A DNA stretch of 64,000 nt from an archaeon (lineage in GTDB: Archaea > Iainarchaeota > Iainarchaeia > Iainarchaeales > Iainarchaeaceae): positions 2,691 to 66,690 of the forward strand of contig DATDXA010000029.1 of the NCBI GenBank assembly GCA_035289485.1. The letters run 5' to 3'. A program made the translations under genes and the position numbers. This document shows, one piece after another, positions 1-64,000 of the stretch. Within the stretch, counting starts at the first letter, position 1. Every line of letters begins with the position of its first letter. The notes under the pieces were generated by a model. The model worked only from the letters and a program-made list of their open reading frames with translations. It searched no databases and was not told the origin of the DNA.

Positions 1-714
1 TTTTGGGCTAATAAGGTTGAATGTGTTTGCGCCGTTGTAGAACTGGCCGTCCTTGAGCTTTATTCGCCAGGATTTCTTGGCGCCGCCCCAGTGATAATAA
101 TTGTCCCCCCGGTAGCGCACTTTTGCATTCAGCACATTTTGGTCAACCTGAAAGTTTCCAGGCACATAGTCCATGCCTGAGAACGGCAGGTTTGAATCAA
201 GCCCTAGCAGGTGGCTGTCCCTAACATACAGGCGATAAACAGGGATTTCAAGCCGTTCAGGGTTCAGCTCCGAAAGCACGAGGCTGTTTTGAAGCTCGAC
301 AAGAATGTCCTTCTCAAGCTTAAGGGGCAGGATTATGTAATGGTGCCACTTTACCCCTTCGCTCTGTTCGATTACTTCAAGTTTGAACGCCAGATTATTC
401 GCAAAAATTGCGCCGACAAATATCACAAGCATGAGCAGCAGAAGTGCGGCAAATTTTTTTGTTTCATTGCCATTTGCCCGCGGTGATATGATGTGTTTTT
501 TTGCAAGCGCGGCGGCATAAACCAGGATTGCGAGGATAAAAAAGTTTATGGATGCCATGCCTATGAGGAAATTTACCTTTTCGGCATCGAATATTCCCTC
601 GAAAAGACCGGCAAGCGGCTCGTGCAGGATTGCAGCGGCGAGTGAGAGAGCTAGCAGTGACAAAACAAGCAGCAGTGGCCTGTAGGTAGGAGTTAGTTTT
701 TCAGCGAATCCCAT
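1..714 (-). CDS. Partial CDS running off the window start. N-terminal membrane anchor, then a soluble domain with a possible CotH-like motif (RYRGDNYYHWGGAKKSWRIKL).
   Basis: Manual translation of the minus strand from ATG 714 is continuous to position 1, starting MGFAEKLTPTYRPLLLVLSLLALSLAAAIL with hydrophobic helices. It overlaps the stop of the upstream gene by 14 nt, which is typical of operon coupling. The ORF track omits it because it is edge-truncated. The CotH-like call rests on motif resemblance only. Confidence 0.55.
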   Translation of the reverse strand, partial: MGFAEKLTPTYRPLLLVLSLLALSLAAAILHEPLAGLFEGIFDAEKVNFLIGMASINFFILAILVYAAALAKKHIISPRANGNETKKFAALLLLMLVIFVGAIFANNLAFKLEVIEQSEGVKWHHYIILPLKLEKDILVELQNSLVLSELNPERLEIPVYRLYVRDSHLLGLDSNLPFSGMDYVPGNFQVDQNVLNAKVRYRGDNYYHWGGAKKSWRIKLKDGQFYNGANTFNLISPK

Positions 715-1672
715 AATACCAGTCTATTGTTTTTTGAAGGCCTTCTTTCAAGCGAATTTTTGGCTCAAAACCCAAAAGCCGTTTGGCTTTTGAATTGTCA
801 CAAATCCTGTCCTGGCTTTCAACATAATTGTTATTGACGATATTTATTATTGCTTTCGCCCCCATGAGCTCCGAAATTAGTTGGGCAAGTTCAAGCAAGG
901 TGATTTGTTCGGAGCTTCCAACATTTATCGGATCTGCCTTTGGATGTTTTTGCATGATAAGTTTAAGGCACTCTACGGCATCTGAAACATAGACAAAGCT
1001 CATTTTCTGCTGGCCATTCCCGAAAATCTTGATTGGCTGCCCTTGCGCAATGTTCAGTATCATTCTTGGGATTATTCCGGCAGATTCATACTCAAAATTG
1101 CTTCTTGGCCCGTAAACTCCAAACGGCCTTGCAATGCCTATTTTCATGCCGAACTCAGAAGAGTAGGAATGCGCAAGAAGTTCGGCGATCTTTTTGCTCC
1201 ACGCATACCCAAATCTGGCCGGATCCGAATTGCCCTCTAAATCAATGTCCTCGGTTAGCGGATGTTTTATGTTTGCAGGATACACATTTGAGGAGCTTAC
1301 GATTACAGATCGCTTGACTCCCGATTCTTTAATTGCGTCCAGCATATTGACGGTTATTTTGACATTTCCGGACAGCACGGTTGCAGGGTGCCTTATGTTG
1401 AACTCCGCGCCGCCCACAATGGCGGCAAGGCAAAAAACAAAGTCCATATCTTTGACTGCACTGGAACATTCTTTCTTTTCATTGAGGTCTGCTTGAATAA
1501 CCTTGATGCCCGCCAATTGGCCCCCGATGTTTTGTGCAAGTTTTCGAGAGCCCTTGTCCCTTGCGGTTATAGAAACATTTGCCCCCTCGTGCAGCAGGCT
1601 CTGTGCCAAATTGCTGCCAACAAAGCCTCCGCCGCCGGCAACCAGCACCCTTTTCCCTTTCCAAAAAGACAT
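701..1672 (-). CDS. NAD-dependent epimerase/dehydratase (extended SDR family, nucleotide-sugar modifying).
   Basis: N-terminal Rossmann motif VLVAGGGGFVGSNL and catalytic YxxxK (YAWSKK). Length of 323 aa is typical. Confidence 0.85.
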   Translation of the reverse strand: MSFWKGKRVLVAGGGGFVGSNLAQSLLHEGANVSITARDKGSRKLAQNIGGQLAGIKVIQADLNEKKECSSAVKDMDFVFCLAAIVGGAEFNIRHPATVLSGNVKITVNMLDAIKESGVKRSVIVSSSNVYPANIKHPLTEDIDLEGNSDPARFGYAWSKKIAELLAHSYSSEFGMKIGIARPFGVYGPRSNFEYESAGIIPRMILNIAQGQPIKIFGNGQQKMSFVYVSDAVECLKLIMQKHPKADPINVGSSEQITLLELAQLISELMGAKAIINIVNNNYVESQDRICDNSKAKRLLGFEPKIRLKEGLQKTIDWYYGIR

Positions 1673-1773
1673 CCGTTCACTCCAACTTTCACTCCAAAAT
1701 ACCCTGTAATGCCGCTAAATTCTAACGCGGGAAAACCGTTTTAATATTATTCACTGCAGGCAAGCGGACTGCC

Positions 1774-2757
1774 CTATTCATGGAATGCGCCCGGCATTTT
1801 CCTGTTCGTGGAAATAAAATAAAATAGCCCAACAAGGGAGATTAGGAGGTAGCCTGTGAAAAATACAAGAAGGGATAGGGCCACTGCATGCTCGGCTGGA
1901 ACGGCAAAGAATGAAAACAGGAAAATTAGAGCCGCGTCCCTTGTGCCGATGCCAGAGACGCTAATTGGCAGCACATCCACAAGTGCCATTATTGGAAAAA
2001 TGGCGAGCAGCACTTCGGCAGGGAGGCTGATTGAAAGGGACATTGCAAGCAGGTAAAAAACAACGGCATTGAGCAGCCAGAGAACGGCGCCAAGGCACAA
2101 TGATGCAAGAAACAATGGCATGTTTTTGCCTGCGGATTTTAGTGCGGAGAAAAAATCCGTGAAAAGCGAGGAGAGCTTCTCCCTGAACGATTCTGGCACC
2201 ATGAACCTGAAGAGCGGGCGGAAAGCCGCCCTGAGGTATTTCTCCTTGAAGAGGAAAAATATTGCAATGAGAAAAGCCGCCGTAACCAGCACTATCAAAT
2301 CTGTGCTTATTGGCATGGCGCCATAGGACTGCGCAAGCCAAAGGGCGGAAAAAAGCGAGAGCGCGAGCAGCATTCCTATGTCCATCACCCGGTCAATAAA
2401 AACCGAAGCAAGGCCTGCAGGAAGCCTAACTTTGTCCTTCACATACCATGCGCGGGCAAAATCCCCCACCTTTCCTGGAGTGATGTTGCCAACGAACAGG
2501 CCTACAAGGTATATTTTGATGGCGTCGGAAAGCCCTATTTTTTCCCCGACGCACTGGACAAGGGCCTTCCATTTGAGCCCCTTTAGCAAAATGGTCAGTG
2601 CAAGCAGCAGAAGGCAAACAAAATAAATTTGGAGATTGGCATGTAAGAGCACCTGCCAAACTTGCGCAAGGTCGGCCCTTGAGAGTATGAATACGAAAAG
2701 CACTATTCCGAGCAGCGCAAGAAGGCCTTTTTTGAGCACCATTGGATCACGCAGCAA
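1774..2757 (-). CDS. Flippase-like polytopic membrane protein (UPF0104 / lysylphosphatidylglycerol-synthase TM-domain family).
   Basis: About 8 TM helices and a GNITPGKVGDF motif, which is typical of the LPG_synthase_TM family that often sits next to GT2 enzymes. Its start abuts the stop of the upstream GT2 gene (2757/2758). Confidence 0.6.
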   Translation of the reverse strand: MLRDPMVLKKGLLALLGIVLFVFILSRADLAQVWQVLLHANLQIYFVCLLLLALTILLKGLKWKALVQCVGEKIGLSDAIKIYLVGLFVGNITPGKVGDFARAWYVKDKVRLPAGLASVFIDRVMDIGMLLALSLFSALWLAQSYGAMPISTDLIVLVTAAFLIAIFFLFKEKYLRAAFRPLFRFMVPESFREKLSSLFTDFFSALKSAGKNMPLFLASLCLGAVLWLLNAVVFYLLAMSLSISLPAEVLLAIFPIMALVDVLPISVSGIGTRDAALIFLFSFFAVPAEHAVALSLLVFFTGYLLISLVGLFYFISTNRKMPGAFHE

Positions 2758-3699
2758 TCATTTTCGCAAAAGCCTTTTCTTCCCGAAATAGAGCGCCTCT
2801 TCCTGCACTTTCCTGTTCCGCTTTATCAGCTCGGCTATTGCGCCCACAATTATCAGCTGGAAGCCGAAAATCAGCAATAGCGCCGAGAGCACGGCGCTTG
2901 GAAGGTATGGGGAGACAAGGCCTGTCTTTGCATAATGGAGCAGCACCCTTGCGCCAAAGAGAATGCCGGCAAGGGACATAAGCCCGCCTGCCGTGAAAAA
3001 AACCTTGAATGGCTTGTAGTTGAGGTATGTCTGGATTATTGTAAAGCCGACCTTTTTCGCGTACACAAAAATGTTTGAAATGAGCCTTGAGCTGTCCGCG
3101 CGTTTCCTGAAATCAACCGGCACTTCTTCTATCAAAAAATTTTTCTCGTGGGCCTCCAGTATTGTTTCCTGTGTGTATGTGTAATCCGAAAAAATGTTTA
3201 TTCGCATGGCGGCCTCTCGGGAGAATGCACGAAACCCTGTCTGCGAATCTGTCAGGCGAAGGCCAGTAATGAAGCTCATTATTGCGGAAAGCGCCATGTT
3301 GCCGAGCCTTTTCTGCAAGGGCATGTGCTCTATTTTCCCCTCAAAACGCGAGCCAAGCACAAGCCCGGCATTTCCTTTGAGAATTGGGGCAATCAGAAGC
3401 GGTATTTGCGCCTGGTTGTATTGCAAATCGGCATCCGTATTGACTATTATGTCCGCGCCCATTTCAAGCGCACGTTCCATGCCGCGGGAAAAAGTGAACG
3501 CAAGCCCGCAATTCTTGCTATTCCTTATCACAGCGGCGCCGGCCTTCCTCGCCTCATGCGAAGTTGAATCCGCAGAGCCGTCATCGATTACAAGGACTTC
3601 TATCTTGCTTATTCCGCCGATTTTTTTCGGAATTTCCCTTATGACCTTGGCTATTGTTTTTTCCTCATTATAGGCCGGGATTGTCACCACAAGTTTCAT
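2758..3699 (-). CDS. GT2 glycosyltransferase, dolichyl-phosphate sugar synthase-like (DPM1/AglD-like) with a C-terminal TM segment.
   Basis: VVTIPAYNEE and DADLQY (DxD) motifs, plus C-terminal hydrophobic helices. Confidence 0.85.
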   Translation of the reverse strand: MKLVVTIPAYNEEKTIAKVIREIPKKIGGISKIEVLVIDDGSADSTSHEARKAGAAVIRNSKNCGLAFTFSRGMERALEMGADIIVNTDADLQYNQAQIPLLIAPILKGNAGLVLGSRFEGKIEHMPLQKRLGNMALSAIMSFITGLRLTDSQTGFRAFSREAAMRINIFSDYTYTQETILEAHEKNFLIEEVPVDFRKRADSSRLISNIFVYAKKVGFTIIQTYLNYKPFKVFFTAGGLMSLAGILFGARVLLHYAKTGLVSPYLPSAVLSALLLIFGFQLIIVGAIAELIKRNRKVQEEALYFGKKRLLRK

Positions 3700-3753
3700 G
3701 CAAAAACACCCAATAAAAGTCCGAGGTTGAATAAAAGCCTGCCGCAGAAATGC

Positions 3754-4704
3754 CTAGGGAAGGCCCTTGTATTCGGAGAACCATCTGCAAAATTTTTCAA
3801 TCCCTTCCTCAAGGCTGACTTTGGGGCTATAGCGAAGAAGCCTTTTTGCCTTGCTTATGTCTGCGAGGGTGAAATCCACGTCCTCGCTGAAGCGCGCGGC
3901 GTATTTTCGCTTCGCTTTCCTGCCAAGGTTTTTCTCAAGCAGTGAAACAAGTTCCCCAAGTTCACGCGAATCCGAGCTGCCTATATTGAAAACCTCGAAC
4001 TTGAAGCCCGCTTCAAGGGAAAGCATTATCGCATCGACAACGTCTGATATGTAAGTGAAGTCGCGCCTGGACTTGCCGTCCCCGAAAATCTCAATTTCCT
4101 TTCCCCTGTTTATGAGGTCGGAAAACTTGTAAACCGCCATATCAGGCCTGCCGCCAGGGCCATAAACTGTAAAGAACCTTAGCACAGTAATTGGCAAGCC
4201 GGTTGTGTGGTGGAAGGCGTGCGCGCAGCCCTCCATGCCTGATTTGGACGCGGCGTAGATGCTCAGCACGGTTCCAACGGGCTGGGTTTCGGTGAATGGC
4301 AAGGTGTTGAGGCCATAAACACTTGAGGTGGACGCGAGAATTGTGCTTTTGGCGCCGCACTTTTTGGCAAATTCCAGGACATTATAAGTCCCCCCGATGT
4401 TGGTGCGGAAATATTCGTGCGGCATGCGGGTGGAATCCCTGATGCCTGCACGTGCGGCAAGGTGCACCACATGGGTTATGCCTTTTCCTGAAAGCTTTTT
4501 GAAATCCTGCGGCCTTGTGATGTCGGCCTTTATGAATTCCCCGACTTCACTCGCCCTTATTTTTTTCACATTATCAAGCTTTAACGACATGCCGTAATTG
4601 TCAATCATGCTGTCAAGGCCGATGAATGGGATTTTTTCATCAATTAGGCGGCGGCACAAATTGCCACCGATAAATCCCGCAGCGCCGGTTACCAGAACTT
4701 TCAT
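3754..4704 (-). CDS. NAD-dependent nucleotide-sugar epimerase, probably a UDP-glucuronate 4-epimerase or GalE-like enzyme.
   Basis: VLVTGAAGFIGGNL, catalytic YAASK, and RFFTVYGPGGRPDMAVYKF resembling UDP-GlcA 4-epimerases. Confidence 0.8.
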   Translation of the reverse strand: MKVLVTGAAGFIGGNLCRRLIDEKIPFIGLDSMIDNYGMSLKLDNVKKIRASEVGEFIKADITRPQDFKKLSGKGITHVVHLAARAGIRDSTRMPHEYFRTNIGGTYNVLEFAKKCGAKSTILASTSSVYGLNTLPFTETQPVGTVLSIYAASKSGMEGCAHAFHHTTGLPITVLRFFTVYGPGGRPDMAVYKFSDLINRGKEIEIFGDGKSRRDFTYISDVVDAIMLSLEAGFKFEVFNIGSSDSRELGELVSLLEKNLGRKAKRKYAARFSEDVDFTLADISKAKRLLRYSPKVSLEEGIEKFCRWFSEYKGLP

Positions 4705-4904
4705 GCCACCAAAGATTATTTACGGTTTCCCCATTATTTTAACTGATTGGTTCAACGGAACGCCGCCTAAAACTTGGAAAGTATTAAATGACCATCACAA
4801 TTAATTTAAGCAAAGGGCCGGGAGATTTGCTGCCTGCGCCAAAAAATGATTTCTGCGGAACTTGGAATATTCCGGAAATGTGATTTTAAAAAAGTGAGTG
4901 ATAT

Positions 4905-6545
4905 ATGGTTTTGGATTTGAAGGGCTATTTTTCAGGATTCGGCGCGGAAAAATGCGTTGTTGTGGCAATACTGATAATTTCAATCACGATAATTTTGTCC
5001 AACATTGTGGGGTTTTTCCGGCTTGACATGCCGCTTATTCTCCTTGGGGCGGCAATCATTTCCCTCTGGCTCTCAAAAGGATATGAATCGGAGGCGGTTG
5101 ATGGAAAAGTATTGCTGCTGGCATTTTTCTTATTCGCGCTGCTTATTTACCCGATTATTCTCATAACTCCGGTTTTTCCCGCAAGCAATGATGCGGTCTC
5201 AACCACTGCAATGCGCGTAATGCAGGAAAAAATCGAGCCCGATTATGCCCAATACGGAAAAATAAACATGCCGTACCCGATTGGCCTGCCGGTCATGGCA
5301 AAGGCATTTGACTCCATTGTTCCTGCGGCAATTCCTGATTACCTGGCGCCGTACTCGGTTGCCCTGATTGCGGGGGTTTTGCAGATTCTTTTTATATACC
5401 TCATTGCAAGCGCCCTGTTCGGGGATAAAAAGGCGGGGGTTGTTTGCGCCGCATTGCTTTTTGCAAGCAAATATATTTTTGAAAACATTTATGTCGGCGA
5501 ACTCGGATGGTATCTTGGCTCTGCCCTGATGCTCGGATTCATTTACCTTTTCATAAAAAAGAGCAGGCTGCAGTACGTGGTTTTCCCGGCGATATTTCTC
5601 GCCCATCCGGTCGCTGGAGTGAACACGCTACTCTTTTTGGCTGCTACTTTGCCGGTTTACAGGGCGGATTTTTTGCGGGAACTGCCAAAGCTTCTTGCCT
5701 CCCTGCTGCTTATAATTCCGGGAATAATCATGACGTACCTGCCAATAGCCACGAATATTTTTCAGTCAGGGTTCGCCAAGGGCGAATCGCTTGGCCTTGT
5801 AAGGCTACTCACAATGCTCCCGGTATGGATAGGGCCTGGGCTTACAATAATTGCGGCAACTGCTATCGCATACCTGATCCTATCACGGAAAAAGATTGCG
5901 GTTGAAAAAGGGCTAAAAATAGCCATTGCGCTCTTTGCGGTCTCATTGATTGCACTGGGTGTTTTTGAATTGGCGCATTTTATGCTCTCCCATAAGGTCA
6001 TAGAGATGATAATACTCTCGCTCATTTTCATAACCGGCGCGGTTTTGTCAAGCAAAGAGCTGAATTTAATGGGAAGGAAAAGTGAGGCCGCCCTGATAAT
6101 CGGAATTCTCCTCATTGGCATGGTGTTCTTTGCCACATCCACAACATTAAGCCATTATAGGTCGGGGTCAAAAATCCCCGCTGAAGCGAGGGAGTTTTCC
6201 GTGGCATTCCATGATTTTGACAAGGGGCAGAAAAAAGTGCTGTTTCTGACAAGATGGGGCGGAAAAATCGCCGAATATTCCAACAAAATACCGTTTGACA
6301 TAACCGCGGCACATTCAATTATATCATTTGACTTTATGTATTACCATAATGAGGCTTTTTATGAAATGCGCGAAAACGAGCGCATATGGAAGGAAATTTT
6401 TGTGGGAAAAAAAACCGGGCTGATTGAAGGAATTGATGTGGAGTATATTGTGGCAAGCAAAAGTGAATTCAATATTGACCTGAACTATCCTATAGTGCTT
6501 GAACGGAATGGTTTTCTTGTTTACCAAAAAAGAGTGATGCCATGA
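4905..6545 (+). CDS. Polytopic membrane protein, possibly a GT-C-fold glycosyltransferase, with a C-terminal soluble domain.
   Basis: About 12 predicted TM helices in the first ~420 aa, followed by a ~120 aa soluble tail. No WWDYG motif, so it is not a canonical AglB. It is co-operonic with a methyltransferase and the GT2 genes. Confidence 0.4.
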   Translation: MVLDLKGYFSGFGAEKCVVVAILIISITIILSNIVGFFRLDMPLILLGAAIISLWLSKGYESEAVDGKVLLLAFFLFALLIYPIILITPVFPASNDAVSTTAMRVMQEKIEPDYAQYGKINMPYPIGLPVMAKAFDSIVPAAIPDYLAPYSVALIAGVLQILFIYLIASALFGDKKAGVVCAALLFASKYIFENIYVGELGWYLGSALMLGFIYLFIKKSRLQYVVFPAIFLAHPVAGVNTLLFLAATLPVYRADFLRELPKLLASLLLIIPGIIMTYLPIATNIFQSGFAKGESLGLVRLLTMLPVWIGPGLTIIAATAIAYLILSRKKIAVEKGLKIAIALFAVSLIALGVFELAHFMLSHKVIEMIILSLIFITGAVLSSKELNLMGRKSEAALIIGILLIGMVFFATSTTLSHYRSGSKIPAEAREFSVAFHDFDKGQKKVLFLTRWGGKIAEYSNKIPFDITAAHSIISFDFMYYHNEAFYEMRENERIWKEIFVGKKTGLIEGIDVEYIVASKSEFNIDLNYPIVLERNGFLVYQKRVMP

Positions 6546-7282
6546 AGAGCTATATGGGTGTTGCCGGGGACTATTATGAAAAGGCCCATAGTTCGAGGCA
6601 CAAATCCCAGGGATTTTTTTATGAAACACGCGAAGAGTACATGCTTGATTTCATGGGCCTGAAAGGAAATGAAAAAATAATCGATGTCGGGTGCGGATCC
6701 GGGACTTTTTCAAGGGTGCTAGCGGAAAAACACCCCAAAGCAAAAATAACCGGGGTAGACATCTCCGAACACGCAATAAGTTTTGCGCGGAAGACGGCGA
6801 AGGAGAAAAATATTGGGAATCTCAAATTCATTTCCGCCTCGATAAGCTCGATACCCGTAAAAAGCGGCTCGTTTGATGTTGCCGTGGTTTCGCATTTGAT
6901 TGAGCATGTAAAAAACCCGGAAAATGACCTCAAGGAAGTTAACCGCATCCTAAAGCCCAACGGAATCTTGATACTCACAACTCCGAACTATTTTTCCCTC
7001 TGGCCGCTTGCGGAGATGGTTTTTGACAGGACAATGGCCGAAAAAAATTACAGCCTGGATGAGCAGCACATCAGCAGGTTCACTTCATTTTCAATAAAAA
7101 AGCCGATAAATAACAAGGGGTTTGCCATCCTTAGAGAGAAAACCCTTTACATTTTTTCGCTTGAGGCAAGCTTACTGTCAAGAAGGCTTGGGCAGGCAAT
7201 ATTCGCCATTGATAAGCTCCTTGATTTTTTGCCAATAGGGATGGTTGTGTACCTGAAGGCAAGGAAAATAACGAACTTATGA
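6542..7282 (+). CDS. Class I SAM-dependent methyltransferase.
   Basis: Motif I IIDVGCGSGTFS and a Methyltransf_11-like layout. There is a 4-nt ATGA overlap with the upstream gene. Confidence 0.85.
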   Translation: MKSYMGVAGDYYEKAHSSRHKSQGFFYETREEYMLDFMGLKGNEKIIDVGCGSGTFSRVLAEKHPKAKITGVDISEHAISFARKTAKEKNIGNLKFISASISSIPVKSGSFDVAVVSHLIEHVKNPENDLKEVNRILKPNGILILTTPNYFSLWPLAEMVFDRTMAEKNYSLDEQHISRFTSFSIKKPINNKGFAILREKTLYIFSLEASLLSRRLGQAIFAIDKLLDFLPIGMVVYLKARKITNL

Positions 7283-7972
7283 AAAGAACCTGAGCCGGAG
7301 CAGCGTTAGGGGGAACTTTAACACTTCCATTTTCCTGAGCTTTGATTTTCCAAAAACCCTGTCCGTGAAAAAAATCGGAACTTCGTGGATTTTTGCGCCC
7401 TCCTTGTGGCAGTAATAGACAAGCTCTTCAAGGAAAGAGTAGCTTGTTGATTTGAATTCCCTGCCAAGGACTTTTTTGAGAATGCCTGTGCGATAGCACC
7501 TGTATCCGGAAGTGAGGTCATTTGCCGGGACTCCGAGAATGATTTTTGAGAGGATGTTTGCGCCAAAACTTATTATCTTCCTTGATATCGGCCAGTTCGT
7601 GCCGCCCCCCGGAACATACCTAGAGCCTATCACCACATCGGCGCCATTGCGGATTTCCCTGATGAAATTTTTGGCATAGGAAAAATCGTGCGAAAGGTCA
7701 GCGTCCATGGAAAATATTACCTCGGCGCCCAGTTTCATGGCCTCGCCAAAGCCGGTCAGATATGCAGACCCCAAACCCAGTTTTGACGGCCGCGATATCA
7801 CGGCCACACCGGAAAATTTTTTCGCTTCCTTTGCCGTGCCATCTGGGGAATTGTCATCAACAACTATTAGCAGGAATTTTACCCCGCCAACTTTCTGCGA
7901 TTTTATCGCAGGGATGAGCTTTTGTATGTTATTTTTTTCATTATAAGTCGGAATGACCACGGCTGCCAGCAT
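7277..7972 (-). CDS. GT2 glycosyltransferase (dolichyl-phosphate sugar synthase-like).
   Basis: VVIPTYNEKNNI and DADLSHD motifs. Confidence 0.85.
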   Translation of the reverse strand: MLAAVVIPTYNEKNNIQKLIPAIKSQKVGGVKFLLIVVDDNSPDGTAKEAKKFSGVAVISRPSKLGLGSAYLTGFGEAMKLGAEVIFSMDADLSHDFSYAKNFIREIRNGADVVIGSRYVPGGGTNWPISRKIISFGANILSKIILGVPANDLTSGYRCYRTGILKKVLGREFKSTSYSFLEELVYYCHKEGAKIHEVPIFFTDRVFGKSKLRKMEVLKFPLTLLRLRFFS

Positions 7973-8198
7973 AGAAAATAGTTAAAGCCATCCACATAAA
8001 ATACCTTTTGAATGGCAGCGCAGCCATTGTGTTATATTAAATGCCAAACCGCCGTAAAACGACCAGCCCCTGAAGGGGCTGGCGTTCGGACGGTTGCACA
8101 GCAAGTGCAAGGATACAACGCCGCAGTTGCAGCCATTCATCACAAGGCTGAAGCCATGTGCGTTCTGGCTGCGGCGGTGTAAAAATCCACGGGGAGCT

Positions 8199-9131
8199 TT
8201 AGGCTGTCCTGAAAAAGTCGATTGTCTTGCGCAACCCATCGCCAAGGCCAACTTCTGGCTGCCAGCCAAGTTTCTGCTTTGCAAGTGAAATGTCGGGGAG
8301 CCTCCTTTCAGGGTCATCTGCCGGAAGGTCTGCGTAAACAAGCTCGTATCTTCCGCCCGCAATCGAGGTGATTAGCCTTGCAAGGCCAAGGATGGTGATT
8401 TCATTTGGGTTGCCAAGATTTACCGGGCTTGTTTCTTGGGAATTCATGAGCTTGTATAGGCCATCCACCATGTCGCTCACATAGCAAAAGCTCCTTGTCT
8501 GCGAGCCGTCCCCGTATATGGTAATCGGCTTTTGCGCAAGTGCCTGGACTATAAAGTTCGGGACAACCCTGCCGTCATCTTTGCGCATGCGCGGGCCATA
8601 GGTGTTGAATATCCTTGCAATCTTCACATCCAGGGAATATTTTTCACGGTAAGAGTAGCACAGTGCCTCGCCAAAGCGCTTGGCCTCATCATAGCAGCTG
8701 CGCGGCCCGAAGGAATTCACATTGCCCCAATAGGTTTCCTTCTGCGGGTGCTCAAGCGGGTTGCCGTAAACTTCGGAGGTCGAGGCGAAAAGGAATTTGG
8801 CGCCTTTTGACCGCGCAAAATCGAGGAGATTTTTCACACCGGCCGAGCCCGCCTCAAGGGTTTGCAGAGGCTTTTGCTGGTAATCTACGGGCGAAGCTGG
8901 GGACGCAAGATTGTATATCTGTGAAATTTTTCCGCCCACTGAAATTTTCTTTGAGATGTCTTTTTTAAGGAAAGAAAATTTGCCGCTTTTGAGCAGGTGC
9001 GAAATATTTTTTTTGTTTCCGGTAATGAGGCTGTCAACACAAACAACCTGATAACCCCTTGCAATGAGATAATCGCAAAGGTGCGAGCCTATAAAGCCGG
9101 CGCCACCCGCCACCAGTATGCGCTCAGCCAT
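8199..9131 (-). CDS. uxs: UDP-glucuronate decarboxylase (UDP-xylose synthase), SDR family.
   Basis: ERILVAGGAGFIGSHLCDYL...VVCVDSLITGNKKNI and the catalytic Y-D-E-A-K-R match the UXS/ArnA-C pattern. The true start is most likely MAERI at 9131; the listed ORF extends upstream into the next gene. Confidence 0.75.
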   Translation of the reverse strand: MAERILVAGGAGFIGSHLCDYLIARGYQVVCVDSLITGNKKNISHLLKSGKFSFLKKDISKKISVGGKISQIYNLASPASPVDYQQKPLQTLEAGSAGVKNLLDFARSKGAKFLFASTSEVYGNPLEHPQKETYWGNVNSFGPRSCYDEAKRFGEALCYSYREKYSLDVKIARIFNTYGPRMRKDDGRVVPNFIVQALAQKPITIYGDGSQTRSFCYVSDMVDGLYKLMNSQETSPVNLGNPNEITILGLARLITSIAGGRYELVYADLPADDPERRLPDISLAKQKLGWQPEVGLGDGLRKTIDFFRTA

Positions 9132-9870
9132 CGAATTCCTCCCTTGCCTTTCCCAGGCTTTCAAAGCTTCCGATGTCATACCACTTTTCCGTGAACACAA
9201 AAGCGTAAATATTAGTGTGGTTAGCGAGCCACTTCACGAAATCGCCCGCATTGTCCGGCTTGTTACCGGCCTCTATGTAATGCTCAATGGATTTGAGGTC
9301 ATGCCTTGTGAAAATATAGCATGCGGTGGCGGCAAATGTCGTCTTCGGCTCCGCGGGCTTCTCCTCAAAACCCACTACCCTGCTGCCTTCACCAATCTCG
9401 ACTACTCCGAACTTTTCCTTCACCTCATCCTTGCTGCCCATGTCCTTGCATGCGACAACGGAGGATTTCTTTTCAAGGAAAAATTTGTGGAAGTCCGAGA
9501 GCTTGTACTCGAAGAGGTTGTCGCCGGCAATGACAAGGAGGTCATCATCAAGCTTGACCTCATCAATCACATATTTCATGTCCCCTATTGCGCCCTTGCG
9601 GTCATCATTGGACGTGGTCATGTCATTTATGATTTTTATCGGGATCGGAAACTTGAATGAATTCGCCCAGTCCTCGAAATCGCGCGCGAATTTCTCGTTA
9701 GTGACAACATAAATCTCCGAAATCCCCTTGATTTCAGTGAAATGCTTCACTATGTGATCCATGATTGTTTTCCCTTTCACCTCAAGAAGCGGCTTTGGCT
9801 TGTTTTTTGTTAGGGGCCACAATCTTGTAGCGTACCCCGCGGCTAGAATTAGCGCTTTAATTTTTATCAC
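9124..9870 (-). CDS. Sugar-phosphate nucleotidyltransferase (NTP_transferase family).
   Basis: N-terminal KALILAAGYATRLWPLTKNKPKPLLEV, a GXGTRL-type signature. Confidence 0.8.
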   Translation of the reverse strand: MIKIKALILAAGYATRLWPLTKNKPKPLLEVKGKTIMDHIVKHFTEIKGISEIYVVTNEKFARDFEDWANSFKFPIPIKIINDMTTSNDDRKGAIGDMKYVIDEVKLDDDLLVIAGDNLFEYKLSDFHKFFLEKKSSVVACKDMGSKDEVKEKFGVVEIGEGSRVVGFEEKPAEPKTTFAATACYIFTRHDLKSIEHYIEAGNKPDNAGDFVKWLANHTNIYAFVFTEKWYDIGSFESLGKAREEFDG

Positions 9871-9890
9871 CGCAAAAAGTTTTCAAATTT

Positions 9891-11174
9891 TCATCTCCCG
9901 ATACCAATGTACTTGAACCCAAGCGCCTGCATCTTTTCCTTATCATAAATATTCCTTCCGTCAACGATTATTTTTGTCTTCATGAGCTTCCCAAGCCTTG
10001 CAAAATCCAGCTCGCGGAACTCGTTCCACTCGGTGACAAGAATTATGGCGTCAGCGCCTTTGGCGGCATCATAGGGTGAATCCGCATATTCAATGCCTTT
10101 GAGGATTTTCTGCGCATTCTCTTTTGCAACGTGGTCGACTGCAAAAACTTTTGCTTTCGCGCCTACGAGAGCGTTCACGATTTCAGTGGAACTTGCCTCG
10201 CGCATGTCATCGGTGTCTGGCTTGAACGCGAGCCCGAGCACCGCTATTTTTTTGCCATCAAGAGTGCCAAGCTCCTTTTTGAGCTTTTGAAACGGGAGGG
10301 TTTTTTGCTCATCGTTCACCGCCTCAACCTGTGCTATTATCCTGAAATCATAGCCGGAATTCTCCGAAATTTTGCGCAGCGCCTGCACATCCTTTGGAAA
10401 GCAGCTGCCGCCATACCCGCATCCCGCACTGAGAAAATCCCTGCCAATGCGCGGGTCAGAACCCATGCCTTTGGCAACATCAGTGACATCAGCGCCAACA
10501 CGCTCTGAGAGGTTTGCGACCTCATTGATGAATGAAATCTTGGTGGCAAGGAAGGCATTTGAGGCATATTTTATCAGCTCGGCGCTCTCGGGGCTTGTCA
10601 TGATTATTTCCCTGCCAAGCGGCCGGTACAAATCGGCAATGGCATTTGCCGCGGCCTTATCATCAGAGCCTATCACGACCCTGTCAGGCTCCAAAAAATC
10701 CTTCACGGCCGAGCCTTCGCGCAAGAACTCGGGATTTGAGACAACTGAAAACCCGTGTTCCGAGAGCGCGGCTATTTTCTCCTTCACTTTTCTTGCGGTG
10801 CCAATCGGAACAGTGCTCTTGTGAACGACAATTTTTCTAGAGTTCATGCTTTTCCCTATCGTGTCCGCTGCCTGCATCACATATTTGAGGTCGGCCTCGC
10901 CGTCCTGCCCTTGCGGAGTCCCCACGGCAATGAAAATTATCTCGGAATCCTTCACCGCCATTGCAGTGTCAGTTGAAAATGAGAGCCTTTTCTCCCGCGC
11001 GTTTTTTTTGACGAGCGCCTCAAGGCCGGGCTCGTAAATCGGGATTTTTCCCCCCCTAAGCGAGGAAATCTTCTTTTCATCAACATCAATGCAGATGACT
11101 TCATTTCCAAGGTCCGCAAGGCACGCGCCCGCCACAAGACCGACATAGCCTGTTCCAATTACCGCTATCCTCAT
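9891..11174 (-). CDS. ugd: UDP-glucose 6-dehydrogenase.
   Basis: MRIAVIGTGYVGLV, the catalytic GGSCFPKD and a C-terminal UDPG_MGDP_dh domain. Length is 427 aa. Confidence 0.92.
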   Translation of the reverse strand: MRIAVIGTGYVGLVAGACLADLGNEVICIDVDEKKISSLRGGKIPIYEPGLEALVKKNAREKRLSFSTDTAMAVKDSEIIFIAVGTPQGQDGEADLKYVMQAADTIGKSMNSRKIVVHKSTVPIGTARKVKEKIAALSEHGFSVVSNPEFLREGSAVKDFLEPDRVVIGSDDKAAANAIADLYRPLGREIIMTSPESAELIKYASNAFLATKISFINEVANLSERVGADVTDVAKGMGSDPRIGRDFLSAGCGYGGSCFPKDVQALRKISENSGYDFRIIAQVEAVNDEQKTLPFQKLKKELGTLDGKKIAVLGLAFKPDTDDMREASSTEIVNALVGAKAKVFAVDHVAKENAQKILKGIEYADSPYDAAKGADAIILVTEWNEFRELDFARLGKLMKTKIIVDGRNIYDKEKMQALGFKYIGIGR

Positions 11175-11271
11175 TTCGGAAACCTTTCAAATCGGTTTAA
11201 TCTGCAAAAAAAGACTGAAATTAATACTAACAAAAGGTGCCGCACACATTTTAAATGAAATTGGTACAACC

Positions 11272-11320
11272 TTTTTCTTTCCTTTAACAAGGAAAGAAAA
11301 ATGTTGACGAAAAAGAAAGG
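11272..11320. promoter_or_regulatory. Perfect 13-bp inverted repeat (TTTTTCTTTCCTT-taac-AAGGAAAGAAAAA) followed by TGTTGACGAAAAAGAAA, in the divergent promoter region.
   Basis: Read directly from the sequence. It is homologous to the repeat units at 50086-50300 (see findings). Confidence 0.6.
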
Positions 11321-11383
11321 TGTAAAGCCTAGGGCATAAATCAACCAAAAAGGCTATATTTGCCCTGCGCGCAATTATGCTCT

Positions 11384-12118
11384 ATGAAAATAACACAGGC
11401 ATTTGTGCTTGCTGGCGGAAAAGGTGAGAGGCTGCGCCCGCTAACAGATAAGATTCCAAAGCCGCTTGTTGAGGTTTCAGGAAAACCGATTCTGCAATAT
11501 TGCATAGAAAGCCTAGCTTCGCACGGAGTGAAAGAAATAATCCTTGCAACCGGGCACATGCATGAAAAGGTGGAGAAATATTTCGGCTCTGGGGAAAAAT
11601 TCGGCGTGAACATTGTCTACTCCGTTGAAGAGGAGCCGCTTGGAACCGGAGGCGCGCTAAAGGAAGCGGAACAGATGCTTGATTGGAATTTTTTCATGCT
11701 GAATGGGGACAACATCGCGGATTTTGATTTTACGGACATGGCAAAACAGCATTTTTCGAGCGGCGCGCTTGCAACAATTGCGCTCAAAGAGGTTGCGGAT
11801 GTTTCCGGATTCGGAGTTGCAAGGATTGATGGAAAGAGAATTGTGGAATTTGTTGAGAAGCCTAAAATCGGGGAGGAGCCGAGCCATTTGGTGAATGCGG
11901 GAGCTTACATTATCCAAAAGGATGCGCTTGAAATGCTGCCCGCGGGATTCAATTTGATTGAAAGAACGCTTTTTCCAAAGCTCGCGCAGGGCGGGAAACT
12001 TTTTTGGTTCACGCACAGGGGATTGTGGCTGACCACGGATACGCCGCAGCGGCTGAAGGCGGCAGAAAAAGAAATCTCGCAAAAAAAACAGGTGAAATTT
12101 TCCGGGCAGTTCATTTAA
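11384..12118 (+). CDS. Sugar-phosphate nucleotidyltransferase (RmlA/ManC-like).
   Basis: MKITQAFVLAGGKGERLRPLTDKIPKPLVEV. The start is probably the second Met at 11384. Confidence 0.8.
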   Translation: MKITQAFVLAGGKGERLRPLTDKIPKPLVEVSGKPILQYCIESLASHGVKEIILATGHMHEKVEKYFGSGEKFGVNIVYSVEEEPLGTGGALKEAEQMLDWNFFMLNGDNIADFDFTDMAKQHFSSGALATIALKEVADVSGFGVARIDGKRIVEFVEKPKIGEEPSHLVNAGAYIIQKDALEMLPAGFNLIERTLFPKLAQGGKLFWFTHRGLWLTTDTPQRLKAAEKEISQKKQVKFSGQFI

Positions 12119-12151
12119 AAAGAAGTTCAGGGCTGAAGTATAACGATTTTT

Positions 12152-15040
12152 TTGGCACATACTTTTACGAATAAAGCGATTTTGCTCGCATTCTTCGCGC
12201 TTTTTGCGGGATTTTCAGTTGCGGCGCCAACACTTGGTTCGGTTAGCGATTCACCTGACCCCCTTACTGCGGGAGCCGCAATAACTTTTACCGCAAGTGC
12301 ATCAACTCCGGATGGGCTCCCATTCAAGCTGATTGTTTGCAAAACAGGGAACGATTCTTCCTGCACGAAATGGTGCGAGGATGCGGATTTGAACAGCAGC
12401 GCCACGGCCTCGGAGTGCACATATACAACGAGTGCTGCAGACATTGGCGCAAAGGATTACAACGCACTTGTCTGCGACACGAACAGCCCAGCACAATGCT
12501 CTGGAATTCAGGCAGGAACATTTACAGTGAATGCGGCAGCGGACACAACGCCCCCGGCTGCGGGAGTAAAGGACATTAACGGCGACACTTCGGCCCCCTA
12601 TTGGGCAAGAACTGACCAGCCAGTGAATCTTGTGTTAAATATTGGGGAGAGCAGCGGGGAATGCAAATGGAGCGATGCGAATTGGGGCGCATCCGCATAC
12701 GCTGATGTTGGAAATGCCTGCACGACATCTGGAAACGAGGCGGCATGCGGCCTTGGCGCGAAAAGCCAGACAACAGGCACGGACATCAATGTGTTTTACA
12801 ACTGCAAGGATTCTTCTGGAAATGCAACGGGTGGAATCTTGGCAACATATGGCGTTGACTTTACTGCGCCAACCGGCTCGATTTCGGCAAGCGTTTCTGA
12901 AAACAACGCGACCGCGACATACTCGGGTTCGGACGCACATAGCGGGCTGCAAAAATACGAGATAGGCCTTGATGGCGGCAGCTATACTGACAAGGGAACA
13001 GCAACAACACACAGCTTCAGCGGCCTTGGGAACGGCGACCACAACTTCACCGTAAGAATCACGGACAATGCGGGCAATTCCACAACATTTACTGACACAA
13101 AAAATGTAAATTTCAGCTCTTCTGCTGTCGGCACACTTGATATCAACTCAGCAACGCACCCACAGAACGATTGGAAAAGCAATAGCGGCCCGGAATTCGC
13201 CTGGACAAGCGCCTCGAATGCATCAAAATACAGGTATGCACTTAGCACAAGTTCTGACACCGTGCCGGACTCGAACAACGAGACCACGGAGAGGGCAAAA
13301 TCATATTCCGGAATCGGCGATGGCGAGCGCTGGTTCCATGTGCGCGGGTGCAATTCCTCAAATGAATGCGGCACCACTTCCCATTACAGGATAAGGATTG
13401 ACACGACCGCGCCCGAGCCTGTCTCGAATATCAGCGGCTTTAGCCAGTCGAATGGCAGCATCTACATCACATGGGGCGCGCCAACCGACACTTCTGGCAT
13501 AAAGGAATACATTGTTTATAGGAGCATTTTCGAAAAAGTCGGAAGCAGGGATTTCGTGCCAAGCGATACCGGAGTAAAGGCATTCACAGGCATAGCAGCA
13601 ACCAATTTCACGGACAGGAACGGCCTGGAACTCGGCCAAGTTTATTATTACAGGATAAGGGCAGTTGACAATGCGCTCAACCAGGGCAGCATGAGTTCTG
13701 TTCAAAAAATCCAAAATTCCGGAAGCTCGTGCCAGCTCGAAATTTCCTCGAATGTGCCGCAGTACACCAAAGGCGGCACCCTCAACATCCAGATAACAAT
13801 TGCAGGCGGCCAGATTGCGAATACTACCTTGAGGATAAAAACTCCGGGCAAGGATTACATCAAGCTGCTCGAATCGCAGAAAGGGACAAGCATCACAAAG
13901 GCAATCGATGTGCCTGCGGATTCTGGGGATGGGATTGTAGAGCTTGAAGGCAAGGATGAAAGGGGCAACGCGTGCAAGAAGCAGTTCGGCTTCACTGTGG
14001 ATTCTGAAAAGCCCTCGGTTGAGATAAGCGCGCCTCAGGAAGGCACTTCGCTGAAAGGGAACGTGAAAGTAACTGCCAAGGTCACTGATGCTTTTTCAGG
14101 AGTTGATACTGTTTCACTCTTGGTTGATGAAAAGAGCGCAGGCACATTGCAAAAAAACGGCGACAATTATGAAATTACCTGGAACTCCAACTCAATATCG
14201 GCAGGTAGGCACACTCTTGCGGCGGTGGCAAAGGACAAGGCTGGCAATGAAGGCAGGGCGGAGATTGAAATAAACGCTGGCAATTCGGAGGATGGCATTT
14301 TCCTTCGCAAGGAATATTCATATGTTGAGAGCAATGTGCCCTCGCAGCTAAAAGCCGCCGGGCTAAAGGACGCATACATTAAGAGGGCGCAGCAGCTAAT
14401 AGAAGAAAATTCCCCGACAAGAAGCCTTGTGATTACCAAAACCGCATCAGGGCTTAAGGCGGATATTGTAATCAGGGTGAAAAACAGCGGCTCAACAAAA
14501 TCTTTGCAGGCAATTGAGGTGATACCAAAGGGCGTGATTGGAAACGCAAGGGACATCACAAGTTCAGAGAGCTTTGTGGTTGTGCAGGCGGACCCAATCA
14601 TAAGGTTTGACCTCGGAGAAGTTGAAACGGGGGAGGAAATGAGCATTTCATACAACGTTGGAACAGGCCTTGCGGACTGGCAGGCAAACCTCATAGCTGA
14701 AGCGTTCGATTCGTACGAGGCGCCTCCCGTAATACTTGAGGGAGATGCAAAGGATGCGATTGAAGCCTCACAGACAAGTGACCTGATATTTTGGATTTTC
14801 ATCGCGGCGGTTGCAATAATTGTGCTCATCTTGGCGGTTGCTGTAGTTGGCGGGGGCGCATTCATTTTGCACAGGCATATCAAGACAAGGGATTCGGGCT
14901 TTGGAAATGTTAAAGATAAAGATAAGCCCCTGCGACACGTAGAGACCGTGCCTGCAAGGCCGCCGCGCACAAAAAGAGAGCCCAAAAGCAAAGGAAAATT
15001 TGCATTCGGGAAGGAAGACTCTGGCGATAAGCCGCAGTAA
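12152..15040 (+). CDS. Large secreted surface protein with Ig/FN3-like domains and a C-terminal transmembrane anchor. S-layer or adhesin-like.
   Basis: N-terminal hydrophobic signal (AILLAFFALFAGFSVAAPTLG). FN3-like segments with YYYRIRAVDNALNQGS. C-terminal TM helix IFWIFIAAVAIIVLILAVAVVGG followed by a basic tail. Many N-x-S/T sequons. The start codon is TTG. Confidence 0.7.
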   Translation: MAHTFTNKAILLAFFALFAGFSVAAPTLGSVSDSPDPLTAGAAITFTASASTPDGLPFKLIVCKTGNDSSCTKWCEDADLNSSATASECTYTTSAADIGAKDYNALVCDTNSPAQCSGIQAGTFTVNAAADTTPPAAGVKDINGDTSAPYWARTDQPVNLVLNIGESSGECKWSDANWGASAYADVGNACTTSGNEAACGLGAKSQTTGTDINVFYNCKDSSGNATGGILATYGVDFTAPTGSISASVSENNATATYSGSDAHSGLQKYEIGLDGGSYTDKGTATTHSFSGLGNGDHNFTVRITDNAGNSTTFTDTKNVNFSSSAVGTLDINSATHPQNDWKSNSGPEFAWTSASNASKYRYALSTSSDTVPDSNNETTERAKSYSGIGDGERWFHVRGCNSSNECGTTSHYRIRIDTTAPEPVSNISGFSQSNGSIYITWGAPTDTSGIKEYIVYRSIFEKVGSRDFVPSDTGVKAFTGIAATNFTDRNGLELGQVYYYRIRAVDNALNQGSMSSVQKIQNSGSSCQLEISSNVPQYTKGGTLNIQITIAGGQIANTTLRIKTPGKDYIKLLESQKGTSITKAIDVPADSGDGIVELEGKDERGNACKKQFGFTVDSEKPSVEISAPQEGTSLKGNVKVTAKVTDAFSGVDTVSLLVDEKSAGTLQKNGDNYEITWNSNSISAGRHTLAAVAKDKAGNEGRAEIEINAGNSEDGIFLRKEYSYVESNVPSQLKAAGLKDAYIKRAQQLIEENSPTRSLVITKTASGLKADIVIRVKNSGSTKSLQAIEVIPKGVIGNARDITSSESFVVVQADPIIRFDLGEVETGEEMSISYNVGTGLADWQANLIAEAFDSYEAPPVILEGDAKDAIEASQTSDLIFWIFIAAVAIIVLILAVAVVGGGAFILHRHIKTRDSGFGNVKDKDKPLRHVETVPARPPRTKREPKSKGKFAFGKEDSGDKPQ

Positions 15041-15150
15041 ATTTTTGGCAAAAGCCCCCTAAAAGCCCCACTATTGAAATTGAACGTTTTTTTAGTGAAT
15101 CCGCCGTATTTTAATTTTTTCCCCCCTTTTCCTTTGAAGTGAACTGAAAA

Positions 15151-16296
15151 ATGTACATGGCAACTGTAATTGGAGCAGGGCCTGCGGGGCTTGCCGCCGC
15201 AAAGCGCATACAGGAGAGGGGCTGGAAAACCGCGGTAATCGAGGAGCACCCTGTGGTTGGAGACCCTGTTGCATGCACGGGGCTAATTAGCGCAACCGGA
15301 GTGCAATCTCTAAACATCCGCAAGGAAACCGAGGAAGTTCTCATGAATAAAATTCGCGGGGCGCAGATTTTCTCGCCAAACCACGAGATGATTGAAATAA
15401 AGAGAAGCGAAACAGTAGCATATGTCGTTGACCGCGCGGGGTTTGACCGCGTGCTTGCAAGGAACGCAACCAATGCGGGGGTTGATTTGAAGACTAGCAC
15501 GAGAATGATTGATATCCGCAATGAAACGATTTTTGTCGAGCACAAGGGGCGCGGCGAGCTCTTAAAATCCAAGGTTATTGTGGGCGCGGATGGCGTGAAT
15601 TCTAGGACAAGGAAAATAATGGGAATCAACACAACCGCCGCGGATTACGTGCACGCATACCAGGTGGACGCAACAGGAAAATTCGACCCGCGGTATGTGC
15701 AGCTCTTTTTCGGGGATTATGCGAAGGATTTTTTCGCATGGATTGTTCCTGAGAGCGAAACCCGCGCGCGCGTCGGGCTTGCAAGCACTTCCGGAAACAT
15801 TCGGAAAGATTTCAATGTTTTCGCAAATGAGAAGAATGTGGGCGGGGAATTCTGCGACATGTGCAGCTCATTAATCCCGATAGGAGAGCCGCTCAAAACC
15901 GTGGCAAAGGACAATGTGCTTTTGGTGGGAGATTCTGCCTTCCAGACCAAAGCGACCACGGGCGGCGGAATAATCACAGGAATGATTGCCGGGCAGATTG
16001 CAGGAGATGTCATTCACAAGCACTTCAAGGACAACGCGACCCTTAAGAACTATGAAAAGGATGTTGTGAACCTCAATAAGGAGCTGCGGCTTCACTGGAA
16101 GATAAGGCAGTACATGAACAGCAAAAGCGAGGACCAGATTGACAGGCTTTTTAGGGGCATGAACAAGGCAAAAATCGGCGAATTCCTTTCTGAACATGGC
16201 GATATGGACATGCCGAGCAAATTTGTGGGAAAAGTCCTCACAAAGCCGTCGATGTGGAGGCTTTTTCCGGAAGCGCTTAGGTTAATTGGCACATAA
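15151..16296 (+). CDS. Geranylgeranyl reductase family flavoprotein (digeranylgeranylglycerophospholipid reductase-like).
   Basis: FAD-binding N-terminus VIGAGPAGLAAAKRIQERG...VIEEH...ACTGLIS, and a GDSAF motif near residue 250. Confidence 0.8.
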   Translation: MYMATVIGAGPAGLAAAKRIQERGWKTAVIEEHPVVGDPVACTGLISATGVQSLNIRKETEEVLMNKIRGAQIFSPNHEMIEIKRSETVAYVVDRAGFDRVLARNATNAGVDLKTSTRMIDIRNETIFVEHKGRGELLKSKVIVGADGVNSRTRKIMGINTTAADYVHAYQVDATGKFDPRYVQLFFGDYAKDFFAWIVPESETRARVGLASTSGNIRKDFNVFANEKNVGGEFCDMCSSLIPIGEPLKTVAKDNVLLVGDSAFQTKATTGGGIITGMIAGQIAGDVIHKHFKDNATLKNYEKDVVNLNKELRLHWKIRQYMNSKSEDQIDRLFRGMNKAKIGEFLSEHGDMDMPSKFVGKVLTKPSMWRLFPEALRLIGT

Positions 16297-16610
16297 ATGC
16301 GCGCAAAATATTTTTTTCTTTCACCTGCGCGCGCAAAAAATGCGTTTATATAAATATTTTGTTTTTTTCTAAAAAAAATTTCATTCCAAATCTGTTTTTC
16401 CAATATATTAAAGAATAATAATACGGAAATTTTGCGCCGCACGGAAAAATTTATTTTGTAACGGGAATAAATGTCACAGGCGCGCGGAAAAATCACAAAC
16501 AATACTAAAAAAATAATTTTTGCGCTTCGGAAAAAATCTTTTAGTGAAATTCGCAAACAAAAAATAATTTTTGCAAAATTTCCGCAAAAAAAATTAACAG
16601 CGGGAGCTGA

Positions 16611-16618
16611 TTTATAAA
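16611..16618 (+). promoter_or_regulatory. TATA box (TTTATAAA) for the giant adhesin gene.
   Basis: Canonical archaeal TATA element. It lies about 90 bp upstream of the hydrophobic signal-peptide coding region. Confidence 0.45.
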
Positions 16619-16702
16619 GACATCTCAACGAAGATAAACTGGTGTGGGGGAATTCAGACGAACTTTGATAAACTGCAGCACGGAAATTCAAATTTCATAA
16701 AA

Positions 16703-19700
16703 ATATTTTCAATCTTTTTCTCATTGATTATTATTTCAGCTGCGGCAAGCGCGGCGCATGAAGCAAATGTAACTCTTACACCAAACATTACAACCTGTTC
16801 TGAAGAAGGAAATACTTTCAATGTAAGTGTTGAAAACACTCCAGGAAGCACTGATGACATAATACAGGTTGAAATTTACAAAGCATTAGCAGGAATTTCA
16901 AATTTTTCCTGCGGTAGCGCACCGTTCGGATGGACATTGTTCTCGTTTATCGACAGATGTATATATGTGACAGAGCTTGCAGGTACAGAAAAAATTGCGC
17001 CAACTGAAACCCTTAATTTTACATTTGATGCTACAATGAACAGTAATGCCTGTATAAGCAACTTCACTGTGGTAACAGTCGATGACGCAACTCCGGTTGG
17101 AGACCGCGACACTCACCTTAAAGGCGTTTCAATCGACTGCACCCCGCCGATTGTGCAGAAATTTGTTGGCGACCCTGCAATACCGCTGACATGCGATGCA
17201 AAGGACATTAACGCGCAGGGCGGAGCAAATCTCGCGTGCAACTTCTGGATTACCGATGACACCATACTAAGCTTTTCAGCACAGGACAATAATACGGTTC
17301 TTGACGTGAATAAGCATATAATCCAGGCTGATGGCAACCTAATGTGCGACACTGGACTTGCTTACTGCCAGTGGAAATATGATGTTGACGGCTCTGCCCC
17401 TGAAAATTGGGAAAATGAATGTGAAAATAATTATGGGGGAATTTACGAAAATGGATGGTGTAAATTCTCAAATGGCAATACTTGGCAATTATCTGGCATT
17501 AAATTTGATGAGGACTCACAGCACAATATAGAAGTTGAGTGCTTTGACAATGCCGGAAATTCCACTTCAATTGAAGAAACCGACAAGGTCGACCAAACAG
17601 ACCCTGAGACGATTAAGACCCTCGGAGAGCCAAAAAAAGTTGTTGGGAATATTGAATGGATTAGCACTTCAACTCCGATAACACTCGCGCCAAATGACCC
17701 TGACCCGAGCGGATTTTCGTGCAATATTGGTGTTGATGAAACCAAATGGGTGAATATACTCGCGCCAGGCGGTCCAATACTAAGTCAGGATGATTTCTGC
17801 AATTATCCGGAGCTTTACTGTAACTCAAATTATATCAATACTCAAGACGAAAGCCTAAATTGGCAGGATTACACAGGGTCGTTCACAAAGGACGAGGAAT
17901 CGTGCCACGTGCTCATGTACTACAGCACTGATTTGATAGGCAATACACAAGACATCAACTTTAATTGCTTCTTTGTTGACGATACGCCACCTGCAATTGT
18001 AAAAGAGATAGGCGAGCCCAGTTCCGGCGACTGCCCTCCGGGACAAGAGGACTTATGTTACATAACTTCGGACACTAATATCACATTGCACTGCACAGAT
18101 ACAGGCCCTCACCCATCAGGCGGAGAAGTCGCCTGGTATAGGTACAGGTACACAGAAGACGGAAATACATGGAGCGACTGGCTGCCAACACTTGAAGATT
18201 GTGAAGGTCCGGAGTATGACACCAACGGGAATTGGTGCGACTGGAACGTTCAGAAGAAAGTTCACCTCCCTGAAGATTCGCTCCATCAACTGCAGTGGTA
18301 CTGCGAGGATGCGGTCGGAAACAAGAGCGAAATTGATGATGAATTCATAAGAGTTGACAATGAGCCGCCGACAATAACAAAGACAATGCTTGGCGATGCC
18401 AATGTTGATTATTTGGGAGACTGCCCGCCAGACCAGAACAGCAATGATGTCTGCTATGTTGCGGATAACGGAAGGGGTGGAGTGAATGTTTCAGTCACTG
18501 ATTTGGGCAACCCGGTGCACGCGGCAAACAACGTCACATGCAACTATGCGATGGAATGGGCAACTGATGAAAGTACCTGCCTTTTACACGCAGGAAGCTG
18601 GACAGGAACCACATGTGTGATTGATTCAGGATTATTTGTAGAACCTGACACGAACATACTCTTCGGCGAAGATTCAACGCACACCCTCAAAATCTGGTGC
18701 GCAGATTCGGTTGGAAACACAGCATATGATGAGGAAGTATTCCTAGTCGATTCAACGCCGCCGGTGTCAACCAAAACTTTCGGCCCTGAAGGGACGTTTT
18801 ACATTGAAGAAGAGTGCGAATACCAAGATGGATATGAGGGAGAGTATCAGTGCGAAGAAAAGGTCAAGGTTGAATGGATAGACACCAACACCCTCATTGA
18901 CATCAATGCAACAGACAACAAGGTCGGTGTTGACAAGACTTATTACAAGGTAATTGGGCCGGTTGATGATGTGGTCTGTGAGACGCAGTGCGAAGCATGG
19001 CAGGCATATGAAGAGCAAACAGAAGACTGGAACGTTTACACAGGGCCATTCAACGGCATCGGACAGTCGTGCCATGTGCTTGAATATTACAGCGTTGACA
19101 AGCTTGGCAATACTGAACAAACAAAGTACAATTGCTTCTTTGTGGATAAGACAGTTCCGTTAGTGGGCAAGATTAATGGTGACGAAGAGAACATTGCAAT
19201 TGCAGATTCAGGGGAGGCACTTTTCACGAATGCGAACAATCCGGATGGAAATTTCCACTGGGTTACAAGCTCAACGCCCATAACGATTACATGCACAGAC
19301 CAGCTCCCGCACCCTTCAGGAGTCCGAGAAGTCGGATTCAAGGTCGCATACGACCAGCCGGCATGGCCAACAGATGTCACGACGGATTATTGTGAAGGAG
19401 AGGTCGATGAGAGCGGATACTGCATAGCACAGCTCCAAAACGACAGCTTCACATTCTATTTCAATGAAGAAGAGGAGTCAATGCACAGCCTTGAGTACTA
19501 CTGCATAGATAATGTCGGCAAGGAAAGCGGAGTGCACAAGCAATATTACAAGGTAGATGACACTCCGCCGCAGTTCCAGAAAATTATCAGCGGGCCTTCA
19601 TATGGCGACTGCTCATTTGCAGGAACGGCAACTCCGGATTCAAACTGTTACGTTGACACTGCAACTTCAATTGATTTGAATATAGTCGACGGCGGAGCAA

Positions 19701-21481
19701 TCTGCGCGGTCGGGCTTGACAGCGAAGGATGCAGATGGAGATACCAGGTGCACGAGCAAGGATTCTCAACAGACGGCAACTGGTCAGACTGGAACAGCTC
19801 GTTCCCAATAGTATTCCCAGAAGAGAGCTATCACACGCTTGAAGTTGCGTGCAGCGACAGATTAGGCAATAGCACTGAGGGAGACATTGAATACTTCGTA
19901 GTGGACAAGACTCCGCCTGTGACGACAAAGCAGTTCAGCGAGGCAGGGCCTTACTTCTCATGCGTTGACTGGTGCGAAGCAGGAAACAAGTATGAGTGGC
20001 AGGTAGAAAATTGTGTGCAGCAATACTGCGCGGAGGATGTAGAAGGGCACTGGGTACCGCAGTGGGGAACATCAGACCTTAACATTTTGCTAAGCGCCTA
20101 CGACCCGCAGCCGCACCCAAGCGGAGTTGACGAGACAAAGTTTAGGATTAGCATGGTTGATGACGAGTTCTGCGGAACCGGAATACAAGAAGAGTACGAA
20201 GAGCCGCAAGTGTACTGTGAAGATGCTATTGGAAATGATTTGAACGGCGGATGGCAGACATACACAGGGGCGCCATTCAATGTGCCGGAGCAATCATGCC
20301 ACATGATAGAATACTACTCGGTTGATAATGTTCAGAAGACGGAGCAGACAAAGAAGGAATGTATTTACATCGACAATACCGGGCCAGAACCTGGCAAGAC
20401 TGTTGGGCAGCCATCAACAGAGTGGCACCCAAATGTCAATTGGACGCCGGGCAACCCGGTTGGCGACCAGCCAAGCGCGTTCTACCCATACATTGATGAC
20501 GGCAACCTGCTAAATGGGGAATGCTGGAGCGGTTCGAACTCAATCGACTGCTGGAAAGTAACGCTCATGACACCAGTGTATATGAGCTGCAACGACCCAG
20601 AGCCGCATCCGGTTGACCACAGTAAGATGTTCTTTATGGTAGGGCTTGATGGCGATGACGCAACCGAGAATTATTGTAATAAGGTAGATTACCAGCATGG
20701 TGTCGAAGCGAACATGACGGAAGATGGCTGGTGTGAAGTGAACAAGGACGACCTCACGTTCTACTTCCAGGAAGAAACAGAGCACAATCTCAAGTTCTAC
20801 TGTGAGGATGCACTAGGCAACGTCGGGCCAATTGATGATGAGAAGTTCAAGGTTGAGGGCGACAAGTTCAAGATTAAGCTAAACAAAAAATGGAACCTAA
20901 TATCGGTGCCATTTGTACTGCAGGATAGCAACATAGTGAAAGTATTCAAAGAAGTTGAGGATGAAATAGATTCAGTATGGACATTCGACGCTTTCACAGG
21001 CCAGTGGTATGTGTATAGGCCTTCGAGCCCGGGAACAAGCAACCTTGATTCAGTGGATTCCGGAATGGGCTACTGGGTACTCGCGCTTGATGAGAATGTG
21101 CTCGCAATCGGAGGAGCGCTATTCAGCCCCATTACAACTCCGCCAAGCAGGAGCCTCAAGGCAGGATGGAACCTTATAGGATATTACGGAACGGATGTGC
21201 TGCACAGCCACCCTGAAGCCGCAAAGTACTATGACGGGCCTGACGGGCACGGAAGGGTTGCTGGATGCTCACTGCTCTCACTTAAGACCAGCCTCACGGA
21301 TTTGGGATGGACTTCGCTTGAAACATATTGGGAACCATATAACCCCAACCAGTGGAAGTTCTTTGAGCCGGATGACAGGATGGATCCCGGTGCAGGGTAC
21401 TGGGTGCTTGCCTCCAAAGACGGCATCTACGCATACACTTCAATTGACGAGGGAGATTGCTCGCTCACAGATCTTGACTGA
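16703..21481 (+). CDS. Giant secreted adhesin-like protein (about 1590 aa) made of about 13 tandem Cys-containing Ig-like modules.
   Basis: Recurrent module signature ...SCHVLEYYSVDKLGNTEQTKYNCFFVDKT(P)P..., present in 9 or more recognisable copies. This is the D-x-x-G-N ... V-D-x-T-P-P hallmark of bacterial-Ig-like/cadherin-like surface domains. The protein is dense in N-glycosylation sequons. The first canonical in-frame start is TTG 16724, but a perfect signal peptide (KIFSIFFSLIIISAAASAAHEA) is encoded from 16703. Confidence 0.75.
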   Translation: MFSIFFSLIIISAAASAAHEANVTLTPNITTCSEEGNTFNVSVENTPGSTDDIIQVEIYKALAGISNFSCGSAPFGWTLFSFIDRCIYVTELAGTEKIAPTETLNFTFDATMNSNACISNFTVVTVDDATPVGDRDTHLKGVSIDCTPPIVQKFVGDPAIPLTCDAKDINAQGGANLACNFWITDDTILSFSAQDNNTVLDVNKHIIQADGNLMCDTGLAYCQWKYDVDGSAPENWENECENNYGGIYENGWCKFSNGNTWQLSGIKFDEDSQHNIEVECFDNAGNSTSIEETDKVDQTDPETIKTLGEPKKVVGNIEWISTSTPITLAPNDPDPSGFSCNIGVDETKWVNILAPGGPILSQDDFCNYPELYCNSNYINTQDESLNWQDYTGSFTKDEESCHVLMYYSTDLIGNTQDINFNCFFVDDTPPAIVKEIGEPSSGDCPPGQEDLCYITSDTNITLHCTDTGPHPSGGEVAWYRYRYTEDGNTWSDWLPTLEDCEGPEYDTNGNWCDWNVQKKVHLPEDSLHQLQWYCEDAVGNKSEIDDEFIRVDNEPPTITKTMLGDANVDYLGDCPPDQNSNDVCYVADNGRGGVNVSVTDLGNPVHAANNVTCNYAMEWATDESTCLLHAGSWTGTTCVIDSGLFVEPDTNILFGEDSTHTLKIWCADSVGNTAYDEEVFLVDSTPPVSTKTFGPEGTFYIEEECEYQDGYEGEYQCEEKVKVEWIDTNTLIDINATDNKVGVDKTYYKVIGPVDDVVCETQCEAWQAYEEQTEDWNVYTGPFNGIGQSCHVLEYYSVDKLGNTEQTKYNCFFVDKTVPLVGKINGDEENIAIADSGEALFTNANNPDGNFHWVTSSTPITITCTDQLPHPSGVREVGFKVAYDQPAWPTDVTTDYCEGEVDESGYCIAQLQNDSFTFYFNEEEESMHSLEYYCIDNVGKESGVHKQYYKVDDTPPQFQKIISGPSYGDCSFAGTATPDSNCYVDTATSIDLNIVDGGAICAVGLDSEGCRWRYQVHEQGFSTDGNWSDWNSSFPIVFPEESYHTLEVACSDRLGNSTEGDIEYFVVDKTPPVTTKQFSEAGPYFSCVDWCEAGNKYEWQVENCVQQYCAEDVEGHWVPQWGTSDLNILLSAYDPQPHPSGVDETKFRISMVDDEFCGTGIQEEYEEPQVYCEDAIGNDLNGGWQTYTGAPFNVPEQSCHMIEYYSVDNVQKTEQTKKECIYIDNTGPEPGKTVGQPSTEWHPNVNWTPGNPVGDQPSAFYPYIDDGNLLNGECWSGSNSIDCWKVTLMTPVYMSCNDPEPHPVDHSKMFFMVGLDGDDATENYCNKVDYQHGVEANMTEDGWCEVNKDDLTFYFQEETEHNLKFYCEDALGNVGPIDDEKFKVEGDKFKIKLNKKWNLISVPFVLQDSNIVKVFKEVEDEIDSVWTFDAFTGQWYVYRPSSPGTSNLDSVDSGMGYWVLALDENVLAIGGALFSPITTPPSRSLKAGWNLIGYYGTDVLHSHPEAAKYYDGPDGHGRVAGCSLLSLKTSLTDLGWTSLETYWEPYNPNQWKFFEPDDRMDPGAGYWVLASKDGIYAYTSIDEGDCSLTDLD

Positions 21482-21534
21482 GTAACAACCTCGTTTTTAA
21501 TTATTTCATTGAGTAACGGTATATAGGGGTTTTA

Positions 21535-22545
21535 ATGCACAAGAATTTTTTACTTGTTTTGGTTTCGCTCGCATTTTTCACAGCTTCAGCTTATGCAATA
21601 CCCGGAATTCCGCACCAATTCTTTGGGAATGTTACAATCAATGGTGCAGCGGCGCCTGATGGAACTGAAGTGCGGGCAACAATTGATTTGTCTGAAGTTT
21701 ATACAACTGTCACGGTTGGTGGCAGATATGGCTACTCACCCAACACTTTTGTTGTGCAAAACCCAGACCCGGTGAATAATGAGGGCAAGACCATACGATT
21801 TTTTGTCAATGGAACAGATACTGGCGTTACTAAGCCATTCTCAACAGGTGCGCTAACTGATCTTAACCTTGCAATTACAGTGGCAACGCCGCCAGCAACA
21901 ACACCGCCTTCAGGCGGAAGCGGCGGAGATAGCGGTGGCTCCGGAGGGGGCGGCGGTGGAGGTGGCGGAGGAGGCTCAGGCGGCAGCTCTTCTAGCGGCA
22001 CTGCATCGGCAGCAGGAGGAGGCGGAGGTGGCGGCGGATCTGGAGACCCGACAAAGAGCAATCTATTGCAGGTTTCAGCATCTGAAACGCAAGTCGGAGA
22101 GGAAATAATCATTAGTGCCCTATGCAAATGGAGTTTTGGGTGCACGGTTAAAGCTGGCGGCAATACGCTAGTCGAACTTGTAATGAGCTCAGGATTCCAA
22201 GGAATCAATTATTCTTTTTCACAGCCAGGAACTTACAAGGTTCAGCTGTTCTGGAACGGAACAAAAGAGACACTTGTTGCGGAGAAAGAAGTTAAGGTAA
22301 CACAAAGGCAGGAGCCTGCACCAGTAGCCGGAAATGAGACCGACTCACAGGGTGCAGCAGTGCCAACTGGAAACGGAGCGCAGCAAACTACCGGATTGGA
22401 TAAGGGCACCACACAAGGAAATGCGCCGCCCACAGGCTTTTTCGGGCTTGGCGGCAATTCACTTGGGATAGGCCTTGGAATACTTGTAATACTTCTAGTG
22501 GCAGGGTTTTTGCTCTCGCAGAAGAAAAAGACAGAAATTCAATAG
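21535..22545 (+). CDS. Secreted protein with a poly-Gly/Ser linker and a C-terminal TM anchor (possible PGF-CTERM-like sorting tail).
   Basis: Signal peptide MHKNFLLVLVSLAFFTASAYA. A GGSGG...GGGGGGGGGG low-complexity linker. C-terminus PPTGFFGLGG...GILVILLVAGFLLSQKKK. Confidence 0.7.
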   Translation: MHKNFLLVLVSLAFFTASAYAIPGIPHQFFGNVTINGAAAPDGTEVRATIDLSEVYTTVTVGGRYGYSPNTFVVQNPDPVNNEGKTIRFFVNGTDTGVTKPFSTGALTDLNLAITVATPPATTPPSGGSGGDSGGSGGGGGGGGGGGSGGSSSSGTASAAGGGGGGGGSGDPTKSNLLQVSASETQVGEEIIISALCKWSFGCTVKAGGNTLVELVMSSGFQGINYSFSQPGTYKVQLFWNGTKETLVAEKEVKVTQRQEPAPVAGNETDSQGAAVPTGNGAQQTTGLDKGTTQGNAPPTGFFGLGGNSLGIGLGILVILLVAGFLLSQKKKTEIQ

Positions 22546-22598
22546 GCAAAAGAGCCCCTGATTTTTTATAAAAAACCTTTGCAGCAATGCCTATTAGC

Positions 22599-23681
22599 AT
22601 GAATAGGGTCATTCTGCACGTTGATTTGGACTATTTCTATGCCCAAACCGAGGAGCTTCGCAAGCCAGAGCTTAGGGGAAAACCTGTAATTGTTTGCATG
22701 TTTTCCGGAAGAACTGAAAGCTCAGGAGCAGTGGCGGCGGCAAATTACAAGGCGCGAGAACTCGGGGTTCATGCGGGAATGCCGATTGCGTTTGCAAAAA
22801 AGAAGGCGCCGAACGGGGTTTTCCTTGCGGCGGACAGGGAGCACTACAATGAGGTGTCCTCTCGCGTCATGGATATCTTGCGCGAATACTCAGATAAGTT
22901 CGAGCAGGTGAGCGTTGATGAGGCATTTGTTGATGCAACGGAGAGGTGCAGGGGAAGCTACATAGAAGGGTCAAAGCTTGCGGGCGAAATAAAGAAAAGG
23001 GTGCTTGAGGAAGAGAAACTCACTTGCTCTATTGGAGTTGGCCCGAATAAATTGATTGCAAAAATGGCTTCAGGGGTGAAAAAGCCGGACGGGATGACTT
23101 TAGTTACGCCGGGGGAAGTGAAGGCATTTTTGCGCTCTAAAAGAATTTCGGATTTGCACGGGATTGGAGATAAAACAGTGGAAGCGCTTGCGCAGAAGGG
23201 AATCAAAACCATTTCAGAACTCGCTTCTGCGGATATTGCGCAGCTACAGGAGATGTTTGGGGAAAACAGGGGACCATCGCTCAGGGAAAAGGCACTAGGA
23301 ATTGATGAGAGCCCGGTTGAAGAGCGCGAAAAGCAGCAGTACTCGCGGATTGTGACACTAAAAGAGGACACATCCGAACCCAAAAAACTCATTTCAGAAT
23401 CTGAAAAGCTCGCAGACGAGCTTGCCGCGAAATCGATTGAAAAAAAAGTGATGTTCAAAACGATTTCAATCCTTTTGATTTCAGATAAGCTTGAGAGCGT
23501 TGCACGGAGCAGGACAATTGAGGTTCCAACACAGAGCAAATCGGAAATAATTAAGGTGGCATCCGAACTGTTCAAGGAATTTTTTGAGCAGAACCTGAAA
23601 TTCGTGGCGCGCAGGTTTGGTTTGCGCATCAGCAACTTCTCAGAGCCAAAAAAGCAGAAGAGCATTTTGGAGTTTTCCTAA
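22599..23681 (+). CDS. dinB: DNA polymerase IV (Y-family, DinB/Dpo4).
   Basis: MNRVILHVDLDYFYAQTEELRKPELRGKPVIVC, SVDEAFVD, and a little-finger domain. TATA TTTATAAA at 22566-22573 sits about 26 bp upstream of ATG 22599, so the transcript is leaderless. Confidence 0.92.
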   Translation: MNRVILHVDLDYFYAQTEELRKPELRGKPVIVCMFSGRTESSGAVAAANYKARELGVHAGMPIAFAKKKAPNGVFLAADREHYNEVSSRVMDILREYSDKFEQVSVDEAFVDATERCRGSYIEGSKLAGEIKKRVLEEEKLTCSIGVGPNKLIAKMASGVKKPDGMTLVTPGEVKAFLRSKRISDLHGIGDKTVEALAQKGIKTISELASADIAQLQEMFGENRGPSLREKALGIDESPVEEREKQQYSRIVTLKEDTSEPKKLISESEKLADELAAKSIEKKVMFKTISILLISDKLESVARSRTIEVPTQSKSEIIKVASELFKEFFEQNLKFVARRFGLRISNFSEPKKQKSILEFS

Positions 23682-23699
23682 AAAATGCCGCGTGGAAAT

Positions 23700-24086
23700 T
23701 CAGTCTACTATGCGGAAAGGTATTTCCTTTGCATAGCTGCGCTCCACATGGTCAAAGTCATTGAAGTGCTCCATGACCTTTATTTTTCCCATGTGGTTTC
23801 CTGTGCGTGCGTAGCTTGAGATGTATACCGGAAGCTTGAACTGCGCCCTGCTGCTTGCACGAAAGCTCTCAACCTGCTTTAAGTAATTCCTTGAAAGGCC
23901 CACGGTGCTGAAATTCGCAACGCCTGGGAGGTCTATTTGAATTGAAATCATCTTATCCTTCGGGTCCTCGTTCTGAAGATCCACTATTAATTCCCACGAG
24001 TCCTTCTTTTTCAGGCTCGCGCGCAGCGGGAATATTTCTGTTTTAACGACCATGCCCATTATGTTCACCCTCCAAATAAAAATCAA
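23700..24086 (-). CDS. Hypothetical protein.
   Basis: 128-aa ORF that is translationally coupled to the upstream Zn-ribbon gene by an ATGA overlap. No recognisable motif. Confidence 0.5.
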   Translation of the reverse strand: MIFIWRVNIMGMVVKTEIFPLRASLKKKDSWELIVDLQNEDPKDKMISIQIDLPGVANFSTVGLSRNYLKQVESFRASSRAQFKLPVYISSYARTGNHMGKIKVMEHFNDFDHVERSYAKEIPFRIVD

Positions 24087-24391
24087 ATTATCTCGAAATC
24101 ATCGGTTTTAGTACCCTTGAGAGATTTCAATTTCGCCTTTAGCTGGGCGTTTGTAGTGCCAGTGTTTATTTCCCTCGGCGCCGCGGGAGTGATGCCGGAT
24201 TTGAGGGATTTTTTGAAGGAGTTGATTTCATCCATGCTCCCTTCCTTAAAAGCGCCCCTGTACTTGCAGCGCGTGCACTCTTCCATTCCGCTAACAAGCC
24301 TTTTCATGTCAAGCGAGGCGCAGGAAGGGCAGTATTTGTGCATCATATAAGGTAGAAAAGTTGCGAAAACGATAAAAAGGAGGGCCTTCAA
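24083..24391 (-). CDS. Small zinc-ribbon protein.
   Basis: CPSC...CTRC four-Cys ribbon followed by a Lys-rich tail. The true start may be the internal Met (MMHKYCPSC). Confidence 0.5.
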   Translation of the reverse strand: MKALLFIVFATFLPYMMHKYCPSCASLDMKRLVSGMEECTRCKYRGAFKEGSMDEINSFKKSLKSGITPAAPREINTGTTNAQLKAKLKSLKGTKTDDFEII

Positions 24392-24451
24392 TTCCGGCTT
24401 AAAAGCCCCTAAAAATCAGCTTTATATTCTCAAAAGCAGTTTCTCATAAAC

Positions 24452-25948
24452 ATGGTAGAAGTACTGCCTCTCACAACTATAGGCATCATCATTGTAATCG
24501 CCATATTCGTGAGCATTCTTGTAAAAAAGTTCGGCCAGAACCCGGTGCTAGGTTACATTGTGGCGGGATTTCTTTTAGGGCCATTCCTTCTGAATTTTCT
24601 GCACCCAGGCGACCCGCTCATTTTGGGTTTTGGGGAAATGGGGCTTTTTATTCTCCTATTCTATCTCGGGCTTGAATCATCGCTAAAGGATTTTCTTGCA
24701 GCAGGCACAACCGCGTTTTTCCTTGGAATTTTAGACATTGTAGGCTCAATAGCAATTGGCTTTGCAATATCGCAGGTGTTTGGCTTCTCATTCCTTTTTT
24801 CATTCCTTGTGGGAGTCATGCTCTTTTGCACAAGCACGGCAATAGTTGCGAAGTTTGCATTTGACAATAAAATAATCAAGGACCCCTCAACTCACATCGC
24901 AATTTCAATCCTGATATTTCAGGACCTTGTCGCAATCACGATGCTTGTATTCATCACAAGCTTCTCAAAAGGCGGGCAGGGTTTGGAGCTCCCCATTAGC
25001 GCCGTGATGTTTGCAACCGCGGCGTTCTTTGTGGTTTACCAGCTAAGCCAGTGGGTTGAGGACTGGCTTACAAAAAATGGCTTTGGGCACACTGAGATGA
25101 CCCTGTTCGCGCTTGGAATCGGGCTAATTGTTGCAACGCTTGCAAACCTTTTGCTTATTTCAACCGCTCTGGGAGCGCACTTTGCCGGGTTCGCGCTTGC
25201 GGAAACAAAGGCTGGAAACAAGATAAAGAAAGACATTAATTTTTTGAGGGACTTTTTCTTGGTTTTCTTTTTTGTAAGCTTTGGCACAACGATTTTTTTC
25301 AGCCACGAAGCCGGCACGGTTGTAATACCTGACATTGTAACCCTTGCATACATGCTAGGGTTTGCCGCGCTTCTTGTGTTTGCCGGGACGATTGTTCATG
25401 GAATTGTGTTCACGCTCTTTGGCCCGCTCTTTGGGCTCAAGCGCGGGGATGATACAAGTAGGCCAGCAATATTCATGGGGCCGCTTGGAGAATTCGTGGT
25501 CATCATAGCAACATCTGCAGTTGTTTTGCTAAAAGGCACCGAGGCATTCCTTTTGCCGACAGTAGCGTTTCTCATAATCGCTGTGAGCGTGATTATTTTC
25601 CAGCCGATGTATCACGGGTTAAGTTTGCACAAGCGTATTTTCGGGGTTATTCCAAGAGTTTTCCAAGACAGGAAAGAGACGCAGATTGTAAAGCACAACA
25701 GCGAAACAATGGATTACATGAAAAAAATCGCAGTGAACCTCTTTTTGGTTCTTGCAATGGCATGGGTTGCGGTGCTGCTATACAATGAGCTTCCGCACAT
25801 AGGAGTGCCAATAATCTACAGCAGGGAAAGCACTACTGTTTTGATTTTTCTGATATTTGCGGCGCTTCCGCTTTTGCGCACGTTCAGGGCGGCAAGGCAC
25901 ATCATAAAGAAGTTTCACTGGAGAGGGGCGGCGAGGCAGGCGGCGTGA
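24452..25948 (+). CDS. Monovalent cation:proton antiporter (CPA2 / Kef-type Na_H exchanger family).
   Basis: About 13 TM helices. The N-terminal region (GQNPVLGYIVAGFLLGPFLLNF ... LFYLGLESS) is typical of Na+/H+ exchanger-family transporters. Confidence 0.8.
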   Translation: MVEVLPLTTIGIIIVIAIFVSILVKKFGQNPVLGYIVAGFLLGPFLLNFLHPGDPLILGFGEMGLFILLFYLGLESSLKDFLAAGTTAFFLGILDIVGSIAIGFAISQVFGFSFLFSFLVGVMLFCTSTAIVAKFAFDNKIIKDPSTHIAISILIFQDLVAITMLVFITSFSKGGQGLELPISAVMFATAAFFVVYQLSQWVEDWLTKNGFGHTEMTLFALGIGLIVATLANLLLISTALGAHFAGFALAETKAGNKIKKDINFLRDFFLVFFFVSFGTTIFFSHEAGTVVIPDIVTLAYMLGFAALLVFAGTIVHGIVFTLFGPLFGLKRGDDTSRPAIFMGPLGEFVVIIATSAVVLLKGTEAFLLPTVAFLIIAVSVIIFQPMYHGLSLHKRIFGVIPRVFQDRKETQIVKHNSETMDYMKKIAVNLFLVLAMAWVAVLLYNELPHIGVPIIYSRESTTVLIFLIFAALPLLRTFRAARHIIKKFHWRGAARQAA

Positions 25949-26007
25949 AGGCTTTAAGAAAAAGTATTTGAACAGATAAAAGGAGGCATGACGCAGGAGA
26001 ATATTGG

Positions 26008-26526
26008 ATGATGCGCATGGATAAACTTGAAATAAAAAATCTGGCGTACTGCAAGAAGCACGTCCCGGCAATATCAAAATGGATGTGGGAAGAATGGGAC
26101 AAAAAGAACGGAATTCCGCTTAAGGCAATAGAATACCGCACACGCCACTGCCTCGGAAAAAAGTCCATCCCGATGACATTTGTGGGGATTGTAAATGAAA
26201 GGCCTGTTGCAACAGTATCATTGTGGCGAAATGATGTGAACTCAAGGCAGGATCTCTTTCCCTGGCTCGCGGCCCTTTTTGTCGCCCCTGAGATGAGAAA
26301 GCTTGGGTTAGGAAGGGAAATGCAGGAATTTGCACTTGCAAAAGCAGGTGAACTCGGGTTTGGAAAAATTTACCTCATGACTTCGTACAAAAACTATTAC
26401 GAAAAAAACGGATGGAAATTTATAGACATGGCGCCGCTCGAAAGCCGGAAAAAAACCCGCATTTATTCCCATAAACTCTCGAGTAGCCCCAAAAATAACG
26501 ATGTCTATAACCCAAAAAATAAGTAG
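26008..26526 (+). CDS. GNAT family N-acetyltransferase.
   Basis: Acetyl-CoA binding block VAPEMRKLGLGREMQEFALAKAGELGFGKIYL. Confidence 0.75.
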   Translation: MMRMDKLEIKNLAYCKKHVPAISKWMWEEWDKKNGIPLKAIEYRTRHCLGKKSIPMTFVGIVNERPVATVSLWRNDVNSRQDLFPWLAALFVAPEMRKLGLGREMQEFALAKAGELGFGKIYLMTSYKNYYEKNGWKFIDMAPLESRKKTRIYSHKLSSSPKNNDVYNPKNK

Positions 26527-26684
26527 CCCCGCCCGGATTCGAACCGGGGTATCGGGCTCGCTTCAAAAAACCCATATAATATGAGATTTTTCCCAGAGGC
26601 CCGCATCCTGTCCAGTCGGGGACCAATCGTTCAAACAACGTGATTTACTAAACTGCGTTCCCTTGGCCACTAGACGACGGGGCT
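26524..26684 (-). tRNA. tRNA-Gln(CUG), archaeal type (A1:U72), 161 nt, apparently interrupted by two introns.
   Basis: 5' AGCCCCG pairs with 3' CGGGGCU plus discriminator A. T-arm CCCGG-UUCGAAU-CCGGG. D-loop UAGUGGCCAAGG. Anticodon stem CGGGC with loop CUCUGG and GCCCG 40 nt downstream. There are about 50 nt inserted between the D-arm and anticodon stem and about 33 nt after loop position 37. The leader and trailer extend the acceptor helix to 10 bp. Confidence 0.7.
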
Positions 26685-26853
26685 ACTGAAACTTTATTCT
26701 GCATGGCTGCCAACCTAGTGGACTTGGCAGGATGCCTGAAACTAATACATTCGGGAAACCTTAAAATAGCTTGCCCCGCGGGTTCTTGCCGCCTAGAATA
26801 AGCCGCGTTGGCTTTTGGCAAAAAGGTAATTTTATATATTTTCAGGGCGCAAT

Positions 26854-27018
26854 ATGTTTGAAGTGATTTTTGTGTACCAGAAAACCGTGCAAGAGGAATC
26901 GGGTTATTCAAAAGCTCAACTAGCTAAAATTAAGCGGGTTTTGAAAAAGATTGAAAGGGCCCAAAAGAATCCCAACATAATAAGGGCAGCAAGGCAGTTT
27001 GTGAAAGATACTACCTGA
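26854..27018 (+). CDS. Small basic hypothetical protein (54 aa).
   Basis: TATA TTTTATATATTTT about 20 bp upstream of the ATG suggests a leaderless start. The ORF encodes MFEVIFVYQKTVQEESGYSKAQLAKIKRVLKKIERAQKNPNIIRAARQFVKDTT. It converges on and overlaps the 3' end of the PIN gene. It is below the 60-aa cutoff of the ORF track. Confidence 0.35.
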   Translation: MFEVIFVYQKTVQEESGYSKAQLAKIKRVLKKIERAQKNPNIIRAARQFVKDTT

Positions 27019-27499
27019 GAAGTTGGCGCAGCTCTTCAAGTTTTATGAATTTCGGGGTTCGCAATTCAAATTTCTTATTTACTATCCGGTAAGCTTGGAT
27101 AGCGTCTTGGGAAATCATTGTTTTTTCGTCATTGCTGACCGCAATGTCAACACCATGCAGGGATGCTGAGGCGATTATTAGGAAATCGTGCTCAAGCTCG
27201 CTCCAAGAATAAAGCCCAATATAATTATTGTTGTATTCCATGCTAATTGCGCGTATAATTTCGTTTAGATTATAGTTCCTTTTGTCATCAACCAGCGTGT
27301 CGTATAATTCGAGGCAAAGTTTTCGAAAGCCCGCATTTCCTTTCCTGACTTTTTTTGGAATATCACGCAATTCTTGCCGGATAATGGCTGAACCACATAC
27401 AATTACGCCGTGCCTTTTCACTCCATCAAAGAGCCAGGCAGTATCAGCTTTCTCTACGAGCTGTCCATAAACATTTGTATCAAGCAAAATCCTTCGCAT
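27011..27499 (-). CDS. PIN-domain protein (VapC-like ribonuclease fold).
   Basis: MRRILLDTNVYGQLV (first acidic D), with a further Asp in AVSND. No cognate antitoxin gene is seen on the same strand. Confidence 0.65.
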   Translation of the reverse strand: MRRILLDTNVYGQLVEKADTAWLFDGVKRHGVIVCGSAIIRQELRDIPKKVRKGNAGFRKLCLELYDTLVDDKRNYNLNEIIRAISMEYNNNYIGLYSWSELEHDFLIIASASLHGVDIAVSNDEKTMISQDAIQAYRIVNKKFELRTPKFIKLEELRQLLR

Positions 27500-27620
27500 G
27501 CAAAAAAATATGGATTTTTTGTTTAAAAAGAAACGGAGGGTTAGGTGCCGGTGTCAAGTATGGCAAAGCCATACAACCCCGCGCTACAAAAATTTATTAA
27601 CAAAAAAGCCCTCTGTATTG

Positions 27621-27896
27621 ATGCATATTATGACTGAAAAGAATGCAAAGCCAAGGCAAGCAAAAAAGATGCTTGCGGGAAGGGTGCAGCCCGGCAAAAA
27701 CAGGGCAATTGAGCAGGTCATTGCGGACATGGAGGTTCGGCTAGATGAACTCGAATCAATAAGGGAAGGCATCAGAAAGGATGGCTCACGCAGCATCTCG
27801 CCTCAGAAATCCGTACAAATGCTTGAGGAAATAATAATACCAAATATCGAGCTCATACATTATGATAAGAAAGTTGCAGCGGCCAAATCGCACTGA
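27621..27896 (+). CDS. Small hypothetical protein (about 91 aa), basic N-terminus then a helical region.
   Basis: The ORF begins at MHIMTEK. The listed upstream extension overlaps the PIN gene start and is implausible. Confidence 0.4.
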   Translation: MHIMTEKNAKPRQAKKMLAGRVQPGKNRAIEQVIADMEVRLDELESIREGIRKDGSRSISPQKSVQMLEEIIIPNIELIHYDKKVAAAKSH

Positions 27897-27901
27897 TTCT
27901 G

Positions 27902-28255
27902 ATGTTGAAGAACATTTCAAGCGGCAAAACAATAATTGGCAAGGTCAGGCTTGCTTCTGATTCATTTTCTCGCTTCAGGGGTCTGATGCTTGAGAATAAG
28001 GAGAATTTTGATTATGCGCTCGTGTTTGTGCTCGCGGGTGAAACCAAAATTGGAGCGAGCGTGCACATGATGTTTGTTGCGTTCCCGATTGACATAGCGT
28101 ATCTTGATTCGCAGAAAAAGGTTGTGGACACGGCAACGCTGCAGCCGTGGATTTTGAACTACACGCCCAAAGCGGCGGCGAAGTATTTTGTGGAGCTCCC
28201 TATTGGGGCGGCTAAAGGAATTTCTATTGGTAACAGGCTTGAGTGGGACAAATAG
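27902..28255 (+). CDS. DUF192 family protein (COG1430).
   Basis: SRFRGLMLEN...YALVFV...HMMFVAFPIDIAYLD...L.PW...YFVELPIGAAKGISIGNRLEW matches the conserved DUF192 layout. Confidence 0.7.
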   Translation: MLKNISSGKTIIGKVRLASDSFSRFRGLMLENKENFDYALVFVLAGETKIGASVHMMFVAFPIDIAYLDSQKKVVDTATLQPWILNYTPKAAAKYFVELPIGAAKGISIGNRLEWDK

Positions 28256-28288
28256 CGTGTTTAATTTGTTTATAGAGCCAAGGGCCAA

Positions 28289-28452
28289 TCAGCCCATGTA
28301 CTTGTCCTTGCAATTCTCCGAGCAAAAACCGGCATAGAAGAGATGGCGAGCGGTTGTGTCCTTGTTTATTTCTTTCCCGCACGTGGTGCAGGTTTTTGAT
28401 TGAGGCATGTTGTAGACTTTGCCGGATTTTTTGGTGAATTTGCTAAGATCCA
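28289..28452 (-). CDS. TRASH/YHS-type small metal-binding zinc-ribbon protein (54 aa).
   Basis: Manual translation gives MDLSKFTKKSGKVYNMPQSKTCTTCGKEINKDTTARHLFYAGFCSENCKDKYMG, the C-x2-C-G-x-I...Y-x-G...FCS-x2-C signature. It is below the ORF-track cutoff. Confidence 0.5.
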
Positions 28453-28581
28453 TGAAGACAACTGGGAATTGAATGTAATTTAAATCTTAGCCGAACCTGA
28501 ATTCTACATAATAAGTTTGTATGGCGCGGCCATACCGCCTATACAATCCCAATAAATACAACCAAGACAGCCGCTTCAAGT

Positions 28582-30054
28582 ATGGGATTGCGCACCGAAG
28601 CCGTTTTCGAGCCGATTGAAATTGAAAAGGCGCTTGGATGGCGGGTTTTTAGATTAGCGGACACGGAGCGCGCGAAAACGGTTTCGGATAATGACCTGCG
28701 CGAAATCGTGCAGATGAAAAGCGGCAAGCGCGTTTATGTGCAAAAGGCAATCCCTGAACTTAGTTCGCATGAGGCGCGGCTCTTGCGCAGCGCGCTTGAG
28801 CAGTATCGGGGGGCGCATTCCAAATCATTTGCAGGGCCGCATGATGCGTTTTTGGAATTTTGCAAATCAAGCAACATTGCACTCGATGAAGCGCAGGCGC
28901 AATATTTGAGGCGCGTGATTTTGTGCATTTCTTCGCAGGCCGGAGTGCTCTCTGCCTTCCTTGAAGATGAAAGCCTTGAGGAAATCGCGGTGATTGGCAT
29001 TGGAAGGCACAGGCCAGTGCATGTGTTTGATTGCGCGTTTGGCTGGCTTGAAACAAATATTTATTTTTCCTCAGAAGAGGAGGTGAGAAACATCGTGAAT
29101 GCCATGGCTTCTGGGATTGGGAGAAGAATCACATTCCAAAAGCCAAGGATAAATGCCGTGCTTTCGGATGGCTCGCGGCTAAATGCGTGCATCGAACCGG
29201 CATCCGTATCGGGGCCGTGCGTTACAATAAGAAAGTTCCGCAAAAAGCCGTTCACGCCATCTGACCTCATAAAAAGCGGAACAGTTTCCGCGCAGATGAT
29301 GGCGTTTTTGTGGATGGCAATGCAGGCGGACTGCTCCTTGCTTGTGTGCGGGAACACCGGCTCTGGAAAAACCACATTGCTAAACAGCCTTTTCAATTTC
29401 GTGCCCGCAACGGAGCGCATAATAATTGTTGAAGAGACTCCGGAAGTGAATGTGCCGCACGCGCACGTGGTGCGGCTTGCGACAGCGGAAGGAATTGAGA
29501 TTGGGATGCAGGAGCTGATTGTAAATACACTAAGAATGAGGCCGGATAGGGTGCTTGTTGGCGAAGTGCGCGATAGAAGCGAACTCGGGGCGTTAATAGA
29601 TACACTGCTTGCTGGGCAGGGAAAGGGAAGCTACGCAACATTTCACGCCCAGTCGGCTGCCGATGCGATTGCAAGGATGAGGAATATGGGAACGCTTGAA
29701 TCAGACCTTGCTGCGCTTGACATCATTTTGGTGCAAAGGCGCTGGAGCTCTTATTCTGCGGGCGCGGCATCGGAGGAGCGCAGACTTGTTAGTGTGTGTG
29801 CGGTTGAGGAAGGAAGCGCGGGCGCTCTTGCGCAGGACATGTTTTCATACGATTTCAAAGGAAAGGAGTTCATTTCGCACGGCATTTCGGGGCGCGTTTT
29901 GGAAAAAATATGCAGGGCTTTTGGAATTGGCAAAAAGGAATTCCAATCCGAGCTTTGCGAACGGGAGGAATTTTTGCGCACACTTGAGGGGAAAGGAGGC
30001 GAGGAGTTCTTTGCGGCAATACAAAATTATGGAAAAGGCGATGCGCGAAATTGA
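28582..30054 (+). CDS. Type IV pilus / Tad-like secretion ATPase (GspE/VirB11/FlaI-TadA family).
   Basis: Walker A LLVCGNTGSGKTTLLNSL, Walker B/Asp box IIIVEETPEV, and RMRPDRVLVGEVRD. Length is 490 aa. Confidence 0.9.
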   Translation: MGLRTEAVFEPIEIEKALGWRVFRLADTERAKTVSDNDLREIVQMKSGKRVYVQKAIPELSSHEARLLRSALEQYRGAHSKSFAGPHDAFLEFCKSSNIALDEAQAQYLRRVILCISSQAGVLSAFLEDESLEEIAVIGIGRHRPVHVFDCAFGWLETNIYFSSEEEVRNIVNAMASGIGRRITFQKPRINAVLSDGSRLNACIEPASVSGPCVTIRKFRKKPFTPSDLIKSGTVSAQMMAFLWMAMQADCSLLVCGNTGSGKTTLLNSLFNFVPATERIIIVEETPEVNVPHAHVVRLATAEGIEIGMQELIVNTLRMRPDRVLVGEVRDRSELGALIDTLLAGQGKGSYATFHAQSAADAIARMRNMGTLESDLAALDIILVQRRWSSYSAGAASEERRLVSVCAVEEGSAGALAQDMFSYDFKGKEFISHGISGRVLEKICRAFGIGKKEFQSELCEREEFLRTLEGKGGEEFFAAIQNYGKGDARN

Positions 30055-30826
30055 GGAGTGCCTCATGTGCCTTGGAAGGAAGGAGAGCGCGGAGCAGTAC
30101 ACTACGCAGTCCGCAAAGGCTGCTGCAGTGGCATTTGCTCTTGCCTTTCTTGCATGGAGCCTTTTTTCGCGCGCAATTCTTGAAGGAGTTTTTGTATCCG
30201 CGGTTTTTGGTGGCGCGGTTTTCATCTGGAGAATAGGGATTCCAAAATCTCAGATGCGGCTGCGCGCAAGAAAAATTGAAAAGGACCTCCCATTTGCCCT
30301 GATGCAGCTAAGCGTTGGCCTCAATATCGGAGTTCCCTTCGATGCGGCACTAATGGCACTTGCAGACGGCGATTACGGGGAATTTTCCGCGCTGCTCAAA
30401 AAATCCCTGTGCGCGAGTAAACATTCCGCAAGCTCTGTTCCCAATGCGCTTATGGCAATGGCTTTGCAGGCAAAATCAAGGCAGCTTATGAGAACGGTTT
30501 CGCAGCTTGTTTCGCTCTATGAGCAGGGAACAAAGAAAAGCCCGGGAGAGAGCGTCCGCAGGATGGCTCTTGAACAGCTTTCAAGGCAGAAGGCTCAGGC
30601 AAAGGAGTTTTCTGGTAAGCTTGCCGTGATGTCTCTTGCGTTCATTGTAATTTCGGCAATCGTGCCGGCGCTTTTCCAGGCTTTTATGGTTGTGGGAGGG
30701 GCATTTACGGAAATACCGTTCACGGCGCTGCAGGCACTCGGGATTGTGGCGCTTGGTTTTCCGCTGCTTGATGCGATTATGCTTCTTTATATCAGATCGC
30801 TCACTCCGGAATTTTTGAAGGGATGA
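30028..30826 (+). CDS. Type II secretion system F-domain membrane protein (TadB/FlaJ-like half-size subunit).
   Basis: T2SF-like segment DLPFALMQLSVGLNIGVPFDAALMALADGDYGEFSALL plus 3 TM helices. The start is chosen at MEKAMREIEE, overlapping the ATPase stop. The listed longer ORF runs through the ATPase 3' end. Confidence 0.65.
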
Positions 30827-30827
30827 A

Positions 30828-31718
30828 ATGCTAAATGGAGTGTATTTGGAAATCGGGGCGCTTTTGGAAAGTGCAAAAATAAGGAAAAGCACGGGGGATT
30901 TTCTTGAGCAGATGGCCGCCGCCGGGGCGGTAATTGCAATTTTCACTCTCTTTTACGGCCTCTTTATTGCACAGAGCTCTAAAATTTCCATTCTTTCGGT
31001 GCCGGCGTTTTTTCTCCCCGCGGCACTTGGCTATTTTTATATTCTTTATCTTGCGGAGGAGAGGAAAAGAAAAATAGAAGAGGAAGTTCCAGACCTTCTG
31101 CTTCTTGCATCTTCCATGCCCGCAGGAACCGGAGTTGGGAAGGTGATTGGGTTCATGGCATCAACTGCAAAGGGGCCACTTTCAGAGGAATTTAGGGTTG
31201 CGCTGCGGCAGATGGCTAATGGGATGCCGGTTCACGAGGCGCTTTTCTCAATGAAAAAGAGGAACAAATCAAAGCCGCTTGCAAGGGCTCTTGATTTGAT
31301 TATCAGCGCGCTCAATACCGGAGCGGAAATGAACGCCGTGTTCCGCGAAACCGCGGAGGATTTTCTTGAAACGAATTCAATTTTGCGCGAGCGCTCGGCG
31401 AATATGACTGTTGAGAAATACACGCTGCTTCTTGCAGGAGGAATTGTGGTTCCGCTAGTGCTCGGGCTCATTACTGGGATGGTTGTTGGAATGGATTTTT
31501 CCACCATTTCCGAACTTGGAGTTGGAATGAGCGAGCGGCAAAGGGAGGCGCTTGTTGCGGCGTCAATGCTTGCAAATATCATCTACATCGCAGAATATGC
31601 GCTTCTTGCATCGGCTTTTGTGGCATTCCAGGAAGGGGTTCAGAAGAAGGCAATTGTGTATGCGGCTGTTCTCTTGCCGCTTGGGATGCTTGTGTACTTT
31701 ATTGGCAGGGGATTCTGA
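30828..31718 (+). CDS. Type II secretion system F-domain membrane protein (TadC/FlaJ-like half-size subunit).
   Basis: T2SF-like segment EEVPDLLLLASSMPAGTGVGKVIGFMAS...MPVHEALFSM...LARALDLIISALNTGAEMNAVF plus TM helices. It starts 2 nt after the previous gene. Confidence 0.7.
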   Translation: MLNGVYLEIGALLESAKIRKSTGDFLEQMAAAGAVIAIFTLFYGLFIAQSSKISILSVPAFFLPAALGYFYILYLAEERKRKIEEEVPDLLLLASSMPAGTGVGKVIGFMASTAKGPLSEEFRVALRQMANGMPVHEALFSMKKRNKSKPLARALDLIISALNTGAEMNAVFRETAEDFLETNSILRERSANMTVEKYTLLLAGGIVVPLVLGLITGMVVGMDFSTISELGVGMSERQREALVAASMLANIIYIAEYALLASAFVAFQEGVQKKAIVYAAVLLPLGMLVYFIGRGF

Positions 31719-31801
31719 ATTTTGGAAAGAAAATTGGCTTACTTCTGGGCCGGCTGGTCGGAAAATATTTAAAGGGGCGTTACCTTACAATACCGACCAA
31801 T

Positions 31802-32545
31802 ATGAAACACGATTTGGAATTTGTTGAATTGCAAAAAACCAGCCTTGATGGGTACACGCTCATTGAAGGCTTTCCCGGAATGGGCCTTGTTGGAACAATT
31901 GCGGCAAAATATATTGTGGAAAAGCTCAACTATGAGTACATTGGATACGTTGATTCGGATATTTTCCTCCCCGTTGTGAGAATTCATGAAGGGCTCCCTG
32001 TGCGGCCTGCGCGCATTTACGCCGACAAGAAAAACAAGGTCGCGGTACTGATTTCTGAGCAGGTTATTTCAAAGCAGTTCACATACCTTGTTGCGAAAAA
32101 AACCGCGGACTGGATAAAGGAAAAGGGAATTTCTGAATTGATTTCACTTTCTGGAGTGCACGCAGCGGACAATGAGCAGAAGGCGATAATTTATGGGATT
32201 GCGGCAAACGAAAAATCCAAAGAGCTTCTAAAGCAGTACAAGCTAATGGAAATCGGAGAGGGAATAACAACAGGAATTACTGCTCTGATACTTCTCGAAC
32301 TGCGAAATTCAAAAATCAACGCGATTTCAATTCTTGGAAATGTGCAGGTTTCCGCCGATTACAAGGCTTCTGCCGAGGTTCTGAAAAAACTTAATGAAAT
32401 TTTGGGGCTTAATTTGAATGTCGAGCCGCTTCTTGAGGAGGCGCGCGAGACTGAAAAACAGCTGCTCTCGCAGCTCCAAAAGCTCAAGGACACAAAGGAC
32501 AATTCGGATAAATTTGAGACGAAAACGCCGCCTTTGATAACGTAA
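31802..32545 (+). CDS. PAC2 family protein (proteasome assembly chaperone-like, COG1938).
   Basis: N-terminal LIEGFPGMGLVGTIAAKYIVEKL, which is characteristic of the PAC2 family. Confidence 0.6.
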   Translation: MKHDLEFVELQKTSLDGYTLIEGFPGMGLVGTIAAKYIVEKLNYEYIGYVDSDIFLPVVRIHEGLPVRPARIYADKKNKVAVLISEQVISKQFTYLVAKKTADWIKEKGISELISLSGVHAADNEQKAIIYGIAANEKSKELLKQYKLMEIGEGITTGITALILLELRNSKINAISILGNVQVSADYKASAEVLKKLNEILGLNLNVEPLLEEARETEKQLLSQLQKLKDTKDNSDKFETKTPPLIT

Positions 32546-32595
32546 AACATTGTACATAAGCAAATGTTTTTATTGCGGCTGATTAATCTTTAGTT

Positions 32596-33495
32596 ATGAC
32601 CGGCAAACCTTCTGGTAAATCAAATGCAGGAAAACAATCTTTGGGCAAAGCCCTGCTTGGGTTGGCGGCAAGAAAAAGGCATGAACCTGCGGACACAAGA
32701 AGGATATTCAAAAATGTTGGCGGCATATACGACCATGTGATTGATGCAACTCTCCAAAGAGAGGGAGTCCTGCACGCCCAAAAAGAAAAGACCAATTTAT
32801 CTGAACTGCATGATTCAAGCATCTTTCTTTTCAAGTATATTTTAGACCGCAAGGATCCGCGGTGGTCACTGGCGTCTGCACATGCTGGCATGAAGAAAAA
32901 AAGGGTATTTGAGCCGATAAATATGGAAAATGCCCTGCTTGCAGCATATGCGTCACATTACAAAGGCGAGAGGGGAAAATTTTCCGTTTTCAATAGTCTG
33001 GAGCATATAACCCAACTGGCAAGGGCGTTAAAGAACATTGAAATAGGATTCGCACGCGTTATGCCGCTGCGGGAAAAAATGAGGCTCAAAAATGGGTATG
33101 AAATTCAATTCGAAAGGACTCGGTCAATACAAAGGGGAAAAGACAAAAGGGGAGTTACAGGCTGCCCTGAGGCGCTCTGGCAACTTCAGCTTTACCATGA
33201 TGGCGGCTACCTCGGAAGGATAGGCTTCAACTTCCACGTGGAGGAGAATAGGCCGGTTGTTACGGTGGCAAATGTTCAGGGAGTTGGAAAGGAATTCGGA
33301 AAACATAATGAAGTGCTTGGTATCAAGAGAGAATTCGGAACTGATCTTGGCGGATTGCTCTGCGGAAAGCTCAAGGAAATTATGGGGCAGGAATTCGAGT
33401 ACCGCGGAGTCATGAATAGGGAGCAGAACGTTGTTCAGTATGCAATGGCTTTCCGGCGAGGAAAAATACCGGTTTTCAAGGCTAAGGGCAGATAA
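32596..33495 (+). CDS. Hypothetical protein (299 aa).
   Basis: Long ORF with no recognisable motifs. It sits at the boundary of the low-GC island. Confidence 0.5.
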   Translation: MTGKPSGKSNAGKQSLGKALLGLAARKRHEPADTRRIFKNVGGIYDHVIDATLQREGVLHAQKEKTNLSELHDSSIFLFKYILDRKDPRWSLASAHAGMKKKRVFEPINMENALLAAYASHYKGERGKFSVFNSLEHITQLARALKNIEIGFARVMPLREKMRLKNGYEIQFERTRSIQRGKDKRGVTGCPEALWQLQLYHDGGYLGRIGFNFHVEENRPVVTVANVQGVGKEFGKHNEVLGIKREFGTDLGGLLCGKLKEIMGQEFEYRGVMNREQNVVQYAMAFRRGKIPVFKAKGR

Positions 33496-33499
33496 TGAA

Positions 33500-34830
33500 A
33501 ACGGCGTTGTCTAAAAACTCAGGCTTTGAATGAGACTTTTTGGTTTTTTGGGACTTCTGTCCAAAAAGTGTTTTTGAGGTCAAATTTGTAATAAGCCCTT
33601 ATTAGGCAGCAGATGTTGTGGCATATTATTTTGCAGGCCATTTCGGAGAAGTTTGCTGTGAGGTTTTTTGTAAATAAGATGTCTCCAAACTTTTGTTTTA
33701 TCATGTAAAATGTGGTTTCCACGTTGCTTCGTTTGTGGTAGTGTTCGTTGAATTTTTGTGGGTTTTCTTGGAAAAAGAATAGTGCCTTTCTCCAGACCGG
33801 GCCATTGCCCCTGCCTCTTTCATTGCTATTGCTTTTGAATGGAATAAAACCGGTTGCTCCGATTTCATCAATGAAATTGTAGTTTTCTTTGGAGAGATAT
33901 CCTTTGTCTGCAACTACTTCTTTTACGTCAAAAGCTAGGGCAGTCCTTTTCACAAGATATTTGAGTTGAGGCGCATCCCCAACAAACTGGTCTGTAAGTA
34001 CTGCCGATGTAACGACATTGGTTTTCACGCCAATTGTTATATGCGCTTTCCTGTAAACTCTCTCCTGATTTTCATTGTTTTTATCTACAGACCAATGACC
34101 AAATCTGGAAGTAGAGAACCCTGTTGAATCAACCCCAAAAACAAGCTCATCACACTGCACTAGTGGTCTTGCAGACAATTCTATTAACGAAGTAAGGACA
34201 CCGCACAATTTTTTGTTGTTGAAGTAATTGAGGATTGTAGCTCTTGAAGGCACCTTTTGTAGAAATCCTTTTTGTTTGTAATCTTCGAGAGTTGACATTA
34301 ACCTTCCGGCTGAGCGCCTATAGTAAACTTTCAAAAGCATACAAAAAATCACGTCTTTTATGTCAGAGATTGGTCTGCCTGTTTTCTGTATTTTTTCAAT
34401 GCTCAATTGTTCAAGCAGTTCGTCAATAAGGCTGTCAAACATGTGCGCTTCCTCAGCTTGATATTCATTATATGCTTTCCAGTCTGTAGGCGGAATTGGC
34501 TGACTTTGATATTTGAAAGGCATGGGCTCCGACATTTGCCTTTTGCCCCAAGCAAACTTGAAATGGCACTTAGCGCACTCATATTTTTGCCGCCAAATGC
34601 CCTTCATAATATTGGCGTATGCCTTGCCTTTCTTCACAAGCTTTTCATGCCCGCATTTCCTGCAAAATTTTGGCTCGCTTCTCAGGTTATCCATAAGTAA
34701 ACACTTTTCTGCCGAATTATGATATACTTGATAGGTAAAGTATATAAATATTCTGCCGAAAAATGAATATTTATATAGAAGTTCTGCCTAATAATAGTGA
34801 AAATTTAATACTAACAGGCAGATAATTATG
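33500..34830 (-). mobile_element. Insertion-sequence-like element: one DDE transposase gene flanked by TTCTGCC-containing repeats.
   Basis: 11-bp inverted repeat TTATTAGGCAG (33599-33609) paired with CTGCCTAATAA (34784-34794). Three direct TTCTGCC(G/T)AA copies at 34707, 34751 and 34782, plus an inverted copy at 34815. GC content is lower than the surroundings. Confidence 0.6.
33519..34694 (-). CDS. DDE transposase with an N-terminal zinc-ribbon (IS5/IS1595-like).
   Basis: N-terminal CRKCGHE...CAKCHF zinc finger. C-terminal ADKGY ... HYHKRSNVETTFYMIKQKFG, matching the DDE_Tnp_1 Y-x-R-x3-E-x6-K signature. Confidence 0.8.
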   Translation of the reverse strand: MDNLRSEPKFCRKCGHEKLVKKGKAYANIMKGIWRQKYECAKCHFKFAWGKRQMSEPMPFKYQSQPIPPTDWKAYNEYQAEEAHMFDSLIDELLEQLSIEKIQKTGRPISDIKDVIFCMLLKVYYRRSAGRLMSTLEDYKQKGFLQKVPSRATILNYFNNKKLCGVLTSLIELSARPLVQCDELVFGVDSTGFSTSRFGHWSVDKNNENQERVYRKAHITIGVKTNVVTSAVLTDQFVGDAPQLKYLVKRTALAFDVKEVVADKGYLSKENYNFIDEIGATGFIPFKSNSNERGRGNGPVWRKALFFFQENPQKFNEHYHKRSNVETTFYMIKQKFGDILFTKNLTANFSEMACKIICHNICCLIRAYYKFDLKNTFWTEVPKNQKVSFKA

Positions 34831-35055
34831 AAACTACAAAGGGACTATCTTGACGATAAAGCCATGCAAATGGCTGGAGTAATAGAAAAGACAGTAAACG
34901 TAACCTATGACGGAAAACAATGCGCGATAAAAGTACCGTCCAAGCTAGCGCGTATTCTGCGTATTAAAAAAGGGGATAAAGTCAAATTTACTCTGTTAAT
35001 GCCTGAGGGAAAAGTCTTGCCGAAAAAAAATGAACTGAAGATAGAAATGATTTGA
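34828..35055 (+). CDS. AbrB/MazE/SpoVT-type swapped-hairpin DNA-binding protein.
   Basis: QCAIKVPSKLARILRIKKGDKVKF, an SpoVT-AbrB-like motif. The ATG follows directly after an inverted copy of the TTCTGCC repeat. Confidence 0.6.
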   Translation: MKLQRDYLDDKAMQMAGVIEKTVNVTYDGKQCAIKVPSKLARILRIKKGDKVKFTLLMPEGKVLPKKNELKIEMI

Positions 35056-35352
35056 ATGAAGAACGACAGGCGAAAAAAACTGCTCCTTGAAGTAATGGAG
35101 CGCCGAAAATATCCGGTAACCACGAGAGAGCTCGCCAGGATATCTATAATGAGTCCGATTACAGTAAAAAAGAAATTAAGCAAATTGGAAAAAGAAAAAA
35201 AAGTTAGAAAAAGAAAAACTGGAGACAAAATCGAGTGGATGCTGTCACAAGCCTACGCAAAAATGGAACGCCAATATTTCGAATTATTGGACAACATTGA
35301 GATTATCCCAAAGGAAAAAACCATTAAAAGGCATATCAATAAAACGAAATAA
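35056..35352 (+). CDS. Winged-helix transcriptional regulator (small HTH protein).
   Basis: LLLEVMERRKYPVTTRELARISIMSPITVKKKLSKLEKEKKV is wHTH-like. The ATG overlaps the stop of the AbrB-like gene. Confidence 0.55.
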   Translation: MKNDRRKKLLLEVMERRKYPVTTRELARISIMSPITVKKKLSKLEKEKKVRKRKTGDKIEWMLSQAYAKMERQYFELLDNIEIIPKEKTIKRHINKTK

Positions 35353-35360
35353 TTTGTGAG

Positions 35361-36257
35361 TTAAACAAATCCTTTGAATGAGCCTGCGATAAATTCGCCG
35401 TATATTTTTTCCCCTTTTTTGTTATAGACAAAAACGGCATAGCGTTTTACTTTTTTGATTTTTCCTTGTTTGTGTTGTGTGTTATAGCCTGCTTTATTTG
35501 CAGATTTTTGAATTTGCGGTTCAAGTTTCTTGATTGTTTGTGTATTGATTCCAGCACCGTGAATTGCTATATAGTTCAACCCTAAGGACAAGTAGTAGTG
35601 AACTTTACCCAAGAGTTCATCTTTATCGGTTCCTTCGTGGACAAATAAAACTCCTTTGTATCGGGTAACATAATCAAGAACCTGTTGAATAGCATTTTTA
35701 TCAATTAACCCTATATCGTTGATGTAAGCTAGAACTTCTGGAATGTATCCTTCAGTATACAAATTACAAAATTGTTTCTCTTCTTGATTAAGTTCAAGTT
35801 TCCTTGCAGCCGCTATATCTCGGTCTCCTTTTTCGTAAAGTTCTTGTATGTACATGCACTCTTTTATGCGAGCACGATATGCCACATCCAACAATTTTAC
35901 GAATGGATACGGGTAATCAGTATTCTCAAAAAATTGTTTGTACTTATCGTATTCTTCATTGAATTTTGTTTCTATTACTCTGGTTGGCACTCCTTTTTCC
36001 AAGCGCTTTGCTAACCATTGGCGGTCCTTATCCCTATCTAAGTTTCCAAAAGAAATGTCCCCGTCACTTTTTTCTATTACATATACTGACACGGGCGCGT
36101 TTACGTCACCGTTTATTACAATTTGTTTCAGACCTTTATTTAGTTCGGGATTTTTAAATTTGAGAAATTTGTCTTTCAAAATTGGCAATATTTTAAGAAG
36201 TTCGCCGAGTGCTTCGAGCCATGGTCCTACTACTGGTATGCTCCCCACTACGGACAC
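35361..36257 (-). CDS. Hypothetical protein (298 aa) in the low-GC island.
   Basis: Long ORF in AT-rich DNA with no clear family assignment. A weak degenerate hG[SD]-x13-DxD nucleotidyltransferase-like pattern (INGDVNAPVSVYVIEKSDGD) was noted. Confidence 0.5.
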   Translation of the reverse strand: MSVVGSIPVVGPWLEALGELLKILPILKDKFLKFKNPELNKGLKQIVINGDVNAPVSVYVIEKSDGDISFGNLDRDKDRQWLAKRLEKGVPTRVIETKFNEEYDKYKQFFENTDYPYPFVKLLDVAYRARIKECMYIQELYEKGDRDIAAARKLELNQEEKQFCNLYTEGYIPEVLAYINDIGLIDKNAIQQVLDYVTRYKGVLFVHEGTDKDELLGKVHYYLSLGLNYIAIHGAGINTQTIKKLEPQIQKSANKAGYNTQHKQGKIKKVKRYAVFVYNKKGEKIYGEFIAGSFKGFV

Positions 36258-36262
36258 GGAAG

Positions 36263-36625
36263 CTACTCCTTGTCCGCTAGATATCTGCTCAAACTACTAA
36301 GATTATTTTTTATAAAAACATGGGGGGAATTAGCAGGCATGAGAGCCCCAATTTCAGTAACTTTAAACTCTTGCTCATCTGACGAGAGTACTCTTTTCCC
36401 AGTATCTTTGAATACTACAAATCCATCGTCATCTATGGCGTAACCTAATTCTTTTATGATTTCTCGGATTTGCTTTTTGTTTGTATAGATGGTTATAGGT
36501 TGGTCGTTAGAGATTTCATCTATGGAAACCTCCTCAAAAATCTCAGTTTTGGCTTTGCCAGCCATATTCATCCCGCTCATAATACCAAACCCCAACATAT
36601 AAGCTTTTTGGTCACGAAAAACCAA
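36263..36625 (-). CDS. Hypothetical protein (about 100-120 aa), co-operonic with the 298-aa protein.
   Basis: There is a 5-bp gap to the downstream gene. Several candidate starts exist (M1, M10, M21). No recognisable motif. Confidence 0.45.
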   Translation of the reverse strand: MVFRDQKAYMLGFGIMSGMNMAGKAKTEIFEEVSIDEISNDQPITIYTNKKQIREIIKELGYAIDDDGFVVFKDTGKRVLSSDEQEFKVTEIGALMPANSPHVFIKNNLSSLSRYLADKE

Positions 36626-36777
36626 TTTGTGTCAATATACTAAACACCCTGCAAAACTCTTATATTTGACATACTTTTGGGCTCGGTTAAAAATGCCTAA
36701 AGTGCATTTTTCTCAATAAACGCCGGTTAAATTAGCCAAAGTAAACTTTAAAAGGAGAAAGAAGCAGTAGTCCCTTA

Positions 36778-36978
36778 ATGAAAAAGGTTCTTTCAATTGT
36801 AGTATTTCTTCTTGTGATTGGACTTTTTTTAACTGCCGGTTGCACCAGTAGCCAAAATAATCAGGGCAATACCCAAGGTCAAAATCCACAAGGCGGGGTG
36901 TCGCCGACAAATAATCAACCTTCTAACGACGAAGGAAATACTGGGACACTTCCGCAACCGCCAGAACTACCAGAGTAA
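36778..36978 (+). CDS. Small secreted lipoprotein-like protein (Gln/Asn/Gly-rich).
   Basis: Signal peptide MKKVLSIVVFLLVIGLFLTAGC with lipobox-like LTAGC, then a low-complexity polar tail. Confidence 0.55.
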   Translation: MKKVLSIVVFLLVIGLFLTAGCTSSQNNQGNTQGQNPQGGVSPTNNQPSNDEGNTGTLPQPPELPE

Positions 36979-36992
36979 AAGGGGAAAACAAA

Positions 36993-37676
36993 ATGAAACA
37001 ATTGATGCTAATTGGATTAGTTGCCTTATTATTGGCAGGATTAGTTTTTGCTGGCGATTACAATCCACAAAGTAATGAAGTTACAGTTAACCTATACAAA
37101 GGGTGGAACTTAGTTCCACACGGAGTATATGGATGTAACAACAGCTTAGGGGCAGTTTTCTATTATTCAACACTTAGTAAGGGGTATGTCGGTGCAAATG
37201 TCAAAAATGGAGCTATAGGTGCCGATAGTAAGTATTTCCCAAGTAAAACCGCTTATGATAGTTTCACCCAAAACGAAATTTCTTCACAGTTATCAGGTGC
37301 ATCGTGGATATACTCAACCGCTAATTGCTCGGCGAAAAAAAGTTACTTGCTTCTATCTGGGAAAGGTGATGAATTTGTTAATAGTTATCCAATAAAAAGT
37401 GGCTGGAATTTCATTGACATTTCACCCGTTATGGTTGGAAAAACACTGCCAACGCTATTTTCGAAATGCAGTGTTTTAGCAAGTAATAGCTGGGTAAATT
37501 CTGAACAGCATTGGTATTACTCATCAAGTTCAAGTGAAATTGCAAGAACCTTTGCTGAAGACACAAGCATATTAACAAACTCAGCTGTTGGAACAACTTT
37601 AATAGTAAAAGTTGCAAGTGACTGCTCTCTTTTAGCTGGAGAAGAGACAGTTTCACCACCCTCAGTACCAAACTGA
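36993..37676 (+). CDS. Secreted hypothetical protein (227 aa).
   Basis: Signal peptide MKQLMLIGLVALLLAGLVFAG. No recognisable domain. Low-GC DNA. Confidence 0.55.
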   Translation: MKQLMLIGLVALLLAGLVFAGDYNPQSNEVTVNLYKGWNLVPHGVYGCNNSLGAVFYYSTLSKGYVGANVKNGAIGADSKYFPSKTAYDSFTQNEISSQLSGASWIYSTANCSAKKSYLLLSGKGDEFVNSYPIKSGWNFIDISPVMVGKTLPTLFSKCSVLASNSWVNSEQHWYYSSSSSEIARTFAEDTSILTNSAVGTTLIVKVASDCSLLAGEETVSPPSVPN

Positions 37677-37811
37677 CCAACATTGAAATTATTTAAAGGA
37701 TAAGTCGATTTGTGACAATACGAGTTTTTAGACGGAAGTCCCTAAAAAATAGTTTTTAGACAACGCCAATGAAAACGAAGCGTTTATTAACATAAAATCC
37801 CAATTCTATCC

Positions 37812-38669
37812 ATGGATTACAAGTGGCTTGCAGTTCCGGCAATTCTTATTGTTGCCCTTGGGATTGCGCTTTTTCTAAACCAGCCAAAAATTGCGCCCGT
37901 GCAGGGCGTTGAGTACACCGATGTGAACGGCGATGAGTACTTGCCAGGGGACTATGTAACTCCTGAATTTGAGGGCATTGGGGATGTCAGGCCGGAGGGC
38001 GGCACGGATTCAGATTATGATTTTCCAACACTTGTTTCGGACTGTACAAATAGGCCAGGAGTGGAAAAGGACAGGTGCCTTTTGCTCTACTCCGTGATGA
38101 ATGAGGACGGCTCTGGATGCTCTGCAATGGATGACCAGATTTTGAAGGATGATTGCTTTGCAAAAGCTGCCGCGATAAATGGAAATGAATCGTTCTGCGG
38201 AGAAGTGGGTTTTGCAAAGCAGGAGTGCTATGTTGATGTTGCGATTGTGAAAAATGACGCATCGCTCTGTGAGAGCGGCCATCTTGCAAGGGACCGGTGC
38301 TTTGAGGCCGTGGCTGCGGGGGACATTTCGCTTTGCGCCAATACTGATGATATGAGCATCTGCGGGTTTGCGGTAACTGACAATAATTCCCTTGCATGTA
38401 GCAGCCTGCAGGTGCAGGACGGGTACTGCTATTACACGATTGCGAGGCAAACAAAAAACCCGGTCCTTTGTGAAAAGTCCAAGAATGCAAGAAGCACATG
38501 TTACTTTGGAATTGCACTTGAAACCAACAACGCCTCACTTTGTGAGAACCTAACAGATACCCGCGACAACTGCGTTGCATGGGTGGCATTCAACACAGGG
38601 GACATCCGGCTCTGCGAGCAGGCGGGAACGGAGAGGGAGAGCTGCATACAGGACATTCAGGAAGAGTAA
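37812..38669 (+). CDS. Membrane-anchored Cys-rich repeat protein (about nine 24-aa C-x8-C-x13 repeats).
   Basis: N-terminal signal anchor WLAVPAILIVALGIALFL. Repeats such as CENLTDTRDNCVAWVAFNTGDIRL, CEKSKNARSTCYFGIALETNNASL and CESGHLARDRCFEAVAAGDISL. Confidence 0.6.
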   Translation: MDYKWLAVPAILIVALGIALFLNQPKIAPVQGVEYTDVNGDEYLPGDYVTPEFEGIGDVRPEGGTDSDYDFPTLVSDCTNRPGVEKDRCLLLYSVMNEDGSGCSAMDDQILKDDCFAKAAAINGNESFCGEVGFAKQECYVDVAIVKNDASLCESGHLARDRCFEAVAAGDISLCANTDDMSICGFAVTDNNSLACSSLQVQDGYCYYTIARQTKNPVLCEKSKNARSTCYFGIALETNNASLCENLTDTRDNCVAWVAFNTGDIRLCEQAGTERESCIQDIQEE

Positions 38670-38719
38670 AAGGCAATTTTTCAGCTATATTTTTATACCT
38701 GCATGGCATTATTCTGTTT

Positions 38720-39457
38720 ATGAGCGGAGGCGCACATCACAAGCACCATGGCAAGGGGCATCACGGCAAGCCATTGCCAACTAGCGGATTTGGGATTTTA
38801 AAGCACGATCTCAAGCGCCACGCAAAAGAGGAGTGGTTTTCAAAGCAGGGCTATTACGGAGTGCAGTTCATTTTCGACATTGTAAACCCGTTTTTCTTTC
38901 TCAACAGGACCATAAACGCGTTTTCAGTTGCAAAAAGAAACAGGGGCCTTCTGAGGGCTCATGTGGAGAAAAGCCATGACCGGAGGTTCAAAGAGTTGCA
39001 AGCTGGGCTCATAAGGGGCATGAATCATATTCCCGAAATGCAGCACTTTTTCTTAACAGACCCGACTGGGCAACTTAGCAGGCTTTTTGCAAGCAACAAA
39101 AGGACAATGCAGGCAAGGCTTGAGAGGCTGAGGGGAAAGAAAAAATTCGATGTTGACGGGGAAGGCGCACTCGAGAAATACGGGATAAAGGATGCGCAGA
39201 GGCTTGATGAGGCGCAGATTGAAAAGTACCTCAAATTATTAGAACAGAGAGAGGAGGTGTTGGCAGAATATTCACTGCTCAAGAAAGATTTGCTTAAACT
39301 AACGCAGGAAGGCGAGGAAAAATTCGCGGAGAATTACGGGAAGTTCATCATGAAAGTGAACAAGCTCGCGAGCAGCCTCAATGATTCACAGGCACTTGTA
39401 CTGAGGGCTGAGGGCGAAGCGCGTGCAATTGACAGGGTTGGCTACGCCAACAAATGA
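38720..39457 (+). CDS. His-rich hypothetical protein with a coiled-coil C-terminus.
   Basis: N-terminus MSGGAHHKHHGKGHHGKPLP, then a helical K/E-rich region. The start is chosen at the first Met after the stop of the preceding gene. Confidence 0.5.
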   Translation: MSGGAHHKHHGKGHHGKPLPTSGFGILKHDLKRHAKEEWFSKQGYYGVQFIFDIVNPFFFLNRTINAFSVAKRNRGLLRAHVEKSHDRRFKELQAGLIRGMNHIPEMQHFFLTDPTGQLSRLFASNKRTMQARLERLRGKKKFDVDGEGALEKYGIKDAQRLDEAQIEKYLKLLEQREEVLAEYSLLKKDLLKLTQEGEEKFAENYGKFIMKVNKLASSLNDSQALVLRAEGEARAIDRVGYANK

Positions 39458-39508
39458 ACTCCGCACGAATGCAACAGCCTCGAGGCAACGGCGTCATATA
39501 TCATCTTT

Positions 39509-42500
39509 TCAGCGCTTCTTTGCATTGCGCCTTGTGTAAATGAATGAGCCCACAATCAGCGCTATGAAAAGCAATAGCAGCAGCCTCTCTTCCGGAAGCG
39601 AAGGCAAGTTCAAAAAGCTTGAATCCTTCTTGCCAAGGTCCACATTGAGCACATTTCCGGTTGCGGTTGCAGTGGTCTCCCCGTTTGGCTGCACCTTTGC
39701 CGCAATTCCCTCGCGGAACGCATCAATAAGCGGCAAGAGCTGCGCATTTTCGGCAAACCATAATCCCTTATCAGGGTCATAGTAGAATGAGCCGTTCTTG
39801 CCCTGCGCCGCGATGAGAACTTCCGGCTTATTCTCATCAAGCTGCACAATCGGCGCCCCGTCCTTGGTTGAGAATTTCACTTCGTGCGTCTGCCCATCAT
39901 TTGTGGTTATCTTAAAGCCGTCCGGCGTCTGTGAAATTGTTCCTGTGTAGTCGGTAACCTTGCCTGTGGCCTTGTCTATTACTCGCAGATGGTCCTCGCA
40001 CACTCCCTGCGCATTCTTCTCGGCCGAAATCACATAGCGCTGTGTGGGCGTTTCAAACACTGTGAACGGGCCCTGGTGCTGCAGCGCCTTATTGAACTTG
40101 TCAACTTTTGCGGCCTGCAAATCCGAACCAAGGTCTGGCAGCACTTCAAAGTTCACAACAGGGTCTGCACAACCGGTTTCGGGGTTTGCCGCCCTTTCCA
40201 AATCCGTTTTGAGGCCCTTTGCAAGTTCCTTGCTAAGGATTCCATCCTCGTGGTGCTTTAGCCAGGCAAGGAAGCACCCATTTGGCTTTACAATAATCAC
40301 TCCGTTAGCAAACTGCAGGCTCTCAAGCTTTCCTACCGAAGTCTCGCCATCATTGGAGCTTGAGAGGTTCACGTCCTTGTTTGCGAGCACTGTAACGGTG
40401 GCATTCTTGCCTTCCGCAACCTTTCTTGGAACTCCCTCCGCCTGTATCTTGTCGCCAAGAGGCCTGATGTTTGGGTGAGTGGTGGTCACAATCGCCTCAA
40501 GCTTTCCGAACGCGTCATTGAGCTTTTCTGAATCAAGCGTAAGCCCTGTCTGCTCAATAACGCCTTTCTTGATGCAGTCAAGAAGTTCCTTGTTAACCAC
40601 GCGCACTTCTCCTTGCGCATTTATTTCAAATGCCTTTTCGGTTGTGTTCTCAAGGCAGGTTTCAGTAAGGGTATTTGGAATTTCTATAAAGGGGCCGTTT
40701 AGGTTTGTTGTTGCAAGCCTCACATTGTCCGGAGTCTGAACTATCGGAGAGCCATTTAGTGTAATCTCCCCCTTTGCAAAATCAATGCCAACATCAAGGC
40801 CATTTACGCCCCTAATCTCTTCGCTTCCCGATTGCTTGTATGATGCGGGGGTCATTTCACATCCCTTGCCGCACCAGAAGTAGAATAGTGAAGTTGAATC
40901 AAGCTGGCCGCTGTTGAGCCCTTCAAGGCGCAGTGTTGCCTGCACCAAGTTGTTCTCTTTTGAATCCTTCTGGAACCTGTCAAGTTCATCTCCGAGCTTT
41001 TGCGCGGCGTCCTTTGTGAGGCTGTCTTTGTCGCTCTGGAACGTGTCAACAAAGCTTGACTTGAACCTCTGCACCAAATTGGAAACCTTTTCGGTTGATA
41101 TTTCAGTGGAGTTGGTTTTTTTATCCTCTTTCTTCAGCACGGGAACAAAGTAGTGAACGTAATACCCCTCATCAACATCGATGCAGTCCTGCAATTGCGG
41201 CACAACTACTATTTGTATTGTCGCGGTTGCGAAAATTCCGGCCCAGAAAAATGTCCCGTAAGTGATTGATTCAAGGCCTCCGAGCACTGCGCCAATTCTT
41301 CCCTTTTCCTTGAGCTTATCAGGAATAATTTTGCCAAGGCTTATGCCGTAGAGGTTTAGCTGGTCTAGGGCATCTGAGCATGTTTTTTTATCGTTGATTG
41401 CATCGGCAAGGTTTATTGGCTCTCCCTTCTCATTCCCGCTCTGGCCAATTAGGTTTGTGTGCGCGGCAAACATTATAAGTGTCTGGCCCTTATCCCTTGC
41501 CGCCTGGCTTACTGTATCTTCCAGTATATATGAAACAAGCTTTTGGTTTTCTGTAAAGAAGAATGGCCTGAAGCGCGTGAGATCGTCCGAGCGCAATGTA
41601 AGAGAGCAATTCGCGCAGTCCTCGGGGCCTGTCAGGTAGAACGCGAGGTTTTCTGTTTCATTGCGCAGCTCATTTTTGGTGAGCGCATCGTAGAGGTTTT
41701 TTACAGGATTGTATTTTTCCGAAAGCTCATCTAGCACGAGTTTCCACGGGAGCTTGTTGATTACCTGAACGAACAAATCCCCCTGGTCCGAGCCTTCGTT
41801 TGCGAAGAAATCGAGGTATGCGTAATCGTATATGTTTTGCGCGCCTGTTGTGAAGCTTAGCCTGTGCCATGTTTCAGGAAGCTGGTATTGGCTTATTCCT
41901 TCTATTCCGAACCCTTTCTTTGCCCACCAGTACCCGAACGGTAGCGCGGTCCATTTAGCGCCGCCCTTTACAGTAAAGTAGCTGCGTATGAGTTCATTTT
42001 CCTGCGCGGTGAGCTTATCAAGTGCGCTCCAGTACCTGCGCGAAACCCAGTTCTGCTCGCGCAGCGCATCAAGTGTTTGCTCTATGTTTATGTGCCCGAA
42101 CTTCATGTTCGCGTTCACTCCCGTTCTTCCGCTGTCTATTCTCGCAATGACATCTTCTGGGGTAATTTCGCCCCACTCTTTCCAGCCGCCGTATTTGACG
42201 CTTGTGACATTGGAAGTTAACCTGTTTTGGATGTACTCAGCAGAGCCGGCATTGTAAGGGATGTAATTGCCGTACTGGTCTGGGATGAATGCGTCCGCGG
42301 AGTTTTTCGCTGCGGCCTTTACATTGCTGTATGAAACACCGGGGCCTGCCTTGGCTGTTGCTTCATCGAATGAATATAGAACAAGCTTGTCTCCTCTTGT
42401 TTCAAACACCTGCCCGTATTCTGCTAATTTATTTGGGAATGTTGAAAAGCCGCCGTGTGGGTCATCCTTTAACTGCTTTAGAATCCTCTGAAGGTTCCTG

Positions 42501-44053
42501 TGATCCTGGAACAAGTTGACGACTTCGCCCTGCCCATCGGGGGTAACAATTTTGACACCCTTATCGTAAAATCCGGCGTTCGGGTATCTTGCGACCCATT
42601 CGATGTAATCCGCTCCGAGATTGGATTCGTCGTAGACATCATCCATCATCCTAATCATTTCCTGCCCGTACTCGCGGTATTTCTGGCGCACAACAGGGTC
42701 TTCGAAGACGTTTGCAACGCCGCGTATCTTCGCCGCCTTTTCAGCGTCCTGGAACGCGCCCTGCGCGCCCTTGACCCTTGCATACCCTCCCCTTAGCACG
42801 GAGCGCATGTCCTCAAGAAGCCTTATGAATTCGCCGCGCTCTTCAAGGGATTTCATCTTGGTGAGAAACCCGTCGTGCCCGAGCGCTTCACCAAGCAAAT
42901 CCTGGTATTCCTCGGTTTTGAATAAGTAGTACCCTGTTCCGTCAGATTTTCCGCCGACAACTTTTTGCCACCACTCGCGCCATCCGGGGTATTTGTCAAG
43001 GCGGGTTTTGATTCGGTTTGTTAGGATTTTTCCATAAGGTGAGTCATTTGTGATGTACTGCGCCCTGAACTTGTCAGCGAACTCCTGATAGCCATCCCTC
43101 ACTCCTGAAAAGAACCCCCTTCTTCCGCTCCAGCCGAAAAGTTTTTTTGTGTGGTAGAGAAGGCTTGGGCCGAACGCACTCACAACCATTTCAGAAGACA
43201 TCCAGGAGTTGAAATATTTGTCAAAAAGTGAGTAGGTGCTTATCACGCACGAGGAGTTGTTGCAGTTTGTTTCCAGTTTTGCGCTGAACGAATCTGAGAG
43301 AATGGAATTGGAAATGAGTTGCTTTTCAAGCCTTGCCGCGGTTTTTACCTGCGCATCTTCGGGCTCTTTTGCAACGAGCGCATTTTTTAGCACCTCATTT
43401 TCCGCGGCGCTGAACTTGTTAGTGTCCTCTTTTGTGAAAACTTCCTGTATGGGCTTTAGGTCTGCCACAATTCCCGCGCCGGAATTTCGGTACTTGAGAT
43501 TGGGGCCTGTCAGGCCGCACTCGGATGAGCTCATGCTCTCGCATCTTCCCGCGCGCAGCGAATCATCAAGCACCACTCCAAGTGAGAACGGCCCCTTTAT
43601 TGAATTATTCAGGAACTGCGAAATTTCCCATGGCTTGAATTTGAGCGAAGGGACTTCGCCCTTCACCGCGACATTTTCATCGCCGGGTTTTGTGAGAACT
43701 ATTGTATTCGCATCGAGCTTTTCGCGGTCTGTGTCTTTTGAAGTCTGCCCCGCGATTTCATTTCCGGTAAAGCCCTTTTTCAAAAGGTCAATTAGGTTTT
43801 GTGTTTCATTTCCGGGGAGCTGCGATGAGGCGCACATGAACTCATTTACTTGCGGCACGCCCTGCGTAGCTGAAGTTGTTTGCACTCCAGTACCTGTCTC
43901 GCGCGCAGCGGTTTGCTCCGGAGTTTCAATAAGAGTGCGCGGATCCTGTGCAGATGGAGGGTCGGCAAAATCAGCAAGCAGCGGGTTTGAAGCGAACGCC
44001 AGAGCTGGGAAAAACATCATGTAAATGAGGAAAAGAGCGTAAACCTGCCGCAT
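39509..44053 (-). CDS. Giant surface protein (1514 aa) with an N-terminal signal peptide and a C-terminal transmembrane anchor.
   Basis: Start at MRQVYALFLIYMMFFPALAFASNP. The C-terminus is LLLLLFIALIVGSFIYTRRNAKKR. The intervening ~1450 aa have no recognised domain. The gene is adjacent to pilus locus 2. Confidence 0.7.
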   Translation of the reverse strand: MRQVYALFLIYMMFFPALAFASNPLLADFADPPSAQDPRTLIETPEQTAARETGTGVQTTSATQGVPQVNEFMCASSQLPGNETQNLIDLLKKGFTGNEIAGQTSKDTDREKLDANTIVLTKPGDENVAVKGEVPSLKFKPWEISQFLNNSIKGPFSLGVVLDDSLRAGRCESMSSSECGLTGPNLKYRNSGAGIVADLKPIQEVFTKEDTNKFSAAENEVLKNALVAKEPEDAQVKTAARLEKQLISNSILSDSFSAKLETNCNNSSCVISTYSLFDKYFNSWMSSEMVVSAFGPSLLYHTKKLFGWSGRRGFFSGVRDGYQEFADKFRAQYITNDSPYGKILTNRIKTRLDKYPGWREWWQKVVGGKSDGTGYYLFKTEEYQDLLGEALGHDGFLTKMKSLEERGEFIRLLEDMRSVLRGGYARVKGAQGAFQDAEKAAKIRGVANVFEDPVVRQKYREYGQEMIRMMDDVYDESNLGADYIEWVARYPNAGFYDKGVKIVTPDGQGEVVNLFQDHRNLQRILKQLKDDPHGGFSTFPNKLAEYGQVFETRGDKLVLYSFDEATAKAGPGVSYSNVKAAAKNSADAFIPDQYGNYIPYNAGSAEYIQNRLTSNVTSVKYGGWKEWGEITPEDVIARIDSGRTGVNANMKFGHINIEQTLDALREQNWVSRRYWSALDKLTAQENELIRSYFTVKGGAKWTALPFGYWWAKKGFGIEGISQYQLPETWHRLSFTTGAQNIYDYAYLDFFANEGSDQGDLFVQVINKLPWKLVLDELSEKYNPVKNLYDALTKNELRNETENLAFYLTGPEDCANCSLTLRSDDLTRFRPFFFTENQKLVSYILEDTVSQAARDKGQTLIMFAAHTNLIGQSGNEKGEPINLADAINDKKTCSDALDQLNLYGISLGKIIPDKLKEKGRIGAVLGGLESITYGTFFWAGIFATATIQIVVVPQLQDCIDVDEGYYVHYFVPVLKKEDKKTNSTEISTEKVSNLVQRFKSSFVDTFQSDKDSLTKDAAQKLGDELDRFQKDSKENNLVQATLRLEGLNSGQLDSTSLFYFWCGKGCEMTPASYKQSGSEEIRGVNGLDVGIDFAKGEITLNGSPIVQTPDNVRLATTNLNGPFIEIPNTLTETCLENTTEKAFEINAQGEVRVVNKELLDCIKKGVIEQTGLTLDSEKLNDAFGKLEAIVTTTHPNIRPLGDKIQAEGVPRKVAEGKNATVTVLANKDVNLSSSNDGETSVGKLESLQFANGVIIVKPNGCFLAWLKHHEDGILSKELAKGLKTDLERAANPETGCADPVVNFEVLPDLGSDLQAAKVDKFNKALQHQGPFTVFETPTQRYVISAEKNAQGVCEDHLRVIDKATGKVTDYTGTISQTPDGFKITTNDGQTHEVKFSTKDGAPIVQLDENKPEVLIAAQGKNGSFYYDPDKGLWFAENAQLLPLIDAFREGIAAKVQPNGETTATATGNVLNVDLGKKDSSFLNLPSLPEERLLLLLFIALIVGSFIYTRRNAKKR

Positions 44054-44179
44054 TGGACCAGCCCGTGAATACAGTAATTTATTACAATTAATAAGGTACG
44101 TTTTGGCATATTTATTTATATGCCCGAAAGAAAAAAGCCCGAAAATATGTTCTAAATTTCTCAAGGCAAGAGAGATTTT

Positions 44180-44713
44180 CTATCCAAAGTAAATGAAGAA
44201 AAGAATGCCCGTGACAGCTTCTGGGATTATGAAAAGCACTATTGCGGCGGAAATTACCGAAGCAATGTAGGAGGCAATGAAAAGATTCACGAGCTTGTTT
44301 GCTTTCCTGCGCTTTTTCATGACCCACTCGAATATGAAGGCGCCTATTAGCTCAAATGGCATTAGCACAAGTGAAACCACCGCAGCGGAAACCGAAACTT
44401 TCACAAGGCCGAAAATGTATGATGCAAGAACGTCCCCGGCAGACGGCGCGAACATGGCGGGAATCTCCCCGATTCCGCTTTCATTAAGGGCGAGCAGGAA
44501 CGGGAGAAAATAGAGAAGTAAGATGCCGGTCCAAACAAGGGCAAATGTTGCGGCAAGGGCACTGAAAAGCCAGGTCCACTTGGTTTTGGCCTGTATTCTC
44601 TCACGCAGCCACTTGCCAATAACGATTAGTATGAAAAGAGGGATGGCAATCACTATGGAGCCCTTGAGCAGGTCAAGCAAGGAAAAGAGCAGCAGTTCTA
44701 GCGGGTTTGCCAT
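44180..44713 (-). CDS. Hypothetical polytopic membrane protein (177 aa).
   Basis: 4-5 hydrophobic helices. No motif. Confidence 0.5.
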   Translation of the reverse strand: MANPLELLLFSLLDLLKGSIVIAIPLFILIVIGKWLRERIQAKTKWTWLFSALAATFALVWTGILLLYFLPFLLALNESGIGEIPAMFAPSAGDVLASYIFGLVKVSVSAAVVSLVLMPFELIGAFIFEWVMKKRRKANKLVNLFIASYIASVISAAIVLFIIPEAVTGILFFIYFG

Positions 44714-44758
44714 CTAAACATTAGTTTATTTAACTACTATAAATATCTGTAGTTTACC

Positions 44759-46639
44759 ATGGTTGTCTTTGCTAATGTCGTTGATGCCGCAATTGTCGCA
44801 TATCTTGTTTTTGGCGCCGGGACTTGGGGCTACATTTTCCTGCGTACCGGCTGGCCAAATATCCGGCAGCTTGAGCAAAGTTACAAGAAGGGCTGGAGCA
44901 TTGCATTTGGAATTTCGTTTGCCGCAACCATGGCGGTGATTGTGGGGGCCGCGGCATATTTCATGCCGCAATACGGGAGCGTCACAGAGCTGGTTTTGGT
45001 CGGGTCTCCGGCGGTTTTCATCTCAGGGATAATCGTGTTTTCATTCAAGAGAAGATTCCTGCGCAGGCACGGCCTCACGGTTTCGGTGCCGAAAAGGGTT
45101 GTTGTCGCAAGCATTGCTGCAAGGCGCGCAATGGAGCGCATACCAACCGCAATGTATGTAAGCGCGGGCCAGCTCGCGCTTGCGGGTGATTCTGTTTCAT
45201 TGGACGAAGACGGAGGAATACAGTTCGAGACGCGGCAGACGCGCGCCGCAGCGCAGAAAAAAGGCGCGGGCATGAAGGCGCATGATTTGGAATCCCACAA
45301 GATTGAAGAGCCGACGACGCGAATGATAGAAACGGAAAAAATGTTTGTTGAGGAGCGCTCTGCTCCCCGCGCCAGAGCGCCGCCCGCACAGGCGAAGGCC
45401 GCAAGGGGCAGCACGGAAAAAGAAATCAGCCCGCTGCAGGAGCGGCCGCGCGAGGGCGCGCAGGCTTTAGGCACAGGGAACAAAGAGTGGGCAAAACCCG
45501 GGGCGCAAACAAAACCCCTGAGCGCAAGGCAGATGCATCCCGCGGAGAAGCGCTCATTCTTTGCGGGATTTTTTGGCCAGAAGAAAAAGCCCGCGCAGGC
45601 ACCTGTGCAGCCATCGCCCGCTGCAAAGCCAATTCCGGCCGCATCTGCAAAGCCGTTGCCGGCTGCAGCGAAAGCTTATGTGCCGACACGCGCTGAAATA
45701 GAGGATGCGAAAAAAAGCATAACCGAAGCCGAGAGGGAAATGGAAATAATAGGGCGCAGGATCACGCTCAAAGAGCTCGCGCTTGCAGAAAGGGAGGCCG
45801 AGGAAATAAGGCGCGAACTTGAGGCGCATGATGCGGCAAGGGCAAAGGCGGCCGCAGTGGGAGCGGCAGCGAAAAAGGCCGCGCCCGCTGGCGGCGGAAT
45901 TTTTTCCTCGTTTGGAAAATTGTTCTCCAAAAAAAGCGCGGCGGAACCGTTGCCAGCGAAAGTTCGGCCAGCTGGCACAGTGCACGGAGAGCAGCCTGCG
46001 GCTAAGCCTGCGCAGAATTTGCCGGCAGTAATTGTAAAGCAAAAGCCAAGTGATGCCCAAAATGCAAAGGCCGGCACTGCTGGCACTGCAAAAGGGCCCG
46101 GAAAAGGATGGGAGGGGCAAAAAGTGCTTGCGCCGCAAAAGCCGCCCCAAAAGGAGCCTCTTGGGCAGCGCCCTGCATCTGACCAGTTTGAGGTCAAAGG
46201 CGGCATGGATGAGCAGAGAATGGAGAGGCTAAGGCGCAGGCTTGCAGAGATTGAGGCCCAGAAGGCCACGGCGCAGCGGAGCGGTTTTGGCGGCGCGATG
46301 GATGCGCCAAGGCGCATAAGCGAAAGCTTCCGGCAGGACATGGGCGGAACGCGGGCAAGAAAGTCCACAGAGAACATACTCAGGATTCTTGAGAAAAAAT
46401 CCGCGGAAAAGACCGGGCAGGTCATTTCTGGCGAACAGGCAAGGCGCGAGGCGGAGTCCTCAAAGGAGTTCATAATGGAGAGCGTGAGGGAGGCTAGCTT
46501 TGAGGAAGGGGCGCAGGCGCAGCCCGCTGCGATGACGCAGGAGATTGAGAGGCGCAGGGCTGAAATGGTTCATGCAGAAGAGGCATTGCCAAAATCCGCG
46601 TTGCTGCTAAAAAAGCTTTTGAAAGAGGAAAGTGATTGA
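44759..46639 (+). CDS. Membrane protein with 3 N-terminal TM helices and a ~500-aa Ala/Lys/Pro/Glu-rich disordered region.
   Basis: N-terminal helices (AIVAYLVFGAGTWGYIFL, IAFGISFAATMAVIVGAAAYF, LVLVGSPAVFISGIIVFSF), then low-complexity charged sequence. The local GC is high, so the many overlapping ORFs here are artefacts. Confidence 0.55.
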   Translation: MVVFANVVDAAIVAYLVFGAGTWGYIFLRTGWPNIRQLEQSYKKGWSIAFGISFAATMAVIVGAAAYFMPQYGSVTELVLVGSPAVFISGIIVFSFKRRFLRRHGLTVSVPKRVVVASIAARRAMERIPTAMYVSAGQLALAGDSVSLDEDGGIQFETRQTRAAAQKKGAGMKAHDLESHKIEEPTTRMIETEKMFVEERSAPRARAPPAQAKAARGSTEKEISPLQERPREGAQALGTGNKEWAKPGAQTKPLSARQMHPAEKRSFFAGFFGQKKKPAQAPVQPSPAAKPIPAASAKPLPAAAKAYVPTRAEIEDAKKSITEAEREMEIIGRRITLKELALAEREAEEIRRELEAHDAARAKAAAVGAAAKKAAPAGGGIFSSFGKLFSKKSAAEPLPAKVRPAGTVHGEQPAAKPAQNLPAVIVKQKPSDAQNAKAGTAGTAKGPGKGWEGQKVLAPQKPPQKEPLGQRPASDQFEVKGGMDEQRMERLRRRLAEIEAQKATAQRSGFGGAMDAPRRISESFRQDMGGTRARKSTENILRILEKKSAEKTGQVISGEQARREAESSKEFIMESVREASFEEGAQAQPAAMTQEIERRRAEMVHAEEALPKSALLLKKLLKEESD

Positions 46640-47391
46640 AAATGGATGAAGAGGTACCAAGGAGAATGAGGAGATTTTACAGGGGCGAGAAGCCAACAGA
46701 GGAGGAGGTTAAGCACGAGAGCGCGCAGATTGCGATAAGCGAGGTTGACAGGTTCAGGGAAACCCAGGGCAGATACCCCGCAAGAAACGAGCTTGACGAG
46801 ATAAGCCAGAACGTCTTTGACCAGCTCAAAAGGGAGCTCGCCATTGCAGATGCGGAGGAGAAGGAGAAATCCACGGCGCAGGAAAAATGGGCAAAGCAGG
46901 CAAAAGACGGGAAAAGCTTTTTGGAGCTGCGCAGGCAAAAGCATGTGGCCGCGAAGACAGAGGAAAAAGCGGCGAAAGGCACTGCAAACGGGAAGAAGAA
47001 AATAACGGAGGAAGAGGAAACCCCAATTGGCGGGCCGGAAGAATATGGCGAGGAAGCCGAAGGCCAAGAGCCAAGCGGCGAAATGGAAGTTGATTCGGAA
47101 GAAATTTCCGATGATAAGAATGTGCAAAAGCTCGCGGAGATGGATGAGGTCTCAGGCCTTGAAAAGGAGCTCTCGGACGATGACTCTGACCTTGTTGAGA
47201 GGAAAATCGATTCAGATTTGAACGTGTGCCCAAGGTGCGGCAATCGGGCGGACGAACTTATCTATTGCCCAAGCTGCGGCGAGGCTTTCTGCGACCACTG
47301 CGCAAAGGCCGTTGAGGCGCAGGGAGACTCGGTAAAATACACATGCCCAAAGTGCATGAACGTGTTCAAAAAATCTAAGTCGAGGATGTAG
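46636..47391 (+). CDS. Acidic coiled-coil protein with a C-terminal double zinc-ribbon.
   Basis: The C-terminus CPRCGNRADELIYCPSCGEAFCDHCAKAV...YTCPKCM supplies 8 Cys. ATGA overlap with the upstream gene. Confidence 0.55.
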   Translation: MKMDEEVPRRMRRFYRGEKPTEEEVKHESAQIAISEVDRFRETQGRYPARNELDEISQNVFDQLKRELAIADAEEKEKSTAQEKWAKQAKDGKSFLELRRQKHVAAKTEEKAAKGTANGKKKITEEEETPIGGPEEYGEEAEGQEPSGEMEVDSEEISDDKNVQKLAEMDEVSGLEKELSDDDSDLVERKIDSDLNVCPRCGNRADELIYCPSCGEAFCDHCAKAVEAQGDSVKYTCPKCMNVFKKSKSRM

Positions 47392-48223
47392 GGTTTTGGG
47401 CCAGGGCTGATGTCTCCTGCGCGGATTCCTCTATGCAGTTGAAAACGGCGCTGTCGAAAAGCGGCTCTTTGCGGTCATCTGTTGCGCCAAGCCATGCGGC
47501 ATCCCAGAGCACCAAATCAACCTGCGCATCCTTTGGGCAGAAATGCGATTCGCGGCACGCCACATCATCCACAAGAAGCGTTGTTTTTGCGGTTGCCTGA
47601 GAGGTCTGGCCAACGTTTGAAACAAGGCGCGAGAGCTTCGCCATCAAAATGCCATAGTCCGCCTTTTTGCCCTCGAAATCTATTCCGCAGAAGTAATTCA
47701 CATGCTTTTTGGCAGGATCTGGCGTGTAGGTGACGAATTTCCGAAGTGTCCCGCCAAGATTTTCCCTCTGAAAATTCGTGATGTGCAGGTACATGAATAC
47801 CGGCCTTTTTTCGGAAGGGATTGTGAGGTAGAACGCGTAATCGAAATTGTCCTGCACAGGGTTTAGAATTGATGATATCGCCTTTCCAAGAACCACCCTC
47901 TCATCTGGCCCTATCTGCTGGTCATCATAATAGTCCTCCTTTATTATTGAAAGCAAAAAATCAACTTCTGCCGTGCTCTCCGTAAGGGATGTGCGCACAT
48001 CCCTTGGCGTCGAGGAATAAAGTATCGCCTTAAGGGAGTTCGTGGCAAATGTGGTGCTCGACTCCGCACTTATCTGCTGCTTTACATTGTCGCCATATGA
48101 ATTGGCAAAGCCGAAGAGGAATATTGAAAGGGAGGTGATTATAAGAACGAAGTAGAGCGCGTCGGTTACCGCCGCCTGCCCTCTCTTGCTGCGCAGGTGC
48201 ATGATTTTTACGCTCATTTCCAC
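47375..48223 (-). CDS. Archaeal type IV pilin-like protein (class III signal peptide).
   Basis: KRGQAAVTDALYFVLIITSLSIFLFGF, a K/R-G-Q prepilin peptidase motif followed by a hydrophobic helix. Confidence 0.65.
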   Translation of the reverse strand: MEMSVKIMHLRSKRGQAAVTDALYFVLIITSLSIFLFGFANSYGDNVKQQISAESSTTFATNSLKAILYSSTPRDVRTSLTESTAEVDFLLSIIKEDYYDDQQIGPDERVVLGKAISSILNPVQDNFDYAFYLTIPSEKRPVFMYLHITNFQRENLGGTLRKFVTYTPDPAKKHVNYFCGIDFEGKKADYGILMAKLSRLVSNVGQTSQATAKTTLLVDDVACRESHFCPKDAQVDLVLWDAAWLGATDDRKEPLFDSAVFNCIEESAQETSALAQNPTSST

Positions 48224-48735
48224 GCCACCACGTACAGATGCATTGGCCTCACTATTTTGTTGTCCTCAACAACAATCGGGAAAATCCTTGTCACGATTTT
48301 TTTCCCATCGGAGCCTTCTGCGCTTAGAAAATCCCCTATGCCGAGCTCATCTCCCGAACCCGGGAGCGGATCTATGTTGGAGCAGTAGAAGAAATCGCCG
48401 CCGCTCTTGAAGAATTTTATGTCATAGATGTCAATTTTCGCTTCGCTGGAAGATTCTTGGGCATCCGGTGAAATCCCTGCAATGAATTTCAGGTTCACTG
48501 GCCCCACCTGGTCGCAGAGGCTGTGGAAATTATTGTAATTGTAAATGTAGCTGTTTGACTGCAGTGTCCTTGAAATCCTCATCATGGCAAGGTCGTCCTT
48601 GAAGTCGGCGTTTCTTGCGTCAAATGCGTTGAATGCGAGCGTGAATGTTGAGAAAAATATCACAAGCCCGAAAAGCAGCGGAATGAGCGATGGGAGATCG
48701 TCCCCGATAGGCCCGACAAACCCTTTGCTCAGCAA
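48214..48735 (-). CDS. Pilin-like protein (N-terminal hydrophobic helix).
   Basis: N-terminal LPSLIPLLFGLVIFFSTFTLAFNAF. Sits in the pilin operon. Confidence 0.5.
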   Translation of the reverse strand: MLSKGFVGPIGDDLPSLIPLLFGLVIFFSTFTLAFNAFDARNADFKDDLAMMRISRTLQSNSYIYNYNNFHSLCDQVGPVNLKFIAGISPDAQESSSEAKIDIYDIKFFKSGGDFFYCSNIDPLPGSGDELGIGDFLSAEGSDGKKIVTRIFPIVVEDNKIVRPMHLYVVAWK

Positions 48736-49445
48736 AGAAATCCCCCCTCGCCCTGGTTTCCGGAAATGTGGGCGATTTTTCCTATCCTTTCCCGGTCAAC
48801 TTCGCACCCCGCGGCCTCCTTATTGCAGCCTATTACATAAAAGCTTGTCTTGCCTGCGACGACCTCTTTTATGAACTCAAGAGAGTTCTTGGGGTTTTCG
48901 GCCTGGGGGTCTATAAAAATCGAATCCTCCTCAGGAACAGTTCCGGACCCGTCACCTGAAAGGGTGTCGTACCCTGAGCCGTTGTATGAACCCACGGCGT
49001 AGAGGTGTATTTGCGCGCTTGTCCTGAAGCTGTCTGCCGCTATTGCCTTTGGGACATATGCGCCGCTTGAAGTTGATGAGGTAAATGACCTCTTGATTTC
49101 ATCGCGCGTGTAAATGGAATAAATCAGCACGTTTATTTTGCCCCCGTCTTCCATCTCAAGTTCCTGCTTTGAAACCTTCAGGACATAATAGTAGCTGCTC
49201 CCCGCAATCGCAAGCTCATCTGGGATTTGGTAAGAGTCAGTAAAGCAATAATTCGGGGAGTTCACAAGGGAGAAGGACTGCTCCTTTATTTTCGAGGCGA
49301 GCTCTGAGGCCTCCTTTACCTTTGCAATGTCTGTGAGGCTTGCCGCGAAGAACGCCACAATCGCAAATATCGCGGTAACAAGTATGAGAAGATTCAGCTT
49401 GCTTAGTATGAAATCCAGCATCTTCATCTCCTCCGGTAAACGCAC
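48729..49445 (-). CDS. Pilin-like protein (N-terminal hydrophobic helix).
   Basis: MKMLDFILSKLNLLILVTAIFAIVAFFAASL. Sits in the pilin operon, with overlapping stop/start on both sides. Confidence 0.5.
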   Translation of the reverse strand: MRLPEEMKMLDFILSKLNLLILVTAIFAIVAFFAASLTDIAKVKEASELASKIKEQSFSLVNSPNYCFTDSYQIPDELAIAGSSYYYVLKVSKQELEMEDGGKINVLIYSIYTRDEIKRSFTSSTSSGAYVPKAIAADSFRTSAQIHLYAVGSYNGSGYDTLSGDGSGTVPEEDSIFIDPQAENPKNSLEFIKEVVAGKTSFYVIGCNKEAAGCEVDRERIGKIAHISGNQGEGGFLC

Positions 49446-49984
49446 ACTTCTGGGGTTCCGCTAAAAAGGTTGAACTCCGCTTTCAGAGTGTACTGCCCGC
49501 CGCTTATTCCTTCCTGCTGGTTTTCCCACTCAACGGTTTCGTATTCGTCCGGGTTTCCAAAAACCCCCGGGTTGCACGGCGGGTCATCGCTTGGGAAGGT
49601 GGTCACCTGCGATATGCGCAGGCATTTTGTGTCGGAGAAGAGAGGGTTGTAAAATGTCAGGACCTTGCAGCTCTGGACTCCGCCACCGCAGTACGCAGAG
49701 CAGTAAGCCGGCTCCTCGCTTGTAAGAATCCTTAGCTTGCTCTCATCTTCGCGAAAGCACCCGGGAAGCTCGAACCCGACATTTGCCTTTGACTTGTTTT
49801 TTACAACGGTTTCTATTGCGGTGCGTATCTGCTCCATGCTCTGGTTCATGTTGCCCTTGCATATCTCGAAGTTGAGCTTGTCAAGGGCGTTAAATCCCAC
49901 GACGAGGACAAATCCCATGAGTATCATTGCAATGAGCAGCTCGAAGGGAGCGGACTCCTGGCCCCTTTGGGATAGCATGAGCAT
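49424..49984 (-). CDS. Archaeal type IV pilin (class III signal peptide).
   Basis: MLMLSQRGQESAPFELLIAMILMGFVLVVGF, a canonical RGQ motif plus hydrophobic helix. Confidence 0.7.
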   Translation of the reverse strand: MLMLSQRGQESAPFELLIAMILMGFVLVVGFNALDKLNFEICKGNMNQSMEQIRTAIETVVKNKSKANVGFELPGCFREDESKLRILTSEEPAYCSAYCGGGVQSCKVLTFYNPLFSDTKCLRISQVTTFPSDDPPCNPGVFGNPDEYETVEWENQQEGISGGQYTLKAEFNLFSGTPEVCVYRRR

Positions 49985-50085
49985 TAAAAGGGAAAACCAT
50001 GTATTTAAGGTTCACTTTGGGTTTGAAATGGAGACGCAGTGGCGTAAAAAGCTTGAAGTAGTTTTGGAGAAATAGGCAGAAAATT

Positions 50086-50300
50086 ATTTTTTGTCGGCGA
50101 GCACAGGCTGGTTTTGCACCAACCTTTTTCCTTGGGGAAAAACGTTGACGAAAAAAATGCGAACTCACTACTTATTCGCCAAAACCGGCTGGTTTTGCAC
50201 CAACCTTTTTCCTTGGGGAAAAACGTTGACGAAAAGAAAAGCCATCAAAACTATTTATTGGCAAGCACAGGCTGGTTTTGCACAATGTCCTGGCTCTGCT
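50086..50300. repeat. About 2.5 tandem copies of an ~80-bp repeat, each containing the hairpin TTTTTCC-ttgg-GGAAAAA followed by CGTTGACGAAAA.
   Basis: Copies start near 50086, 50166 and 50246. The cores are identical and the flanks are variable. A diverged inverted copy lies at about 50497-50550. The repeat is homologous to the element at 11272-11320. Confidence 0.8.
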
Positions 50301-50430
50301 TGAACATGGGCTTTATGAGAGCAATGATGAGGATTGCCGCAATCACGAAAACTATCAGAAGGTATACCGAGTTCCACTCGCCCTGCGCGCGCTCTTCTGA
50401 AATCAGTTTTTTGAGTGCTTTTGGCAGCAT
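50254..50430 (-). CDS. Small pilin-like or membrane peptide (59 aa), with its C-terminus encoded by the first repeat copy.
   Basis: Manual translation gives MLPKALKKLISEEREQGEWNSVYLLIVFVIAAILIIALIKPMFKQSQDIVQNQPVLANK. It has a Flp-like G-x4-V-Y hydrophobic core. It is below the ORF-track cutoff. Confidence 0.4.
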
Positions 50431-50604
50431 GAAAAAATTAGGGGGTTGAAAGTATTAAAGGTTAATGTTTGTGAATGGGGAACATAAAATTAGGCACTCT
50501 TTCTTTTTCGCCAACGTTTCAGGGCAAAACTTTGGTTTTGCTCTGCCTAGCAAACCATTTGGTTTGCAAGGTTCTTTCTCTGCAAGAGAAAGAAAAAGGT
50601 TGAG

Positions 50605-51171
50605 TTATGGGATGATTGCAACGAGGCAGACGCGCTTGCTTCCGCCATCAGATGCGAAATCGGATGAGGCATCGCTTTCATTGCAGTTCGTCACATCAAG
50701 CGCATAATCGCTGCTTTCGCCATATTCGTAATCATCCATTGTCTGGCCGATATCGCCTGACCGGTCGCACACAACAAGAAGCCTCACTTTCTGCTCGAAA
50801 TTGCCTGTATACCTTATTACCTGCGTGTTGCCTGCGCTGAAACTATCTATATTCGGGGCATTGTCCGCGACAAGAAGGCATATTTCCCCTCCCGAGAGCG
50901 CCTTTGACCCTTCCGCAACCGTTCTTGCATTCAGGCTGTCGCCATTTTTGAAGCTGACATTTTCTATGATGCCGGGAAGCCCGAGCTCATTGACCTTGCT
51001 TTTGACGGCATTAGTTGCCGCATTGTTTGCAGTGGTGCTTCCAATTGCAGGCAACACCTGCAGGGTCTGAAGAAGGATAAGGAGAATTGCGCCCGCGACA
51101 ACGGCGGCTATAAGCAGCTTAAAGACATCAAAGCCCTGCCCGCGTGCATTCATATGAACCATGGAAATCAT
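50605..51171 (-). CDS. Archaeal type IV pilin (class III signal peptide).
   Basis: NARGQGFDVFKLLIAAVVAGAILLILL. Confidence 0.7.
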   Translation of the reverse strand: MISMVHMNARGQGFDVFKLLIAAVVAGAILLILLQTLQVLPAIGSTTANNAATNAVKSKVNELGLPGIIENVSFKNGDSLNARTVAEGSKALSGGEICLLVADNAPNIDSFSAGNTQVIRYTGNFEQKVRLLVVCDRSGDIGQTMDDYEYGESSDYALDVTNCNESDASSDFASDGGSKRVCLVAIIP

Positions 51172-51237
51172 TATGCTAAAGGTTTTACAAATATATAAAC
51201 CTTGTTATTTGCGCAGGCGCAGGCGGTTTTTTTCGGG

Positions 51238-51723
51238 TTATTCGGGCGGCTCGTTGAATGAGATTTCGCACCCGACCGTGCACTGCGCGCTTGGGTTCGC
51301 GTCGCATTTTATGTACGCGTCAACCTGCTGGCCTTCTGTGAATTCAACGGTTTTGCCGCTGGTTTTTATTGAGCCGGAACTGTTTTGCGGGAAAGTTATG
51401 CACTCTCCGTCAATGCCCACATTCTTCCCAAGGCCCGAAGAGGAGAATGCCTGGCCGCGCTGGAACTGGAGGCTGTCAACGACCAGCAGATTCCCGTTTG
51501 GCTGCCGGACTGCGTTTGAAATGCCTTCGATGAACCTCTGCTTGCTGACATCTAGGCGCAGGTTCTCAAAGTATTGTATGGCGCCGATGATTATGAGAAG
51601 CACGGTGAGAGCCATTATGGCGCCTATGAGCATTTTGAATGGCTCGAACGCTTGGCCGCGCTCATCAATGAATAATTTTGTTTTTGCCCTGCGCATAAAA
51701 ATCAATTTAGATTGAGCCAACAA
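51238..51723 (-). CDS. Archaeal type IV pilin (class III signal peptide).
   Basis: ERGQAFEPFKMLIGAIMALTVLLIII. Confidence 0.7.
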   Translation of the reverse strand: MLAQSKLIFMRRAKTKLFIDERGQAFEPFKMLIGAIMALTVLLIIIGAIQYFENLRLDVSKQRFIEGISNAVRQPNGNLLVVDSLQFQRGQAFSSSGLGKNVGIDGECITFPQNSSGSIKTSGKTVEFTEGQQVDAYIKCDANPSAQCTVGCEISFNEPPE

Positions 51724-54034
51724 GTGCGTTGGAAATTATCATGCTTATCACAAACATTGCAACGGCTATCGGCAGGTACGATGCGATGTTGATTCTCACA
51801 AGCAGGTCGTTGTCCTCCTCTATCTTTGTCGTGAAGTAGGTCATTATCACGACAAGCTCTACAATGTAGAGCGCAACTATCAGTATGAACTGCGTGGGCG
51901 TTGCTATGTTTGCAATTGACTCCGGCTTTATGAAGCCGGTAGTGGTAAGGCCGGTGAAGCTCGTTCCGAAAGAGGCGCTTGATGAGGCTGAAGAAGATGA
52001 GACAATATCGGAGGATGCGATTGATGCTATTGTAACTATTACGACGCGCTGCAGGCTCGTTGTTATGCCAAGAACAATCGGGGCTATGAAAAGCGTCATT
52101 GTTTTCATTGTCCCGGTGACATCGGAGACAAGTATCTTGAGCTGGTTTGCGACCTTTTCTGCGTTCTGGAGCTGGATTGAGAGCGAAATGAGCGTGCGTG
52201 CGGCAACATTCACGCCGAGCTGTACGGAATCGACAAGCATCTTCATGGAGCCCTTTATTATGGCGGATGGTATTTTCGCAACAGAGCCGGCGTACTCGTC
52301 AAATATCGCCTGCTCAAGCGGCATCCCCGCAAGATTTATGTTGTCAAGTGTTTTTGCAAAAACCGTCCTTGATATCTTGAGGTCTGGCAGGAATTCGACA
52401 ACGTGCTTTATCGCGTCCTCAACAGGCTTATTCTCACCCATGCGTGAGGCGAGAACATAGAGTGAGTCCTTGAATTCCGATTCCATTGCCTGCACCTCCA
52501 CTTGCGCCTTGCGCTTGTAGATGTTTGAATAGTACAGGAAGATGAAGGCGGCAAGCGAGAGAGTTATGAGTACGCCAAACACCATCTTGTAGGGCGCTAT
52601 GTCGTTGTCGCCCTGTGAGAAAAAGAGCTGCTCTTCTGAGAGTACCTGCACCTTCACGCGCTGCGCAACCGAATCGCGCTCTTCGGGAAGTGCATTGCGC
52701 ACATACTGCGAATAAAGCTCTGAATAGCGCTGGCCTGTTTCATCGAGGTTAAAATAAGTAGAGGAGCGGCCGGCACTTACAAGGGCTTCTTCCTTTGAGA
52801 GGTCGGCTGGGATTATCTGCCCTGACCTGTCCTCTATTCCCAAATCATTCCACATGAACTTTGGCGGAATTCCCTGCGTGGAAACAAGAAGCGAGGCTCC
52901 AAGGCCTGCGACAAGGACCAGAATGGCCGCAAGGCGCAAATCAATCCTTATCCCACGGATGTTTGCGGTCCACTTGCGCGGGATTCCCTCGTAGTCGTCA
53001 GGAATCACTGGAGGCTCGTAAGTGGGCGGCCTGTTCTGCAGCAGGTTGTAGGCGAAGGCGATTGTGATTAGCGGGATTGCGATATTGTAAATCGTGAAAA
53101 GGACAACCGGGTTTGCAAGCGGAGCTCCGGAAAACGAGCTTCCAACAGGCAGAATTATTATGAGAAGGAGCGGCAGGAGCACTCCTATATAGAAGAGCAT
53201 TGTGCTCGGCTGTGAGAGGTCGCGCGCATACCTTTCCATCTTGTTTCTTATGCTGTCGAGCATTTCCGCAATCGTCTGGTCCAGAATAGCGTACCTTTTC
53301 GATTCGCTGTTCTCGATAACGGACCCGCGTATCCTCATAAGGGCACGCTTGAACTCGTCGCTGTACTTCCCCCACTGGTATGCGAGCGCATCAAGGCCTT
53401 CAGAAAGGGAGTTGTATGTGCCAAGCTGCACTGCCCATATGAGCTCCTTGAAATCCTTTGCGATTTTTCCTTTCCCGTGCGCTGCGGAAAACTCTATTGC
53501 GCGCTCAAGGTTTGGGACAAGCTTTATCGACATCACCATGTAGCCAAGGATTTCCGGAACATAAGTGAGCGCCTTTGTCTGCTCGCGCTTTGCCGCGATC
53601 TCTGGGAAAGTGTTGAAAAAGTTCACGGCAAATGCGGCGACTATGAGCTGCGGGCCGAATGCGACAGCATAAACTCCAAGGCCGCTCCCGCCCAGAAGAG
53701 CGAGCACTTCACTTAGTGGGGAAAATAGCGCAATTATTCCTGTAAGAAACGCGGCGCCGAATGCGAGAAGGAGAAAAATCTTTGCTGCTGCGGTGAATTC
53801 TTCGGCAGAGAGCCTCCATTTGAGAAAATCAATTGCATTCTGGTTTTGCACTGTGAACTTCCCGCCGGCTCCGAGCGAAGGAGAGTATGCATAGAGGCGC
53901 TTGCAGAGGCGCACGAAAAACGGATCCGGTTCTTTTGTAAGCTTGCGGTCCCCTTCTGAGAAGTCCTCTCCCGAGACCTTGATTTTGCGGTAAAAATCGC
54001 CGATTGTTGGGCGTGCCCTTTCATCCTGCGGCAT
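51707..54034 (-). CDS. Type IV pilus platform protein (PilC/TadC/FlaJ family, two T2SF domains).
   Basis: 775 aa with about 9 or more TM helices. Two T2SF-like cytoplasmic domains (…VPEILGYMVMSIKLVPNLERAIEFSAAHGKG… and …LASRMGENKPVEDAIKHVVEFLPDLK…). Sits immediately downstream of the ATPase. Confidence 0.7.
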   Translation of the reverse strand: MPQDERARPTIGDFYRKIKVSGEDFSEGDRKLTKEPDPFFVRLCKRLYAYSPSLGAGGKFTVQNQNAIDFLKWRLSAEEFTAAAKIFLLLAFGAAFLTGIIALFSPLSEVLALLGGSGLGVYAVAFGPQLIVAAFAVNFFNTFPEIAAKREQTKALTYVPEILGYMVMSIKLVPNLERAIEFSAAHGKGKIAKDFKELIWAVQLGTYNSLSEGLDALAYQWGKYSDEFKRALMRIRGSVIENSESKRYAILDQTIAEMLDSIRNKMERYARDLSQPSTMLFYIGVLLPLLLIIILPVGSSFSGAPLANPVVLFTIYNIAIPLITIAFAYNLLQNRPPTYEPPVIPDDYEGIPRKWTANIRGIRIDLRLAAILVLVAGLGASLLVSTQGIPPKFMWNDLGIEDRSGQIIPADLSKEEALVSAGRSSTYFNLDETGQRYSELYSQYVRNALPEERDSVAQRVKVQVLSEEQLFFSQGDNDIAPYKMVFGVLITLSLAAFIFLYYSNIYKRKAQVEVQAMESEFKDSLYVLASRMGENKPVEDAIKHVVEFLPDLKISRTVFAKTLDNINLAGMPLEQAIFDEYAGSVAKIPSAIIKGSMKMLVDSVQLGVNVAARTLISLSIQLQNAEKVANQLKILVSDVTGTMKTMTLFIAPIVLGITTSLQRVVIVTIASIASSDIVSSSSASSSASFGTSFTGLTTTGFIKPESIANIATPTQFILIVALYIVELVVIMTYFTTKIEEDNDLLVRINIASYLPIAVAMFVISMIISNALVGSI

Positions 54035-54072
54035 TTACTTGCACCGCCCACTCAAAAGTTTTGGCTGGATTG

Positions 54073-56364
54073 TCATTTCCCGCGCCCCTTTATTCTTTTT
54101 ATTAAATTGGTTTTCACCCAGTTCTTCCACTTGCCAAGCGCCTCATCATAATCTACAGAGCCAAATTCCTCGAGCTGCTCTTCTTTTAGCAGCACGAGCT
54201 TGTTGTTTGCAACAACAGTGTTCTCGGCTTCGAGTAGCTCTGGCATCTTGAACTCGTTTTTCATCTCAACCATATATGCCTTTGATTCGGCGTTCATGCG
54301 AATCCCTTTCCAAATTTTATCTATTCCAAGGCCTGAAACTTCGCTAATCCTTGTGAAGAGGTCGCTCTCCTTTAAATTGTCCTCAAGAAGGTGCAGGTTG
54401 TCCTTCACCGCATCATATGACATCAAATCAAGCAATCCGCCCTCATCATCCGGGTCATTGTTCCAGTGCTTTTTCACTTCAGTAACCTGCACAACGCGCC
54501 TGTGCCTTGAAAGCGAACCCTTAAACCTTATTGGGCGCGCGACAACAACAATATCAGTTGCCTTAAAAGAGGTTGTTGGAACGCCCAAATCATTTACAAT
54601 CCTGTCCCAAACAGAGTAGGCGCTATCTCCGTGGATTGTTCCCATCACAATGTTTCCCGCAGCGCCAACACGCATTGCTTCGTAGAGAACTTTCGCTTCC
54701 TTGCTTCGCACTTCTCCAACAATAAGGGCGCTGTCTCCGAGTCGCAGGGCCGTTCGCAGCGCTTCTTCTGGCGCTACCTCATTGTCGCTCTCGCTTGTGC
54801 CAATTGGCGAGCGGGTTTTGAGGCGCTGGACATTAAAGCCGATTTTTTTCATGTAATCGACAGGTAACTCGAGCGTGTCCTCCTGCACAATCACGCGCGA
54901 GTTCTGCAAAATTTCAAGCATCAGTGCGCTCATTAAAGATGTTTTTCCAGAACCGCGAGAACCTGTGACAAGCATCGTTGCCTGCGAATCTATAAAAAAG
55001 GACATTAGCCCCGCTGCAAGCGGAGAGAGGTATTTCACATCGACAAACTGCGCAAGTGTCCACGGAGTTGTCTTATGCAGCCTGAACGCAAAAGCCGGGC
55101 CGTCTGGCGAGAGCGGCGGGGAAATTGCCGCAACCCTTGTTTCCAAATCAGGAAGGTCGAAATCAAGAACCGGGTGCGCCTCATCAAACGGGCGCCCTGA
55201 CATCGCGCGAAGCTTTGAAATAATCCTGTCGGCTTCCTTTTGCGCGTACACAACATTTGTCTGGCACTGCCCGAACTCGGAGTGCACAAGATATATTGTC
55301 TTGCTTCCAATCGGGGCGTCTATGTAAATGTCTGTAATCCGCCTATCAGAGAGAAGGACTTCAAGAACTCCGTACCCTACAGTGTAGCGGGCAACCACTT
55401 GCGAGAGCTCAATTATTTCTTCATTGCTAATATCAATGCGCTCAGTTTTGGAAATTTCGCGCAAGGTAGACTGGTAAATCCTCTCGAAGTATCTCCTGCT
55501 CTTTGCAAGGTTTGAAAGCGATGCCCTTCCCGGCTGGTAGCTCTTGACCATTTCAATTGTTTTGTTGACCAGAAGGAACTTTTCAGGAGGAAGCGAATAC
55601 TCCGGAAGATTGATGAAGTAGAGCCGCTCGGTCTTGTCCGGGTGCTTGAAAATCTGCACCGTGGCATCCTTAACGGAGTATTCATCGAGCAGCTCAAGCG
55701 CTTCCTCATCGCCGAAAACTATTCGTGAATAGAAGAGGCTTGGTTTCACTTGCGCCTCGAAAAAACTTCGGTAGAGGTCATCGGTTTCTGGAGCCTTCTC
55801 GAATTTTGAAATCAGGGTTTTTGCATTCTTTATAAGCGAAGCCTTTTCAAATTCGGTTTTGACTTCTGAAAGAGTTTTTAGATAAATTCCAACGCGCTTC
55901 TCTTTTGGAAGAGATTCAAGCCTTGCGGTTTCGCGCGGGATTTCCTGGAGGAGCATCAGGTAAGCATTTATCGGGTCGTACAAGAGCTCATCGTGCGTTA
56001 CCTTGACAATGAGATTGTGCCGCTCGCCAAAATCCTTTTCGGATTCTATTTCGGCGTTTCCGAGGTGAGCAAAGCTCCAAATTGAATCCGCCTCGAATTT
56101 CAAATAAAGCGCCGCGATTTCCGCGAGCATTTTTGTCTGATTCTCATCATACACTCGCTCATATTTTTCTGCGAGAACGATAAGGTCCGCTTCCGCTTCG
56201 GTGAGAATTTTGAGCACGTGAAAACGGCAGTTTCGGTCGTCCGCAAGCGAAGGCGTGTAGAAAGAATCGCGCACATCTACAACGAGCGTCCTTTTCCCGC
56301 CCTCGTCCCTTACAATGTATGGCCCGACATCAAACCCTTCAATTTTCACAGCAAGCCCGTCCAA
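54073..56364 (-). CDS. Type IV pilus / secretion ATPase (GspE/FlaI/VirB11 family) with an extended N-terminal region.
   Basis: Walker A MLVTGSRGSGKTSLMSAL, Walker B/Asp box VIVQEDTLEL, and ALIVGEVRSKE. 763 aa. A TATA-like element lies about 28 bp upstream on the minus strand. Confidence 0.85.
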   Translation of the reverse strand: MDGLAVKIEGFDVGPYIVRDEGGKRTLVVDVRDSFYTPSLADDRNCRFHVLKILTEAEADLIVLAEKYERVYDENQTKMLAEIAALYLKFEADSIWSFAHLGNAEIESEKDFGERHNLIVKVTHDELLYDPINAYLMLLQEIPRETARLESLPKEKRVGIYLKTLSEVKTEFEKASLIKNAKTLISKFEKAPETDDLYRSFFEAQVKPSLFYSRIVFGDEEALELLDEYSVKDATVQIFKHPDKTERLYFINLPEYSLPPEKFLLVNKTIEMVKSYQPGRASLSNLAKSRRYFERIYQSTLREISKTERIDISNEEIIELSQVVARYTVGYGVLEVLLSDRRITDIYIDAPIGSKTIYLVHSEFGQCQTNVVYAQKEADRIISKLRAMSGRPFDEAHPVLDFDLPDLETRVAAISPPLSPDGPAFAFRLHKTTPWTLAQFVDVKYLSPLAAGLMSFFIDSQATMLVTGSRGSGKTSLMSALMLEILQNSRVIVQEDTLELPVDYMKKIGFNVQRLKTRSPIGTSESDNEVAPEEALRTALRLGDSALIVGEVRSKEAKVLYEAMRVGAAGNIVMGTIHGDSAYSVWDRIVNDLGVPTTSFKATDIVVVARPIRFKGSLSRHRRVVQVTEVKKHWNNDPDDEGGLLDLMSYDAVKDNLHLLEDNLKESDLFTRISEVSGLGIDKIWKGIRMNAESKAYMVEMKNEFKMPELLEAENTVVANNKLVLLKEEQLEEFGSVDYDEALGKWKNWVKTNLIKRIKGRGK

Positions 56365-56549
56365 ACCTTTGGCTATGAATTGGGAATTCGTATTATTATA
56401 CTTATTTATAAAGGCACGAATCCGAGATAAAGAGCATTAGGAGTGCCGGAGGGGCAATGCCGGAAAATCCGCGCGCATTCCGCCATGCACGTGCCGCAAT
56501 AATCAATACTATTTTAAATCCGGAAACCATTCATAATAAAGAGATTCAA

Positions 56550-59500
56550 ATGTCGACTGATTTTACAAAAAGCGGCGCGGCAAAACTTTTGCTCTTTTTT
56601 GCGGTGTTTATTGCCACGGCGGCTTTGATGATTAATTTCACGGCAACCGGTTTTGCACCCCTCTCCGGCGCGGGCTCGGGGCTTGTCGCACACTACACAT
56701 TCGATGAGGGAAGCGGCACAACCTCGGTTGATTTTAGCGGGCAGGGAAATAACGCAACGCTTGTCGGCAGCGCATCTTGGGCCGCGGGAAAAACCGGGCA
56801 GGCGCTTTTGGTTTCAGGCGGCTCAAGAGCCACAATATCGGGGGACAGAATAGGCACAGGAGCGGCAACTATTTGCGCATGGATAAACCCCTCAGCAGTG
56901 ACATACCTTCACTCAATCGTTTCCACTACCGCTTTCCAGTTACAGGCCTTCAATACGGGAAGCGGCAGCAGCTACAGCATTTATCTTTTGAATAATTCGG
57001 CGGCATGGCAGAACACTGCGATTTCGGCCGGCGGAATAACCCCCGGGCAGTGGGCACATGTGTGCGCGGTAAGGCAGAGCAGCGGAAACACCACCCTCTA
57101 TGTTAACGGCGCGCAATCTGGAGCGGCAAACCAGTTCGCGGGCACACCGGTAAATAATTACGGCGGCGTCCCGCTCACACAAACAACAATCGGCGCGGAC
57201 CCAAACGGCAGCGCCGCATTCACAGGCAGCATCGATGACGTGCGCATCTACAACAGGGAACTGCCGGCAAACGAAGTGCAAGAACTCTACAACGGAGCCC
57301 CAGCAGTTCCTGACACGCAAGCGCCGAGCACACCAACAGGGCTGAATGCAACCGCAGCATCCCAAAGCCAGATAAATCTCACATGGAACCCGTCATCGGA
57401 CAACGTCATTATAATCGGATATAATGTGTACAGGAACGGAACGCATGTCGGCACAGCCACAACAACAGCATACAACGACACAGGCCTTGCCGCAAACACC
57501 GCATACTCATACACCGTGGCGGCATACGACGCCGCAGGAAACACAAGCGCGCAATCATCACAGGCAAGCGCAACAACAACATCAACCCCGCCCGCAACAT
57601 TCACCCTAACAGTTGCAAAGTCCGGGACCGGAAGCGGAACCATTTCAGGCGGCGCAATCAACTGCGGAACAACCTGCACACAAACAGCAATCACAACAGG
57701 AACACAAATCACACTCACAGCAAACCCCGCAACCGGCTCAACATTCACAGGCTGGAGCGGAGCATGCACAGGAACAACAAACTGCACACTCACAATCGGC
57801 GCAAACACAAGCACAACCGCAACATTCAACACAACAAGCGGCGGAGGTTCCGGCAACACAATAAATGTGAACTGCTCTGGCAACATCACAACCGCACTGC
57901 AAAACGCAATAAACTCCGCCTCGGACGGGGACACAATCAACATCGGCGCGGGAAGCTGCTCTGCTGGCCAGGTTTCTTGGGTGAACAAGAACATAACCGT
58001 GAGGGGCCAGGGAATTGGCGCAACCAACGTGAGCGGGCTGTCATTTGATGTCAAAAATAGCACAAAATCGGCTTTCAGAATCACGGGCATGAGTGTGGGC
58101 GCGGCGCCGCAATGGCGCATCAACGCCGACAACAGGACAACCGGCATAAAGGGCTGGAGGCTTGATCACATCGAATGGTCATATCCCACGTGCACGCAAA
58201 ACATTGCGGTGATGATTGACGGCATTACCTGGGGCCTTATTGACAACAGCGTGTTCCGGAATGCGGGCAACGCGATTTTCCTACGCAGCTACGCAGAGGG
58301 CACAGACGAGGTAAGCCCATGGCCGCCAGACGGCTCGCCGGGAATGGGCGGCTATTCGTGGCTTCTCCCGCTGAATATGGGCAGCGATGAGGCAGTGTAT
58401 GTTGAGGACAGCACTTTCATAATGGACAATGGCTGCTATTACGGTGTCGGCGATTCATTCTATGGCGGAAAGAGGGTGTTTCGCCACAATACAGTCACCA
58501 ATGCCTATTTCCAGAACCACGCGGCGCGCGGGCATGAAAGGGGCGGAAGCATTAGTTCTGAGGTTTACAACAATGTTTTTGACGCAACGGATTCGGGATG
58601 GTACCGGCCGATACACATAAGGTCCGGCACAGGGGTTGTGTTCAACAACACAATTAAGGGATTTTTCAACAGAATTGATGTGGACGACCAGAGGAGTTGT
58701 GGCGAGAACATCAATTCGCCCTTTGGTGCGTGCAACGGCTCAAGCCCGTGGGACGGGAACCAGCCGGGGCAGAGCGGCTATCCGTGCCTTGACCAGATAG
58801 GCAGGGGCACTGGCCAGTACCCTAATCAGCCGCTGGCACCGTACTATTTCTGGAACAACGGTTCATCCGCCACATGCTCAACTGGCGGGAGCTGCAACAA
58901 CAGCACAAGCATAGGGCAGAGCGCGTGCAGCACATCGCACATACAGGAGGGCAGGGACTACATAATCGGAACGCAAAAGCCAGGGTATTCCCCATACACC
59001 TATCCGCATCCGCTTCAGGGCGGGGTTTCGCCGCCATCTGACACATCGGCGCCAACAGTTCCAGCCGGGCTTGGCGCTTCGCAAACCACTTCCAGTGGCA
59101 CCACGATTTCCTGGAACGCCTCAACAGACAACACGGGCGTCACAGGATACAGGGTCTACAGAAACAGCGTTCAAATAGGCACGGCAACCGGCACATCATA
59201 CGCCGACACCGGCCTCTCACCCTCAACAACATACTCATACAGAATCTCCGCATACGACGCCGCAGGAAACACAAGCGCACAATCAAGCGCACTCTCGGTA
59301 ACAACAAGCGCGGGAACAGCAACATTTACCCTAACAGTTGCAAAGTCCGGGACCGGAAACGGAACAGTCTCAGGCGGCACAATCAACTGCGGAACAACCT
59401 GCACACAAACAGCAACAACAGGAACACAAATCACACTCACAGCAAACCCCGCAACCGGCTCAACATTCACAGGCTGGAGCGGAGCATGCACAGGAACAAC

Positions 59501-62500
59501 AAACTGCACACTCACAATAAACACCAACACAAGCGCAACCGCAACATTCAACACAACAACCCCGCCACCCACCGGAGGGCTGATACCAGCAGACAGGCTC
59601 AATGACTGGACCTATACGGGCGTTCCAGGCGGCATACCTAACAGGACCACGATTTGCGCGACTTTAAATCCGGGGGCGAGCGCAAGCCAGATTAACAGCG
59701 CAATCTCCTCGTGCAACAACGGAGTGGTCTATCTCAACGCTGGCACTTACAATGTCACTGGAATCCAGCTCTACAAGAGCAATGTGACCTTGCGAGGGGC
59801 TGGCGCCGACAAGACAATTCTCAAGGGCGGCAATATCATTGCAATGGGCAACGGAGGCAATTCAGCATCCGGCATATCCATAACAGGCGGAACAGCCAAG
59901 GGCTCAACGGCGATTACAGTCAGCAACACAAGCGGCCTGTCCGCAGGCATGATGATAGAAATTGACAGGGCAAACGACCCGGGCGTGGTCGTATCCACAA
60001 CGGGCAACGCTTCACGTTTCATCCGCCAGGTCAACAGGATAAAATCCATCAGCGGCAATACAATCAACCTGGAAAATCCGCTTTTCTATAATTTCAACTC
60101 AAGCCCCACAATCAGATACACATTCCCCACATTTACGAGCATGAGCGGTGTTGAAGACCTCAAGCTCGACCACTCAGGGAGCGGTTCATCTGGTTATGCA
60201 TTTTACACCAATTATTGCTATGGCTGCTGGGTCAAAGGAGTCCATTCATACAACCCCTATGGATTTCATATGGTCATTCTTGGCACTCTGAATATCGAGA
60301 TTAGGGACTCTTTTTTCAATGACGCCCAGACAGTGGGAGCCAACAACGCAGGGCTTGCGGTGTATGGAAGCGACCTATACGGCTCAAACAGCAACATGAA
60401 AATAGAAAACAACATTTTTGACAAATCGTTCCCCGGAATTGAACTGCAAAATTCCACCAGCGGCAACTATCTTGGCTACAACTACGGGCATGCAACCCAG
60501 GTCGTACCCGACGATTACTTCACCACATGGATGTTCCTTGACAATCACGGCCCGCATGACATGATGAACCTGTGGGAAGGCAATACCGGCGAGCTCTTCG
60601 GCTCTGATGGGTATTTCGGCGGCTCAAGCCACGGCGTGGCATTCCGCAACAATTTCACAGGAGTAAACCTGCGCGGGCCGCAAAACCCTGACAATCCGGT
60701 GCGCCTCAACCGCCTGTCCTATTACTACACGCTGGTCGGAAACGTCCTCGGTTCGCCAAGCGCAAGGCCGGTCAAATATGAGCAGGCAAGCGACGGGTGC
60801 GGCGATGGCCTTGCAGTATACCGGCTTGGCTATCCCAACATCGGCAATTGCGGGCTCACCGATGTTACCGGAAACAACGTGCCAGGCGGCATGAGTTATC
60901 CTGATGCCAAGGTCAAATCAACCCTTTTCAGGTGGGGCAATTATGATTACTTCAATAACGCCGCGCGCTGGGATTCAAGCGAAATACCGGCAGGTGTCGC
61001 AGTCCCCGCCACCCAGGCACTGCCAGATTCGCTCATATACAGTTCAAGGCCTTCATGGTGGCCATCGGCAGTTGCATGGCCCCCAATAGGCCCCGATGTT
61101 GCGGCAAAGGCCAATAAGATTCCCGCACAGCTATGTTTTGAAAATAACAATATCGCGAACGGCGGCGCCTTCAATGCGGCTTCATGCTATGGGTCGACTA
61201 CATCACCGACATGCACTTCTTTTACTTATTCCGCTTGGGGCGCATGTATTGGAGGGATGCAGACGCGGACGGTGCTTTCAAGTTTGCCAAGCGGGTGCAC
61301 GGGCGGCAGCCCAATCACTTCGCAGGCATGCACGGTTGCAAACAACCCGCCAACGGTTTCTATCACAAGCCCCGCGAACAACACAACGCTCTCATCCCCG
61401 TCAAGCGTTACAATCACGGCGAGCGCAAGCGACAGCGACGGCGCAATCAACAAGGTCGAATTCTTCAACGCAGCAACACTCATAGCAACAACCACAACCC
61501 CGCCCTACACAACAACACTCAACAACCCAACCGCCGGAACATACACGCTCACGGCAAAAGCAACCGACAACCAAAGCGCAACCACAACCTCCACACCAAT
61601 AACACTCACAATCACACAAGACACAACACCACCCATAAGAAGCAACGGAGAGCCAACAGGAACACTCCCCTCAACAATAACACAAACAAACATCTCACTC
61701 AACACAAACGAACCCGCAAACTGCCGCTACACAACCATAGCAAACACAACCTACAACAACATGGGACTCACACTAACACCAAACACACCAATCTCAACAA
61801 CACACACAACAAACATCACAGGAATACAACCATCAAGAACCTACACATACTACATACGCTGCACCGACAACGCCGGAAACGCCAACACGAACGACTACAC
61901 AATCACATTCACAACAGCAGCACCCTCACCAATAAACGGCTCATGCGGACCAACAAACAACACATGCACACAAGGAACACTAAATGATGTCACAGATTCG
62001 GCAACCAACTACCTCTGGAACTGCAACGGAACAAATGGAGGAACAAACGCAAGCTGCTCAATACCAAAACCGGTAAACGGAGCTTGCGGAACAACACTCA
62101 ATTCCTGCACACAAGGAACACTAAACGACACAGCAGACAACGCAACACAATACCTATGGAACTGCAACGGAACAAACGGAGGAACTGTCGCTAGCTGCTC
62201 GCTTACCAAACCCATAAACGGAACATGCGGAACCGCAGCAAAAGCATACGCACCAACCGAAAACTTCCCCAACGGAAACTACTGCAACACCGGAACACCA
62301 AACCCCACAACACCAACAAACCCAACCACAACAACACCCTCGAACTGGACGTGCACCGGAACCAACGGCGGCACAAACAGCCCAACATGCACCGCAACAA
62401 GAACAGCAACACCAATCAACGGAACATGCTCAAACACGCCCGAAACATGCACAACAGGAACATACACCGATGCAACAGACACACCCACACAATACAACTG

Positions 62501-63518
62501 GAACTGCAACGGAATCAACGGCGGAACGAATGCGACATGCACACAACCAAAACCACCACCAACAGTACAAGACGGAACAACACTTGATGTAATACTTGAC
62601 ACACCACAACAATTCACACTTGCAACACCCGGAACATACAAACTAACCGGAACCGTTATTGCACCAGACGGCGGACAAAACTCAGTATACATAGACATCG
62701 ACACCAACCCCGGAACCGGCGCAGGAACAGGAGACGAAACAAAAGCATGGGGCATGACAATAACAACAACACCACAACAGCAAGACGCAACATGGCAAGG
62801 CAACCCAAAAACATGGACACTCACAACCGGAACACACACACTCTACATAAACACAAGAGAAACAGGAACACAAATCACCACCATTAGATTCACAAACCTA
62901 CAACCAGTAAATGGCATCTGCTCAACAACACTAAACACATGCAACAACGGAACATTCCAAGACGCTACCGACACAGCAACAACCTACAACTGGAACTGCA
63001 ACGGAACAAACGGCGGAACCAACGCCACATGCTCAACACCCAAACCACCAACAGCAACAGACGCCGACGCAGACGGAGTATCAGACGCAGTCGACAGATG
63101 CCCAACACCCCCACTCGCAGCAAACCAAATCAATAGCTACGGCTGCCCAATACCAACAGCAACCAAATTCGACATCAAACCAGACTTCACAAACATGGAC
63201 CTAAACAACGTCACAAACCTAGAAATCGGAATCTCAACCTACGGAAAAATAACATACACCAACACACACCTAACACTCGCAAACATACAAAACGGACTAT
63301 ACCACCCAGCAAACCTCGACAACGACATAAACATCACACGCGGCCTAATCACAGTAAACGCAAACAACATACCCGCACTAAACCAACCAGTAGCAATAAC
63401 ACTCTACAACATAAACGTAACAAACCCAAAAATCAAAAGAAACGGAACAATCTGCACAGAATGCCAAATAATATCAAACACAAACGGAACACTCGTATTC
63501 ACAGTACCCGGATTCTAA
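56550..63518 (+). CDS. Giant secreted multidomain surface protein (2322 aa): LamG/ConA-like lectin domain, FN3 domains, divergent InlB B-repeat-like modules, right-handed beta-helix regions, CNGTNGGTN-Cys repeats and a Thr/Asn/Pro-rich C-terminal region.
   Basis: Signal anchor MSTDFTKSGAAKLLLFFAVFIATAALMINF. LamG-like LVAHYTFDEGSG...VDDVRIYNRELPANEVQELY. FN3 LTWNPSSDN...YRNGTHVGTA...YSYTVAAYDAAGNTS, present twice. FTLTVAKSGTGSGTISGGAINCGTTCTQ...FTGWSGACTGTTNCTL, present twice. Repeated YLWNCNGTNGGTNASCS. Very dense in N-x-S/T sequons. Confidence 0.8.
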   Translation: MSTDFTKSGAAKLLLFFAVFIATAALMINFTATGFAPLSGAGSGLVAHYTFDEGSGTTSVDFSGQGNNATLVGSASWAAGKTGQALLVSGGSRATISGDRIGTGAATICAWINPSAVTYLHSIVSTTAFQLQAFNTGSGSSYSIYLLNNSAAWQNTAISAGGITPGQWAHVCAVRQSSGNTTLYVNGAQSGAANQFAGTPVNNYGGVPLTQTTIGADPNGSAAFTGSIDDVRIYNRELPANEVQELYNGAPAVPDTQAPSTPTGLNATAASQSQINLTWNPSSDNVIIIGYNVYRNGTHVGTATTTAYNDTGLAANTAYSYTVAAYDAAGNTSAQSSQASATTTSTPPATFTLTVAKSGTGSGTISGGAINCGTTCTQTAITTGTQITLTANPATGSTFTGWSGACTGTTNCTLTIGANTSTTATFNTTSGGGSGNTINVNCSGNITTALQNAINSASDGDTINIGAGSCSAGQVSWVNKNITVRGQGIGATNVSGLSFDVKNSTKSAFRITGMSVGAAPQWRINADNRTTGIKGWRLDHIEWSYPTCTQNIAVMIDGITWGLIDNSVFRNAGNAIFLRSYAEGTDEVSPWPPDGSPGMGGYSWLLPLNMGSDEAVYVEDSTFIMDNGCYYGVGDSFYGGKRVFRHNTVTNAYFQNHAARGHERGGSISSEVYNNVFDATDSGWYRPIHIRSGTGVVFNNTIKGFFNRIDVDDQRSCGENINSPFGACNGSSPWDGNQPGQSGYPCLDQIGRGTGQYPNQPLAPYYFWNNGSSATCSTGGSCNNSTSIGQSACSTSHIQEGRDYIIGTQKPGYSPYTYPHPLQGGVSPPSDTSAPTVPAGLGASQTTSSGTTISWNASTDNTGVTGYRVYRNSVQIGTATGTSYADTGLSPSTTYSYRISAYDAAGNTSAQSSALSVTTSAGTATFTLTVAKSGTGNGTVSGGTINCGTTCTQTATTGTQITLTANPATGSTFTGWSGACTGTTNCTLTINTNTSATATFNTTTPPPTGGLIPADRLNDWTYTGVPGGIPNRTTICATLNPGASASQINSAISSCNNGVVYLNAGTYNVTGIQLYKSNVTLRGAGADKTILKGGNIIAMGNGGNSASGISITGGTAKGSTAITVSNTSGLSAGMMIEIDRANDPGVVVSTTGNASRFIRQVNRIKSISGNTINLENPLFYNFNSSPTIRYTFPTFTSMSGVEDLKLDHSGSGSSGYAFYTNYCYGCWVKGVHSYNPYGFHMVILGTLNIEIRDSFFNDAQTVGANNAGLAVYGSDLYGSNSNMKIENNIFDKSFPGIELQNSTSGNYLGYNYGHATQVVPDDYFTTWMFLDNHGPHDMMNLWEGNTGELFGSDGYFGGSSHGVAFRNNFTGVNLRGPQNPDNPVRLNRLSYYYTLVGNVLGSPSARPVKYEQASDGCGDGLAVYRLGYPNIGNCGLTDVTGNNVPGGMSYPDAKVKSTLFRWGNYDYFNNAARWDSSEIPAGVAVPATQALPDSLIYSSRPSWWPSAVAWPPIGPDVAAKANKIPAQLCFENNNIANGGAFNAASCYGSTTSPTCTSFTYSAWGACIGGMQTRTVLSSLPSGCTGGSPITSQACTVANNPPTVSITSPANNTTLSSPSSVTITASASDSDGAINKVEFFNAATLIATTTTPPYTTTLNNPTAGTYTLTAKATDNQSATTTSTPITLTITQDTTPPIRSNGEPTGTLPSTITQTNISLNTNEPANCRYTTIANTTYNNMGLTLTPNTPISTTHTTNITGIQPSRTYTYYIRCTDNAGNANTNDYTITFTTAAPSPINGSCGPTNNTCTQGTLNDVTDSATNYLWNCNGTNGGTNASCSIPKPVNGACGTTLNSCTQGTLNDTADNATQYLWNCNGTNGGTVASCSLTKPINGTCGTAAKAYAPTENFPNGNYCNTGTPNPTTPTNPTTTTPSNWTCTGTNGGTNSPTCTATRTATPINGTCSNTPETCTTGTYTDATDTPTQYNWNCNGINGGTNATCTQPKPPPTVQDGTTLDVILDTPQQFTLATPGTYKLTGTVIAPDGGQNSVYIDIDTNPGTGAGTGDETKAWGMTITTTPQQQDATWQGNPKTWTLTTGTHTLYINTRETGTQITTIRFTNLQPVNGICSTTLNTCNNGTFQDATDTATTYNWNCNGTNGGTNATCSTPKPPTATDADADGVSDAVDRCPTPPLAANQINSYGCPIPTATKFDIKPDFTNMDLNNVTNLEIGISTYGKITYTNTHLTLANIQNGLYHPANLDNDINITRGLITVNANNIPALNQPVAITLYNINVTNPKIKRNGTICTECQIISNTNGTLVFTVPGF

Positions 63519-63589
63519 TAGGCAAAAGCGCAAACTAACGGGACTGGCACTATTTTAAATTCAAAAAATATTCATATTGCAGGGACAAA

Positions 63590-64000
63590 AATGGCGAGGG
63601 CACAAAAGCAAACCAAAGAGGCAAAACTGTTCAGCGGGGCAAATATCTTGTTGTTCCTTGCGGTGTTTTTCCTGACGGCGGCGCTCATGCTCAACTCGAA
63701 CAGGTCAGGCCTTGCCATAATGCTTGAAGGAGTAAGCACATATGAGGTCATTGACGAAGGGGTGCCGCAGGGAGTGTACTTGACAAAAACCGGAAATGGC
63801 AGCGGGAGTGTTTCAAGCAGCCCAAAAGGAATCAGCTGCGGAACCGACTGTGACGAGACTTATGCATTTGGGACATCAGTAACACTTACAGCAAATTCGT
63901 CTACAGGTTCGCAGTTCGGTGGATGGTCAGGGAGCTGTACAGGAACCGGCAGGTGCAGGCTAACAGTTGACGGCGTGAAAAATGTTTCCGCCGCATTCAC
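63590..64000 (+). CDS. Partial CDS running off the window end: secreted protein with an InlB B-repeat-like module.
   Basis: MARAQKQTKEAKLFSGANILLFLAVFFLTAALML, then GSGSVSSSPKGISCGTDCDETYAFGTSVTLTANSSTGSQFGGWSGSCTGTGRCRL. It is edge-truncated. Confidence 0.6.

What the first reader, a model, noticed from the sequence alone, without database searches (positions are those of the whole stretch)
50086..50300. Tandem 80-bp repeats inside the pilin operon whose variable flanks differ only by synonymous changes in a shared peptide C-terminus.
Three repeat copies on the minus strand end in the peptides ...VQNQPVLANK* (the real C-terminus of the 59-aa gene), ...VQNQPVLANK* and ...VQNQPVLADKK*. Copy 2 and copy 3 differ at 5 nucleotide positions (cct/ccg, gtg/gtt, ctt/ttg, gcc/gcg, aaa/aag), and all five are synonymous. 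Copy 2 also carries its own ATG, giving a 25-aa ORF MAFLFVNVFPQGKRLVQNQPVLANK. Each copy embeds a perfect 7-bp hairpin (TTTTTCC-ttgg-GGAAAAA). So the region is either an array of tiny translated pilin-tail cassettes or peptides under purifying selection, or a structured RNA/terminator element that has been duplicated. The plus-strand ORFs listed here (50091-50303 and 50114-50449) are artefacts of the repeat.
Basis: seen in the sequence. Interest (0 to 1): 0.65.

Follow-up and report, generated by a model that had tools for sequence, protein, structure and literature searches.

The report
Leftover pilin gene-tail copies between hairpins
Behind a tiny pilin-like gene of an uncultured DPANN archaeon lie two extra, probably untranslated copies of the gene's last ten codons, each preceded by a hairpin element. 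They look like by-products of repeated recombination at the gene's 3' end, not new peptides.

Summary
On the minus strand the 59-aa gene (50430..50251) is followed by two units, 83 and 81 nt apart. Each unit is a T-rich stretch, a hairpin, and a copy of the gene's last 10-11 codons.

- **Coding signal.** The real tail and copy 2 differ at 6 nucleotides in 5 codons, all synonymous (P about 5e-5).
- **Sister species.** It has the same layout and the same synonymous-only pattern.
- **No sign of translation.** Copy 3 and the sister-species copy have no start codon. The 25-aa ORF is not conserved.
- **Where the signal comes from.** Both nucleotide versions of the tail occur as real gene ends in relatives. 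In sister-species strains the expressed tail has been swapped, while spacer and silent copy are unchanged. The 5' part of each silent copy matches its own species' gene exactly, which suggests gene conversion.
- **Copy number varies.** Two strains of the window species lack one unit.
- **The hairpin is not pilin-specific.** It belongs to a small element family with copies at 11262-11321 and 50498-50602.

About 85 other relatives have no array. Best reading: silent 3'-end copies made and homogenised by recombination next to a hairpin element. A working mini-cassette system is possible but unproven.

The parts
50251..50430 (-). 59-aa pilin-like gene with a class-III-type signal motif (..EERAQ|GEWNSVYLLIVF..). 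It is the expressed copy and ends in tail T1.
   Evidence: ORF. 61 homologues at 70-100% identity in 'Ca. Diapherotrites/Iainarchaeum' MAGs. It lies in a locus with a T2SSE/FlaI-like ATPase and a T2SSF-like platform protein. No Pfam, NCBIfam or PDB family match, so 'pilin' is inferred from the motif and the context.
50251..50283 (-). T1: the real 3' end, GTG CAA AAC CAG CCT GTG CTT GCC AAT AAA TAG (VQNQPVLANK*)
50201..50250 (-). S1: 50-nt spacer, made of a T-rich tract (TTTTGATGGCTTTTCTTTTCGT) followed by the hairpin CAACG TTTTTCC ccaa GGAAAAA GGTTG (hairpin at 50228..50201)
   Evidence: covariance-model hit 50243..50198, 68.5 bits
50168..50200 (-). T2: silent tail copy, GTG CAA AAC CAG CCG GTT TTG GCG AAT AAG TAG. 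Same peptide as T1, with 6 synonymous nucleotide differences.
   Evidence: Absent from strain variants L002 and L006.
50168..50245 (-). 25-aa ATG ORF MAFLFVNVFPQGKRLVQNQPVLANK, spanning S1 and T2. Judged not to be a gene.
   Evidence: There is no counterpart start codon in unit 3 or in the sister species. Not in the protein collection.
50120..50167 (-). S2: 48-nt spacer, made of TGAGTTCGCA, a T7 tract and CGT, followed by the same hairpin (50147..50120)
   Evidence: model hit 50162..50117, 62.7 bits
50084..50119 (-). T3: silent tail copy, GTG CAA AAC CAG CCT GTG CTC GCC GAC AAA AAA TAA (VQNQPVLADKK*). The native intergenic region follows it.
   Evidence..QPVLADKK is a real C-terminus in relatives (P0010, P0018, P0023, P0035; L045).
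50001..50010 (-). TATA-like box CCTTAAATAC of the next pilin-like gene (49984..49424). It marks the end of the array's intergenic region.
   Evidence: The same box precedes the orthologous next gene in many relatives. Promoter function is inferred.
50498..50602 (+). Inverted, composite copy of the same element family, upstream of the pilin promoter: CTTTCTTTTTCGCCAACG, three hairpins, then AAAAAGGTTG. Its first 21 nt are complementary to the T-rich arm of S1 and S2.
   Evidence: (I2, I5, I10, I14, I15), (weak hits at 50497-50537 and 50554-50605)
11262..11321 (-). Distant copy of the hairpin element: CTTTCTTTTTCGTCAACA TTTTTCTTTCCTT gtta AAGGAAAGAAAAA GGTTG. It lies between divergent sugar-nucleotide genes.
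   Evidence: (66.6 bits)

Best explanation
The array is a by-product of recombination at the 3' end of a small pilin-like gene. It is not a set of extra genes.

- **Layout.** A palindromic hairpin element follows the gene. The element belongs to a small family found elsewhere in this genome. One or two promoterless copies of the gene's last 10-15 codons follow it.
- **How the units arise and are lost.** Unequal or illegitimate recombination around the hairpin, using the repeated GTGCAAAACCAGCC block, creates and removes units.
- **Why the silent copies still look coding.** Gene conversion from the expressed gene keeps overwriting their 5' part.
- **Why the differences are synonymous.** The expressed tail is occasionally replaced by a diverged allele from related strains. 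Every tail version therefore evolved, or was recently copied from, a sequence under protein-level selection. That is why the differences are synonymous or in-frame.
- **Role of the hairpins.** The T-rich tracts and hairpins most likely mark or stabilise the 3' end of the pilin transcript. The silent tails ride along in the 3' UTR or intergenic DNA.

Shown: the anatomy, homology with the sister species, the strain polymorphisms, the lack of start codons, and the element family. Inferred: the recombination mechanism, the direction of conversion, and the role of the hairpin.
For: 1. The same architecture occurs in a sister species (L100, L101, L102, L104). The spacer is homologous (GATAGCTTTTCTTTTCGTCAACG...GGTTG) and a silent tail FKQSQDIVNSQPVLQN* follows it.
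2. The expressed tail is swapped between strains. L100 and L102 differ at 18 alignment columns inside the 52-nt expressed tail and at only 5 in the other roughly 1650 nt. Spacer, hairpin and silent tail are identical in all four strains.
3. In L104 the expressed and silent tails are identical over 46 nt except for one base. In L100 they differ at 7 synonymous nucleotides, including AGT versus TCC for serine. The synonymous pattern therefore appears when the expressed allele is replaced.
4. Both nucleotide versions occur as real gene ends:
   - 'cct gtg': window T1 and T3, L100, L013.
   - 'ccg gtt ttR': window T2, L104, L102, L045, and the sister-species silent copy.
5. The silent copies match their own species' gene exactly at the species-specific codons (CAA AAC versus AAT TCC). 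This points to within-genome homogenisation.
6. Copy number is polymorphic. L002 and L006 lack exactly one 81-nt unit. L002 differs from the reference strain at only about 0.1-0.2% of positions over 10 kb; for L006 few flanking differences are available.
7. Unit 3 and the sister-species copy have no start codon. The 25-aa ORF is not in the protein collection.
8. The hairpin element is a family. The motif TTTCGYCAACRTTT occurs 4 times in 64 kb against 0.19 expected. The stems differ in sequence and length yet stay fully paired, with 3 pairs changed on both sides and 100% of cells paired.
9. About 85 other Iainarchaeia loci have no tail repeat, so the repeat is not needed for the pilin family.
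10. Other short patches of clustered SNPs in the sister-species strains show that patchy homologous recombination is common there.
Against: - All three silent tails seen are intact: open frame, with a stop at the expected place. With so few cases, weak selection on them cannot be excluded.
- The architecture is shared by two species whose neighbouring pilin-like proteins are only 79% identical. The silent copy has therefore persisted or been renewed for a long time, which a pure by-product must explain through repeated conversion.
- The direction of conversion (expressed to silent, or the reverse) cannot be read from the data.
- No transcript or protein data are available.
- The role of the hairpin is unresolved. 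It is not followed by a T-run, and one family member lies in a divergent promoter region, not behind a gene.
Confidence: 0.55

Rival explanations
1. A working mini-cassette system. The promoterless tail copies would be a reservoir from which gene conversion, or deletion between the direct repeats, changes the exposed C-terminus of the pilin (ANK to ADKK; QGTK, QGN or RGN to QN). The hairpin element would promote the recombination. This would be a miniature archaeal analogue of pilE/pilS.
For: - The silent copies are promoterless and lack the 5' part of the gene, yet keep an open frame.
- The expressed tail is the most variable spot between otherwise near-identical strains.
- In L104 the expressed tail equals the silent copy over 46 nt.
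- Copy number varies.
- The C-terminus is the variable part of an otherwise extremely conserved protein.
Against: - The cassettes hold almost no diversity: the same peptide, or 1-3 residues different.
- The alleles that differ between strains (..GGT ACA AAA TAG TGTTT versus ..GGC AAT TAA TG) extend beyond anything the silent copy could donate.
- No pilin carrying the T3 ending or the sister-species silent ending directly was found in the protein collection.
- Deletion between direct repeats is one-way.
- About 85 relatives lack the array.
Confidence: 0.15
2. The tails are functional parts of a structured 3' UTR RNA. The conserved GUGCAAAACCAGCC would pair with the spacer (GGUUGGU/ACCAGCC, or the long 20-bp stem). 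The doubled module would tune termination or stability of the pilin mRNA, or would bind a factor that also recognises the real gene end.
For: - The identical 45-nt block ends exactly at ..CAGCC. Folding predicts two adjacent hairpins, or one long one, that include the first 14 nt of the tail. Z-scores are -2.1 to -4.1.
- Stem changes between species are compensatory.
- T5 to T7 tracts, which are archaeal-type termination signals, flank the hairpins.
Against: - Pairing of the tail start is not conserved. In the sister species the silent tail begins 21 nt earlier in the coding sequence and is predicted to pair differently.
- An RNA-structure constraint does not explain the codon-periodic pattern of differences.
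- No Rfam family matches.
- The related element at 11262-11321 has no tail attached.
Confidence: 0.1
3. The tails are scars of an integrative element that targeted the 3' end of the pilin gene and carried its own replacement gene end. This is how prophages e14 and 21 behave at E. coli icd (my own knowledge, not checked here). The element would since have been deleted down to the hairpin.
For: - There are direct repeats of the gene end, with synonymous differences between the replacement end and the displaced end.
- The region just downstream of this gene is an insertion hot spot in relatives:
   - a 177-aa gene inserted in L105;
   - a PemK module on the P0009 contig;
   - a duplicated promoter in L025.
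Against: - Only 48-58 nt lie between the repeats.
- No recombinase family was matched by the locus genes and the few other window ORFs scanned.
- The repeat length differs between species (14-33 nt against 46 nt), so there is no fixed attachment core.
- The same spacer is present in two species.
Confidence: 0.05
4. The extra tails are translated, either as small independent peptides (the 25-aa ORF) or by ribosome hopping over the roughly 50-nt gap after the stop codon, as in phage T4 gene 60.
For: - ATG ORF in unit 2.
- The tail frame is open across both window hairpins.
- A stop codon, a roughly 50-nt gap with a hairpin, and in-frame AAA codons suited to landing are all present.
Against: - No start codon in unit 3.
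- In-frame TAG in the hairpin loop and no start in the sister species.
- L102 and L104 end in AAT TAA, so there is no matching take-off and landing codon pair.
- The hairpin starts about 25 nt after the stop, not at the take-off codon.
- The ORF is absent from the protein collection.
Confidence: 0.03

Closest known systems
Neisseria pilE/pilS pilin antigenic variation (silent partial pilin copies used as gene-conversion donors)
   Same: Promoterless partial pilin copies that lack the 5' coding part lie next to the expressed pilin gene. They share identical blocks with the expressed gene. There is evidence of conversion-like homogenisation and of strain-level variation at the expressed gene's variable end.
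   Different: - The copies are only 10-15 codons long and lie in direct tandem 50 nt behind the gene.
- They carry almost no alternative information.
- No switched variants were found.
- No G-quadruplex or small-RNA initiator was examined.
- The host is a DPANN archaeon and the pilin has no family assignment.
Partial tandem duplication with concerted evolution (unequal crossing-over or slippage next to a palindrome)
   Same: Head-to-tail units of 81-83 nt or 116 nt. Copy number varies between strains. Perfectly identical blocks sit next to diverged segments. A hairpin lies at the unit border.
   Different: The diverged segments differ only at synonymous sites. That requires input from functional alleles, not plain neutral decay.
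Displaced gene 3' ends left by elements that integrate into protein-coding genes (e14 and phage 21 at E. coli icd; my own knowledge)
   Same: The gene is completed by a replacement 3' end that differs synonymously from the displaced original. The original persists downstream as a silent fragment.
   Different: There is no element or integrase between the copies, only a 48-58 nt hairpin spacer. The repeat length is not fixed.
Small palindromic intergenic repeat elements (REP- or MITE-like) and archaeal oligo-T termination signals
   Same: The hairpin element is short and multi-copy (4 motif copies in 64 kb). It has conserved ends and a variable, perfectly paired interior. It lies in intergenic DNA and carries T4-T7 tracts.
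   Different: - No target-site duplication or terminal inverted repeats beyond the stem were identified.
- One copy lies in a divergent promoter region.
- There is no T-run after the stem.
- Similar AACC-T5..A5-GGTT palindromes occur in pilus loci of distant relatives, so a regulatory site is also possible.

Membership tests
pilE/pilS-type silent-cassette variation | Silent copies lack a promoter and the 5' coding region | tested here: met
   The copies start at codon 50 (window) or codon 43 (sister species). There is no consistent start codon.
pilE/pilS-type silent-cassette variation | Silent copies encode diverse alternative sequences for the variable region | tested here: not met
   T2 encodes the same peptide as T1. 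T3 and the sister-species copy differ by 1-3 terminal residues.
pilE/pilS-type silent-cassette variation | Variants exist in which the expressed gene has received silent-copy sequence | tested here: inconclusive
   The L104 expressed tail equals the silent copy over 46 nt, but the direction is unknown. No pilin with the ..ADKK (T3) or ..QN ending fused directly was found.
Diversity-generating retroelement (template repeat / variable repeat) | Differences between the repeats are confined to adenines of the template copy | tested here: not met
   The differences are T/G, G/T, C/T, T/G, C/G and A/G. They are not adenine-specific on either strand.
Diversity-generating retroelement (template repeat / variable repeat) | A reverse transcriptase gene lies nearby | tested here: inconclusive
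   None of the locus genes and the few other window ORFs scanned matched a reverse transcriptase. Not every ORF of the 64-kb window was scanned.
Shufflon or invertible pilin-tail segments | Inverted recombination sites flank alternative C-terminal segments, with a site-specific recombinase present | tested here: not met
   The tails are direct repeats, not inverted ones. No recombinase family was hit in the locus genes and the few other ORFs scanned.
Bacterial-type intrinsic terminator | A GC-rich stem followed by a T-run on the coding strand | tested here: not met
   The terminator scan found none on the minus strand in 49900-50700. The stems are A/T-rich and are followed by GGTTGGTGCAAAACC.
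Archaeal oligo-T termination signal | A run of five or more T on the coding strand downstream of the stop codon | tested here: met
   T4CT4 and T5 in S1; T7 and T5 in S2. Actual termination could not be tested.
Translational bypassing of the T4 gene 60 type | Matching take-off and landing codons, with a stop codon and a hairpin at the take-off site | tested here: not met
   The hairpin begins about 25 nt after the stop. The L102 and L104 alleles end in AAT TAA and have no suitable landing codon.
Independent small protein-coding gene | The start codon and open frame are conserved in homologous copies | tested here: not met
   Only unit 2 has an ATG. Unit 3 has no start. The sister-species frame is interrupted by TAG.
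Known RNA family (Rfam) | A covariance-model match | tested here: not met
   No hit at the gathering threshold over the whole window, nor at E<=1 over 49950-50650.
Archaeal type IV pilin (class III signal peptide) | An N-terminal [KR][GA]-cleavage motif before a hydrophobic helix, and a locus with a T2SSE-type ATPase and a T2SSF-type platform protein | tested here: met
   The motif ..ERA|QGEWNSVYLLIVFVIAAILIIALI.. is present. The ATPase matches PF00437 at 9.6e-20. The platform protein matches PF00482 only weakly (2.5e-4). No pilin profile matches the 59-aa protein, so family membership itself remains inferred.

The most novel reading that the evidence does not exclude
The hairpin element plus silent tail copies form a miniature recombination device. 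It would vary or repair the surface-exposed C-terminus of the smallest and most conserved pilin of Iainarchaeia (DPANN). That would be the first cassette-type pilin variation system described in archaea.
Probability: 0.15. Interest if true: 0.7.

Novelty: new member of a known kind. Interest (0 to 1): 0.35.

Why it matters
- **A cautionary case.** A synonymous-only pattern between a gene end and nearby noncoding copies does not show that the copies are translated. Conversion from the gene and import of functional alleles produce the same pattern.
- **A recombination hot spot in a DPANN pilus locus.** The 3' end of a tiny, highly conserved and so far unclassified pilin-like gene is such a hot spot. 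In these archaea pili are thought to mediate attachment to hosts. If the silent copies do feed variation into the expressed gene, this would be a new archaeal form of surface variation.
- **Spurious gene calls.** The array generates ORFs on both strands that should not be annotated as genes.

Tried and rejected
- **DGR template/variable repeat.** Rejected: the mismatches are not adenine-specific.
- **Stop-codon readthrough or pyrrolysine.** Rejected: TAG is followed two codons later by an in-frame TGA.
- **Frameshift into the tail frame.** Rejected: that frame has a TAA inside T1.
- **T4 gene 60-like hopping.** Rejected on the L102 and L104 alleles.
- **Bulge-helix-bulge intron.** No such motif appears in the predicted folds.
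- **Assembly artefact.** Rejected: the three-tail form occurs in 8 assemblies and the two-tail form in 2. The repeated identical block (45-55 nt) is shorter than the assemblers' k=141.
- **Searches that found nothing:**
   - the hairpin pattern in metagenome contigs;
   - the spacer in viral contigs;
   - the spacer against 85 relatives' loci by blastn;
   - Rfam;
   - PDB and Pfam for the small protein.
- **DNA that could not be obtained.** The closest pilin relatives by tail sequence (P0002, P0006, P0009) had no retrievable DNA. P0067, the 84%-identical neighbour protein, was not on record. The most informative intermediate genomes are therefore missing.
- **Literature.** A search for an archaeal pilin cassette system surfaced only bacterial and trypanosome systems among the listed top hits.

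Full report
**1. Anatomy**

Read on the minus strand, the 59-aa gene (50430..50251) ends in GTG CAA AAC CAG CCT GTG CTT GCC AAT AAA TAG (T1). The following parts come after it:
- S1 (50250..50201), a 50-nt spacer: a T-rich tract, then the hairpin CAACG TTTTTCC ccaa GGAAAAA GGTTG.
- T2 (50200..50168), a second tail.
- S2 (50167..50120), a 48-nt spacer with a T7 tract and the identical hairpin.
- T3 (50119..50084), a third tail.
- The ordinary intergenic DNA, up to the TATA-like box of the next pilin-like gene.

Start-to-start spacing is 83 and 81 nt. A 45-nt block, made of the hairpin plus GTGCAAAACCAGCC, is identical in the two units; none is expected by chance.

Three details need correcting:
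- The five synonymous codon changes separate T1 from T2, not copy 2 from copy 3.
- They involve six nucleotides.
- There are two hairpins, not three.

**2. Context**

The locus is an archaeal type-IV-pilus-like cluster. It has a FlaI/TadA-like ATPase, a T2SSF-like platform protein and several proteins with class-III-type signal motifs.

The 59-aa protein matches no curated family and no solved structure. It has 61 homologues of 51-80 aa in 'Ca. Diapherotrites/Iainarchaeum' MAGs. These are very conserved except at the extreme C-terminus. The window therefore comes from a DPANN archaeon.

**3. Is the coding-like signal real?**

Yes. Six random substitutions in T1 would all be synonymous with probability about 5e-5. 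The signal must be explained, not dismissed.

**4. Comparative data**

- **Same species.** Ten assemblies of the same species, at least 99.7% identical, carry the array. Two of them (L002, L006) lack exactly the middle unit. This is a copy-number polymorphism, because the shared block is shorter than the assembly k-mer.
- **Other Iainarchaeia.** About 85 other loci have no tail repeat and no homologue of the spacer. In most of those with the usual layout, the gene is followed within 30-90 nt by the promoter of the next pilin-like gene.
- **Sister species.** One sister species does share the design (L100, L101, L102, L104). Its neighbouring pilin-like protein is 79% identical. The spacer is homologous, with a longer hairpin (CAACG TTTTCTTTTCT cgt AGAAAAGAAAA GGTTG). 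A silent tail FKQSQDIVNSQPVLQN* follows it, with a period of 116 nt.

**5. What the sister species shows**

- **The expressed tail is swapped.** Its four strains are 98-99% identical, yet they carry two very different expressed tails:
   - gtt aat agt cag cct gtg ttg cag ggt aca aaa tag;
   - gtg aat tcc cag ccg gtt ttg c[ag]g ggc aat taa.

  Spacer, hairpin and silent tail are identical in all four. L100 and L102 differ at 18 alignment columns within the 52-nt tail segment and at 5 elsewhere.
- **The synonymous pattern follows the swap.** In L104 the expressed and silent tails are the same over 46 nt but for one base. In L100 they differ at seven nucleotides, all synonymous. One of these is AGT versus TCC for serine, which cannot arise by single synonymous steps. 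The pattern therefore appears when the expressed end is replaced by another functional allele.
- **Both versions are real gene ends somewhere.** The 'cct gtg' and 'ccg gtt ttR' nucleotide versions both occur as real gene ends in relatives (L013, L014, L045), and both occur among the window's three tails.
- **Homogenisation within each genome.** Each silent copy matches its own species' gene exactly at the species-specific codons. This indicates homogenisation within the genome.
- **Recombination is common there.** Other short patches of clustered SNPs in these strains show that patchy recombination is usual in this population.

**6. Translation**

In the tail frame the window reads *IVLMAFLFVNVFPQGKRLVQNQPVLANK**VRIFFVNVFPQGKRLVQNQPVLADKK*. 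Unit 3 has no start codon before the tail. The sister-species frame has a TAG in the hairpin loop and no start. The tails are out of frame with the gene, and readthrough meets a TGA two codons on. Neither the 25-aa product nor pilins fused to a silent ending are in the protein collection. I conclude that the extra tails are not translated.

**7. The hairpin is a family member**

The motif TTTCGYCAACRTTT occurs four times in the window, against 0.19 expected:
- two copies in the array;
- one inverted copy just upstream of the pilin promoter, heading a composite element at 50498-50602 that ends in AAAAAGGTTG;
- one at 11262-11321, between a UDP-glucose dehydrogenase gene and a nucleotidyl-transferase gene.

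The ends are conserved. The stems are 7, 11 or 13 bp long, differ in sequence and are always fully paired, with three pairs changed on both sides. A covariance model recovers only these copies strongly.

Similar AACC-T5..A5-GGTT palindromes lie in pilus loci of distant relatives. One sits directly after a stop codon. One occurs as a tandem pair on a promoter.

The folds are moderately better than shuffles. There is no Rfam match and no bacterial-type terminator. The function of the element is therefore open. I favour a role at the transcript 3' end because of the T-tracts, but a DNA-level regulatory or recombination-prone palindrome is not excluded.

**8. Verdict**

The array is best read as silent 3'-end copies created, lost and homogenised by recombination beside a palindromic element. 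The synonymous signature is inherited from functional alleles.

A functional cassette system is the most interesting reading still open, at about 15%. Three findings speak against it: the silent copies hold almost no alternative information, the strain alleles extend beyond what the silent copy could donate, and no switched variants were found.

The most informative intermediate genomes could not be retrieved.

Noticed in passing
window 11262-11321 (-): A copy of the hairpin element (13-bp perfect stem, same conserved ends) lies between divergently transcribed UDP-glucose dehydrogenase and nucleotidyl-transferase genes, about 10 nt upstream of a TATA-like TTTAAAAT. This hints at a link between this element and cell-surface genes.
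   Followed up: partly
window 50498-50602 (+) versus 50221-50241 and 50140-50155: The pilin gene is bracketed by inverted copies of the element. A 21-nt stretch upstream of its promoter is 86% complementary to the T-rich arm of S1, and 16 nt are 94% complementary to that of S2. In a read-through operon transcript this could form a long-range stem around the pilin ORF. It is not present in the sister species.
   Followed up: partly
L005 about 3485-3934 (same species as the window): One strain has a roughly 120-nt in-frame deletion in the 186-aa pilin-like gene just downstream of the array. The product is 149 aa instead of 186 aa.
   Followed up: no
L105 1850-2500; the P0009 contig; L025 3162-3350: The DNA just downstream of the small pilin gene is an insertion or rearrangement hot spot in relatives. 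Examples are a 177-aa gene on the opposite strand, a PemK toxin module, and a duplicated promoter segment with an inserted hairpin.
   Followed up: partly
L100 604-616 and 997-1009: A perfect 13-nt direct repeat, CCCCCGCTTTTCA, flanks the whole module (promoter, small pilin gene, spacer and silent tail) in the sister species. I estimated by hand that it is unlikely to arise by chance (order 0.002).
   Followed up: no
L073 45-120; L059 1290-1335: Distant relatives carry AACCTTTTT(T)..AAAAAGGTT palindromes in their pilus loci. One is a tandem pair overlapping a TATA box. One lies directly after the stop codon of a pilin-like gene.
   Followed up: partly
L104 1103-1155 and L101 1580-1681 (L100 coordinates): Short patches of clustered SNPs occur inside the neighbouring pilin-like genes of otherwise near-identical strains. 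This is the signature of frequent short-tract recombination in the pilus locus.
   Followed up: no
window 56457-63518 (+), repeats at 61928-62551: A 2353-aa surface-type protein (Laminin_G_3, fn3, Big_7 and InlB B-repeat-like domains) lies next to the pilus locus. It contains diverged 141-nt tandem repeats and A/C-rich low-complexity DNA.
   Followed up: no
window 50251-50430 (-) and homologues P0001-P0061: The small protein has a predicted mature length of about 43 aa and is 70-88% identical across the class. It is far more conserved than the larger pilin-like neighbours. It matches no Pfam, NCBIfam or PDB entry, so it appears to be an unclassified minimal pilin-like family.
   Followed up: partly
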